Shown: positions 1 through 64,000 of the stretch, piece after piece | How the letters are laid out: every line of letters begins with the position of its first letter | How positions within the stretch are numbered: position 1 is the first letter of the stretch | The notes under the pieces: generated by a model | Database searches by the model: none | What the model was told of the DNA's origin: nothing | What the model saw: only the letters and a program-made list of their open reading frames with translations | NCBI GenBank assembly: GCA_965649825.1 | Contig: OZ287702.1 | Location: forward strand, 434,001-498,000 | Origin: Penicillus capitatus | Lineage: Eukaryota; Plantae; Chlorophyta | DNA length: 64,000 bases | Direction: 5' to 3' | Program-made: the position numbers and the translations under genes

Positions 1-495
1 TTCTGTATGATCTGTTTTTGTCTCGACGCGTGTCTGACACTCCTCTGCTGTCTCAGGTGGCTGTGATAGCATAGAGAATGCCACCGATGATAGATGGGGG
101 GATCTGTGTATCGTCCGTTTTTAAATCTTATGGCATGAGCTGACTGGATCAAGACGCTGAGCCTTGCTTTGATCACCTGAAGCTTATTCTGACAAATGGC
201 GCATCTGTCGTGTTTGCGTCATCGGCATTGCGTTTGCCGGATATCATGGACATTCTGCTTCACTCTTTCATCAATTTATAAGGCAGATGCGTGACGCTCT
301 TCTGAGAATGAGCAGTACTTGTCTTTGTAATTTTGACTCGTAGACCATTCAGTAATAGAGGAGCCGTATTTCAGCAGGGAGTTAACTTTTGTCCCTAAAC
401 GCCGACCCATCGAACGAACGAACATACATCGCTCGCTGTACGGAGAAAATCCTTAAGTACTGCTGTCGCTGTTTGCCGGCTTCTGTGCTGCCGTC

Positions 496-2298
496 ATGCG
501 TTTCAAACTCTTACCCCTTCTCTTTCTCGTCGTTGTTCTGAATCGTTGTGTCGCGCACAATGACCTCGATGCCTGGGTCATGACAGCATCGACTGAAAGT
601 GTAACGGCACAGCCGCCGGCTTTCTTGTTCTTTGACGCCACGGCAGCGACACCCAGACCCGTTTCAAACGGAGAGCGTTCCTACCATCAAAGCATGTGCT
701 CATGGAATGCCCGGGATGGCGAATGCGTACCGGACGACTGGTACATCTTTTCACTCGTTGAGCACTCCACCAGCGAACTTGGCCATCTCTATGCTCCCTT
801 CCTCGTACACGCCCTCTATCAGCTGGCAATGCTGACCTGCAAGGCAATGGTGTTAGGAAATGACATATGAAATGGATACTGTCAAAGAAACACGAGCCAA
901 GACACTCATGTAATACTCTTCGCCAGAGAGATGCCATACAGACCACCATCTTTTGCAGACAAACATCGTATATGGACAGAATTGCAGAGCATTTGGGACA
1001 CTATGCCTCGTCTCCTTGTTTCAACGATGTCTCCACTTTGTGGCAACTGACGACAAAAAGCAGCACGTGTCGCAATCTGAAGCACAAAACAGATTGCTTT
1101 GCGGAACCGTCCTGCACTTGGTACCCGCCCCACCATAGATGTCCCGTCTCCCTCTTCAAGACGGCCTCCCTGTTAGGTTGTGGAAAAAGAAGAGGTGTGA
1201 TTTGGATTCCTGGTACCTCCTGTACAACATCAAGAGCCAAGGCAATGTACCGAAGAAACTGGGCGATGTAAACCTGTCTCATTCTCCTCCCGAGTGAACG
1301 CAGATGCAAAATGCCAGATTGTCTTGTCATATGCTCAAGAATACATGACGGCTTTCGATGCGAAATTTGGAGAGCTCGTGATGGATGATCATCGATTTGA
1401 TTGGAACACCGTTTTGGAATGGAATATTGACTACTCTTGTCCTTTCAAAGGTCAAGCTCCGGTACCGCGTATGATCTCGGCAGCGGGCAGGTTGAGCGTG
1501 TGTATGGCGTCTTAGGTGTGTGCTTATGCCTTGGGATTTACCAAGATCTTTCCGATATCGATGTACTGTGCGCGAAAGTATCCAAGCTTCTTTCAGCTGC
1601 ACGAATGCCACACGGATCCTCTATGTCAACCCACTGTCAATCCTGGACCTATGTGCGGTCCCTCAGATCATGAGGTTGTCAGATCCAAATCCGAAGCTCT
1701 CTCTGTATCGCTCTCCATTCCAATAGCACTCCTACATCGTCAGAGTCTTTGTAGATTTTTCTCGATGGCATTGAAGACCCCTTCTTAAGGGGAATGTTCA
1801 CGGCAAGTGCCTACTGTGATGCTCACGGTGCACAGCGTGTCTGCGATCGATGCCCAGGTATGGCCATAATACAATGACCTCTTGCCCATGTGCATGTGAC
1901 AGATATGGCTTGTCGGTGGAGCCGCCGTGACGGAGCGTGTGCTGTCAGCCAGAAGTGGGTTGGATCGAAGTTGCGGAAATCGGACGTCACGGATCCTCTC
2001 TGTTTCCTCTTTACGATACCGGACAGATCCGAGTGCCTCGACATCAACAACTACTTCAGCTGTGTTCTCAGAGGAGATCAGTGCGAATGGAAGACGAGGA
2101 CAGGTATCACCCATCATTGGCTAAACATACGGATTGCGACGCATTGGCGACTGCTTAGCTGTATGCGAGCCACGCGTTCATGTCTATCTCAGAGCCATCG
2201 GCCAAGAAGATCCAGAAATGATGCTGAAGCTGCACGATGCAAAAGCAGCATGCCGCAGTCGAGAGAGGAAAACATGTTCGGCACTCCCAACGACATAA
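496..2298 (+). CDS. Secreted cysteine-rich protein of unknown family, multi-exon
   Basis: Signal peptide MRFKLLPLLFLVVVLNRCVA. A GC-AG intron at 844-887 joins the 496 and 867 ORFs in frame. Repeated C-x-C-x-W modules (CFAEPSCTW, SCVLRGDQCEW). Last exon after intron ~2104-2158 ends ...KTCSALPTT-TAA at 2298; TGTAA at 2453. Middle exons not fully resolved. Confidence 0.6.
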
Positions 2299-2575
2299 GC
2301 GCCGCCACAATCATCGATCAATCCCCGCAATTCTGTGCAAACAAGCTTATTCGATTCTAGAATATCTGATGCCGACTGATGAGGTGTGTGTCAATGATTT
2401 GTATTGTTTCACTTGGTTGGTTGGATGCATCGCATGGACGAACGGGTTCTGGTGTAAGGATGTTTGCCGGTGCGCGTACCGACACCACGATTTACCGTCG
2501 CGTTGTTCATATAAAAGCCGTCCGTTGTGTCACCACAGAAGCTCTTACTGTGTTTCAAACTCTCGTCCCGAAGAC

Positions 2576-4154
2576 ATGGCCTATTTCATCAGAAGAGAAG
2601 AAACGCCAACAAAAGCGCAGGTAATAATCGCCCATCCCTTCGGCGTTTCCGATAATCGGCGGCCATGGCGTTGCCTTGCCGGCCACGGCAGTCCCTGAGC
2701 ACATGTGCTCAACCACACCGATTTCTCGACGGCGTTGATTGTTGCGCCATTGCCCCTGCGTTCGATGTCGTTCCATCACGATGCGCTTCGAGATTTTCGA
2801 ATAACCGCTTCGCTCGCCGAGCTCTCTACACCGTTGTCTGCTTTTCTCTGCGATGCGTTTTGTTCTCTATCGACGACCGACCGTTTTGCTTTGTAGCTTA
2901 CCCTACGCCGTCAGCCTTCGCCACCCGTCGTCGAAGAACCCAAGGTAAAATCAATACCGTCATCCATTCCGCTTCCTTCGACGCCGTGCCGTGGACAGGA
3001 GGAAGAGAAACCAATCGAGGCAGCATTCAATGGCGTCGGTCGCGAGATTGGTAAACACATCAGCAGGGAAAGGACATGGATTGGAAGGTCCGTCGCAGGT
3101 GGCATGGAGGGACGATCGCGTACAGGAACTGACGCAGCCGTCACCGAAAAGACGGTCGCTGCGATGCAGAAACTCAAACTCGTGCTCAAGAAACGCGGAA
3201 CACACGGAATCATCACCCTCGGACGCAAATTCAAATCAATGGATGACGACAACAGCGGCTCCTTAGGTGAAACTCTCGCACACATCGCCGCTGTCCTCTC
3301 AAGTCCGGCGTTATGGGTCTAGACTACAGTGAGTTCCGCAAGGCGATGAAAGAGATGGAATTCAACGAAAGCGAAACACAAGCTCTCTTTCGTTTCTTCG
3401 ATCGCGACTGCAATGGCTACATCTCCTACGATGAATTCATTACGGGATTGCGCGGGACGCTGAACGAGAGGCGAAGAAATCTTGTGTTCATGGCGTTTAA
3501 AGTACTCGACAAGAGTGGCGACGGTGTCGTCGAGGTTCAAGATCTGGTCGGACGCTACGACGCCTCGAAGCATCCAGATGTTTTGAGTGGAAAGAAGAAG
3601 AAGATAGAAGTGATTCGCGAATTTATGGATGTCTTTGATGGCGGCGAGAAGGACGGCATCATCACACCGACAGAATTCGCCCAATACTACTCGTGTGATA
3701 TCTGATGTCCATCTGCATCTCGATAGGGGTGGTGCTGTTTGATAGGGCTATCAGTGCCAATGTCGATTTGGATGATTATTTTGAACTGATGATCCGCAAT
3801 GCATGGCACATCAGCGGAGGCGAAGGATGGTGTGAAAATACAACGAATCGCCGTGTGCTTGTCACACACGAAGACGGATCTCAGGCAATGTCAATCTCAC
3901 ACTTTTCTCTCACATAATTCGTGATCCAGACGGTGGAGGAAATAAAGAACGACTTCGATGTGGACAAGGATGATAAGGAGGCGATGAAGAGTAATTTGGA
4001 AGAGCAAGGTATTCAGGCGGTATCGCTCGATACGACGGGCAAAGTTGATGCGCCCACACCGACGCCGCCGGCGGCAAATAATCCGAAACGTGGCGGTCGA
4101 AGCGATTTGCATGACAACAGAGCGAAGATGACGCACAGCAGCATTACCTTCTGA
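2576..4154 (+). CDS. Calcyphosin-like EF-hand calcium-binding protein
   Basis: EF loops DDDNSGSLDYSE (spliced), DRDCNGYISYDE, DKSGDGVVEVQD; NAWHISGGEGWCENTTNRRVLVTHEDGSQ|TVEEIKND. Introns 2621-2896, ~3268-3322, ~3691-3744 and GC-AG 3885-3929. Confidence 0.85.
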
Positions 4155-4602
4155 ACGATGTGCGCGGACAAAAACGCTCCATAAGGCGTCGCCTGTTTTC
4201 CTGTCCTGCTGCGACGTCCAATGCGTTGTGCCGTCGACCAACAACATCAGTGCGCATGCATGAGGCGTCTCTGATTCTGTTGTCAATCGGTCAAGATGTA
4301 GAAGACTGCGGAAGCTGTAATTTGTCAATAAACATGGAAATTGTTACCATCTTTACGACCACCACTCATCGCCATGCTTTCCATTACGTACGACAGAAGT
4401 CGGATGTCCTTCGTCGCGTGACAGCGACGTTTCGATCATCGTCGATCGTCTCGAACACGGCGCGATTCGATCGAATCGTATCGAAAATCGAGTTCTTGAA
4501 GCGCGATAAAAATCTCGTCGATCGCTGTCTTACAAAAATCTGGCTATGCGATCGACATCGATCAATCTTCTTTGAGGCGCATATTCTAGAAGCGTGACTT
4601 CT

Positions 4603-4851
4603 TCAATTAGCATCTTCGCAGGCGTCGATCCAGTCGCAATAGACATCGACTGGCTCACTCAGTTCGGTAATGACCGTCGCGAACGATTCGTGACAGACAT
4701 CGCACTTCACCACGCCAACAAGTTTATCTTTATTCAGGGTGCAGTTGACGGCTTCGGTCGCACTGCAGAAGGGACAATCAAAAGCCGTTGGTAATTTTTC
4801 TTTCGGCTTCGTCGAGACACCAAAACTCGTACTCTTTTTTCGTCGACCCAT
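4603..4851 (-). CDS. ELF1: Transcription elongation factor ELF1 (Zn ribbon)
   Basis: MGRRKKS...FDCPFC...CDVC...LSEPVDVYCDWIDACE; single exon, 82 aa. Confidence 0.95.
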   Translation of the reverse strand: MGRRKKSTSFGVSTKPKEKLPTAFDCPFCSATEAVNCTLNKDKLVGVVKCDVCHESFATVITELSEPVDVYCDWIDACEDAN

Positions 4852-5300
4852 ACCCTTCTTTATCGATCGCAACAGAACGACGGATAGATGTTTGGCAAAT
4901 AACACCGATACCTCTGCAGAGGACGTTCAGAACGACGTCGAAAACGCGAAAAAACGATCGCACGCACGAACAGACGCACGACCAAACGAACAAACTTACA
5001 CGCACACAGGCGTCACGTCTGAAGGCCGAGAAGTGACAGGATCTATATCTCCCTCGGTCTTTTCGCCGAGAACGCCTTCCTGTACGCAACCAATGACGAT
5101 CGCTGTGTTTTGGGGCCCACAGGGAGGGCCCTTGCTGAATCAGCATCCTTCAAGATGTCCATGGCATCTGTGGTTCTCTGAAAGGACGTCGTTTTCGCAG
5201 CATGCGCTACCGTTGAAGAGACATCCGATTCTTACTAGTGTTCGACTTTTTGACCCATCCACTGAAGCGAACGCAGAAAAGCGTCGTCGTAACGTACCAC

Positions 5301-5821
5301 ATGCGTTCGTTCGTCGCTTCTGGGTTCTTTTTTCGTAAAGTTCTGAAATCTCTGCAGTACGCTTCGTTCTTTCTTCGGCATGCGCGTCGAGAGGCTATTA
5401 TTTATAGGAAGCCACTCAAAGTTTTCAAGACAGAACAGCGTTGTTCGCACGATACGCTCACCGTCTCCTGCGTCTGGTGCCGCACACCTTTCTTCAAGGT
5501 AGCCCACCCCTTCGCATCAACTCCCCATCATTGCCCATTGAATGTGACAGTACCGTCGGTCATCGCAAGGATCGCCGCCTACGATCTGTTTTCGTCATCA
5601 AATCGTCGAAGTCCATCTTTCTTGCGCAAATAAAGCGCGCAACGATGTGTTGGATACAGGATCTGACAAACGGCAAAGGGCGATGTCCACTGTGCGAGCA
5701 AAAATTCGGCAGATGTGTACATATCGACGGGGCACCTGCTTACATTCTACACAGGCGCAGCGTACGTATTTTTGAAGATCGGCGACGGTCCAGACGCACC
5801 CGACTGCAAAAGGCGTTTTGA
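5301..5821 (+). CDS. Small zinc-binding protein resembling the DUSP12/YVH1 C-terminal Zn domain
   Basis: Spliced reading CVWCRTPFFK|DRR...SIFL...W...GRCPLCEQKFG...PAYILHRRSV with a GT-AG intron at ~5498-5569. Start codon uncertain. Confidence 0.5.
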
Positions 5822-5833
5822 TTTCTCTTAGCA

Positions 5834-6765
5834 CTACTCAGAGGCGACAGGTCGTTTTTCCATAACACGATCAATGAGTCCATATTCAACTGCCTCCTCG
5901 GCAGATAGAAAATGATCGCGTTCCAGCGTCTCCTCTAATGTTCAACCAGTATCAGTTGAGGGTTAGATGAGGGAGATGACCTATTCTTTTGATATCCTGG
6001 CTCGTGTGTTTAGCATAGAGTTGATTCAGACGTTTCCTCAGTTTAAGGATCTCTTGTGCGTGTATTGCGATGTCGCTTGCCTGGCCCTGAGCACAACACC
6101 TGTGCTGAGAGGACTAACGGGGACCGAGAGGAGATACCGTAGCGCCGCCACTGGGCTGGTGCAACATGATGCGAGCATTCGGCAACGCACACCGTTGTCC
6201 TGCATCTCCAGCCGCCAGGATGAGAGATGCCATCGATGAAGCTTGTCCCACACACAATGTATGCACCGGACACTGAATGTACTACGTCACCCGCAACTTC
6301 TTTCTGCCATCTCGTAGCAGGCAGAAGTGACCTGCATTGTGTCGTAGATAGCCAGACCGGACGTGACGACGCCGCCTGGAGAATTGACATACATGCTGAT
6401 CTACAGAGCAGTTGGTTGGAAGTTGGGAGTGCCGCGTCCGGTAGTGTACGAACCGGTTTCTCAGGGTTCTCCGACTCAAGGTAGAGCATCTGAGCGACGA
6501 CGACGTTGCTGACGGGGTCTTCTATGATCCCATTTAAACAGATGATGCGCTCGCGCAGAAGACGCGAATAGATGTCGAAGGCACGTTCGCCCTTCGGACT
6601 GTGTTCGATCACCATGGGGATCAGACTGCTGAAAGGACATCCTTCCAGCAGCGGCTGCGTGAGTCGTCGAGCAAGGCGAAGCATAAGGAAAAGCGAAGGC
6701 GCCCTGCTGGTTGTGGATAATGGGACCATTTTAGCCTGCCGCGTGTACCGCCTGAATGAAGCCAT
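5834..6765 (-). CDS. CLPP: ATP-dependent Clp protease proteolytic subunit, mitochondrial type
   Basis: [32 protein letters not shown]...[15 protein letters not shown]|[10 protein letters not shown]...GQASSMASL...[12 protein letters not shown]; 4-5 GT-AG introns; TAG at 5834-5836. Confidence 0.95.
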
Positions 6766-7393
6766 GGCGGTGGTCCTGTCACTTCGACATTCCGAGGCAC
6801 CGAAGACTCGATGAATAGGGTCGACGCGTGCTCATTTCGCATTGTCAGCATTTCATTTACGAAGGATCTCCGCGTCTTGAGTTTTCAAAATCGTTCGGTG
6901 GGCGGTCCCGAGGGTCGGTAGACAAAATCCTGTGGACTAGAGAGTGGTCCCTAAAACCAAAATAGTCGACCGAGAAGTGACGTCGCAGACAAGTAAGGAA
7001 CTCCAAGACATACGTTCATTAACCGACACCACAATGCTTTGCAACATGTTTTCACTGAACTTAACACAAACGACCCGGAAGCGAAGAGTGACCCCTTTTC
7101 TCAGACGTCTGCAGAGATTTCCGTTGCAGCTGACACGCCTCGTGGTTGGTTGGGAATCGAATCAGACCGTTTTCTCAGTTATTTTTAAAAAAAGCGTACG
7201 TGCGTCAGGCTTAGGGCACTATTTATTTTCGCCTTCGTAGTGCTGCCCCACAGCCTTCGCGTTTTCACTGGGCTCAGTGGTTTCGTCTCCGCACCTTTTC
7301 TCGCTGGGAGGAGAGTTGATTTTTCGCCTTTAGTAGTGCCTGCGTTTAAACGTAACACGGCAGACGTACTAGAGCGACTTAGAATTTTGGAGA

Positions 7394-9076
7394 AGTACGT
7401 GTTCTGATCTGTCTTTACGTTCGTCATAACGTTATCCGCGGGACACGTAATGTCCCAGCGGCCTAGAGCTGTGGAACAACGAACACTCGGTTGCACCCGT
7501 TCGGTGCCTTTTCGTGCGAACACGGACGGAAAATTTACTGACACGTTATGTGACCGCGAATCTGCGAAAGACACGCGCATCATGCCGTGCCTTCGACGCA
7601 TCTCGACCTCCCTTTGCTAACAGAGGACGGTGTGTTCTAGTGGGCCGCCGAAAGATCAACATCGTATCCATCGAAGACGACCGCAGTCGCCAAGTGAGAA
7701 ACGAGCATCCGTTTCGCGTAGTGATGTGCTGTGGCGAATCGCGCAGGTTACCTTCACAAAACGCAAGAATGGCTTGATGAAAAAGGCAATGGAGTTGTCG
7801 GTGCTGTGCAACTGCCGCATCGGCCTGATTCTTTTCGATGGAAATGGCAGACTCCATGATTTCACCACAGAAGACATGCGATCGTTGGTGTCTGACTATT
7901 TTGCCAAAGAACTCTATGAGACGAATACAAAAGAAGAGGTCAGAAATCATGCATAGATAGATGCATGTATGTCGATTTCTTGCTGACTGACGGCGTCTAT
8001 GTTTTAGCTCTACCGCCGCTATAACGCAAAGGAGGCCGTTCAAGCCTCAGCGAACAAAGCTGAGCTGTATGTAAGAAGTCGCTGTCATGCCCTGTCCTGT
8101 CGATCAACTTCGTCGCCTGCTGTGTGATCAGGAGGACAGCAAAGTTGATGGTGTATCAGCTGATGCCGAGAGAACTGACGAGACAGTGGTTGACGTAGAA
8201 AGCAACAGCGACATCAATAACATGGATATCAGTCGCGCAAGCTCGACACACACAGGACAGAAAATAGAAACTAGACGCAGAGTGAGATCGAATACCCAGC
8301 CATCAAACCGAGGAAGTGTGACCTTATCGTTATCGACCTATCCATATGTATGAGATCGCGTTTGTGTCGTTTCAGGAACACGTACCCACGATACTCGTCG
8401 TGTCGCTGTTGCGCGTCCTTGCACCAGCTGGCCGTCGTTTGCCGCCCAGCCTTCATCCTTCGTTCAAGGATCTGCGTTCAGCGGCGGCTTGGATCAAGGA
8501 AAAGTGTATAACTGCAACAGAGTTTTCAAAGAGGAGCCTTACAGTGCGCCTCAACAAATTCTTCGTCTGGAAGACAATCCCGCGTTCCTGATGAGCATCC
8601 CTCGTCCCGAAAACGACGGACTGTACGGAATGCCCGTGCCCTCGCTTGGGCAAGACAATAGTGCTCAGAGATCAGAGCAGCGATTTGTCGGCAATGCTCC
8701 GCCGACGAGCTGCTCTCAGATCTGTGTTCTCAACCCTGACGGTGGAAAGATCGTGGACGTCTATGGAAACCTCAAGCATCTTCCCTTGGCCCCGACACTG
8801 ATACCGTCTCCCGCCGGAAGAATGGCTTCAGGGCCGAATCCACAAGAAATGCCATCCATTCCTGGACCTACAACATTTTCGTTCTTTGACTGCTTAGCCG
8901 ACGGCAGGAATGCCCATCTGGGTGGCCTTCAGCCGTTCTCTGTAGATAACAGCCTCGCGCAGAATGCATACAGTGACGCACCACAAGATGCCATGTGCTT
9001 GCAAAATCTGTTTAGGAATGGAACACCGCCGTCTTACAATTTTCCTTCCACCGCTAGACATAATTCTCAGTCATAA
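7394..9076 (+). CDS. MEF2-type (type II, no evident K-box) MADS-box transcription factor
   Basis: GRRKINIVSIEDDRSRQ|VTFTKRKNGLMKKAMELSVLCNCRIGLILFD with the intron after RQ (7694-7746). Start codon A(7394)|TG(7641-7642) reconstructed across intron 7395-7640. Further introns 7939-8007, ~8072-8131 and ~8316-8375 join to the 8489-9076 ORF. Confidence 0.9.
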
Positions 9077-9598
9077 CCAGTCGGTGACGTGGAATTCATG
9101 CTGGTCATAAATTTGCAGCTGTCGGACAGACAGCCATTTCCGTAGTGGACGAATGAGCACTTCTGAACGCGGATTCAATCCATGTGGGCAAATGTGCATG
9201 TCTGTTGATGTTTAAGGGATGTGTCCTGATGGACCGCTGTTTTTTCCTTTTCCAATACTCTAACAGCGCTGATATCTGTTCGAGTCATTGTCTGATCGTA
9301 GCGGAAAACAAAGATGAAGCACAGAGTTTTCCGCCGTCGAGAAGTGACCTACCTGTATGTAGCTGCCAATCATGACCTTTTCTCTGCTATCTTTCTGAAC
9401 CGAACCATTCATTATGATTATATCTCTAAAAATCGAACATTTTTTTCGCTGGGACTTTTTACACGTAGCTTGCGACGCGTATGGACATCTCACATGGACA
9501 AAACGATCCCGTATTCAAACTGACAGTACTCTTTAAAGCATCTTTTTGTCTTTAATTGTTGGATCGTTCACATCAGACCACTTCTCTCTTGCTACCAC

Positions 9599-10144
9599 TC
9601 ATGAAGAAGAGACGAGAACGCCTTGACTCGATGAGGCGGCGGCGCCGTCATCCACATCCTTCTCTTTCGTTCCGCCCTCTGCTTCGCCCTCTCCCTGCAC
9701 GAACGCACACATGTCTGCCGATCCCACATCGCCACACAGCGACTTTGATGCGTATCTTGTACTTCTTCTGAAAGGCCGATAGTGCAGCGCATTCTTTGTT
9801 ATGCTGTTCGGCGAGTTTCTCTAACACCTGTCAGTCACATCATTGATGGCATGAAGTGACGGTGCTGTAAGTGGAGAGACAGTTTGAAGTCCTTGCTCCG
9901 TCTGCTTGACATCAGGGATGACCTCGCCGACCGTTCTTTCGACCAGGACATCGCCCACCAGTCGATAGCATCGCCGTGAGCTTTCCATGGGCTCCAGTGC
10001 TTTGAGCACGGCTTCGTATTCGGATAACTCAGAGCGCAGTTCGTTGATCTTAGTCCACAATACCTCGACACCTTCATGCATCGATACATAACGCTGGACG
10101 ATTTCGGTATGATTCTTAAACTCTTCTCCCTCGCCAGTCGCCAT
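9599..10144 (-). CDS. PFD2: Prefoldin subunit 2
   Basis: EYEAVLKALEPMESSRRCYRLVGDVLVERTVGEV; two introns; C-terminus ...SSSQGVLVSSS-TGA. Confidence 0.9.
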
Positions 10145-10196
10145 TCTAAACAAAGCAGGACGTCTGATGTGACAGGCCTTTACTGCCGCAGTGCCC
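10145..10196. promoter_or_regulatory. 52-nt bidirectional intergenic spacer between the PFD2 and ALG12 start codons
   Basis: Divergent ATGs at 10144 (-) and 10197 (+); contains TGATGTGAC at 10165-10173. Confidence 0.6.
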
Positions 10197-12024
10197 ATGG
10201 CGTTGTCTTCCGGAAGGACACGTTCTCTATGGACGCTCCTTTTGTGCATCATCTGGCTGCTGATTCTCTTGGCGCCCTATACCAAAGTGGAGGAGAGCTT
10301 CAACACGCAGGCCGTGCGAGATGTGCTGAAGCTTGGATGGAAATTCAATGGCTATGATCACAAAGAGTTCCCCGGCGTCGTCCCGCGCACCTTTCTCGGT
10401 ATTCTGACCCCATATCCAACACCCAAGGGTTGTGCGATATATACAGGCGCGATGGTTGTGGCAATGCTCTCGATGCCCCTGTTCATGATGTGCACCAAAT
10501 TGTTGGGAATGACAGACTTGATTGGACTCTACATTTCTCGTGGGATCTTGGCACGAAGTTTCCTGCACTGGATGTGGCTGGCTGCTGATCTGAGGTATAT
10601 AGGGTTGGCTCTCTGTTGAGAGCTTTGACTATATGAAGCGTGCCATTACCGCGAAATATGGACGGGCAGTGGGACAGGTCTTCCTCTTGATATCGGCGCT
10701 GCAGTTTCACTTGCCGTTCTACGCATCACGTATGCTGCCCAATACGTTTGCCATGATCTTGACCAATGTGGCCATGGCTGCCTGGATCCAGAATCCGCGT
10801 CAGAAATACAGCCTCTATCTTCTCCTGTTCACTATGGTTCTGCCAATCGTCTGTCGACACTCGAACGAAGCGACTGTTTCATTTCAGATCTGTTTTCGAT
10901 GTGATGTCCTGCTGCTGCTATTACCCTTTATCGCGCTTCTCCTACTCGAACGTCACATCACACTATTGGAATTGGTGTGGCATCTTTGTTTGGGTGCCTT
11001 GTTCAGTCTATCGATCACCATTTCGGTCGATTCGCTCTTCTGGGGACGCTGGGTCTGGCCAGAAGGAGAGGTCTTCTACTTCAATGCTATTCTACAAAAG
11101 TAGGGATGCCTTCTTCGTCATCATCGATCGTGTTGTCTCCCATAGGAGTGTGGAATGGGGCGAGATGCCATTTCATTGGTACTTCACGTCTGCCCTTCCC
11201 CGTTCCCTCCTCGTTGCCTATCCTCTCTCATGGATGGCACCCTTTGTCGAAAAGCGCATCCGGTCTGTCGCCCTCATTGCTCTCATCTACGTTGTGCTCT
11301 ACTCGAAGCTCAATCATAAAGAAGTGCCCCACCACTTCGTGGCTTGTGTGTGTTTCATACAGTGCATTCAGGTCCGATTTCTGTTTCCCGTTTTGCCGCT
11401 ATTCAATCTTTCGGCGTCGGCTGCTTTCGTCCGATGCTGGAGAAACAGAAGCAAGAGCATTGTCTGGAAAGGCATCCTTTTCGCCGGGATCTTTGGAAGC
11501 GTCATTTCTTATGCAGCAGCTATCCTGATGCTTCTGGCTTCGATGTATAACTACCCTGGAGGCCAGGCATTGCAGATCCTCCACACAAGACAGCATTACT
11601 CTCCTCGGATACAAACACCGATCTGCTACCCATCTGGAAAGGAGATCTCTGTGCACATTGGCACATTGCCTGCTATGACTGGCATCACGCGTTTTGCAGA
11701 ACTCCACCCGTGCTGGACTTACTCCAAAGTCTCTTCCCACAGATCCGTACCTCTTCTTTATTTTTTTCCTCTCAGGACGAAGAGCTCACCATCGACGATC
11801 TCAGTCACTCGCGTTTTGATTTCCTCATCACAGAACACACCAACATCTCGGGGTCTCTCCTCTCTTTATCACTGCGTCATCATGTTCGTTCGTTCAGATA
11901 TCGTCAAGTAGAGCAAGTGGATGGATTTGCGGGCATTAAAAGAGAGGGACTATGGATTTTGGGGTTCAAGCTGCAAGCGATGGTATATATTCTGCAGAAA
12001 GCTGATGATGTCGACGTCGGATGA
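10197..12024 (+). CDS. ALG12: Dol-P-Man:Man7GlcNAc2-PP-Dol alpha-1,6-mannosyltransferase
   Basis: [58 protein letters not shown]|[18 protein letters not shown]. About 7 introns including GC-AG 10551-10602. TGA at 12022-12024. Confidence 0.92.
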
Positions 12025-13178
12025 GTTACAACAACGTCACTTTCTCCCGTTCCCCTTTTCCGACGCATCGCCTCGCTCGTTACTTTCGTTCTGTGCGTCT
12101 CCGTGCGATGGATCTCGAGTTTGTACGTGCGGGGCCCTTGATCAAGAACGGCGGTTTTACCGACGCTGAGCTCGAGGCCGAGGCACCCAATTGGACACGG
12201 GTGTCGGAATGGATCGTCGAATCTCTCGGCTTTGATAAGGAGTCGTTGACAGGGGAGGCTCAGAAACGCGTGTTCCACTACTACTTGCCCATTGCGATGT
12301 GGATTCAGCGTATGAAGGAGCAACATATGAAGCAGTCGCCTCTCGTTTTGGGCATCTCCGCTCCTCAGGGATGCGGAAAATCGACCATGGTGGCCTGTCT
12401 CTTCGATGTCTTCGGAAAAATGGGCATGAGAGTTGCCTGTGTCTCCATCGACGATTTCTATCTGACCCATGCCGATCAGAAGAGAGTGGCGGCCGAGAAC
12501 GAAGACAATCCTTTGCTGCAGTGTCGAGGCAATGCACTGACCCACGATCTAGCCTTGGGCACAGAGACCCTCCAAAACCTCAAAGGTATGAATGATCACG
12601 ACATTCAAACATCCAGCCAGACATAGACAGGCAGTCCACGCTGATGTCATGGGTTATGTGCAGATCTGGCGGAGGGGAGTACGGTGAAGATTCCGAGATA
12701 TGACAAATCTGCGTTCGAGGGCAAAGGCGATCGAATGGAGTCTGAGCAATGGATGTCCGTGGAAGGCCCATTGGATCTGATCCTTTTCGAGGGCTGGATG
12801 CTTGGATTTCGTCCAACGTCGACCGAACACATTCAGTCGGTCGATCAACACCTTCTGCCGATCAACGCAGCATTGAAAGAATACGAGTCTGCCTGGGATG
12901 CCTTTGTCGATGCATGGTTGGTGATCAAAGTGGCCGATCCTTCCTGGGTTGGCAAATGGAGACTGCAGGCAGAACACGGAATGAAGAGGAGGGGCAAACC
13001 GGGAATGAGTGATGAAGCTATTCAAGCCTTTGTCAATTGCTACATGCCAGCATACAACGCATATTTGCCAGAGCTTTATGCTAAGGGACCCACAACTGTC
13101 CTTCCCAATAAGTGCCTTATCGTCGAAGTGGATGCGACCCGAATTCCTGTCGCTGAACAACCGGAGCCGGTCTCATAA
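12021..13178 (+). CDS. GLYK: D-glycerate 3-kinase, plastid-targeted
   Basis: Transit-peptide-like [29 protein letters not shown]; GISAPQGCGKST, SIDDFYLT, IPRYDKSAFEGKGDR, LFEGWMLGF, YMPAY. One intron at ~12588-12664. Confidence 0.93.
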
Positions 13179-13203
13179 AACATAACTCTTTTTGCAGACC
13201 GTA

Positions 13204-13208
13204 TGTAA
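13204..13208 (+). terminator. TGTAA chlorophyte-type polyadenylation signal downstream of GLYK
   Basis: TGTAA 26 nt after the GLYK stop. Similar TGTAA motifs follow other genes (2453, ~4317, ~32733, ~58327). Confidence 0.6.
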
Positions 13209-13582
13209 CACACGCTTTTATTAAAAGGATTAAATGAATCAGCTTCGTGCCAAACAATGCTAGAATTTGAGTACGGGGCCGTCAACATCCAACCTTTATT
13301 CTCAATATCCAAGGGAGGAAGGAAGGAATCTAGAAAAGAGAATTCATATACGGTACACATGCTCTTGGACTCCATCTTCAAACTTCAGAGTCATCGTCAT
13401 CACTAACAGATACAAAGATTGGCAATGCGATATACAAAACTGATAAATTGCGAACACTAAATAGCATCCTTCGCCCGCTTTGCACAAGAAAAGTGTCAGC
13501 TGTTGAAACAACCGACAATTGTTTATCCGCTCAATATATGCCCCCTGCTTCATTAGCCGGCCCAGTTGGGAGCCTGTGCTTG

Positions 13583-16063
13583 TTACGGTAGAATGATGTG
13601 ATCGACTGGGCGGTTTTCTGTTTCCGTAGCGGCGAAGAGTTTTATGTCTCCTTGCATTCGACTCTTCAAAAACTGTTTCAACTCTGCCTTGGATTCGCTT
13701 CTACGGGATCTCTTGATCAAGTCATCCACTTGGCGAACGAAAACTGCGTTGTTCTTCTTGGACGCCGAAGCGTTTCGTTCAAGAGTCAGGGAACAACTCT
13801 TCGTCCTAGAGACACACAACAGGTATCCATCAGCAAGGATGGTACAGATTGATGTCGACGACTGGCCTTCTGGCAGTCACATGTCCTTTCTCTTTATTTG
13901 TTGCTCTCTGTCTGAGATCGCTTGTCGAGATGGCCATCGTCGTCTGCTCCTTCTCTCCAAAGGGCTGATAATCGATATGGGCATATCTCTTGCCCGGAAT
14001 CAGACTATCACACGTGCACTTCGAAAGAGCTTCCACAGGAACAGACGGATAACGGCAAAGAGGCGTGCCTCTGTGGGCCGGAATGCATCTCTCCTGTAGT
14101 TGCAGGCACGCTGCAAAGACAGTGTGAAGGGAACTGTGATGAAAGAAGAGGAGTTTTCGAACCATTAAGTTTTTGGACGATACTCAAGAAAGAAGGTCGT
14201 TCTCTCGGACACTGTGACCAGCATTCCGTGATCAGTATCGCCAGTGATGGCGAAACACAAGTCGGAATTGCCGGTCTTCTTCCGTCGGCGATCAATCGAG
14301 GGATGTCGCTGCGTCTGTGTCCACTGAACGGTGTTCGATGCACACACATGTGGTAAAGGAGACAGCCGAAGTCGTAAACATCGCTGGCGTAACACAAGAG
14401 TCCATCCCTGATGGTTTCCGGCGCTGTTCTGGTCACATGTTGACTTCTATTGAAGTGAACCGAAGCACTCCCACGAGACAAACGCAAACACGAGCCAAAT
14501 CCCCCGACCTGAGAACAGCAAGACAAACGGACTGCCTCATGTTTAGCTGTCTACAGACTCTCCTCACCTTGCACTTAAATCCACGAGGATCTGTTGCATC
14601 GGACTGCAGAAAGATATGTTCTGCACAAAGAGCACTGTGGATGATGCGCTTGGAGTGAACATGAGCCATTGCTTGTGCGATCTCCAGTGCGCAGGTTGTG
14701 ATGTGTTCGTGCCTTTCCGGCACCGAAAGAAGACGATACTTGAGTGCATGATGTAAAGAGCCACGGTCGCAGTATTCCATAACGATAAGCGTCTCATAAG
14801 ACATGTCGGTTTGCCCAGTTGGTGCTTGACTTGAATTCAAACGGATTTTGACGGGTGGTGTATTGCTGAGACTCATCATCACTTTGACAACATGAGGATG
14901 GTGCAGATGTTTCATATATTTCACTTCGGCCGGTTCACGACTGGCCTGACGGTAAGATCCAGCTCTATAAGATACTTTAACAGCAACAGGTCTATGATGA
15001 AGCGTGCCTTTGTACACAATACAATTCGGTTTGCCTTTGCTCAACGGGGTATCCAGGTCCAGCAGGAGCTCGCATTTGTTTTCTGAGCTTCTCTCTGCGG
15101 TATTCTTTATTTCTTTGTCCGATGTTTCTGAACCGACCGATGCATCCTCATGATCATCGCTTATAGAAGTGACTTGCTTCTTTGATTGTAAAAATATTCC
15201 ATACATAATGCGGCATAGTGTTATTGAAAGTAGTATAAAAAGAAGAATTCCCGACAAAAAAGAATGTTGACAATCGGGGAGGAACGCGTAGAGAAACGTA
15301 TATTGGGTTGTTAATGAGGAAGAATCATCGAAAGGCGAAAAAGCATCTGACAGGACGGCAGCATCTTTAAAACTAGACTCTCTGTCCCACAACGGATGAC
15401 CGTCCTGCAGGTAAACGTCGCTGCCCTGAACAACAACCCGATGCACCGCAGTGTCGTGTACTTCAGCGACAAAAAAATACGCATAGTAAATCATCGTATG
15501 TCTTCCCACCACGACATCGGCGGTTTCGAATGACTGACCTGTCGTTGACAACGAGACAATTTCGGAAAACACACTCCATGCTGAGGACGTCATCCGCGTC
15601 GAATTCATGTGACTGGATCGACGGAGAATATCTAAGCGTTTCGTTCGAGCTGTCTGGAAGGAGGCATGCGCGATCGTATCGTCCCTGACACTCCCCGAGA
15701 TGTCCAGGTGGATTATCACGGATGCCACGCAAAGGTATCGAACATAAAGGTTTGAGAAATTCACCATCATCCACAGATAGCCGTATTGAGCGTCCTCTCC
15801 ACAACCACCTCTTCGAGTGCTCTCACGTCTATTCTTGCAAACGCAGGCGGCCGGCAAAGACAAACTTTGCTTCAAAACCGCGCTTGTCTAGTTTTGAACG
15901 ATTGAGCGAGCTCACGTAGAGGAGATAACAACCAACTCCGAATCGAGACACGAATGACAAAAACCCGGTACCCGACACCTCTCGCTGGCAAGTTTCCTCC
16001 AAACACCGCACAGATGCTGATCATTAACACCAACCGTCGTTGTGGGAAGAACGAATAGTACAT
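13583..16063 (-). CDS. Single-pass receptor-like TKL-type kinase with degenerate catalytic motifs (pseudokinase)
   Basis: Putative signal (MYYSFFPQRRLVLMISICAVFG), TM LSGILLFILLSITLCRIMYGIF, then PVAVK, HPHVVK, IVMEYCDRGSL, IIHSALCAEHIFL, DPRGFKCK|VGGFG, APETIR, SDVYDFG, ITECWSQCPRERPSF. Confidence 0.75.
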
Positions 16064-16266
16064 TCTCAGTGGTCTCTTAGAATTGTTCGTATCCCGTTCG
16101 GTCGGCACCTGCTCGGCCCGTCGACTCGTAGTTTGTCATCCGTACGTTTCAGCTACCACTGTCCTGCGCCTTCTTTGTGTAATGCCCTCAGCGCCTTTGG
16201 TCGAAAACCGTCTCATGCATTTGTGGTTCTCCCTGGCTGTAGTTCGTTTATCCTGTGCCGCCACAC

Positions 16267-17819
16267 ATGATGGATGGTTTCCGTAACATGGGCGGAGAAG
16301 TCGACGTGGTCGATTCTGCCATTTCACGGGCACTTCGTCATGTGCGCAAAATGCACTCCTTTGATAGGCGCATAAAAATCGCACATCAGCACCAGAATCC
16401 CGATGTAGGAACCGACGTGCCCTCTTACATGCGTCAAACTTGCGCATCACTGATAAAAAGAAGCTCGTCCAGGCCCAGAGACATCAACTGGAATGATTTA
16501 AAATCATCAAGGTCGAAAGAATCGAAGAAAGAAAAGAAAACCGACGATAAAAAACGGTCAGAGCACGATGATGGTAGGCCACCTCCACTCAAAACCCTCT
16601 CATGCTTACGTATGTGTGCATCTCATGTACACTCTCAGAAATCATGCAACAGAGGAGACACAGCGAAAGTGACGCATTAGACAGAAAATCGACGCAACAA
16701 ATGTCGCCTCGTAACGAACTGTCTATGGTGTTAGAATCTTCAGAGAACGATTCGACGCCGCGATCTCCAGATAGAACTCTCAGCGTAGAGGGCAGTGGAG
16801 AAGCAAAGAAGCTCGAGGATCGCGATGTTGACATGTCTTCTCCTGAAGATCCGTGTTGTGCCTATGCTCTTCAGAATGTTCAGTCGTCAGAAAGAGTGTC
16901 ATCATGGAGAACCATGGACGACGGAAACAAGGGTCGCACTCGAGGTCCTTCCATTTGCAGTACCATGACGTTAGAAGACGCCCACAGCGAGATTGCACAC
17001 GATGACAGTTTTTGCCAAGTGTACGAATCTGATGACGACGATCACAACAAATCCACCCCGACAGCCAAAAACATCTTTACCGCCTCTCTTTTCTACAGGA
17101 CATGTACCTATCCGCAATCACCACTCGCGACACACTCTGCACAACTTGATTCGGACGACTCGGATAACACGGTCAGAGTCTTGCATGAGTCACAGTGGTC
17201 GGACGATGACAGCGAGGAAAGTGATGATGATGATTGTTGCAAGGGACTTAGGAAGGTGGAGAGTCACCGTCTCAACGATATCTTTGCCAGCTTCACTGAA
17301 TCCGAGCTTGGCGATGATTTCAGTCAGATGCTTATGGCTGCTGAAAATGCTGAACCGCTTTCCGAACAAGAGGATAAACGCATGGCCTCTTTAACAAGCA
17401 GCACCGCACCGCAGATCGACACGCCGTTCAAAGCAAACTGCTACGACGAGCAAGCTGAAAACGAGAAACTAGAGATCTCAGCGCCCAATAAGTGTCACCT
17501 TTCTAAAATCGATTCCGGCAAGCTTGCCAAGGCAGACGGGTCCTTCCAAATTCGAGGTCCCGGCCTTCTCTGGATGCTGGGGGGTAACGTCATTGCTGGC
17601 GTTGTTGGAGCAGCCATTGCAGCGGCTGGGTACGTCTACTCACTCACTCCCTCCCTCACTGATGTACCCATCGATCTGTTGTTCTACAGGATTCCGTTGG
17701 CCACGTCGCAATCTGCTCCTCCAGTAATTGACGAAGAGGTTGCGTCATTGAACAGTGACGGTGCCCATGCAGACGACTGGTTCTTCCAGGCCTCTACCCG
17801 AGTCAGTATGGACACATGA
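16267..17819 (+). CDS. Hypothetical protein A: conserved N-terminal PSYMRQTC motif, acidic disordered middle, C-terminal TM helix
   Basis: ORFs 16255 and 16602 joined by an intron at ~16574-16638; TM LLWMLGGNVIAGVVGAAIAAAGYVY. Confidence 0.65.
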
Positions 17820-18484
17820 CAGAACCTAATTGCGCGCTGTTTGTATTAAATAAATGATAGGAAAGATCTCGACACATCGAATCCACCCCATTCAAGAACG
17901 AGTAGGTTCTTTCCTCGAACTCAGCTGCAAATACGTTTTTTATTCTTCCAGAGAATTTTATTAACCTCCCTCTCTCATTGAGCTTTTCTTTCCGGTCCAA
18001 CCAATCCCGAGGATGTTGATGACAGGGGGGATTTTTCCTTGTGGGGCTTTGTCTTGGGTGCGTGAGCACAGAATTACACCCGCCGTTAATCAATGCTTTT
18101 TTGTCCGGGAATGTGACATGGATTTTTCATGCAGGCGGATATTCAACGTGGTAATGCCAACTGGGATTGTCTCAAAGCCGTTTCGTTCTAATGCTTCACA
18201 GTGAACCCGAAACCGAGAACTCCCAATCCTTTATTGCTAAAGTTTCGATGAAATGATCATGTACGATCCGCGTCTCGCCAACCGTCTACATATCTTTCTA
18301 GCTCGTACAACTCCATCAATTCCATAGCTCGACGACGTGTGCAGGTTTCGGAGGACAGCGTCACAGTGCACAACGAAAAGAAAGCCTCTCAGATTTTCAA
18401 GAATAAAAGCAAAAGAGTTACTGTCGAGAGACGTCCACAGAACAACATCGACGACACAGAGCGACGTAGACAGAGTGCTTTTGC

Positions 18485-20458
18485 ATGAGGAGGTCGTGAA
18501 TTGAGTGCGGCTTATTGGTGTAGAATGCATGCCGAAGAGAAGGCGCCGAGCCGAGCAGCACTACATAGATATGGGGTCAGTCTGTTCCGTTCGCAGTCTT
18601 CAACGCCGCGCAGTGCGTCGCCGAGGTCCTTCCAGCTCTATGAACTTCTCCATGCGCGTCGAATGCATTCCTTCACCCGTCGCATGAAGTCTTTCAATAA
18701 GGATCGCAATCCTGATCTCGCACTTCACCCGCCATCATACATGCGCCAAACGTGCTCTTCTCTGATTAAGAGGCACGGTTTGTGTGATCAAGATTCGAAT
18801 CGGCGCACAAAAACTGGGAAATCACGTCGAACAACGTCGATCGGAGGAACGACATCCGTCCGCAGAAAGGGCACGAAAGAACAGCGCAGGGCGTACAGCA
18901 GTCTCGAACACACGCGGCGGGATTCTATGAGCTTTGCACCGAATGATACGCTGGGATTCTTGCTGGAAGAAATGCCGGAAGGGCTTTCTTGGGTTCAGGG
19001 ATATGGCACAGATGTTGCTCTCAACGGCCAGTCGTCTGTGAATCGCAGCACACATGGAGAGCGGCCACGCAGACATTCCACCACGCAGCATTCCCATCGA
19101 CGTATGCCTCGTCGCTCATGATGATCTGTGTCTGAGGTGCTGTTCTGTTGTAGGGCACGTTTCATTTGATGGTGCGCTCAATGATCTGAATCCAAAGACG
19201 ACAAATGCAGTCAATGTTCGTTCCATCAAGACAAAACCGAGGGCATTGAACCGAAAGGCGGGATGCCCGTCGAGGCCGAGATCGGGGCAGGTGAAACAAC
19301 AATCGGTGGATCTGCGATCGGACACGGCGAACAATAGCAGTTCTGGAAACTATGAAGATGTTGTTCCTGCAACGGAGCGCTTGATTGGCCGCACATCGAG
19401 GAGGCCGAGGCCACGCTCTGCTCTACCAGTGATCGAAAGAGGAGCAGCAAATGGTGGCCCAAACAAGCAAACAAGCAAAAGAGCATCCACGAAGAAGACT
19501 GCGATGCGCAGAATGTCGCAGCCTCAGAACAGCAGCGGTCGAGAATCAACTACAAAGCAGAGTTCCAGTCCAGTGCAGTCTTTTAGTCAGGAGCTGTCCA
19601 TAAATCATGAGGCCCTTGCGCATGATGAGGAACCGTCTGAGCTGTCTAGCGAGATAGATCATAGAACTCAGGAACAAAATCGTGAGACCACTAAGGACGT
19701 CTGCAGTGTAGAATCCGATAAGGTGGCGGACGAGGAAAGAAAAAGTGCAGCAGAAGGCGAGGAAGTGGAAGGAGATGTCGTCCATGAGGAGATGACGGAG
19801 GAGGATCGAATAGAAGAAGAACCATCGGAAGAAGATTGGCGGCCCATGACGTACACAACGCGTCCGGCTGAAGAAATCTTTCCTGTCGCTCCGGTCGCTA
19901 TCGACGTGGATCAATTCTCAAAGGAGATCCGGACTCAGGAGTCGCACGAAGGTTACTGCGATGCGCTGTCAAAGAGTCTCCAATCCTCCGAGGACTCAAC
20001 GTCCGAATCCAACTCTGAATCCGCATCCGAATCCAATGAGCCCTGCGCTGAAACTGTATCTGACAACTCACAATCTGGATCTGAAACTGAACCGTCTGAG
20101 CGCGAGATGAGCAGAGAATTTGAACGGACGGCTCGTGTGCTTCCTGTTAAAAAGAGGAGAAGGCATTTCTTGAGGCTTCGTCGCAGAGAGAGGCTTTCTC
20201 CGGAAGAGGACACAAGTCAAAAACAAGATCCAAGACGTGCTCAGCTGACAAAAGAGACCAGGACGCGATCGCCGTTAGGTAAATCGCCCGTCTGTTCGTC
20301 GATGCCTCGTGATGTTGGGTCTGTTGTCCACAGTGTCGCGTTGGCAGTGTTGCCGCATTCCGTTCAAGGCTTGTTTCTGTGGAGCGGATGTGTCTCCTGG
20401 TCCGGCAACGGACGATGATGACGACAGTCCACACCAAGCTGTGTATTTTTCTGAGTAA
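18485..20458 (+). CDS. Hypothetical protein B, paralog of A in the N-terminal motif; acidic disordered body; Cys-cluster C-terminus
   Basis: ORFs 18501 and 19054 joined by an intron at ~19102-19153; terminal intron ~20279-20333 gives ...WQCCRIPFKACFCG...AVYFSE-TAA. Start uncertain. Confidence 0.6.
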
Positions 20459-20917
20459 TCAATCCTAGCCCAACAAATAAACCCATAACGATATTCTGAC
20501 GTCCCTAAGTATATATCTTTGTAGCTCATCGTGTAGTTCTATAATACTGTCATATACCGCTTCCTTTCAGATACGCAGGGAACGGGCATTTCTTTACAGA
20601 GAGATGATTGTTGCCGGGGGCTACTGTTTTGGAGAATTCATCATCAAGAAGCCGACGGAGATTATTGTTTGTCGAATGTGCTCTGCAACTCTGATGCCAC
20701 AAACTATCAACTCGTTCTTTCCCAATCAATACCCAAACTTCCGTCTTGTGATTCCAATTTGCTGATGTGAGCACTCAAGAGAAGCATTCCCAATGAATAG
20801 TAGTACCCGTCTTGGAACCCATGAAATCAATTCTTGTGCACACATCGTTGACTCTCGGGTATTAAATGTGGCAAAATGTGTGAAATCAGAACTTTGTTAA
20901 TGGCATGATACAGTTCG

Positions 20918-21706
20918 CTATACACCCTTTGGAATGTGTGTGGCCATTTTAAAAAGGGCAACGATCACCTCGCAGATAATACCCATAAGCATTCCTGCTC
21001 TCAGATGTCGTGAAAGTGCATTCTCAATCAAACAGAGCCCGGCAACGGGGCCAAGCAAAAAACCAAAAGCGAATCCCAACAACAAATCCGAAGTATCGCA
21101 TTCTCGCACATTGACAACATTATCGAAGAGAGGCTGATTCTCCATGGCATCCAATTCTTCATCAGATGGACTGTTTCGCCGTTCTCCTGTGAAATCAAGA
21201 TCATCGAGCTCCTGCCTTGTGCTCAGGTCTGACCTCTTTGGGCTTGAATCATGGCGAAGACGGTCTGCTGCGCCTGTAGGAAGCGAAGCACTTCTGGTGG
21301 GAATCTCCTGAGACTTGGATGTGTACGACCGGCGGTTGCGGCATCTACGTTTGCAAATCTCACACGTGTGATCGGTCATGTAACGATGATGTGACTGGAG
21401 GAAGAGGATGCGGTTCGTCGACGTGATGGCGGAGGTTTGGGAACGAGTAAGACAGTGTGACCATCCTCAACACCAACTGACTGTAGTAGACTCTCATCGT
21501 CGAGAAAACGACCCTAGGTATCCAAAAGTGTGACCACTGATCTTCAGTACGTATAGAGTGAGAACTTGGAAGAGGATGCGATAGGCATTGGCGTCGAGCG
21601 TCGCATCACGTTTATGTACATCCGCCTTCACTTCTCGAATCTGAGTGCCGGGAGTAACGTCCAACTGGAACAAACGGTCATCTTGCGTCTTCACCTTCAG
21701 TTTCAT
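20918..21706 (-). CDS. Ubiquitin-like domain plus C-terminal membrane hairpin (DSC3/DUF2407-like)
   Basis: UBL MKLKVKT...YRILFQ|GRFLDDE...GVEDGHTV; C-terminus DLLLGFAFGFLLGPVAGLC...LRAGMLMGIICE; three ~50-nt introns restore the frame. Confidence 0.7.
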
Positions 21707-21869
21707 GATTGCAGTCGGACGATGGAACCTGGACGATAGTTGACATGTTATGATGCGACGTCGTACGCATGGATTAGGCGACCTGTCACATCATAACACT
21801 ATTCAAACGCCGCCGCGCTTCGATTTCCAGACGACGGACGAAGCGCTCTCGAAAAGTCGACACCGTCAC

Positions 21870-22800
21870 AACAGCAGTGAGCAACAATTGCGGCCTTGTT
21901 GAATTCTCCGAGTCACAGGACATCAAGATGAGTGCGATACATGGCAGGTAGTCTGCGGCTTCATGATCCGACCAAAGAAAATCAGATTTCGTGGTGTGCT
22001 TGCTCGTCAATTGTGCGACGCGCTTTGCAATCCATCAAAAACAGTCGAGTCGCTTGTCCTGCTTTTTTAAAGGATTATGAAGTCAACGCTATTGCCTTGT
22101 GGGAAATCTGAGTGGTCTCAGGGCGACAACGACGTCAAGGCATGCGTTGGATAGTATCCAACAGTTGTTTTCCGAATCACTCAAAGCTACGTGTTGTTGG
22201 TGGGGCGCCTCTTCCCGATCATTCCGTCGGATATGTTCGGGACTCTAAGTAATTAGAAGGCCTTAAGATCATCATATCATTCCGTACAATTGGCGCAGAC
22301 CTGCAAAGGAAATTGCCAAATTTGAAAGGAGTGAGATGGACAAGTGTAAAAGCGATGAATGATGACGTGCAGTTATTCACTCGAATCTGCAAGGTCGATG
22401 TTTTGGTCTGGTATCACATTCAAAGTCAGAGTGGTACTCTTCTGAGAGCACTGGAACAACTGGTCTGACCAAATTGTCGAATGTCGTGCATCTCCGCAGT
22501 TCGAGACGACTCGACATCGACATCGATTTCTCAGCGAACATTTCTGGGAGTTCTCTTCATGGGCATAAGAAGCAATGCTTTGACTGCTTGGCATGCACTA
22601 AGCAAAGGAGGAGTTCAAGCACTTGGAAAACTCTAGGATCTCGTATTCTGCGCCATCCAACACGCAAATGGAGATCACGCTTTTCTGCCTTTACCTTTAT
22701 TTGGTGTGACGACAAGACTGGAACAGCTGTAGGTGTCCTAGAAAAGACTTTATGACTCGGTGACAGTTTGAAAGCATCCGTCAAAAATCACCTCAGTTGA
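21870..22800 (+). pseudogene. Possible decayed F-box/LRR-like coding remnant
   Basis: Broken frames with LRR-like fragments (KLPNLKGVRW, LTKLSNVVHL, LGKL*DL, RLEQL*V), several stops and frame changes. Weak, by eye only. Confidence 0.25.
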
Positions 22801-23176
22801 TCGTTGGAAAGATGCGCATGCCAATCAGGTTTATTTGACTTTGAGACGACACATGCTAATGATTCTTTCTTTTGAGTTGATGACGTACTACTATAAGTAT
22901 GGAGTAATGAAAGTCTTTAGAAAACTATTGTGACTAACCTCGAGGACGACGAATATGGGATTGACAGGCGTCGACACAAATGAATATACGCAAATGAAAA
23001 ATGAGAGCACTCTCGTTAAACTGCAAGATTAATGAGTGTTTCTAGCATCGTAATACAACCACATTTTTCTTATCAGCCTGCTTATTCATAGCAATATCGA
23101 CAGCGACAGGAGAACAAAGAGTTTCAGAATCCACCAAGACAGAGAGTATGACGGTAAAAGTATTCGAAAAAACAAC

Positions 23177-24352
23177 TCAGGTGAGAAAACTGCGTCCGAA
23201 TTCCTTGTTGATGCCAGCCCTCATGTCTTCATAGGAATCGTACCCTGTGATCGGCTTAAGGACAGACTGCCATTTGGCATCGAATTTGCCGATAAGTTCA
23301 GGAGAGAGGTACTTCTTGCTGATGTTCATTTGGCCTTCACGGATCTTCGACGGTGCATGAGAAGATTTACCCAGCACGCCGGCGTCAGCCTCCAGACCAA
23401 TTACTGCATTTCTCGCCTTCTTGACCGTATGCGCATTGAACTGACTTTCATGCGCCTTCATGAATTCGAAAGACGCCTACGTAACATGAGAATTATGAAA
23501 AGGAAGTCGACAACGCTCGCCTGCCTGGTGCTCCACGAGATTTAAGAGCTGCTCGTTGCCCACACCGATGTTCAGGAAATCCGAGACGAGTCGGATACAC
23601 GTTGTCAGATTCTCCTTCATGTCTTCATAGTGCAACCACAGAACATTCGCATCGTTGCGATGCGGATACCAACTGCCTGCTTGCACACACTCTTATTCCA
23701 AAAAACGGTTTAGAAGAGTGAGTGATACCTAAATGTCTGAGATAAGATAACCTCGCAGATCGCTCGTCTATGTTTACTGTATTCTTCAAGAAGATCCATT
23801 CTATAAACGTTTCCAGGCTTATCTCGGAGCTATTAAACAGCCAACCCTTTAAGAAATAGTACATTGATACAGCGGCATCTTTTGGATTCCTGTGCAAGCA
23901 TATCTATCATCCATCCAGTCAGATCATACTGCAGAGTATCTTGCCTTGTCAGTACAATGTATTTTCCCTCTCCTTTCGGACACGCCTCGTAGAGAAAATG
24001 TGTCTTGTACATCCTCGGATGAAATTTCTGTTCGGATTCCAGTTCAGCCTCTTCAACATCGTGGGCAAATTCGAGAACTGGACACACCATCGCGATGTCT
24101 TCGAAGCTCATGTTTCCGTTGGAACGCAGCCCATGGATAATCTGACGGGGTGTATGTAGACGATAAGACGACAACGGTGGTTTTCAGCCTGTTTACCTGG
24201 GTTAGCCACGTCGAACCTGATTTTGACATTGCGGCCAGGATTACGTCGTCTGATCGAGGTTGAAAACTCATTCCTCGCTGCTCGGTTTCAATACTCGTTA
24301 TCTTTGCAACACGTTCGACCAGACAGAGCACCACGGGCGGTATCTCCTCCAT
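23177..24352 (-). CDS. Cytosolic-type sulfotransferase, copy A
   Basis: FQPRSDDVILAAMSKSGSTWL (5'-PSB loop), PRMYKTH, R|NPKDAAVSMY (3'-PB), WYPHRNDANVLWLHYEDMK; four introns. Confidence 0.9.
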
Positions 24353-24748
24353 TGTTCAGTACAGAACGATACCTGTGGAGTTTCCCAGCGTTTAAAAGCC
24401 GACGACTTGTGATGATTAAATCGATGATTAGACTTGACATTTTACATCCAGCAGCTGTGACCAGATCCTTTTACTCGTTGTCTAAAACTTCTCTTCTTTC
24501 CAGAATTGCTTGCTGCATGCTCACACTTTTTTGCCAAGACACGACACAAAACCAGCAGAGAGGATCTTATTGCCTTTAAAGTCTTTATTCGAGTGGGAAA
24601 TCGACTAAAGTCGGATCAACACAATATCAAAAAGAGGATTCTAAAACCTTCTTCTGTTCCCGTCTTCTGTTCATAAGAAGAACCAACAAAAGACATAAGC
24701 GTTTGATTATCGCAGGCAGAGGGAATGCAGATGACTGGATAGCTAACT

Positions 24749-25914
24749 TCAGGTGAGAAAACTGCGTCCGAGTTCCTTGTTGATGCCATCTCTCATGTCT
24801 TCATAGGAATCGTACCCTGTGATCGGTTTAAGGACGGACTGCCATTTGGCATCGAACCCAGCGAGAATTTCAGGAGAAAGGTATTTTTTGTGGACGTCCA
24901 TTTTGCCTTCCCGGAACTTCAGTGTCGCATCTGAACATTTACCCACCACGCCTGCGTGCTTATTCAGGCCGAGTGCTGCATTCCTGCTCTCCTTGACAGC
25001 ATGCGCATTGAACTGACTACCGTGAGTCTTCATGAAGTCGAAACCCGCCTACAAAACATGCTTTCTATAAAGGATATTTAATTTCTCAGTTACTTGGCGC
25101 TCCACGAGGTTTAAGAGCTCCTCGTTGCCCACACCGATGTTCAGGAAATCCGAGACGAGTCGAATACACTTCGTGAGATCTTCTTTGACATCTTCATAGT
25201 GCAACCACAGTACATTAGCATCGTTGCGATGCGGATACCAACTGGCTGCTTACACACAACATAACGTAACAAATCGCTCCTGAAGAGTAATACCCAAGTG
25301 TTCGAGCTGAGAAACGATGACAGACTGCTCCCCTACAGACTGCGTATCTTTCAAGACAATCCATTCCATAAACGTTCCTAGGCTCAACGCAGCGCCATCA
25401 AACAGCCAATTCTTAAAGTAATGATAAAGGGATATAGCGGCATCTTTCGGGTTCCTGTAGATAGATGTCATCCATCCAGTCCGATCATCATTGCAGATCA
25501 TCTTGCCTTGTCATTACAATGTATTTTCCTTTGCCTTTCGGACACATCTCGTAGCGAAAATGTGTTTTGTACATCCTCGGATGGTATTTTTGTTCAGCAT
25601 CCAATTCCATCGTCCCGATGTCATAAGCATGTTCCAGGACTGGATACACCTTCATGATATCTTCGAAGTTCATGTCTCCGTTGGAACGCAGCCCATGCAT
25701 AATCTGACGAGGAAAGGATCACGCAAGGGCACTGACTGGCAGCGAACGGCTTGCCTACTTGCATTAGCCACGTCGAGCCCGATTTCGTCATGGCAGCTAA
25801 GATAATGTCGTCTGGGCGAGGTTGAAAATCCAAACCACGTCGCAAGCTTTCTGAACTGTATAACTTTAAGCCGCGGTCTAGAAAAAGCAGCATCTCGGTC
25901 GGCATCTCTTCCAT
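24749..25914 (-). CDS. Cytosolic-type sulfotransferase, copy B
   Basis: FQPRPDDIILAAMTKSGSTWL, PRMYKTH, R|NPKDAAISLY; same four-intron layout as copy A. Confidence 0.9.
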
Positions 25915-26298
25915 TCTTCGTCGCAGAACGATGCCTGTGGCGTTTCCCAGCGTTCAAAACCTGAGGTATTTCGGTACACTTTGATCATGATGATTGAACT
26001 GGTGGTTTGACTTGTCAGTAGAAAGGTAAGCACGTATCTGTGTCTGTGATTGTTTTTGTTACCTGCTATACATGAGTCGTAATGCGACGTAAGCAACGTC
26101 AGGAAGTAGATACTCGGATCCGAATTCTTTCGAAGCCTTACATATCTTGCGAAATCGACTAAAGTCGGATCGACACAATATCAAGAAGAGGATGCTAAAA
26201 CCTTCTTCTGTTCCCGTCTTCTGTTCATAGGAAAACCAATAAAAAACATGAACGTTTGATTGTCACAGGAGAGGGAATGCAAGTGCTGGAAAATCAAC

Positions 26299-27453
26299 TC
26301 AGGTGAGAAAACAGCGTCCGAGTTCCTTGTTGATGCCAGCCCTCATGTCTTCATAGGAATCGTACCCTGTGATCGGTTTAAGGACGGACTGCCATTTGGC
26401 ATCGAAGCTAGCGAGAATTTCAGGAGAGAGGTATTTCTTGCTGATGTTCATTTGGCCTTCACGGATCTTCGACGGTGCATCTGAAGATTTACCTAGCACG
26501 CCGGCGTCCGCCTCCAGACCAATTACTGCATTTCTCGCCTTCTTGACCGTATGCGCATTGAACTGACTTTCATGCGCCTTCATGAATTCGAAAGACGCCT
26601 ACGTAACATGAGAATTATGAAAAGGAAGTCGACAACGCTCGCCTGCCTGGTGTTCCACAAGCTCTAAGAGCTCCTCGTTGCCCACACCGATGTTCAGGAA
26701 ATCCGAAACGAGTCGGATACACTTTGTCAAATTCTCCTTCATGTCTTCATAGTGCAATTACAGAGTATTCGCATCGCAACTATGCGGATACCAACTCGCT
26801 GCTCACAGAAAATATGCTTCAACAAATCGATGTAGAAAACTGCTACCTAAGTGGTCTAGCACAGATAGCCTCGTAGATCGCTCGTCTATGTTTACTGCAC
26901 TCTTCAAGAAGATCCATTCTATAAACGTTTCCAAGCTCAACTCGGCGCTATCAAACAGCCAACCCTTTAAGAAAGAGTACATTGATACAGCGGCATCCTT
27001 TAGATTCCTGCACAAGCATATCTATCATCCATCCAGTCAGATCATCTTGCCTTCTCAGTACAATATATTTTCCCTCTCCTTTCGGACACGCCTCGTAGAG
27101 AAAATGTGTCGTGTACATCCTCGGATGAAATCTCTGTTCGGATTCCAGTTCAGCCCCTTCAACATCGTGGGCAAATTCGATATCTGGACACATTAGCGTG
27201 ATGTCTTCGAAGTTCATATCTCCATTTGAACGCAGCCCGTGCATGATCTGCCGGTGAATTTATGACGCAAGGGGACTGGCAACCAATTTTTTGCCTACTT
27301 GCATTAGCCACGTCGAACCCGATTTCGGCATCGCAGCCAAGATAACATCCTCCGGACGAGACAGAAAATTTTAACCTCGTTGCAGGCTTTCTGAGCTTAT
27401 AATCTTCGTAAGATGTTCTAGGTAACGCAGCACCTTGGTAGGCATTCTTGCAT
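26299..27453 (-). pseudogene. Sulfotransferase copy C, probably disrupted
   Basis: In-frame TAA at 27371-27373 (RG*NFLSRP versus RGLDFQPRP in B) upstream of PKSGSTW, plus a 1-nt deletion between the first two ATGs (atg caa ga atg). Confidence 0.75.
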
Positions 27454-27896
27454 TTTTTACACAAGACAACGCGTAAGGCGTTTTTCGCGATCAGCACCTG
27501 CGAACCACACTGTCGTTGCTGCGGCCGGTTATTGATGTCGGAAAATGACTTCTCGATGGGACTCTGCGAGAGCAGGTCGAGGGAGACAGAGAGAACAGAA
27601 CGAGACACAATTATGAACAACTCTGTCCTTTTACGGACTGTTAAGCGCTATATGTCTCTCGGAATTCTTTCGATCTCAGAGTACAAGCAAGACACCGACA
27701 GACAGTGAAAGCGCGTTGTCGATCGGCTGGCGGAATGATGTTTTGCTGATCTGACAACAGAGGTGGTCGTGTCATGCGTTATCATCCATCATCTTGCCAG
27801 ACGGCACATCGAATCGAGATCTCGGCTTCGTGCGCACCTGTTACATCGAATCACGTTATCACGGATATGTGTTCGGCATTATCTTCGCTGCTTGTT

Positions 27897-30481
27897 TTAG
27901 GAAAGGAGGCTTTTAACTGTGAACGCCATTTCCAGCACTTCCTCGACGCGTAAACGATAACGACTCAGTTCCAGTTGTTGTGCTTTAATCTGAAAGAGTA
28001 TGTGCTGTTGCGTCTTCTCTAACTGTATGGCATGCGACATCTCGCGATCTCGGATCTCTTGCGCGTGTTTCTCTTCGCAGACAGCGAAACGATTCTGCAA
28101 GGACACAATTCTGTTCTCCAGGCGTCTGAAATCTTCTGCTTCCGGAATCTGAGCCGGTCGACGGCGCTCGGTTCTTAGAGTCGCTTCGAGACGGCGGATT
28201 ATTTCCTGCTTTCTTTCCAGCTCCTAAAAGTAGGTCACGCCGCAAAGATGTATTCAAGAGGACCGTCAGATGAGTGGCTGGCTACCTGTTGAAGTGTCGT
28301 CGTGATCTGTTTCCAATGGTGACTTTGTTCGCGTTCGACAGCGTTGCTGGTGTCTTCTATTTCCTTCGTTTGTTGCGCCTTTAAATCGGCAACCTCAGCA
28401 ACGGCATTCCGCCGCTCCTCTTCCGCTACTGTCCATCTACGGAAAGCGCTTCTTGTACGTCGCCGACCTTTTGAGAGCGCATCGAGGTGTCGGACTTGCG
28501 AATCGCGTCCTCGTATGCCGTTCTGAACGAGAAATCCATTCCCTGTTCGTTTGTGCAGACGACGTCGATATCTGTTTGGCAGCTTGTTGACGCTACATTC
28601 ACAGTATCTCTCTAAACCGACATGCGAGATCGATTTAAATTGACAGTAACCGTTTCGGTCTCACTTTTTCTTCGTGGACCTCTTTGAGAAATGTACATTC
28701 GGTTGGCGCTTTGAGAGCAGCGATTTTGTCGGTCTGTTCGGCCACCAAGGCCTCTAATTTCCGGTTCTTTGCAATCTGTTGCTGAAGCAGGGACAGCGCC
28801 GAGCTCTTCGATGATGTGACATCTCGTGTGACATTTGATTTTCTACAAGTGTCGTCTTTCTAGAACAACCAGACCGCCGTTTTCTTTGCGCAGTTTCGTC
28901 CTTACCTGTCGGAGTTGGTTTTTCAGCGCCTTTATTTGTTTTGCATGTTTAAGTTTGAGGAGCCAAATGGCGTCACCTTTTTTCATTGCCTTTTCCCTGT
29001 GCTTTAGATCCGACCACGTCTGCTTCAGTTTCTCATGTCTCTGTCGCAGTGTCCTCAACTCCAGTTCATACGCACGATCGCGTTGCTTGAGCTCTTCTTT
29101 AAGCTCCCGAACCTACCGTGCATGTATTTAAGCTACAAACTACGTCCTCAAGAAATGACGTCTCCTACCGTTTCTTCCAGTTTCTCACGGCACATCTGTT
29201 CTTCCGTCGATTGCTTAGATACCTGGACCAAGGCAGCCACCGAGTCTGGATGTCGAGCAGCAACAGCCTCTTTCAACGATTCGATCTCCTCTTCGAGCTG
29301 CACATTTCGTCTCGCCAGACGACCGTTTGCGTTCTCTAGTCATACACGCACAGTGCATACTGTCGTCGGCGCATACGGCTGTTACTTTGTGCCGTCTTCA
29401 GCTTTTGTCTCAACTGCAGAATCGTCGATGCCTGCTCTTTCGTCCGTCGACTGTGCGTATCGAGAAGCTCCTGATTTTCGGTGTACCAACGAACCTTCTC
29501 TCGATACGTCTCGATCTCCTCTTCGTGCCGTCTCTTCATCGCCTCCATGTCTTTGCGCATCTCCTCCAAAGCGGATTCCTCTCTCTGCGAGAGTAAACAT
29601 GTTTGATAACGACGTCGGCGATGACAGTCGCCCACTTGGATATCTGGAAGATCCACTCCTGCCAGCTTAGCCTCGAGATCCGTCTTCTGCCTACGTAGAG
29701 TGTCAATGCGCTCACGGAGTTCTCCTTCGCGGATGGCAACCGCACGTCGATACTAAACGCAGCAAATGCATATGAGAGAGATGGCATCAGCGAAGTGTAT
29801 TCGAGGAACATCTTGGTGCTTCTTTTCGATGTCCATCACGGTCTGCGTTTTTCTGTCGGCCTCTTGGTCTCGCACCCGCGCTTCGTCTCTTGCTTGTACG
29901 AGCTGTCTCGCGCACCGCAGTTGTTCTCGTTCGAGTTGATCTGTCAGGTGTTGGACTTCGTTCTCCAGCAGCTGAAGAGAAATCCTTGTCGCAGCGCCTT
30001 GGACAGGCACGCACTTTGATCTTCCGTACGGCCTCCTCGTTTTCTGCTTGATACGCACGTATCAACACTTCCTGTTCTGCGATTTGCCGTCTGGAGACTT
30101 CCAACGGGAACACCGTAAGACTGTCGACTTCCGTATCGTGTCCACTTGCCGGCGGCAAGTCAATGTTCTGTGTTTGCGTCGTTTCGCCTACATCAAAAAC
30201 AGATTTCTTCCTTTCCTTCTTTCGGAGTGGTTCAACGCACGACATCCAGAGCTGCTGCAAACATCGGAGGAGGATTCTCCATCGTTGGGCAGAGGACACG
30301 CCGCCACGACGTTTCGAAGTGTCGCGATGTCGACCTCTCTGTTTTCAGCATCTGCTGTCTTCGGTCGATCAGGCAGCGACTCTCGTGATCTGGGCGTCGA
30401 TGGTGCGCTGTACACGACTCTCGACCGCATGGCGTTGACAGGGACACACGCGCTTACGACTACCGTCTGCGACGTTGACAT
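27897..30481 (-). CDS. CEP162: Centrosomal/transition-zone coiled-coil protein CEP162-like
   Basis: QIAEQEVLIRAYQAENEE and KVRWYTENQELLD match CEP162 conserved blocks; multi-exon coiled coil. Start uncertain. Confidence 0.7.
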
Positions 30482-30585
30482 TGACGTGACATCCGGTTAC
30501 GGCATCTTTTTCACCGACGTCGAATGCTTCATTCCGCAGTGCTGCCACAAGGCCGATCGCATTTTACACAACACGTCTCTGATAC

Positions 30586-32704
30586 ATGATGTCTGCATTA
30601 CGTCTGAAGGCATTGCGTCTGCAACGACCCGCTGCCTTTCCGAAGAGGTCTCCGACGGTCGCCCTGCACTGCCGAAGACAGCAACGCTTCCAACGGCGAC
30701 CTCATGAATCCAGAGCCCGTCCTTCGCTTTTACCTTGTTCTGCAAGTCTCGACCTTTCATCCCTCGCCGCTCTCATCGAAGACGTGCTGAGCGACGACTC
30801 CCCGTGGCTCAACGAAGGTCGTTGTCACGACGACTCATGACGTCGCTGTACTCTCGCCTTGCTTAGATCTCGAAACGCTGACACATGAAGATCTCTCATC
30901 GAATCCTGAATTCGAGAGATTTAAGGAACTGTCTGAAGATGGAAATCTCATTCCCCTTTTTCGACGCGTTTTCTCGGATCATCTCACGCCGATCTTGGCC
31001 TATAGGTAATGACCCCCAATGGCTGGCGGTTGTCCCAAGAGGCTCTTTGCCTTGCAGATGCCTTGTGAAACAGGATGACCGTGAGTCTCCGAGTTTTTTG
31101 TTTGAGTCTGTTGTAAATGGCAGTTCAAACGGACGCTTTTCTTTCGTCGGTGCCCGTCCCGCATTGGAAGTGACCGCCATGGGCAACCAAGTGGTCGTGT
31201 TGGATCACGAACACGGAACCCGGACGGTTACAAAGGAAGAGGACCCCATTGAAGTATACCGACCGATCTCTCATAACTGATCTCACACAAATCACACAAT
31301 ACTTTAGGTTCCGATCCGGATCAGTCGACAATGGCGACCTGTCCCAGTCGACAGCCTCCCTGACGTTTTCTCTGGAGGTTGGGTTGGATACGCAGGATAC
31401 GATACGGTTCGGTATGTCTACCCTGAGAAACTCTCGTTCGATGGGGCGCCGGAAGACGACAGAGAATTGCCAGATATGCATTTGGCGTTGTACAATGATG
31501 TCATGATCTTTGATAACGTGGGCAAAGTGGGATACATGGTGTGCTGGACACATACCAATGATTTCCAGTCCATCGAAGAGGCCTACCTTCACGGAGTAGG
31601 TCGACTGAAGGGTCTCTGCAAGCTCATCGCCAAGGTCAATGCTCCACGACTGATCCACGGATACATCGATCTCAAGCTGGCGAGCCATCCCACGCACAGA
31701 GCGGTGTCCAACATGACCAAAGAGGGATTCGTAAATGTACAAAGCGTCGAATTTGGATAACGTGCATGTGACGGCGACGGTCGTTGTCTAGGCGATTGAT
31801 GAGATCAAAGAGCATATTCAAGAGGGTGACATCTTTCAGTTGGTGTACAGTCAGAGATTTGAACGACGGACTTTTGCGGATCCGTTCGAAGTGTACAGAG
31901 CATTGCGTGTGGTGAATCCCTCGCCCTATATGATCTATCTGCAAACGCGAGGTTCCATCCTCGTCGCTTCAAGTCCCGAAATTCTCTGCCGGTCTCTTCC
32001 AAACATGCTCCTGTCTTGTCATGCCGAGCAGCGTTTTGTGTAGAGTGGATAACAATCGCGTCGTCACAAACAGGCCGTTGGCTGGGACGCGTCCCCGAGG
32101 CTCCACGGCCGATCAGGACCGACAGTATCAAGAAGATCTCTTATCGGACGAAAAGGAGAAATCTGAACATATCATGTTGGTGGATCTCGGTCGAAACGAC
32201 GTTGGCAAAGTGTGTGAGGCGGGAACGGTCCAGGTTGAGAAGCTCATGTCCATCGAGCGTTACAGCCATGTGATGCACATCAGCTCCACCGTCACAGGAA
32301 AACTGAAATCCGAACTGGACTGCTGGGATGCGTTGCGTGCTGCTCTGCCGGCCGGTACGATCAGCGGCGCCCCAAAAGTCCGTGCGATGCAGATCATCGA
32401 CGAACTGGAGACGAACAAACGTGGCCCCTATGGAGGAGGCATCGGCCACATTTCTTTCACAGGCGCCGTTGATATGGCCCTTGCCCTGCGCACAATGATC
32501 GTACCCTCTGCCCCTTCCGACGTCCTGTACAAGTACAAAGGCGCACAGACTCGGCGCGAATGGGTCTTCCACATTCAATCGGGAGCAGGGATCGTTGCAG
32601 ATTCGGATCCGGAGAAAGAATACGAAGAGACATTGAACAAGGCGGCAGGTCTCGGCCGTGCCATTGATTTGGCAGAAAGGGCATTTTTGAATTCGGATGA
32701 TTGA
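30586..32704 (+). CDS. ASA1: Anthranilate synthase alpha subunit, plastid-targeted
   Basis: Transit peptide MMSALRLKALRLQRPAAF; GNLIPLFRRVFSDHLTPILAYR|CLVK, GDIFQLVYSQRF, NPSPYM, RPLAGTRPRG, EHIMLVDLGRND, LPAGTISGAPK, GAGIVADS; five GT-AG introns. Confidence 0.95.
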
Positions 32705-32803
32705 AAGAGACATCGTCGGTGTTGTTAGTGATGTAACAGTATGCCCAAACGGCCTCATCAAGATTTTGAACGAATGCAGGGTTTAACGGTAAGACCAGTC
32801 AGT

Positions 32804-34594
32804 CTACGATGATGAACGTCCCGGCGACGAATCTCTTTTTCTTGTCATATGTCGCTTCTCTTCTACAGGCGAGATCTTTTGGATCATCGATGAGACATCT
32901 ATTGGTGAAGACATGCGTTCAGCAATATTGTTGTGCTGTCTATTTTCTGCATCGGATGACGATGGTGATGACGGTTGGATTAACGTTTCGGCATCGGCAT
33001 CGACCATGCTCATTGTCTGGAGCTCCTCTTCTGGCAGAAGCGCCGATGGGTGATCCACTTGACCCACGGCATCTCTAGAGTACTCCACAATCAGCTTCTT
33101 CTCGGCCACTTCCCCTCCATTGCGCTGCACGCAGTCCACGAGGTCCAGAAAGAACTGGTGCCTTAACGACATGAAGGCATCTCTATTGGTTGCCTCTAGA
33201 TAAAATGAAATGTAGATGCTTATATATTCTCGATTGATCTCATCGAGAAAAGCTCTCTTATGCAGTTTCTGCAGCACTCTCGCATCTTGTCGAATGATGC
33301 GACGCATATCAGAAACAATGGCCTCCACTTTATCCAGATCTTTCAGACGCACATGAATGAACTCAAAAAAACGCCATTCACGTCCCTTGCGTGTGACATT
33401 GAGCACGACGGTGCGCGAAAAGAGTGAGTTGGGAATGACGTAGACTTCTCTTTCGAAATCGCGCACCACGGTGCGATACCAACCGACATCTTGGACGATG
33501 CCCTCGACTCTCTTCTCTTCCAAGGAGAAGAGCACGACCTCGTCGCCGACATCGAATGCGCGCGATCCCATAATGAGCAATCCGCTGAAGAGATTCTCAA
33601 AAATCTCACGGCCGGCCAAACCGATGGCCAGACCTCCCACTCCTCCAATAGCCAGCACGGAGTTGACATCGAGTCCCAGCGACTGGAGTCCCATAATGGA
33701 GGCCACGATGAAGATCCCCACCGTCAGTAGTTTGTCAATCGCATCAATGCGATGCTGCTCTGTCGTCTTACCTTCCAATTCCATTCTCCATTTGGCTTCT
33801 CTGAAAATACGTCCCTTCATGTTATGCACCACTCGAGCTGTCGCCATCACGAAGGTGAGCGACACGATCGATCGCACCACCACGGCGATGACGCTGCGAG
33901 GCATGGACAGCAACGGAGGCAGAAGACTCTCTGACAGTGCTGCCAATGCAGCCACCACCAGCAGCAGCTCCAATGGACTGTACATCTCCCGTAACAGGTA
34001 GCACTCGATAGAGCTCTCCCACGATGTTCGTATCCCAAGAAATTCACGGATCGCACGGATCAACGGAGTCAGTCCCGAACGGACAAAGATCATGGAGCCG
34101 ATAATGGCCAGCACTTGACGGGCGAGATCGGACCGTATGAACTTGCGCAAGACTTTGATGACAGAGAATTTGAATCCCATGTTCGTCACGAGAAAGACGG
34201 TCATGACGGAGAAGACGATTCCCATGAACAGCGTCGTGGATACCAGGGCGACGAATTGGCGCGTGCTCTCGAGAGAGGTAGAAGGACGAGATGGCACGGC
34301 ATTGGCATCTGGACCAACAGGGTCGCCGCCCGTCCTGCTGCTTTCGACTTCAACGTCGTTTTCTTCACCCGCTGCAGCGAAGCGCCGCCACACAGGGCGT
34401 TGCGTCTCGCCTGAGTATCGTCTTTCGTTTCGCTTGAGTCCCGGTTTCGTCAGCGAGGTCACGGCGCTTCGGCAGAAGGGACGGCGGCGATGGGGAGAAG
34501 GGGAGAGGAATAGAATCGAACGTCGCAGAGGCTGCTGGTGCGAATAGATATCTCCCTGACGTGTACACGTGACTCGCAGCACAATGCTGTTCAT
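32804..34594 (-). CDS. Plastid MscS-like mechanosensitive channel (MSL2/3 type), apparently intronless
   Basis: Transit-like N-terminus from MNSIVLR; VLAIGGVGGLAIGLAGREIFENLFSG, FDVGDEV, EGIVQDVGWYRTVVR, IPNSLF. Confidence 0.9.
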   Translation of the reverse strand: MNSIVLRVTCTRQGDIYSHQQPLRRSILFLSPSPHRRRPFCRSAVTSLTKPGLKRNERRYSGETQRPVWRRFAAAGEENDVEVESSRTGGDPVGPDANAVPSRPSTSLESTRQFVALVSTTLFMGIVFSVMTVFLVTNMGFKFSVIKVLRKFIRSDLARQVLAIIGSMIFVRSGLTPLIRAIREFLGIRTSWESSIECYLLREMYSPLELLLVVAALAALSESLLPPLLSMPRSVIAVVVRSIVSLTFVMATARVVHNMKGRIFREAKWRMELEGKTTEQHRIDAIDKLLTVGIFIVASIMGLQSLGLDVNSVLAIGGVGGLAIGLAGREIFENLFSGLLIMGSRAFDVGDEVVLFSLEEKRVEGIVQDVGWYRTVVRDFEREVYVIPNSLFSRTVVLNVTRKGREWRFFEFIHVRLKDLDKVEAIVSDMRRIIRQDARVLQKLHKRAFLDEINREYISIYISFYLEATNRDAFMSLRHQFFLDLVDCVQRNGGEVAEKKLIVEYSRDAVGQVDHPSALLPEEELQTMSMVDADAETLIQPSSPSSSDAENRQHNNIAERMSSPIDVSSMIQKISPVEEKRHMTRKRDSSPGRSSS

Positions 34595-35699
34595 TCCGCT
34601 CGGCGCAGCGTCTTTGCCTTCTGCCGTACGCGATCGCGATGGACATGACGTCCGACGACGACATTCCGCACACAGCGACAACAACAGCCAAAGGAGTGAC
34701 GATTCGCGAAAAGCGATGTCCTTATTCTCGTCTACTATGCCGAGCGAAGATTCTACCATTGAAATCGATCTCTCTTGAAAAAATGGAAGAGATAGAACAG
34801 AGATGGATTCGAGCCATCCGTCTAGAAACATCGAGACCCGAAAGTCGAGTTCCACGTCCAGGAACATCTCATGATCGAGGCAACTGAACAATGGCCTTAT
34901 CTAAACGCCTTGCCTCATTACAATCGAAATGTACGTCTCTTGTAATCTCGTCGGGCAAGCGTTGATGGAATCGTACGCAAAAAGAGTAAAGAGTAGGCGC
35001 AACACGTTTCACAGGGTTTCACTTGTGCGTGTGTTCGTGATGTGACGTCACTTGAGTCAGCACTCACCTCTGCCATTGCTCAAGTGTTGCAGAACAACGG
35101 CGGCAATAGACAAACCACGACAGACAACAACACTAAATGAAATGTTCACCAAAAATCACTGGGTCGGAGAGTGCATGCACCATCCAATGAAATCGCCTGA
35201 GTTCAGGATAGTGTACAGCCTCGGGAACGAAGAACCCTCTCCTAATGCTTATTGGAAAATACGATCGATCAGCACTGTCAAAGGTCAGTTTGCAGATTGA
35301 TAATGCCCATAGAGAATGGCCATGACCTCTAGTCGTGGGCAACTGCATGCAGTCAGATCAACAGAAGAGAAACAGCAAGAATCGAGAAACGCAGACAGCC
35401 ATAGAGAAGTAAGAGAGAAGACACACAGACAGATCTAGTCCACTGTCGGTCGGTCGTACGGTCTGTCATATACGGTTGTTTAGGCGTACCAATTCCAAAA
35501 AGATGTAACTGGTATGCTGCCATGTCATCCATAATCTCAAGCAAAAACAACGTTCTTTGAGATATGGAGTTAAAAGGACTGCAAAAAGAGAAGAGGAAAT
35601 AAGCTAACACCATCCTGCATTCCATCCAGTCAATAACTGCTGCTTCCTGCGCAATCACACAGATGCACGTGAAGCTGTCAGCACGGTGTCCCAAGATTT

Positions 35700-36722
35700 C
35701 TACCTTTCCCTAATAGCCGCCTGGTTCCCATGGATGTGCACAGGTACAGACCGTCCAAATGGTTCAGTGGTCTCCACGGAAGGAGCGGCAGGTTTTTGAA
35801 TGGCAATGTCCATAGACTGACGCGGTTGCCATTTGCTCAGAAGACTGTGCATTCTCCTCCAGGGAGGCAGCGGCGTCTCTGTGCTCTTGAAGCTATTCGC
35901 CATTTCCTCGCACAAAAGCTAAAGCAACACACACGGTCACACTTTTCTTCCTCTCGGCAGACGCACTTCGACAATCGGTGCAATATGGTCTTCATGAATG
36001 ACCAAGGGAGAAGGTATCGATTCTAGTATGTGGCGATAAGATGGTGTGGGATGGAGGATATCAAACTGATCCCGAAACTTTGGATCCACGATGAACACGT
36101 CTGAAGTTCCAGATGGAGAGCAGCGCACGAAACGATGATTCAGATTTCGCATGCTCTCTGCTCCCGTGCCCCCTCCAACAGAGCGTCGAATATTGACGGT
36201 ATATCCCAGAGATTTCAAATCGGCGGCTAATGAAGAGGCATCATAATCGCAGACGTTGAACGGTAGTCCTACACGGCGATTGCTGTGTTTCAGAGCCAGA
36301 AACTGGACGTCGTTTTGCACCTAGACAACACCGTTCGCTCCAGGTCATTGAACATGCAGGACAGAGAGACGACCTGTTTCTCAGTTGGCGACTGAGGGGT
36401 GAGCAATGCCTCCAGGCGTTGAAGAACGACAGATTTCTCTTCCGTGACGTACAAGTCTTCCTCCCCTTCGCCGAGCTACACACAGCATGGGTGTCTCGGA
36501 AATATCGACCCGTCTCGGCGGTGCGACCTCGAGCTCAAAGAGTGCGCTCGAAATACGAGGTATGGCATGTTGTTCTCTGAGGGCAGAGACAGGAGGTCGA
36601 CTCGCGACGTGAAAACTCCGTTCCTTGGTCAAGTCGGTTAGACAAGAACCCGGTCCGCGACACCCGAACCCGGAACCCGGCTTCGACTCATAGATAGCGA
36701 GTTTCCGTACACCAGCAGCCAT
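35700..36722 (-). CDS. DUF506 (PDDEXK-like) family protein
   Basis: FIVDPKFRDQFDILHPTPSYRHIL and SFKSTETPLPPWRRMHSLLSKW; at least three introns. Confidence 0.85.
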
Positions 36723-36935
36723 GTAAGCGCAAAGCGTATGTGAATAACGAATGTCTTAAATCTTGCCTCGAATATGATACGTTCTTGCCAGTGCGCTGAC
36801 AATATGATGACGCGGCTTGCTGACCATGGCACGAGATGAGACACCGAACAGGGTTTATTAAACAAACTCGACGCCTGGCAGTGTAGCATCGTTTAAACAG
36901 CTTTGCTGTGGCTGCTGTAGTTCAGACTGGATATT

Positions 36936-37253
36936 ATGTCGACACCTTTTGCGAGACCATCGCCGTTTGAGAATCGAGAATCGATGGAGACGGTGTGGAG
37001 AAAAACGACAGCGATAGACAAAGAAGTCTTGGAGAGTGAGATGACGACCGTTGACATGGGTCACCCTTTACCCCACACGTGTGCTGTAGACGTACTGAAA
37101 AAGGAAGAAAGACGCATGCCCCTTCCACCAGGAGCTGACCCCAATGCCGACTGGATATGTATGCCAACGAGTTTCGGCTCTTCTGGTGAAGACCTCTTCA
37201 AACCCTTCTGGTATCGTTATGACCCCGATAACCAAAGCAAACAGGAAAACTGA
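36936..37253 (+). CDS. Hypothetical 105-aa protein
   Basis: Clean ATG-to-TGA ORF divergent from DUF506, protein-like composition; no family recognised. Confidence 0.5.
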   Translation: MSTPFARPSPFENRESMETVWRKTTAIDKEVLESEMTTVDMGHPLPHTCAVDVLKKEERRMPLPPGADPNADWICMPTSFGSSGEDLFKPFWYRYDPDNQSKQEN

Positions 37254-38001
37254 CCCGTCTGAGCAGCCATGATGCTTTCTTGACCCGTTGTCTCTTGATC
37301 ATCTCTGATTATGCCACCACGGCAGTTTGATCTATTTGTTCTTTCCCTCAGGACACCTTTGCGGGATTTTAGCGTGGGGACCTTCTCATTTCATTCGCAG
37401 TATCTATGGTTCTTTTTTCGTTTGTCCAATGGTTTATCATTAGCATGAAGAATACAAGCCTTCTTTGAACTTGAGGCAACATCCGCGATCGATGTTCCCT
37501 ATTGAACGGAGAACTCGAGGAATAAATGACGGGTCTATCAACTGTATAGTAACTTTGTTGAGAGCCGGCAATAAAGATGCAAACCAAAACGAACTAACAA
37601 CTGAACATGGCAGTCAGTACCCATGATGGACGAATACTTTGGTTTTGCAGTTAGAATGCGTGGAGCTGAGCTTCGTTTAAATCGACAGCAACTGAGCCTC
37701 TTTGTCGAGACGCACTCGTTTTGGCAACAGGTCGTCTCTAGACACCTGCCTCGTAGCGACGCGATCGTTCAGCTTTTTTCGTAGAAACCGCCCGCGGTTC
37801 GTTTCTGCATCGAATGAATCCATTTATCCATGTGGTCTCGCCTCGCGCAGGTTTGCCGGAACCTCGGCTGTCAAAACGTACAGCCCTGACTGCATCAAGC
37901 TTGGCACGAACACGACACGCATCTCGCTTTCCCGTAGAACGCGACACGGTGGACAGCACTGTCGTCGACGGACGTTCTCAAACACAGGTGGTCTCCGCAT
38001 C

Positions 38002-39129
38002 ATGGCCCATCATCCCCACGCATTAACTGAAACGCGACGGCACAGATTTGCGCTGCACTGTTTTGAATTGAGAGCCTCTTGGACGACTTTTCGCAACGGC
38101 ATGAGTTCCTGATGCTTTGCACTGTGAAGTTCATGCATTCTTTTGTATCACAGGGCTCAAGTATTGGAAGCCTGTAACAAACGGCCAGCGTTTTCGCGTG
38201 ACGATTGATCGAAGAGACATTTACCAACATGGGCCGTTCAAGCCGTTGACGAAAGGACTGAGAAAGAGGGGAGGCCGAAACAGCACCGGTCGCATCACCT
38301 GTTGGCATCGAGGCGGTGGCTGCAAGCGTCTCTATCGCTTTGTGGACTTCAAAAGAGAAAAGGAGGCGATGAAAGGCGAAGTGCAACGCATCGAGTACGA
38401 TCCCAACCGAACAGGCTATATCGCACTCGTGAAGTATAATCGAGGCAAGTATTCAGAGAGCAATGCTCCAAATCCGCGAGGGCGGTCGTAGGGCCAGACA
38501 ATGGCGACATGTTCTCTTACGTCCTCGCACCACAAGACATGAAACCGGGTGATACAATCTCATCCGGCACCGATGCGCCGTTGAAACCGGGAAATACGTT
38601 GAGACTGCGCAACATTCCCACGGGGATGAAGATCCACAACGTAGAGTTGGTTCCAGGGAAAGGTGGTCAGATGTGTCGATCTGCCGGATGCTCGAGCACC
38701 CTCGTGCAGAAAGGCGATGATAACTATGCCGTTCTCCGTTTGCCCTCAGGCAATGCATCGAGTCATCGGTCGATGCTGTGGGTGATGCTGACTGGGGGTG
38801 GATGTTTAGGTGAACAGCGAAAAGTCAGTCTGCATTGCCGAGCAACGATTGGTGTGATGTCCAATCCACAAAACAAGAACCGAGTGATTGGCAAGGCAGG
38901 GTACAAACGTCTGATGGGATTTCGGCCAACCGTTCGCGGTGTTGCTATGAATCCTGTGGACCATCCGCATGGAGGCGGCGAAGGAAAGAAGTCTGGAGGT
39001 CGCCGTTCCTCCGTCTCTCCTTGGGGTATTCCATGCAAAGGCCATCGAACGCGCAAGAGAGGCAAACGTACGGATAAATATATCGTCGTCAGTCGTCACC
39101 AAGCAAAACGAAGGAAGGGTCGTCGTTGA
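38002..39129 (+). CDS. RPL2: Organellar (probably mitochondrial) ribosomal protein uL2
   Basis: [62 protein letters not shown] introns 38445-38491 and 38750-38809. First exon and start uncertain. Confidence 0.92.
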
Positions 39130-39567
39130 TAGCGACGGATAACTAATTCGGATGAAAGAACCTATAGCTGGATTGTATGGACAATTTCCCTAGAACATGA
39201 GGATGAACTGTCTAGACGCGCGTGCCGGTTAGTCGGAGGGTTGCATGTGTTCATGAACGGCACTGCGAAGATCCCTTAGATCCGACGAACCGACCATCGC
39301 AAACTCCTTACAAATTCAAAAATCCCTGTCTAAGCAACGTTTTACACCGTCTTTTGCGCTTGCTGAGCTTTGAAGTCTCTCAACGGTAGTCTGCAAGCGA
39401 ACAAGTGGTGCTTTATAGCGCCTTGACCGCGGTTTTAGAGCGTTCATATCAACGGTGCACGCGTCTCGTCCGCGGCACTATATATCCGTTGACAGCCTTT
39501 GTTCGCTGTATTTCTTTACCAAATACTCTGTCTTCGCGGCAAGAAAGTTTCCGCGTTCGTGTACACC

Positions 39568-42500
39568 ATGAAGACCACCACTGTGATGTTAACGCTGTTT
39601 GCATGCTGTCTGCTGCTGGTACGTTGCTTGCTGAAACGACTGCCTAGCATCGAACATCGTCTTGTCGCTTAGCTCGGCGAAGCAAGTGGTAGAAGTACGT
39701 TACAAAAAGACAAGGCTCGTGAATCCAAGCAAAGTAAAAAATTTCTCCGTAAGCGGGAAAAGATCGTGATGCGTATGTTTGTTCGCAGAGACCAAGAAAG
39801 GATGCAAGAGCGGATTCTACCAGGACTATAACAAAGACTGTGTTAAATGCGACCCTTACTGCGCTCCAAAGGCGTGCGTCGACCTTTCAGGCTGCGCCGA
39901 GTGCGTCGAGGGTTACTTTTTGTCGCTGCCTTCGACTAAGCGCGAACCCGCCATCTGCAAGCTCTGCAAGGATAGCATTCGAGGATGCGCTCAATGCGTC
40001 AGCGCCGCCAAGAACGGCGAAGAGGAATGCAAACTTTGCGAGCTCGGCTATGTCCTCATCGATGGCTACTGTGTCGACACGGACATTCTATCTCCGGTGC
40101 TTGGCTCTATTGGAGCATTAGAAGTGGAGGAAGGATTTGAACGCGAATTCGACCTTGAATTCACCGTGGACTACGACACTGAAGAAGGGTATGACTATAT
40201 CGTCGAGAAACGTAAAGGTAAGCCGAACTGTGTGGTACGAACATAATGAAAGACGGTTACGGATTTAGGGGGCAAGAAGACAACGAAGAAAACGACGAAG
40301 ACGGTTATCACTTCCGAAGAAGAGGAAGGATTCGGAGAGATTGAAGGTGAAGGGTTTAGTAAAAAGACGACAAAGGTTACTAAGAAAACGGAGAAAGGCG
40401 GAGGGAAGTTCGACATAGAATTCGAAGAAGGGTTCGAAGAGGAGGGCTTTGAAGAAGGCTTTGAAGAAGAAGGCGAAGAAGGCTTCATTTCCGGCGAGGG
40501 CGTCGTCACGACCTTTGAAGAAGGCGAAGAAGGCATCATCTCGGGCGAAGGCGGAGAAGGCATCATTTCCGGCGAAGGCGGAGTCACGACCACTGAAGAA
40601 GGCGTCGTCACGACCACTGCCGAAGGCGAAGAAGGCTTCATCTCGGGCGAAGGCGGAGAAGGCATCATTTCCGGTGAAGGCGGAGTCACGACCACTGAAG
40701 AAGGCGTCGTCACGACCACTGCCGAAGGCGAAGAAGGCTTCATCTCGGGCGAAGGCGGAGAAGGCATCATTTCCGGTGAAGGCGGAGTCACGACCACTGC
40801 CGAAGGCGAAGAAGGCGTTATTTCCGGTGAATCCGGAGAAGGCGTTATTTCCGGTGAAGGCGGAGTCACGACCACTGCCGAAGGCGAAGAAGGCGTTATT
40901 TCCGGTGAATCCGGAGAAGGCGTTATTTCCGGTGAAGGCGGAGTCACGACCACTGCCGAAGGCGAAGAAGGCGTTATTTCCGGTGAATCCGGAGAAGGCG
41001 TTATTTCCGGTGAAGGCGGAGTCACGACCACTGAAGAAGGCATCGTCACGACCACTGCCGAAGGCGAAGAAGGCGTTATTTCCGGCGAAGCCGGAGTCAC
41101 GACCACTGAAGAAGGCGTCGTCACGACTACTGCCGAAGCCGGAGAGGGCGTCGTCACGACAGCAGTGGGTGACGAGACAGTGAAAAGAGATGCTGTAGTC
41201 ACGGTAAGCAAGGGAGATGCAGTCGTTACCGCCATCGAAGGAAAATCTGCCGAAGAAGGCGAGGTCACCGTAAGCGAAGGAGCCGTTGTCACAGTAAGCG
41301 AAGGAGGTGAAGTTACCGTAAGCGAAGGAGGTGAAGTTACCGAAGTTATCAGCGAAGGTGGAGCCATTGTCTCTGTTAGCACTGGAGGTGCGGCCACCGT
41401 AAGCGAAGGAGCCGCAGGAGAAGCCGTTACGGTGAAAGAAGGAGCAGCTGTCACAGTGACCGAGGGCGGTGGTTTCACCGTGAGTGGCGGAGTCACCGAA
41501 GTCGTTAGCGGAGAAGCTGTGACAGAGTCCGTTGTCACCGACGCCGTCGTCACCGTCAGCGAAGGAGAGGCAATCGTCACAGCAGCTCAAGAGGGAGCCG
41601 CTCAGGAAGAGGCAGTCACTGTATCTAAGGGTGGCGCCGTGACCGTGGGCAAAGGCGGTGCCGTGACCGTGACAGAAGGAGACCAGGTCACCGAGGTGAT
41701 TCGCAAGGGCGGAGCAGTCGTCACCGTCTCCAAGGGAGGTGCTGTCACCGTCGCCGAGGAAGGAGTGACCGACCAAGAGGTCGTCAAGGTCACCGAAGGT
41801 GGCGAAGTCACCGTCGGCGAGGACAGAGCTGTCACCGTCACTGGAGGCGTCACCGAAGTTGCGCCGACTCCTGGTGCTGTTGGCGGCGTGTCCGTCAGCA
41901 AGCAACCTGCCGCAGTGTCCGTCGGCGCCGCAGAGTCCGTGGTCGCCGTCAGCGAAGGAAAGGCAGTTGTCACTCCAGTCCAAGGAGAAGCCGCTCAGGA
42001 AGAAGCCGTCACCGTCGCCAAGGGCGGTGCCGTCATCGTCGGCGATGGCGGTGCTGTTACCGTGACAGAAGGAGACCAGGTCACCGAAGTGATTCGCAAG
42101 GGCGGGGCAGTCGTCACCGTCGAAGACGGAGGCGTTGCAACAGTGACCGAAGGAGCCGCAGGAGAAGCCGTTACGGTGAAAGAAGGAGCAGCTGTCACAG
42201 TGACCGAGGGCGGTGGTTTCACCGTGAGTGGCGGAGTCACCGAAGTCGTTAGCGGAGAAGCCGTGACAGAGTCCGTTGTCACCGACGCCGTCGTCACCGT
42301 CAGCGAAGGAGAGGCAATCGTCACAGCAGCTCAAGAGGGAGCCGCTCAGGAAGAGGCAGTCACTGTATCTAAGGGCGGCGCTGTCATCGTCGGCGACGGT
42401 GGTGCCGTGACCGTGACAGAAGGAGACCAGGTCACCGAGGTGATTCGCAAGGGCGGAGCAGTCGTCACCGTCTCCAAGGGCGGAGCTGTCACCGTCGCCG

Positions 42501-45458
42501 AGGAAGGAGTGACCGACCAAGAGGTCGTCAAGGTCACCGAAGGTGGCGAAGTCACCGTCGGCGAGGACAGAGCTGTCACCGTCACTGGAGGCGTCACCGA
42601 AGTTGCGCCGACTCCTGGTGCTGTTGGCGGCGTGTCCGTCAGCAAGCAACCTGCCGCAGTGTCCGTCGGCGCCGCAGAGTCCGTGGTCGCCGTCAGCGAA
42701 GGAAAGGCAGTTGTCACTCCAGTCCAAGGAGAAGCCGCTCAGGAAGAAGCCGTCACCGTCGCCAAGGGCGGTGCCGTCATCGTCGGCGATGGCGGTGCTG
42801 TTACCGTGACAGAAGGAGACCAGGTCACCGAAGTGATTCGCAAGGGCGGGGCAGTCGTCACCGTCGAAGACGGAGGCGTTGCAACAGTGACCGAAGGAGC
42901 CGCAGGAGAAGCCGTTACGGTGAAAGAAGGAGCAGCTGTCACAGTGACCGAGGGCGGTGGTTTCACCGTGAGTGGCGGAGTCACCGAAGTCGTTAGCGGA
43001 GAAGCCGTGACAGAGTCCGTTGTCACCGACGCCGTCGTCACCGTCAGCGAAGGAGAGGCAATCGTCACAGCAGCTCAAGAGGGAGCCGCTCAGGAAGAGG
43101 CAGTCACTGTATCTAAGGGCGGCGCTGTCATCGTCGGCGACGGTGGTGCCGTGACCGTGACAGAAGGAGACCAGGTCACCGAGGTGATTCGCAAGGGCGG
43201 AGCAGTCGTCACCGTCTCCAAGGGCGGAGCTGTCACCGTCGCCGAGGAAGGAGTGACCGACCAAGAGGTCGTCAAGGTCACCGAAGGTGGCGAAGTCACC
43301 GTCGGCGAGGACAGAGCTGTCACCGTCACTGGAGGCGTCACTGAAGTTGCTGCAGCTCCTGGTGCTGTTGGCGGCGTGTCCGTCAGCAAGCAACCTGCCG
43401 CAGTGTCCGTCGGCGCCGCAGAGTCCATGATCACCGTCAGCGAAGGGAAGGCAGTTGTCACTCCAGTCCAAGGAGAAGCCGCTCAGGAAGAAGCCGTCAC
43501 CGTCGCCAAGGGCGGTGCCGTCATCGTCGGCGATGGCGGTGCTGTTACCGTGACAGAAGGAGACCAGGTCACCGAAGTGATTCGCAAGGGCGGGGCAGTC
43601 GTCACCGTCGAAGACGGAGGCGTTGCAACAGTGACCGAAGGAGCCGCAGGAGAAGCCGTTACGGTGAAAGAAGGAGCAGCTGTCACAGTGACCGAGGGCG
43701 GTGGGTTCACCGTGAGTGGTGGTGTTGCCGATCTTGTCGGTGCTAAAGCTTTCAGCAAGGAAGGTGTCACTGACGCCGTCGTCACCGTCAGCGAAGGAGA
43801 GGCAGTCGTCGCTGCGATCCAAAAAGAAGATGCACAGGAAGAGGCAGTCACTGTATCTAAGGGTGGCGCTGTCATCGTGGGCAAAGGCGGTGCCGTGTCC
43901 GTCAGAGAAGGAGACCAGGTCACCGAAGTGATTCGCAAGGGCGGAGCAGTCGTCACCATCAAAGATGGAGGCATTGCAATAGTGACCGAAGAAGGAGTGA
44001 CTGATCAAGAAGCTATCACTGTTACAGGCGGAGCTGTCACCATCACTGACGCTGGAGCCGTTTCTGTCACTGACGGTATCACAACAGTAGTAACCGAAGC
44101 CATCTTCACGACAGGAGCGGTCGAAGGAGTAAAGGCCGCCAAAGGAAAAGACTTTGTCGTGATAGGAGGAAAAACCGTCTCTCTCACCGAAGGTGATGAA
44201 GCCGCGGGAGGAAAGACAACCATTACAGTGACTACTGAAACCGTTTCAAAAGAAGAAGCCTTTGGAATCATCGGTCTCGAAAAGGCTGCTGGAGGCGATG
44301 GTCGACCCGGAAAGATCACCACAGTAGTAGATGGAAAGAATGTTACAGGTAACAAAAAACGTATTATACACTGATCAGGGAACTGACAAACGATTCTTGC
44401 AGGAATCGCCGAACAAACGGCCACTGTGATTGACCTTTCTAAGACTCCAACTGATGAAGCAGGTGTGCTGTTCGTGCTTTAAGTGTTGAACTTAATATTG
44501 TTAAGCAATAGGAGGAGATGTGACTGTGGTAGAAGCTGGCAAAGGAGATGAGTTAATCATCACTGAGGGAGAGGTGCGTGCACCCGCTGCTGGAGAGCCT
44601 AGTGGAGAGGTAGATGGAATATCCGTCAAAAAAGCACCACAGGCATCTGCAGCTCCGGCACCGGGCTCTCCAGCACCCGCCGGAGAAGGAGATAAGGCAC
44701 CATCCTCGCCAGAACCAGAGGCATCTGCAGCTCCGGCACCGGGCTCTCCAGCACCCGCCGGAGAAGGAGATAAGGCACCATCCTCGCCAGAACCACAGAC
44801 ATCTGCAGCTCCAGCACCGGGCTCTCCAGCACCCGCCGGAGAGGTAGATGGAATATCCGTCAAAAAAGCACCAGAGGCATCTGCAGCTCCAGCACCGGGC
44901 TCTCCAGCACCCGCCGGAGAAGGTGAAGCAGCCGCCGGCAAAGGAGCCGATGTTAAGATCGTTGGCGGAGATGTTACCACCACAACCAAATCAGAAGAAG
45001 CTGTTAAAGGTGTCACTGTTACCTCCGCAGAAAAACCTGTTGATGCGTCCCCAGCGCCGTCTACTGCTAAAGGCGCTGCTGCTGCCGGAGTCGAATCCGT
45101 AACCGAAGAAATCGTCGTCGAACGCGCAGGCGAGCTTGACGAAATGACTGAAGGCGAACTTCTGCTTTTCGGCGGAAGTATCGGCGCACCTGACTTCCAA
45201 CCCGTATGTCCACCAGGCTATTTCGAAAAATTCATGGATGGCTCATGCATGAAATGCGATCCCCATTGTCTCAAAGTACCCGACAAAGATCACTGCGAAG
45301 ATGGTATTGGCTGTTCTAAGTGTGATGCTGGATTTTTCCGTGCACGCGAAGATGTATTTTGGCCGTTTGAATGCCACAATTGCGAGGATATGTTCCCTGG
45401 TTGCAAGAAATGTGTTGATGGCGTGTATCTCAATCGCGCAAAGTGTCTGGAGTACTAA
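39568..45458 (+). CDS. Giant (~1900 aa) secreted repeat protein with furin-like Cys-rich domains at both ends
   Basis: Signal MKTTTVMLTLFACCLLL. Introns ~39619-39672, ~39734-39788, 40218-40268, ~44350-44402 and ~44463-44504 join all ORFs in one frame. CxxC-rich domains at 39800-40080 and 45200-45450. Confidence 0.8.
40480..41160 (+). repeat. Coding minisatellite: 102-nt and 78-nt units (EGGVTTT-EG-EEG-ISG)
   Basis: gaaggcggagtcacgaccact recurs at 40574, 40676, 40778, 40856, 40934 and 41012. Confidence 0.9.
41405..43960 (+). repeat. 744-bp (248-aa) near-identical tandem repeat, three full units plus a partial fourth
   Basis: gaaggagccgcaggagaagccgttacg at 41405, 42149, 42893 and 43637; an internal sub-duplication (393/351-nt offsets) lies within each unit. 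Confidence 0.95.
44643..44920 (+). repeat. 78-nt Pro/Ala-rich coding repeat x4 (ASAAPAPGSPAPAGE)
   Basis: (g/a)catctgcagctcc at 44643, 44721, 44799 and 44877. Confidence 0.9.
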
Positions 45459-45915
45459 TTTCTAACAAGTCCGGCAATTCCCTTTCCGTGTGGGCTGTTT
45501 GTTCTATCCAGGATAGTAGTTAACTACCATTCTCAAACCATCATCACGATTTGTTCTTGACCATCTTGTCTGGTTTCTGTGATTGATGTCGTGTTAATAA
45601 CACTCATCGTTGGACGCTACTTTGACCATTTTTTGTCAATTCGAATCTCCAAGATTCTTATTCACTCAGGCAGAAGAGGGCGGCCAACGATGACATTTCG
45701 TTGCATGCTGAACTTCCATATGGTTCTGTGTTATCTGATGTTTACCACGCAGGGTATGAGGCAGGACCTTACTCTTGCGGAACCTTATATTCCTTGAATA
45801 CTGAGGCTGAATAAGAAGTACAGATTTCTCTAGTTCGAAAACGAACAATGACTCAGTCCTACCATGTCGTTTAAGTCCAAGAAGCGTGGATTGATTGGAT
45901 CCGCTCGTATTGATT

Positions 45916-47492
45916 TTATTGATCTTCCAGCGGGGTTTTGGTCGTAAAGAGGTGATAAATTAACCCGACGAAGGGAATGTAGCGGTTCGGACCAGCAAAT
46001 CTATTCAAGAGCACGATCTGGAAGATTGAAAATAAACATATGTCTTCCACGAACGCGAAGAACACCTGCAGATCACACCTGTCCTCGAGCAATACGTCAA
46101 CGCGAAAACGCACTCGATCGTGATAAAAGCTGTTCATCAAGTGGTCCAATCTGGCTGTGAGATCTCCATATTCCGGCCGTCCATAAACGGCCCATAGAAT
46201 GGAGAAGGTACCGATGAAACCACCCACTCCCGCAATAAGGCGAGACCATGAAGGTAACTCTGTCGGCTTCTCTATATCAGGCGCCATGGAGGGTGCCAGT
46301 CTCATGGCGTTGTATGGAAGAAAGAAGAAATTTGTCAGGAACTGTCGAAACAGAGAACAGAAACATGAATGGTGTGTCTTTCTGCAAAACGATCCGTACC
46401 CAGGTTCCAATCCACAGTCCCCATTTCGTCTGCGGCTGCATTTTCTGTGATCTGCTGTCTGAGAGCATGACTGGCAGAAAAAGCAAACCCCAGGCTGCAA
46501 CAAAGTTAAAGACTGCTTCATCCACAGGATGTTCGGCAACAGATTGCATAAGATCCAATCCAACGGCGCTTTGCGCAATGTTGATATAGAAGATATTCAT
46601 ACTCTCATGCAACAGTCCTTGTAAATTCTGTGAGGAAGCCTGCCAACCAGGCACCCCAGGAGCACTGGTGCTGAAGAGGGTGATCCATAAATAGACTCCA
46701 TACAAGACCCAGACAAGATAAGAAGCAATAGGTAGTTGTTTGATCTTATTGATGTCTGCATACGGACCCAGTCTCTTTAATAACGGAACGACGAGCGACA
46801 TGACCTACATAGACATGGTTTAAAATGATATATGTGTACCCGATGTTTGTGACCTTCATTGCGTTGTGACCGGGTTTGATGGTTGGCTCGACAACGTCTC
46901 GAACAAAGCTGATCTTTCCTTCTTTGTTAAGGCGAAAAAATGAACATCCGCGGGAGAACGGAATTGGGATGTCGCCTATCTCCACATGCCTAAAGCGTCC
47001 AGCTCTTAAAAATCGATGCAGGCGCAGGAAGAGAGACCAAAGAAGTCCAACTTTGCCCGATGGATCTTCAGACATGTCGTCAATTTTGAACTGGACTTCT
47101 TCATCTAAATACTTCACAATGTCTTCGAAGTACGTTCGCAGACTCTTCTTTCCGACAAAAGGATCGAGAAAGACGACATCTTCGTAGACACAGTCTTCTG
47201 CCAAGGTATCAAGTGCCGCATCAAAGTCTCGACGATTCCATGCGTTATAGAACTGCATAACAGTGGACATGGGCTTCGTGATCTGCGAGGACTCGGTGTT
47301 ACAGCGGACTCGAGAAATGCCATTGCTGTTGTTGAAGGAAGATAACTGAATCGAGAGAACGTCAAGTTTAGGCGGAGAGAGGCTGTTTACTTTTGAACGT
47401 GGAAGCGGGTTGCGGCGGAAACCTGTTAGACAGCTGATCGAGCCACATCGGTGGTCGTTGCTGACACGGGACTTCAGCGACGCGGTCGACAT
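45916..47492 (-). CDS. Plastid NTF2/SnoaL-domain protein with C-terminal membrane region
   Basis: Transit-like MSTASLKSR; FYNAWNRRD...CVYED...FVGK...W|HVE...PFSRGCSFF...RDVVEP; multi-TM C-terminus (YGRPEYG, FFAFVEDICLF). Confidence 0.8.
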
Positions 47493-47779
47493 GATGTCAT
47501 GCACAGACAAGACGATGGTAGGAATTCAGTTGTTTGATGGTCATGATGTGACGGCTTCGTAAAAAGTGGAGTTACCTGTGCCGACAGCAGAATCCGTCTT
47601 TCAGATCGACTAGGGAAAAGCGTTTCCAAGTGATTTGTATCTGTTTTATTACCCTTTACACGTCAGTCGGCGTTAATCCTTTTGTAGATACATAATCCTT
47701 TAACTCCCGGAAATCATTGACATTCCGGATCTCCTCTTCTGGCTTCGAAAAAAGAATCGGCGGGTTGTGGAACACTGGC

Positions 47780-48430
47780 TCATTTGGTAGCATTCTCTGT
47801 GTGTACCCAAGTTCTTCCTACCTTCGAAGCTGTTTTCAGATCTTTGCCGTTCACGTTGTTGCCCGGCGAAGGGCTTTAAGCACTTTTTCACACACCATGT
47901 TGTCCACTTCATTGGACGGATGACACATCCCTCAGATGTCATGAAGGAACACGGAGCCTTGGCTGCCACGATCGGGTGGGCTGTTTTCATTATCGTTTCC
48001 ATTGGATGTCCGTCCGAGATCACTTAACGTTTTCTTTGCAGGTGGAAAGACAGAGAGATGTCTTGCAAGATGAGTGACTCTCAGAGGCACGTTTATTCCA
48101 GCATCATTCTTACAGTCACAGATGTGTTTTCTGGGAAGCGCTCATTATCTCAAGAAAGGCTCTTTTAGCATCAATTACTGTCTTCTCCTATTCGTCGAGA
48201 GGAAATCTGCAAAGTATCTTTGCTGTAATTGTTCCGATCTTTTTGTATCTCCGGATTGTCCGCCGTTCGTCTTAGAGAGAAACACGACAAACTGAATGAG
48301 CTGGAAAGCGTTTCATTGCTTGTTTCGCTGCTCACCTCTGCAGTAGGGTTCTTTGTTGACGATGATCATGCTTCTCAGCCGGTGCGCTATCTGATCACTA
48401 CCTTTACTTATGTTTGCATGTTGTGCCCGT
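47780..48430 (+). pseudogene. Frameshifted remnant of a multipass-membrane C-terminal domain
   Basis: Frame-switching segments WTDDTSLRCHEG / HGALAATIGWAVFIIVSIGCP, FWEALIISRKALLASITVFSY..GNLQ / LNELESVSLLVSLLT; frameshifts near 47949 and ~48260. Confidence 0.6.
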
Positions 48431-49099
48431 TTTCCTTGGCCTCTCGTTCTTGACTTTACCGCATCCTGTGCGAAGAAAGCCCCGGTGGGGAATTGTCATG
48501 TCTTTTTTGTCTTCGCTCGATCGCATTCCCGTTATAGCGATGCCCGTGCAGAAACATGATGCGATTTGTAAAACGCAGTCAGCGACAAAAAGAACAGTAA
48601 CAATCTGAGTACCTACATCCTCCATGAAGTTTCGAACTGATGCTTCAAGAAGATATTGTGATGGACACTTTTAACTTTCAGCATTCGAGAAACTCTTGGA
48701 CAATTGGTTACCTTCTTCTCTGGCAAACGACCTAATGTGTAAGTCAAAAATGAGGACTTACTAGCTCGATGTAACTATGTGAAACTGGTGGATAAACTGT
48801 TGCAACATATGCGGTAAATACCTTCCTCGACGTTAAAAATGAATGTCCGACGGACACGTAATAACACAGAAACGCTGCATACTGTGCTCTTGTTTCGTGT
48901 GTCAGTACAATGCTATTCAAACAACATCAGTGCCAAACGCTGGAAACTTACCATGGAGTCCAAGAATAGCATTTATGCATCGATCTCGAGTCGCGCAACC
49001 GAACCAGCCGTGCTCATAGCCAGAAACAACGCTTTTGTAGCAGAACTGTCATGACAACGAGAGCTTCTATCTTCTCGTAATAATGGTGCATTCTATTAC

Positions 49100-51560
49100 A
49101 ATTCAAAAAGACTGTAGATACTATTGTTCGGAAGAGTTGTTGAATTTGACAACAGATTCTGTCAACTTCCAGCGGATTACTTCCGTCACTCCAGGCACAT
49201 CTCTAAACGCAAGTCAAACATCAGACGGTGATCAACCAGGACAGATAGACAGAAAAAGGCTAACCTGGTGATGTCTCTAGTTTTCCAGCTTCTCTCCCCA
49301 TCTCTCTTCCTTTAACAACGTCTCTTGATCTCTTCAAGATCCGGCTTGGCACAATTTGTCTTGAGATCATTGAAGATTTTACATGTCGCCTGTGGAGATG
49401 ACGAACAGATCAACCTGTAGAACACAAAAAACACCGTTAGTCTATAGAACAAGCATCATTATCCCTAAGTACCCGATAGTTTGCAAATCGTGCAGCAATA
49501 AGGAGAGACGAGAAACGATATCCTTAGATGTGATCGGTAAAGAGAGATCATCATCTGGTAGGTGAATCTGCCTCTCGTCCACTTCGATTAGCAACATCGG
49601 GGTACGAAAAATCTCCTTCATCGCTGTCAACTGATTGAAGATTCTTTTCGAGATGAAAGAGGAATGAAAATCTAACACCATCTTTCCCTCGATGACGATG
49701 TTCGGCGACAAAATATAGTCCCCCACCCGCCATACGATCAATCTGAGTGGCTGTGTGTTAATTGCTTATTGTCTTGCCTTTAGTGCTGTTGGACGCATTT
49801 GAAAGTCTACATAATCGAGTGCGGCTGGGAGTGTGGACATGAATTCCCGTACATCTATCAAGATCTCATCCGCCTTCCTTCGTCCTATGACGGCAAAATC
49901 TCCTTTCGAGAACCCGTTTTGATAATTACTTGTTGTTTTACCTTGTGCAAATTGAATCTTCTTCCGATGTTGAAGGGCATGGAGATGCATACCCTCTTGT
50001 CATCCAGCTTGCTGAACACCTTTGCCTCCCGTCGAACGGCATCCTTCAAGAACTCCCTTTCCATAGGGGTGTCATGGAAGATGAAAAAACATGTCAAGCT
50101 GTTTCCCCGATTTTTTGTCTACAACCCAGCTAGATACATCATTAAGCCGAAAGGGTCATGACACGTAGAAAGTTTCGAGTTGTCGGAGAAGTGCAATGTC
50201 AAAATGCAACATAATCACAAAATCTGGGCGAATCTCGAAAAGAATCGAATTATCCACTCCTTTCAATGGATGGACATGCACGTTTATACCTGACTCGGAG
50301 TGATAATTCTCTTCTTTTGCATGATCTGTTGTAAACTTGGTTTGTTTTTTTAGGTTGTATCGATTGTAGTGTCTCTATTGCCCGGGTCTCGTTACAAACA
50401 AACAACACAGATTTCTCCAGTTCACTTTTCTGGCCTTCGTCTATGATTTTGCAAAGGAGACTGTCCAATGCTTCCCACTTGGAAAGCAAATGACCCTGTT
50501 CGTCTAGAAGCCACGTGGTAGAATCATGCATTGAGAAATGTAATAAGCTACTCATAGGGAAAGAATAGTTTCTGCGTTTTCTGTCATTCTCTTGATGGGC
50601 ATCATCCTCAAGATCATCATTGCCCGAGACCAAGAAACGTTCCTGTGCCTTTCTAGGAGCTCTGGAAAGATCGAGCTTGACTGTGTACTTCTTATGGGAA
50701 TCATTTCCACGATGCTGAGAAAATCGACGGCGTCCAGCGTGACGAGCCCCCATAGTACTTTGTTTAATCCTTTGAGATCTTGAATAACTCTCCTTGTACT
50801 TAATTGGCGACTCGTCCAATCACAACTCAGCCTTCTGTGGATCATCCATCAAAGACTTTAAGGAAACAGTTCTCTGCCAATATGCCATCATTCTTCACAC
50901 ATTCTCACACTTGTTCACAAAAATGTCATCGCTACACATACTAGTCAGTTGACTGTCTTCGTTTCCTTAAGCTCGTCCACCAGTCTGACGGGGATACGCC
51001 AAACACTGGCGCGTCGCGTGCGCGCGAACGCGTATGTGAAGGCGGAGGAACTGTAAGGAGCCAAAGCTAAGACTGCTTACACTGTGCGCCCAGTCCGTTA
51101 AATACCCTCGGCGCCGCGGACCGCTGTCATATCAGGAAGCGAACAGCCTGTCCGGTCCGCGGGGCCGCGACCGTTGTCGACCTCCCGTCAGGACGTTGCA
51201 TTGTCAAGCGTTAAGTGTACATTCAACCAACTCAATCGACGCCTTGAACCGGACTGTTCTGTTGTATGTATTTCATAGTTAATCGGTACTATTTCCACCC
51301 AGTTCTCTGTGTGAATCATATCCGACGAGGGCCGACCTCCGGGCCAGTATTCATAGTGACCTACCTTCTCAGGCGATCTAGCTGAAATAGAATGGGACCG
51401 TTAGAAAAGTCACCCTGTGTGCGATGTACCTTTCCTTCTGAAAACATGGACCACATTCGATGAGCAATCTTGTTGATTGACTGAGCATTAGATGGATCTG
51501 CGAAAAAGTGCGAGCTTGATGTTATCAAAGATCGATGAGTTAACTGTCTTTTGACGATCG
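49100..51560 (-). pseudogene. ERCC4: XPF/Rad1/UVH1 structure-specific endonuclease pseudogene with introns
   Basis: Collinear blocks ENCFLKVFD/MIHRRL..VIQDLKGL, KWEALDSLL, AVRREAKVF, IDVREFMSTLP, VGDYILSP, SSPQATCKIF..PD, DVPGV. Lesions: frameshift 50846-50847, acceptor AG reading GG at 49727-49728, TAA 49312-49314, TAG 49277-49279. Confidence 0.75.
50985..51191. mobile_element. 207-bp GC-rich hairpin-rich insert bounded by 8-bp inverted repeats (MITE-like or structured RNA)
   Basis: Ends ctgacggg (50985) and cccgtcag (51191); internal perfect stem ccgcggaccg 51114-51123 / cggtccgcgg 51153-51162; no clear TSD. Confidence 0.4.
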
Positions 51561-51966
51561 CTCGTCTCCGTGGCTGACGTGGCACTTGACACGAGAGTGT
51601 GAGACATTACTGCGTGTGATCGAATATCGAAGGCATAGCCTGTTTCGAAAAGCCCTTCCCTGAGTAGAGGTCAAAGAAAGGTGGCCGACCAATCATCAAG
51701 AAAAAGAAGATGTTACGGATCCTTCCCTTGACTAACGAGGGGACTTCCTGACGCTGTCATTCTTTTCGGTCGTTGACGTATGACGCAGAACAAAGAACAA
51801 ATCCACAATCAAGGTATTGTCCATCGAGTAAGAATGTGTCATCAATCAACAATAGTCTTCTCATCACCCATGACATTCCCGCACACAATCTTTGCAGTAG
51901 ACGAGGCACGTGGTTCATTTCTTGTCCCTCCAGAATGCAGCATGCGTCTCATTGTGATGTGTGATT

Positions 51967-53681
51967 TCACTGACGGTCCTCCAAAGCAAAGATCTCTGCT
52001 GCACTCATTGTTGTCAGCTGTGAGGCCACTTCATCGCGCTCCTCTCTGCTTGTGGCATTTCGCCATCTTCGGTAGCGGATACCAAGCTTATCATACGTCA
52101 CCGGATTTCTCCACACACTAGCTCCTTTTAACATTCGATCTTGTTGCCCCTCCACCAAAATCAGATCTTCTCCTAACACTTGTTTTGCCACGTTGGACCA
52201 GAAATTCTGGATTCCAGGAATGTGCCGTGTCCAATGCAGAAAATCCAGCGACATACGATAGAGCAATCGTGTCGACCGGTTGTTTGTCGGCAGACAAACA
52301 TGCAACTGATGCAGATGATGCGTACAAGAAGACGCCCTGGACCCTCGTTCAATCTTCCCTGGCTGTTGGAGTCCAATAAGGGAGACCACCATACACGGCG
52401 TCTCGAACGACATATCAATAGGATACGGATCCCAGTTTCCGCCCAAAAGTTTGTTCGTGTGAAACTTGACAGCGTCGGGTATTGGCCATCCCTTTGCAAA
52501 AGTGGAGGTGTGCGTAAAGGGTGCATGGGCCAAGTCTAGAAGATTTTCCAAGAAGAGGCCATGCTCGACAGGCACTTGAAGCATCAATTCTGAGTGAATC
52601 TCAAAACCCTGAGGCGGATTGACACATTGTGGTATCTCGGCCGGCTGCGTGTCTCCCGGCCAAATCCAAACAAAACCGTCAGCTTCGGCTACAGGCAACA
52701 CCTTGACCTCCATTCCTTTACAAAACTCCGTCGATGGCATCTTCGCATAGTCTCCATCGTTGCTGAATTCCCATCCATGGTAGGGACACTGAACATGGCC
52801 ATCGCACGTCTGACCAATAGCCAGAGGACAGGAGCGATGTGCACATGCATCTTCCAAACATGTAACAGCTCCTTTGTTGTCCCTGAGATCCACCACGTCA
52901 CAGACATCATACCAGAGATAGAGACTCGCCTGAAAAGCACCCACTTCTCTCCAAAAAGCTCCACTGGTAACAGAAGATTTGGTTTGAGTTTGCTAGAAAA
53001 CTCCACTGGATACCAATGCTCTTTCAGTCCATTGCACAGCTCTAGATTGTTCTCGATGCCGCCTCTTTGATTTCTGGACCCATCTGACCGCTGCTGCGTC
53101 ACGTTAGACACCTGGGGGGCAGTTCGGGTATTGTTTGACAGCTCAGGATTGGCAGATGAGAGCTGAGACATCTGTTTCTCCATTTCTGTCACATATTTGA
53201 GACTCTCCTGCATTTTAGTCTCTGTCTTATGAATCTGTAAAAGACACAATCAGGAACTTCGTCGTTAAAAGAACCAGAAAGAGAATAGTTACTGCGTCAT
53301 GCGCTTTAGAGAGCTCTTCATGGAGGTCCTGCAGTTTCTCATCCAGTTCCTTTGCGCGCTGTTCAGCGACCTGTGGATTTAATGTGCATACCACCTGAAA
53401 GGACAGCAGCATGTGCAGTCTGTATGGATGCGAGACCGTCCGACCTGGTCATGCGCTTCGACGACCGTTTCCAGCGGTGCGTGCAAATCAATACCGAGAG
53501 CATTTTCCAGATAGTCCAAATCTTGAGTGATAACGCCGAGTGGTGAATCTGGGACAAATCCGTCGTTTGTCGGTTGTTTCGCGTGGCCCCGCGTGACCAC
53601 GCTCCTCGAAGAGATGTCCTTCTGAGAGAAATGTGAAACGGCAGAAATAAAGCACGGCGATGGACGACAGAAAGACTTCAT
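51967..53681 (-). CDS. CAO: Chlorophyllide a oxygenase
   Basis: HWYPVEFSSKL, Rieske CAHRSCPL...CPYHGW, ENLLDLAHAPFTH, WDPYPIDMSF, WRNPVTYDKLGIRYRRWR; includes GC-AG intron 52883-52929. Confidence 0.93.
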
Positions 53682-53834
53682 TGCATTCGATGGGAGACGG
53701 AGCGAGAGGTTGCGATGGAAAAACAGAACGGAAAACTGGAAACTCAAAGCGACAGGCTGACACTAGCAGCACTTTTTCTCGATCTGATCTCCACGTGGTT
53801 AACACGCATGCGAATGATGAAAAGAATGATAGAA

Positions 53835-55532
53835 TTACGAGCCGAAACCGATGATGGATGTCCCATCTCCTTTCATAAACCGAAGGTATTCTTGGGAGAG
53901 TTTGGAATCGTTGATGCGTTGTTGTTCTGTGGCTAACCGTTGGCCTTCGCGAAGAAGATCTGTCACCGTGAGCTGCACTGGCTCGAGATCTGGCAAATTG
54001 TTTTTGTCGATCAGATATTTGCCCAAAGGAGACAGATCCACAGATTCCTCCGTAAAATCAACCGTCCCTGCACAAACAGAGAGAAATGCGAATAAGAAAC
54101 CATTTGATTGTTTATTGAGGCAAATAAGCTTACCGAGTGTTTCTGAGATCCAGTCTCGAATCTGATGGTCGTACGTTGCTGCTCTCATGGCCCCGAAGAA
54201 ATCCAAAGCTACAAGGTGGTGTCGAAGAACAGAGAGGTGGAAATGACAAGGTACGTTGTTTGGGAAAGGCATCCTTCAGAGTAACGATATCTTCCTTAGT
54301 CAGATGATCGTCTTTGTACATCTGATAGATCGTTTCGACGAGCTCCTGATCTATCGGATCCCAATAGAACTTCTCCATGCGTCCGTCTCGAATCAACGGC
54401 GCAAACAGCTTCGAAAAATCATTTCCTGAACACCTACCTCTGTTACTCCCATACTCTTTGTCGATTGGATATACCTGTGACAATAATGGGCACTCTTTTG
54501 AGCGTTCGGTCTGTTCTCCATTCCTCTCCCACACTGACACGGGTGGGATCGTCGCAAAGATTCATCAGTGTTCCAACCACGATCTGGTTGTTGACTGTCA
54601 CCTGCACAGCGCATCGTATACGAACGACGTGGTGTTGTGTGAAGGACCTGTGTGTTGGAGAAGCGACCGATACCGGCATCGATGTCGTTGATCAGTAAAC
54701 AGCTCAGTTTTCCACGCACCCTCGATACCTCGGCTGCTTTGCGGTAGCGTTCGCGGATCAACCTCCCTGGCGTTCCTGCCCACTCATGCTCCAATTCACC
54801 AGCACTCATGATAATAGGCTCCACCCTACGTACCCAGTTCACCGAGCTCTTATATCCAATCACCAAATAGATGGTACAAACCCCATCTTTTTGAATGTCA
54901 GCTCTGTCTGAAAGGACTTGCCAGTACCTACACTCGACTCTTGCAGCTCGTGTTCTCTCTGGATTGAAGGCGATGTACCTTTGGGTCCCCAGATACCCAG
55001 AATTAACGGAATCCGCATTTTGGTTTGAAAGCTTTCGACGAGGTAATTCTTCGCGATGTGCAACTATAAGAATAATCTCTGTCAGGAACCATGAGTCGTG
55101 CGCTTCATCTCATACGGCCACGCGTTCCATGAATCGGGGGGCCACGTAATAGTCACCAACAATGTTACCAAAAGAGCGAAACTCGTAATTCCGCAATGTC
55201 CCATCCGCGATGTCACTCTTGTGACCCAGAAAGTTTCCAGTAAACAAACTGTCCAAATGCTCCATATTCTGCCCTGGGGTCCATCCACTCCACTTCTAAC
55301 TCTCATGCCTCATGTCATTGTGATGTGACGGACCTGTATCGATGTTGAGATTCAGGTCACTCTGCCCCAATTGGTAGAGATAATCATTCTCTTTGTCAGA
55401 AGAGGACTCAGAGAGGTGACCATCTGGTTTTTCTGACGTTCGCAGACGTGTGCCATGTTTCGTGATGCGCCAAGAGGAGGTCGGCTGTACAAGACGACCG
55501 CTCCATCCCGGACAGATCCGTGCTCCGAGCAT
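53835..55532 (-). CDS. Rubisco-activase-like AAA+ ATPase (RCA-like paralog clade)
   Basis: PLILGIWGPKG|TGKSFQ, MSAGELEHEWAGTPGRLIRERY, INDIDAG, VNNQIVVGTLMNL, RVPIIVTG|NDFS..FAPLIRDGRMEKFYW; ~8 GT-AG introns; transit-like start MLGARICPG. Confidence 0.9.
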
Positions 55533-55634
55533 CGACCCGTCCGTCCAGCACCGTGGCTGAGCAGTCAATGATGTGACAATTACGCAGCCACCTTATTCGA
55601 TTCGGTTAACTCTCTCAGAACCACAAACGCGAGC

Positions 55635-56262
55635 ATGGACGAAGAAGCATCGCGCACGACCTCTCAGAAGACAACGCGCAAGCGCATTCGACCGATACGC
55701 ATTTCCCCCATTCCCTCTTCTGACGACCATCGAAGCAACCACCCCTCCACGCAAAGTACGACTCCGCGCCAACGGAAATAGACGACAATATGAGGGTACA
55801 GTAGGAAACGACGGCGATTGGTCGAGAGATATGCGATGCCTGTATGATCCGACGCCATCCGACAGAGATTTCGGTTCCGAGTATGCATCTGAGACCGGAC
55901 CGTTGTCGGATGGAGCTATCGTGGAGACATTGCAGTCCTTTGTTTCCGCAGCGCGAAACCTCGCCTGGTCGCATCGATCGCTGCGCCAGGCGCTGCAAGA
56001 AGAGATCGAAGCGATGAATCGTGCACAGAAGAAGGCACGGATCCTCGTTAAGAAAGAACCGATGACGACTGTTCCTTTGCCGACGACGGACGGCGAGGCC
56101 TTCACTCCTGCCCAGCTGAGAGGCGTCATGTCGACGTGGAGTGACGATATGCGTTATGTGTACTACGCTGTTCAGCCTCGTCACCGCGATCCCATTCTGC
56201 GTTGCAGCCCTGCTGCGCGTCATTTCGTTCGCAAGATCCGTCGTGTGCATCCTCCTCCATGA
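55635..56262 (+). CDS. Hypothetical protein, two exons
   Basis: ATG 55635; a 46-nt GT-AG intron (~55756-55801) joins to the 55573 ORF frame, which contains a short coiled-coil segment (SLRQALQEEIEAMNRAQKK). Confidence 0.5.
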
Positions 56263-56340
56263 TGTGACGTCGTTTGTCCCTGGGCTGACGTCAGGCCTTT
56301 TAAGCAACGCTAACGATGAGTAGCGCCTTTGTTTTGCATT

Positions 56341-58293
56341 ATGCGACGCTTAGACACGATTCAGAACCATCTCGTCGCGACACCGTTGCGGGAAAGCGCA
56401 GTTCTCGAGGCCTCGGAGCTTCAGCGCCTTCTCGACCACGATAACTTAGACACGCGACGCAAACTCTATGCCTTTACCAAAGCGCCGCTCTTCGTTCCGC
56501 GTTTCAATGTCTCTCTTCCAGAACAGCGGGATCTCGCTTTGGCCCGATTGCAGGCGATCTGCGACGGCGGGTTCATCTCTGTTCTCGATTTTCGCAGCAA
56601 TCCAGGACGCATCTTTGCTCTGCACGAAATTGCCAATTGGTTTGATGCGGCAACAGCGACAAAGCTCACTGTGCAGTTCAATCTGTTCGGGGGCACCGTT
56701 TTGCGTTTCGGCCAGCCTCATCATCACGAGGAGCTGCTGACAGCCATCGACTCTTTAGATGCGATGGGATGCTTTGCCCTGACGGAGCTGGGATTCGGCA
56801 ACAACGCTGTCGAAATGCAGACGACTGTGACATTCGACAAGCAACGTGATGAATTCATCGTCCATACGCCCACCACACTGGGACAGAAGTACTGGATCAC
56901 AAACGGAGCTCTTCATGCCAAATGGGCTGTCGTCTTCGGCCAGCTCATTATTGATGATGTGACACATGGAGTGCACGGTTTCTTGGTCCGCACGCGTCGA
57001 GACGATCTCTCTGTCTGTCCCGGTGTCCGAATCGAAGACATGGGACACAAGATCGCATCCAATGGAGTGGACAATGCTAAGCTATGGTTTGATCATGTAC
57101 GCATTCCACGTTCGGCCATGCTGGGTGGAATCAGCTCTGTGGAAAGAGATGGGACATTTCGCAGCATACTCACGCGCCCCAGAGATCGTTTTCTGCGAGT
57201 TGCCGATCAGCTTTTGTCCGGAAGGCTGTGCATTGCTTGCATGATGCAAGGAAATGCAAAACTGGCACTGACCATTGCCCTGCGCTATGCATCTACGCGT
57301 CTTTGTGTGGGTCAGACTGGAAAGAGCGATACGCCTATTCTGGAGTATCAACTTCAACACCATGCACTGTTTCCGTTGCTGGCACGAACGATCTGTCTCA
57401 ATCTGGGACTCAATTCCGTAAAGGATCGATGGTTTGCCACATCTGGATTTCGTCCAGATCAAAAGAGCGATCCTCTCAAGCAGCAAGAAACCTTGGTCCT
57501 CTGTTGTGCTATCAAACCTGTCATGGCCTGGAATGCTGCCAGAACGGCATCTGTGTGTCGTGAACGTTGTGGCGGCCAAGGCATGTTGAGCTGCAATCGA
57601 CTCGGCGAGCTGATCTTGGGATCGCATGCAGGAATGACGGCAGAGGGAGATAACAGAGTCCTCATGCAGAAGGTCGCCAAGGAATTGATAGAGATGGCAC
57701 AGTCGTCTGAGGGACTTCGTCAGAGAATCGCTTTGGCCAAGAACGAAGCCCTCATTCGTTCCAAAACGAATTCTATCCACACGCTTGATGATTTGACATC
57801 CAAAGGGACATTGCACTATCTGTTGGCAATCCGGGAAGGAAAGCTGCTGTCACAGCTGATTCAGAAAATGAAGGGCATTCCATCGAGTTCTGTTTTTGAT
57901 GTTTGGATGCGACGGGAATCGGATTTGGTCCAGGCAACAGCACTGGCGTATATTGAACGGGAGGTTTTGGAGGTCAGCTATGCGGCGGTGGATTCCTGTT
58001 CGCGTTCGTTGGGTCAAGTCATGAAGTCGGTGGTCGAGTTGTTTGCCGTTAAGGCAATCGAAGAGGATTTGGGATGGTACCTCTCTGAAGAAATCTGTTC
58101 TCCGTTTGTCGGAAAGATGATTCGGGAAGCTGTCAGGAAACTGTGCCAATCTATGACACCCCATGTCCACACACTGGTGGATGGATTTGGAATTCCAGAT
58201 CATTTGATTGCCGCTCCAATTCACAAAGATTGGCAGCGTTTCAACGAAATCGATAACAGAGGTGAAGTTTTGCCCGAGATTCGCCAACGCTGA
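56341..58293 (+). CDS. ACX: Peroxisomal acyl-CoA oxidase, intronless, with PTS2
   Basis: [11 protein letters not shown] (RLx5HL PTS2); [28 protein letters not shown]-like [38 protein letters not shown]. Confidence 0.95.
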
Positions 58294-58348
58294 ATCAGAC
58301 CTTTTCACATCGACGGACCCCTACCATGTAACGCAAAGATTTCCTGCC

Positions 58349-61300
58349 TCATGCTTCTCTCCTTCTGTCATACCCTATTCCCGCCGCCTGTCCATCAACT
58401 ACGAGATTTTGTGTAGAGATTCCACAGCGAAGTGTTTTGAAAGACTTTGCGTTTTCTTCTGAACAGGAGGATATACTCTCTTCTGAATGCAGATGTGGCT
58501 GCTCACTGGATGCACTACCCTCAGATTCTCCTCTGTTTATGATTGGATCTTGTTCTTGCACCAAAGACTGCAACGCAACACCATCTGTCGTCGAGCTGCA
58601 TCTTCTGTCAGGATCACCTGCAGATGGTGGTATTGCTGCATCAGCTGCGGCAGATCTGTCGAGATTGTGTTATTTTCAGAACAGAAAGAGAGTTCTGCAT
58701 CTTTTCGTCGAACCACGGCAGACTTCCCTTCTTGTCGTCTTGCGATACTAGCTGGCCCCGATCTCTCATCCATTATACCATACACGGTCTGTTAGACAAC
58801 TCACAATGCTAAATCCAGTACTTGTTGGTCACACCTTCACAAAATCTCGTATTCTTGTTAGCAATGTCAATGCCACCAAGGCAGTAGACATTCGTTCAAG
58901 TCGCGTCGTATCTTCGTCCTTATTTCGAGTTAGGCTTTCTACATGAAGCGCCGTTGTGGGGTCCGTCATGACCTGCTCTTCAGATGGTGCAGATCTCGCG
59001 TTCTCCTACGCTTACAGAACGCATAAACATATGGAGATGTCTTCAGTCGCCTTGTTTCTACCAAAAAGCACTCGCACTTGTCCAACAGAGTCTCTGTTTT
59101 GCGAGATAGGACTGCATCAGCTGCATGAAGTACGGTGTCGACTTCATCTCTCCTTTGAAAGCGCAGCCGTGCCAAGATCTTAGCACAGAAGAGCAAGAAC
59201 TCGCTGTCTGAGCCACCTCCTACCCCTTCTATCTCCAGAGTTGTCTGAAAGGGCTTTACCAGGCCACGGAGAAAGGAACGAGCAGCATCCGTCATTGGTT
59301 GGATAACGGTCTCATACAATCTTGTGATGCTTTGCACCGATGGCGAAGGGTCTGAGAGAAAGGCACTGCCTCTTAACCTCTTCTGAAAGAGACAGGTGAT
59401 CCGCAGTCCTTGAAGCACCTCCTTGAGAGACAGTTCTGGATGGCGCTCAAACTCAAGCTTCAGCATTAACAGAGCGCGGGAAGCAATGCCACTGTCGACA
59501 TCTGTATTTCAATCAGGATGATATCTGGTGGAGGTGGTGATGAAGGATGCACCTGTTGTCAAAGCCACAAGAAAGGAGACAGCCGTCCAGGGGGCAACCA
59601 GGCCTTCTGTCAAGACAACTTCCATCAGCGCCAATGCAAGACGACGAACAGAGGCGCCCTTGTCATCCTCCTGATTCACCTCAATAGCACATTGGCAGAT
59701 TGCTTTCCACAGTTTCTACAAAGAACTCTCAACACGACCCATCGAGTATCCCTGAGATGCTTTACTTGAAGTGTGCTGCTACCGATAGAGAAGCTTCCAT
59801 TTTCGTTTCCAGTCGTGACGGTGCTGTTCGGCTGGGAGGAGGCACGAAAGCCTGGTGGATGTTTTTGCCGATCAGTGATCTTGTCCTGTTCCATCTACAG
59901 ATATGACGTCGACCCCAAGATCGAATCCCTTTCCAATACGCCGCTACTTTCAGAATCTCCGTCAAGCTGCGCAGCGCCGTTTTCTTAAGAGCTGGGTGCA
60001 GATTCTGTTCGATGGCTCTGTACAAGATCGCATCGATCTGTGCAAACTTCATGAGAAACGCAGGACGCGATCCTAACAACATACAGATGGATTCCAGTGC
60101 CGATTCTCGAACGATCTCTACAGGCAACAGCCCATCGAACAGCAAGCACCACTGGATGGTCACAAGGACGAACCGCTGTGGACAGATTCAAAGATCTGCA
60201 GGAAGAGATGAATGTACGATTCCAATCCTGTCTCCGACGTTTTTCTCCCATCCATCTCCGATTCCAGAAGGTGCGAAGAGTGGCGACAGATATGTCCGAG
60301 GACAAAGAGCACTCGATAGACAGAGGTGTCCAGTGGCTGATCTTTCTCAATCGACTGCCATTTCCTTTGCAGATAATCTCGGTATGTCGCTGCCAATGCT
60401 CTGAGGAACTCTCCGACGTGTTGCTGTGCATTAGCCAGAAGGCAGAGACATCGACAGGCTGCAGAGATGACGCAGACATGCTTCTGTTTCGCGACCAGAT
60501 CGTAGAAAACTTTCCGCAGGTCCAGAACGAGCTCAGGCCAGAGATGTGTCTTCACTGGGGGCAGCAAGAGCGCAAAGATCTCGAGGAGATCACATAGATC
60601 AGGCACATTGCAGATAGATGTCTCTTCGGTTGCTGACAGGAGATACGGTTTCAGCACACAGATGAATCTGCATGGATCCTGTTGTGGAAGGAGACATGTG
60701 ATATCTGCTGTGCACAACATACACAACGGCGATAGAAATGTCGCCAAAGATCCTTCAGAGGCCGAAGAATCGATGAGATGATGGACAATGTCATCTGCCA
60801 TGCTTCGCCCAATCTCGACATGAGAAAACGACCATTTGATGTGACAGGATGACAGAAGTCGTATGCTACCTGCTCTGTGTGTGCATCGCTCTTCCGCTGT
60901 CGGATGGTTCTGATCACGTGGATGATCGATTCTTCGATTCCGGAATCTCTCGTCGATCCTTTGGCCGCGGCAACGACTTCGACAAACGACATCGTATTAT
61001 GTCCAGACAGTTGCGTGTCTGCATACACATAGCACGATCTGTCATCGTTAGATGTCCACTCTGATGTGACAGGGCTATGCCTCCATTGCAAAGAGATGGT
61101 CGAAACCAGAGATGCTCGAAGATGTCGGCCACTAGATGGCGAACATGTTCATCCCTTTCGTGGATTCTGGACAGGAGAACCAGACAGGCATCTATTCTCT
61201 TGGGACAATCCTTCTTCCTTTAGTTACAGACAGCTCAGATTAAAGTATACGAATACCAGGAGCCAATGCTTCTCTTACTGTAGACACGTCTCAAGGATCA

Positions 61301-64000
61301 ACCTGATGGCGCGTTTCCTGATGGAGACTCCGCTGTCTCTTGTGGCCTGTGCGAGTAGATCAAAGTACTGAACCGTCAAATCCATGCTGCTCCCAATGTA
61401 CTGTCCTATCAGTTCCAGTGCGCTTTCGCGTACGGAGACTAACGGATCTTTCATCGCCAGTTGAACGGACTGTTGGACACACGTCTTTTTTAAGATCTGC
61501 CGATCAGCTTCGATCACAAGACTAAGGCGACGCAGGACTCGAGCCCGCAACTGTGTGTGCTGATGCGCACTCTGCAGGACAGAAGGCATCGATCAAACAC
61601 AAAGGCAAAGATTCTGTATTTGGCACTACCATCTGAGGAGCACTGCCTGCAGCGAGAGCGAGATGTTGCAGCAACGGATCCTTGTACTGCCCAGCGCCTG
61701 ATCTCATGAGCAGCAAACGCAGCATGTGTGGCGTGGATATCAAGCTGTGCTGTTCTCTGTCATACAGACGGAAAGCGAATTGCTGATGGAGCTCTTGCTT
61801 CCAGTTGCTTTCCGTTGGATCCTCTCCTTGTGAATGGGCCGCAGTTTTCCGATAGCGATCTTCGGCTAGCAGACAGGAGATGAAGGAACGGGCTGTTCTT
61901 GCAAAGACATCTGTCGACGAAGACTGGCTCAGTTCCTCGATCACCATCAGGTACAGACACTCAATCTCTGAACAGTCCTTCATCTGATGTCCTGCAAGAC
62001 ACTCGCCGTCGGAACCAAGTGAACGTGGCCAGCGTCATACGGACGGTAAAGCGTGATGCATTCCCGAACGCGTCCCTCTTCCTGCATCAGCTGTCGATCT
62101 TCATTGCAAAGCTTGACGAGAATAGAAGCAATCAGATCGACACAGAGGAGCTGCACATGAGGACTGCGATGATTCAGTCCTAGAGAGGGGGCAAAGACCC
62201 ATTGCATGAAACCCATGATCAATAGATTGCCAGCAGGGCACTCTGGAAGAAGCAACACATTCAGCACATCTATCACAACAGCGAGGCGCGTATATGCTTG
62301 GTTCACTCTGGAAGACAGGATCACCTTTGGTGAGATTCTCAAGAGCCAGGCGGACATCCGATGTGTTGTCTGTCTTCTGACGTGCATCGGACGGAATCCT
62401 TTGGAAATGAAACCAGTACCGTTATGGATCGCAACGGTTTGGCATTGAATGGTGTTCACTTCGTCATCATGCGTTGCCAAAACTCGCGTGCCCACTTCAA
62501 AGCCGCATCAAGACAACTCTTGTATGCTTCATCTGGTGCTTCGGGGGATGGGAGATTCGCAGAGGACTATTCAACCCCAACAAACAGTTCCGCAAAATAG
62601 CTGATGATCAGGTATGACTTGAAGGATCAACAGCATCAATGCTGTCGTCCATTGCATCTTGACGGTCGTGTGGTTGCCAATCTCACAGGGAGATGGATTC
62701 TCTGTCTCGTCTGATGCAGCCGTCACCATCACTTCGACTGCTTCCTCGAAAATAATGGATCTTGATTCGTGTTGCCATTGAAAACAATGAACGATGGTGT
62801 CTAGAGCACAAGATCAGATGTGACGTGGGGGTAGCACACACGTACAGAGTGCATTTCTCTGAAGCACGGGAAAGAGATGAAGGCGGGGACGCAGACATTG
62901 AAGCAAGGTTCGGATGAGAGGTATGAGAATCGATGTCTCGATGGCGACATGCTGAATGAAGCATCCGAACAAACGCACCACCACTTCCACTCCATGAAGC
63001 CATGGACGGATTCCAGACTCCTCTCCTTGTCCTGATAGGCCATGACATGTCATAGAGACAGCAAAGAAGGGACGGTGTCTTCTGACCCAGCTGATCCTTA
63101 AGTGCGTTGGTCTGTAGTAGCGAATGCAATTGTGCCTTTATGATGTGGACCGTTGTCTCGATTACAGAGTCCAGCAACAGTCGCCGAGGAATGTCATCCA
63201 TTGACATCAATCTCAGAACGAACTCGACGGCTTCGATCTCACACGTCCACTCGGTCCATTCCGTTGTCGAACACTACATGCAGCACATGGATTGGTACGG
63301 TTGCAGATTTTGTGGAGGGCTTTACTGGAAAAGGTGCATGTGGGGCATCATGCTCTATTCCTTTCGCCATCACTCTCTCCAAACTCCGCAGTATCTCTGA
63401 CATGAGCGGATCTGCATCCGCCGAAATAAAAAGACGCTGGACAGTTAAGTGGCGAAAACGATCATTCAAAGTCTTCAGTTGATGTGACAGCTCTTGACGA
63501 TTCTCGGACATCTCTGGCATGATGCCATCCTCCTGTCTCTCCAGGCAACTCTTTAATACCTCCATCACTTGCTGAATGTCCCCCTCTATCCACAGCCAAG
63601 GTATTTATTACTCCCTCCTTTCATGTCAATGACAGAGATCATACCACTAGGAGATCTGGTGCTGAGAGTGGTCGGTTTTTTCTTCTCCTTGCATGTCCGC
63701 TGTCGTTTCTTTGGCCGAAGCGGTTCCTATACGGAACAGTCCGTCATGCCTGAGATCTCTCTTTTCTGCGAACCTCTCCAACGCACCTGACCATCGGCTG
63801 AGTTCTTCTTCCTTCTGACGTTTTCTTTCTTCTGCGTTGCTTGACAGATCGAACGCATTGACGGTTGATAACGAACTGCGTGACACACCACATCACTCTC
63901 TGCGTCACAGTATGTCTCTCCCTTGCCTTTCACTGTGGGTAATGCCTCGCCCTGTTCGGCAAACATCGCACTCAATCGACGCGTAACGTCTCCGAATTTT
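58349..64000 (-). CDS. SCC2: Cohesin loader SCC2/NIPBL, 5' end beyond the window
   Basis: HEAT block LRARVLRRLSLVIEAD...DPLVSVRESALELIG...YFDLL...DSGVSIRKRAIRLI; many short introns; the frame is open at the window edge. Confidence 0.9.

Follow-up and report, generated by a model that had tools for sequence, protein, structure and literature searches.

An ATGA overlap between the ALG12 stop and the GLYK start in a compact green-algal locus: two overlapping transcription units or one bicistronic mRNA?

Gene content and compaction of the locus

The window (the whole 64,000-nt stretch of Penicillus capitatus DNA that was analysed, numbered from its first letter) contains two spliced genes on the plus strand whose coding sequences overlap by the four nucleotides ATGA, such that the stop codon of the first and the start codon of the second have three bases in common (Table 1). 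The upstream gene encodes ALG12, the Dol-P-Man:Man7GlcNAc2-PP-Dol alpha-1,6-mannosyltransferase, an ER sugar-transferase. Its spliced product (from a 1491-nt CDS) matches Pfam Glyco_transf_22 (PF03901; GT22) with E = 2e-53 and aligns through the C-termini of six full-length homologues at 42–49% identity, the homologue names including Dol-P-Man:Man(7)GlcNAc(2)-PP-Dol alpha-1,6-mannosyltransferase; the model requires a GC-AG splice at intron 2 (10551–10602). The downstream gene, GLYK, opens with the ATG of an ORF at 12021..12626 and has a sole intron of 78 nt (12586–12663) ahead of its TAA stop (13176–13178). Homologue searches returned 1443 matches named D-glycerate 3-kinase (chloroplastic, in the full name that matched proteins carry), alongside a Pfam PRK match at E = 7.5e-07. 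Identity to the green-algal and plant enzymes is 50–65% over 88–97% of the query; the P-loop (APQGCGKST) and the C-terminal end (...EQPEPVS) align with those of homologues, and the stop coincides with theirs. Both gene identities, first proposed in a reading made from the sequence only, are thus borne out by Pfam and by homologue alignment.

Table 1. Features of the ALG12/GLYK locus (window coordinates)
Feature	Position	Strand	Details
First coding exon, divergent prefoldin subunit gene	9821..10147	-	Pfam Prefoldin_2, E = 1.9e-14
ALG12 gene, 496 aa	10197..12024	+	Splice model, Pfam, homologue alignment
ALG12 CDS	join(10197..10398, 10447..10550, 10603..10836, 10888..11099, 11146..11323, 11372..11728, 11776..11852, 11898..12024)	+	8 exons
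Last ALG12 exon, protein end ...QKADDVDVG*	11898..12024	+	Within ORF 11710..12024; TGA stop 12022-12024
TGA TGA in GLYK frame	12003..12008	+	Excludes an upstream in-frame GLYK start within the exon
ATGATG, two out-of-frame ATGs at -16 and -13 from GLYK ATG	12005..12010	+	Kept in L001 and L007
CGACGTCG palindrome, GACGTC core, directly 5' of GLYK ATG	12012..12019	.	Candidate promoter element
ATGA overlap	12021..12024	+	GLYK start 12021-12023, ALG12 stop TGA 12022-12024; three shared bases
GLYK (D-glycerate 3-kinase), 359 aa	12021..13178	+	CDS join(12021..12585, 12664..13178)
GLYK N-terminal extension, 29 aa	12021..12107	+	6 Arg, 4 Ser, 2 Thr, zero Asp/Glu
Second in-frame GLYK ATG, M30	12108..12110	+	Strong context gcgATGg
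ATGTAAC, likely GLYK poly(A) signal	13203..13209	+	26 nt past stop

Intergenic space around the pair is scarce. The ATGs of ALG12 and of the divergent prefoldin gene (10147) are only 49 nt apart, leaving their promoters no place except inside coding sequence or directly abutting it, and the convergent stops of the chorismate-binding and MscS-like genes are separated by 100 nt. Poly(A) signals lie 26–36 nt after stops: the TGTAAC of the likely GLYK signal is conserved in L001 (a contig of a related alga, described below), and the chorismate-binding and ACOX genes have the same ATGTAAC heptamer 28–36 nt past their stops. Other same-strand neighbours in the window are, on rough judgement, apparently hundreds of nucleotides apart, as against −4 nt here, and a same-strand CDS overlap was seen in the window only at ALG12/GLYK. 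The genome retains many introns, at ~2 kb per gene. The sequence-only reading had proposed a search for further ATGA overlaps, which brought no support within the window: a mechanical count gave five between ORFs of at least 80 codons, and the other four were rejected as signs of a genome-wide pattern, their translations being, by eye, not protein-like.

The ATGA junction, the GLYK start and their conservation

Every statement that the sequence-only reading had made about the letters of the stop/start overlap holds, including the TGA TGA upstream in the GLYK frame, with which no upstream in-frame GLYK start is available within that exon. A fusion of the two proteins by frameshift or read-through was rejected in view of these stops, 13 nt upstream, and of the junction, where no slippery site was seen.

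To place the junction among relatives we used L001 and L007, contigs of one related alga from the same sample with ~88% nucleotide identity to the window, and L002, a contig from a 65%-identical relative. The junction and the gene order are the same in L001 (ATGA at 10001–10004) and L007, as is the order on the prefoldin side, and L002 reads catcATGAttt at the homologous GLYK Met. Between the window and L001, 88 synonymous and 80 non-synonymous codon changes fall among 495 ALG12 codons, and 54 and 40, respectively, among 360 GLYK codons; both genes show purifying selection. L001 and L007 are identical to the window at the junction, which is not an assembly artefact. More generally, it is very improbable that the overlap is due to misassembly, an incorrect gene model, a pseudogene or a non-standard code, and that reading is already largely refuted: although the assemblies are metagenome-derived (from their contig names) and one ALG12 intron needs a GC-AG splice, three independent contigs carry the junction, homologues align with both proteins over their full length, and both genes are under purifying selection. 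TAA and TAG are reassigned in some ulvophycean orders; here the TGA of ALG12 is a stop in both codes, the TAA of GLYK stands at the homologous C-terminus, and the 855 spliced codons include no in-frame TAA or TAG.

The GLYK ATG at 12021 had been held credible as the start of a transit peptide, and conservation of the extension as protein in the 65%-identical relative upholds this ATG as the GLYK start. The 29-residue extension, presumed to be a chloroplast transit peptide, is homologous to that of L002 (M-x-Y, SRVP and SRRF are common to both, with synonymous codon switches such as AGA/CGT), and its frame is open and lacking acidic residues in all three taxa compared. Because SRVP and SRRF are preserved via synonymous codons over so large a distance, ATG1 must be translated from some mRNA, and the comparison indicates that the extension is truly coding. 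Against L001 the extension is indel-free with roughly neutral dN/dS (codons counted by hand from the alignment), and a hand count restricted to codons 11–25 is likewise roughly neutral.

The second in-frame ATG stands in a stronger context (gcgATGg) than M1 (cggATGa); M30-D31 is invariant across four relatives, one homologue (P0002) starts exactly at M30, and several other green-algal models start nearby, making M30 a candidate start for a GLYK that lacks the transit peptide. GLYK might then be made mostly from M30, with a TSS near or downstream of ATG1 (possibly driven by the ACGT cores at 12012–12019 and 12035–12040), a minor or conditional ATG1 isoform and an overlap that is incidental. The neutral codons 11–25 agree with this; we nevertheless regard it as improbable, given that the protein-level conservation of the extension (SRVP, SRRF, the synonymous switches) has ATG1 translated somewhere, that GLYK is normally a plastid enzyme and that GACGTC is not enriched in the window. 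By way of analogy, Ushijima et al. 2017 reportedly traced the cytosolic GLYK of Arabidopsis to an alternative promoter. The invariant, strong-context M30 hints at plastid and cytosolic GLYK isoforms, of relevance to photorespiration flexibility.

We searched the sequence around the junction for elements that could serve either transcription or translation of GLYK. The palindrome CGACGTCG could conceivably be a promoter element; its GACGTC hexamer also occurs at 10159–10164, inside the 49-nt prefoldin/ALG12 spacer, and near ORF starts across the window it was counted 8 times against 4.1 expected (P ~0.05). As a promoter motif it was rejected, for 28 occurrences against 24 expected in the window give no overall enrichment, and no promoter motif for GLYK was demonstrated at the junction; a sigma-70 promoter/terminator scan was uninformative, being irrelevant to a eukaryote. 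Five ATGs fall in the last 100 nt before the GLYK ATG, among them the out-of-frame pair at −16 and −13, which opens a 54-codon ORF ending at 12169; once a GLYK mRNA had a leader of more than 12 nt, this pair would function as uAUGs. An exact-match search for UGGGA (TURBS motif 1) found none in 11850–12021 of the window or in 9831–10001 of L001, RNA folding at the junction was not significant in the two species compared (z-scores +0.97, −0.19, −0.61), and Rfam gave zero matches at the gathering threshold or at E <= 1. Conservation within the locus is lowest at positions 11900–11999 (75% identity to L001), and the last ALG12 exon carries an in-frame 3-nt indel relative to that contig. A 47-nt identical block (12004–12050) was set aside as a sign of special conservation, since 20 kb hold 33 such runs, this one included; the unchanged codons at the junction number 7 + 10, and runs of at least 10 unchanged codons are common in both genes.

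Proposed as a check, synteny gave a divided answer: the junction and gene order are kept in the ~88% relative, but the adjacency is absent from Coccomyxa C-169, from two green algae with Coccomyxa-like GLYK neighbours and from Bryopsis, where ALG12 and GLYK, on one contig of 6.2 Mb, are separated by ~50 locus tags. With the pair kept only in L001/L007, and possibly L002, the adjacency is, on this comparison, young. Among more distant relatives a metagenome scan for the junction turned up nothing beyond a 3' fragment (L004) and a locus of 44% identity; the only relative with the ALG12 C-terminal region (L006) ends before the last exon, and the protein collection returned no near-identical spliced GLYK or ALG12 protein, only ORF-level calls from genome contigs. 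L002 spans GLYK plus 24 nt on the 5' side and 27 nt on the 3' side and has no intron; it thus looks like a monocistronic mRNA whose UTRs are very short, putatively of cDNA origin. Two Logan contigs (~2.7 kb) have GLYK at their 5' end and ALG12 absent, and in other green algae GLYK is on monocistronic mRNAs.

One mRNA or two

The overlap is real and retained in a related species, and on sequence alone it would be compatible with either shared or separate mRNAs. What can be set aside is leaky scanning, which had been considered a poor fit: the ALG12 CDS contains 37 ATGs (22.1 +/- 4.5 in shuffles, observed/expected 1.67), 6 of the 37 in the strong R(-3)/G(+4) context, so that scanning past them is excluded. 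The ALG12 start itself reads cccATGg, with a pyrimidine at −3 and G at +4. The companion claim, that either reinitiation or an intragenic promoter would then be needed, is sound in its logic; on the side of reinitiation, motif, structure and conservation lend no support.

Poly(A) signals speak less clearly than had been supposed. The absence of TGTAA between the ALG12 stop and 13204 is confirmed (the plus strand has none between 9866 and 13204), yet it carries little weight as evidence, since plus-strand TGTAA occurs ~1 per 1.8 kb and an absence over 1.2 kb has P ~0.5. We rejected it as proof of read-through: four other apparent gene ends in the window (kinase-like exon, MscS-like, RPL2-like and SnoaL) also lack TGTAA within 125–200 nt of the stop. 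As the two species have no conserved TGTAA/TGTAT-type signal in the stretch from the ALG12 stop to the poly(A) signal of GLYK, read-through to the GLYK terminator is plausible.

The transcript of a true bicistron would begin at the ALG12 promoter and end at the ATGTAAC signal of GLYK. Some of the ribosomes that terminate at the UGA (12022–12024), or their 40S subunits, would reinitiate at the AUG at 12021–12023 or 87 nt further on, at M30, in what would be the cellular equivalent of viral stop-start coupling. We rate this possible but unlikely. No layout suits reinitiation better than a four-nucleotide overlap, which L001, L007 and apparently L002 also have, the −4 nt spacing looks like an outlier beside the other same-strand neighbours (on the rough judgement above), TGTAA/TGTAT is absent from the window between ALG12 and 13204 with none conserved in L001, and the uAUGs at −16 and −13 would be harmless to ribosomes arriving from ALG12 translation. 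Nuclear polycistrons are, moreover, established in green algae, some of those in Auxenochlorella with stop/start overlaps (PMC7896298, PMC11291117), and Chlamydomonas expresses a marker set 3–10 nt past the stop codon of a full-length ORF that contains AUGs, by post-termination reinitiation according to the authors (PMC5144980). Against this stand the length of ORF1 and its ATG content (1.67 against 0.43–0.49 in documented, leaky-scanning bicistrons), a junction with neither UGGGA, significant structure nor extra upstream conservation, a gene pair that is unlinked in other green algae, and L002, which ends 24 nt upstream of the AUG rather than continuing into ALG12; GLYK output would also depend on the gene of a low-abundance ER enzyme and on an inefficient reinitiation step. 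That the locus is a natural cellular termination-reinitiation bicistron, with GLYK translated at AUGA after a 496-codon, AUG-rich ALG12 and no TURBS-like helper, we hold to be doubtful. If true, useful reinitiation by green-algal ribosomes would extend to long upstream ORFs, giving nuclear polycistrony a second route besides leaky scanning.

Our leading reading, held tentatively, is that ALG12 and GLYK are separate, overlapping transcription units and that the GLYK mRNA has a very short leader. It draws on the compactness of the locus (the 49-nt ATG and 100-nt stop spacings, the signals at 26–36 nt), on an adjacency that is young between genes that are functionally unrelated, on a junction without a specialised element (TURBS, structure or conservation), and on the monocistronic shape of L002 and of other green-algal GLYK mRNAs; reinitiation after a 496-codon ORF is, to our knowledge, inefficient in the eukaryotes studied so far. 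Genome compaction would have brought these functional, mutually unrelated nuclear genes so close that the stop of one and the start of the other came to share ATGA, and GLYK would be translated from its own mRNA, starting in the last few dozen bases of the ALG12 CDS. The last ALG12 exon must in that case hold the GLYK promoter and TSS, and, given uATGs at −16 and −13 that would divert a ribosome scanning a leader of normal length, either an unusually short leader of <=12 nt or tolerance of uAUGs is needed. The leader would probably be <=12 nt, short enough for some ribosomes to slip on to the strong M30 ATG. ALG12 transcripts may end inside GLYK or run to its ATGTAAC signal; read-through RNAs of bicistronic length may exist, though not as the main template for GLYK protein. 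Both the internal GLYK TSS and the ALG12 mRNA 3' end are positions that we infer. Speaking against separate units are the need for so short a leader, the plausible read-through to the GLYK terminator and the failure to demonstrate a promoter motif; green algae also do use nuclear polycistronic mRNAs, some with overlapping stop and start codons.

The suggestion that the locus holds an undescribed expression mechanism was overstated, since overlapping stop/start codons have been reported in Auxenochlorella bicistrons (PMC11291117), and the novelty is moderate with such overlaps already published. The interest of the pair is that leaky scanning past short upstream ORFs with few AUGs accounts for all green-algal polycistrons so far tested, and ALG12/GLYK cannot work so: it separates extreme compaction, with an embedded promoter and an ultra-short leader, from genuine reinitiation. 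Either answer would aid the annotation of compact algal genomes, in which gene prediction can easily truncate such pairs or merge them wrongly, and the design of bicistronic expression cassettes.

Relation to known systems

The closest parallel is with green-algal bicistrons (Gallaher et al. 2021, PMC7896298; PMC11291117), which likewise have two same-strand ORFs, each with its own start and stop, at minimal spacing in a chlorophyte nuclear genome; an ORF2 intron followed by a UGUAA-type signal is a further likeness. Their inter-ORF distances have medians of 40–183 nt with some overlaps (PMC11291117), and the −4 nt of ALG12/GLYK, a pair known from sequence only, belongs with this short spacing. 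The documented ORF1s have median lengths of 291–600 nt (PMC7896298, PMC11291117) and are depleted of ATGs, at 0.43–0.49 of expectation, whereas ALG12 is long (1491 nt) and ATG-rich, such that leaky scanning cannot apply, and the pair is not colinear across diverged green algae. Chlamydomonas vectors (Onishi and Pringle 2016, PMC5144980) share an AUG-containing, full-length ORF1 with the ORF2 start a few nucleotides on, and express ORF2 with no IRES and with the upstream junction sequence not critical; they differ in being artificial, in having a 3–10 nt spacer rather than an overlap and in that low output suffices for drug resistance. Their mechanism is disputed between reinitiation and residual leaky scanning (PMC11291117). 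Reinitiation after a long ORF, proposed for these synthetic constructs, is not known to have been shown for a natural gene.

Viral TURBS systems (calicivirus VP1/VP2, influenza B M1/BM2) also have a stop/start overlap after a long ORF (AUGA/UAAUG). ALG12/GLYK is by contrast cellular, has no UGGGA within 170 nt upstream in either species and no significant, conserved upstream structure, and its upstream 100 nt are the least conserved of the locus. Bacterial translational coupling has the identical four-nucleotide ATGA layout; it works through 70S/30S retention, often with a Shine-Dalgarno sequence, in contrast to a spliced eukaryotic nuclear locus with cap-dependent scanning. In nucleomorphs and microsporidia the translation of each protein still relies on an mRNA that has its ORF as the first usable one, and Williams et al. 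2005 reportedly described overlapping transcription units and multigene transcripts there. The algal genome differs in keeping its many introns and ~2 kb per gene; the likeness would lie in lost intergenic space, in promoters and terminators inside neighbouring genes and in transcripts that overlap.

Gene models at the ALG12-GLYK junction

The window, part of a 6.93 Mb contig in ENA assembly ERZ25074695, is compact nuclear DNA of a green alga (~50% GC, introns of 45-80 nt), and the splice models that we built for ALG12 and GLYK meet at an ATGA tetranucleotide, bearing out both the sharing of bases between stop and start and the in-frame stops before the GLYK ATG that the sequence-only reading had claimed. 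The ALG12 protein matches Pfam Glyco_transf_22 at 2e-53 and shares 42-49% identity with six full-length homologues (Bryopsis, Micractinium, two Coccomyxa, Selaginella, Klebsormidium); intron 2 (10551-10602, donor GCACGA) must be GC-AG to satisfy the frame and the fit to homologues, every other intron modelled here being GT-AG. Because the last ALG12 residues align with homologue C-termini (...MVYILQK versus QVFIFKR, QVYVLRR), the TGA at 12022 is a genuine stop. GLYK is 50-65% identical to proteins named by their sources as D-glycerate 3-kinase, chloroplastic, and its C-terminal end coincides exactly with homologue ends; this TAA, and zero in-frame TAA or TAG in the 855 spliced codons of both genes, indicate that the standard genetic code applies. 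We consider it essentially excluded that the ATGA overlap is an artefact.

Coordinates of features at the junction and of likely poly(A) motifs in three verified genes
Feature	Position	Strand	Remark
ALG12 CDS, 496 aa	join(10197..10398, 10447..10550, 10603..10836, 10888..11099, 11146..11323, 11372..11728, 11776..11852, 11898..12024)	+	built splice model
ALG12 last-exon ORF	11710..12024	+	stop 12022-12024
TGA TGA	12003-12008	+	GLYK frame, upstream of ATG 12021
ATGA	12021-12024	+	ALG12 TGA (12022-12024) overlaps GLYK ATG (12021-12023)
GLYK first ORF	12021..12626	+	ATG at 12021
GLYK CDS, 359 aa	join(12021..12585, 12664..13178)	+	built splice model
ATGTAAC sites	13203-13209, 32731-32737, 58326-58332		three verified genes

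The GLYK start and its N-terminal extension

From the first Met (M1) up to the next in-frame one (M30, 12108-12110), GLYK carries a 29-residue extension with six Arg, four Ser, two Thr and no acidic residues. We compared it with L001, a 4.08 Mb contig of a related alga (ENA ERZ26696514; 88% nucleotide identity to the window over 20 kb). Three synonymous and five non-synonymous codon changes with no indels (counted from the alignment) suggest roughly neutral evolution between the two, as expected of a transit peptide, and are not decisive for the start. The decisive evidence, in our judgement, is L002, a 1122-nt JGI contig of a further relative whose GLYK is 65% identical: the frame is open 5' of the conserved MD and reads MIYSLSRLSRVPMLSRRFGVVNSLFV-MD, aligning with M-S-Y...SRVP...SRRF of L001 through synonymously different codons (AGA versus CGT for Arg, CCC versus CCT for Pro). 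On this comparison the extension is translated, and ATG 12021, earlier called credible as a transit-peptide start, gains support from its retention as protein. The first Met is also conserved in L002 (catcATGAttt, ATGA again), with just 24 nt of 5' sequence there.

The context of M1 is weak (cggATGa) and that of M30 strong (gcgATGg), M30-D31 being invariant across four relatives. M30 would be fed by either a short leader or post-termination scanning, which suggests two predicted isoforms, with and without the transit peptide, and is reminiscent of the cytosolic alternative form of GLYK in Arabidopsis. Our third-ranked reading, in which a downstream TSS would make M30 the predominant start, seems improbable; it is compatible with separate transcription units.

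Separate units or a shared mRNA

We tentatively rank first the reading that ALG12 and GLYK would be overlapping but separate transcription units, because of the compaction of the locus, the lack of a reinitiation element, a young and arbitrary pairing, the low efficiency to be expected of reinitiation past a 496-codon ORF, and the shape of L002. Only 49 nt lie between the divergent prefoldin and ALG12 ATGs (10147-10197), and the stops of the convergent chorismate-binding-enzyme (+) and MscS-like channel (-) genes are 100 nt apart (32702-32806), so that the 3' ends of the latter must abut or overlap and regulatory sequence here routinely overlaps transcribed or coding DNA. L002 ends 24 nt before the GLYK start and 27 nt past its stop and is without the window's GLYK intron, the shape of a monocistronic mRNA (putative cDNA).

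The 49-nt spacer contains a GACGTC palindrome (10159-10164) and a minimal ATG-TGA uORF (10166-10171), and shares a GACGTC-NG-ATG arrangement with the 5' side of GLYK (12013-12023). Elsewhere, 40250-44374 resembles a gene for a large, repetitive protein of low complexity: both strands are open for >1300 codons, GC is 0.56-0.62, GC and AT skews are strong, tandem repeats abound (periods 24, 27, 78, 102, 351), and the sole Pfam match, Nup_retrotrp_bd, is weak.

Synteny in relatives, proposed earlier as a check, divides by distance. The order prefoldin(-), ALG12(+), GLYK(+), kinase(-) is common to the window, L001 and L007 (a second contig of the same sample, probably the other haplotype), and the junction is identical in L001 and L007; changed codons (88 synonymous versus 80 non-synonymous in ALG12, 54 versus 40 in GLYK) point to purifying selection on both genes. 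The convergent neighbour downstream of GLYK is also retained in L004, from a relative at 74% identity. Outside the lineage the linkage is absent: the genes beside GLYK are different ones in Coccomyxa C-169 and in two further green algae with Coccomyxa's GLYK neighbourhood, and in Bryopsis the two genes lie ~50 locus tags apart. The pairing is young and functionally arbitrary.

A short minus-strand peptide 3' of GLYK (...VD[DE]LIKRS..SESK.ELKQFLK...; window 13583-13819, L004 1075-1170) is conserved in L004, the 74%-identical relative, and hence counts as a genuine exon, whether it encodes the C-terminus of the kinase or belongs to a small gene of its own; the C-terminal tail of the peptide is not equally long in the two species.

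A functional termination-reinitiation bicistron, ranked second, strikes us as rather unlikely, although the stop/start geometry is optimal and conserved and ATGs before the GLYK start (11921, 11952, 11980, 12005, 12008) are awkward for a separate GLYK mRNA. Those at 12005 and 12008, 16 and 13 nt 5' of the GLYK ATG, open a 54-codon out-of-frame ORF, so that such an mRNA needs a leader of ≤12 nt or uAUG tolerance, a problem that a bicistronic mRNA would escape. Chlamydomonas, moreover, expresses a second ORF set 3-10 nt past a long first ORF (PMC5144980), the reinitiation mechanism there being itself contested (PMC11291117). Against the bicistron stand the monocistronic shape of L002 and the lack of a specialised reinitiation element at the junction among those sought: no TGGGA lies within 170 nt upstream of the GLYK start in the window or in L001, junction folding z-scores (+0.97, -0.19, -0.61) reveal no significant structure, an Rfam search gave no match, and conservation across the locus is lowest in the 100 nt at 11900-11999 (75% identity). 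A perfectly conserved 47-nt block at the junction was rejected as a special signal, since 33 runs of this kind occur in 20 kb; the 17 unchanged codons across the junction are ordinary for both genes.

The bicistron is also favoured by the missing ALG12 poly(A) signal. ATGTAAC lies 26-36 nt past the stops of three verified genes (26 nt for GLYK, 28 nt for the chorismate-binding-enzyme gene, 34 nt for acyl-CoA oxidase), so 3' UTRs can be as short as ~45 nt; it fits the chlorophyte signal UGUAA, which 50-70% of mRNAs use (PMC1868727). As previously claimed, the window has no TGTAA (nor TGTAT) between the ALG12 stop and 13204, and no such site is conserved in L001. Read-through as far as the GLYK terminator would fit this, but the evidence is weak: the chance P is ~0.5, and at four more apparent gene ends the motif is likewise missing from the 125-200 nt past the stop. 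Under separate units, ALG12 read-through RNAs probably exist without being the main GLYK template.

Organellar-type RPL2 and SnoaL-like genes share TTGTATGGA ~45 nt past their stops (about 39170; about 46700(-)), possibly a second variant of the poly(A) signal. A minus-strand TGTAAC at 12025-12030 (GTTACA, GLYK codons 2-3) sits exactly on the junction; the convergent kinase-like gene lacks any closer TGTAA of its own, and the motif, absent from L002, is probably due to chance. Downstream of GLYK, the spacer that leads up to the convergent gene (13190-13460) matches L001 at 96-99% identity, above both the 88% average and the neighbouring coding exons. Its 8-, 9- and 2-nt indels mark it as noncoding, and Rfam gave no match. 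It may represent an element of the 3' UTR under conservation or an ncRNA not yet annotated.

Comparison with known systems

Leaky scanning, said earlier to fit poorly, is excluded for GLYK: the ALG12 CDS holds 37 ATGs (18 in frame, six in strong context) versus 22.1 +/- 4.5 in shuffles, against an observed/expected ratio of 0.43-0.49 upstream of ORF2 in published algal bicistrons. Those bicistrons have a short ORF1 (medians 291-600 nt), ATG depletion upstream of ORF2 and pairings conserved across green algae, and ALG12-GLYK departs from them in all these features; it also lacks the sequence features that typify TURBS-dependent reinitiation in viruses. The layout itself is of a known kind, green algae having other ORF pairs set close together on one strand, and the earlier word "undescribed" is too strong, stop/start overlaps having already been reported for Auxenochlorella (PMC11291117).
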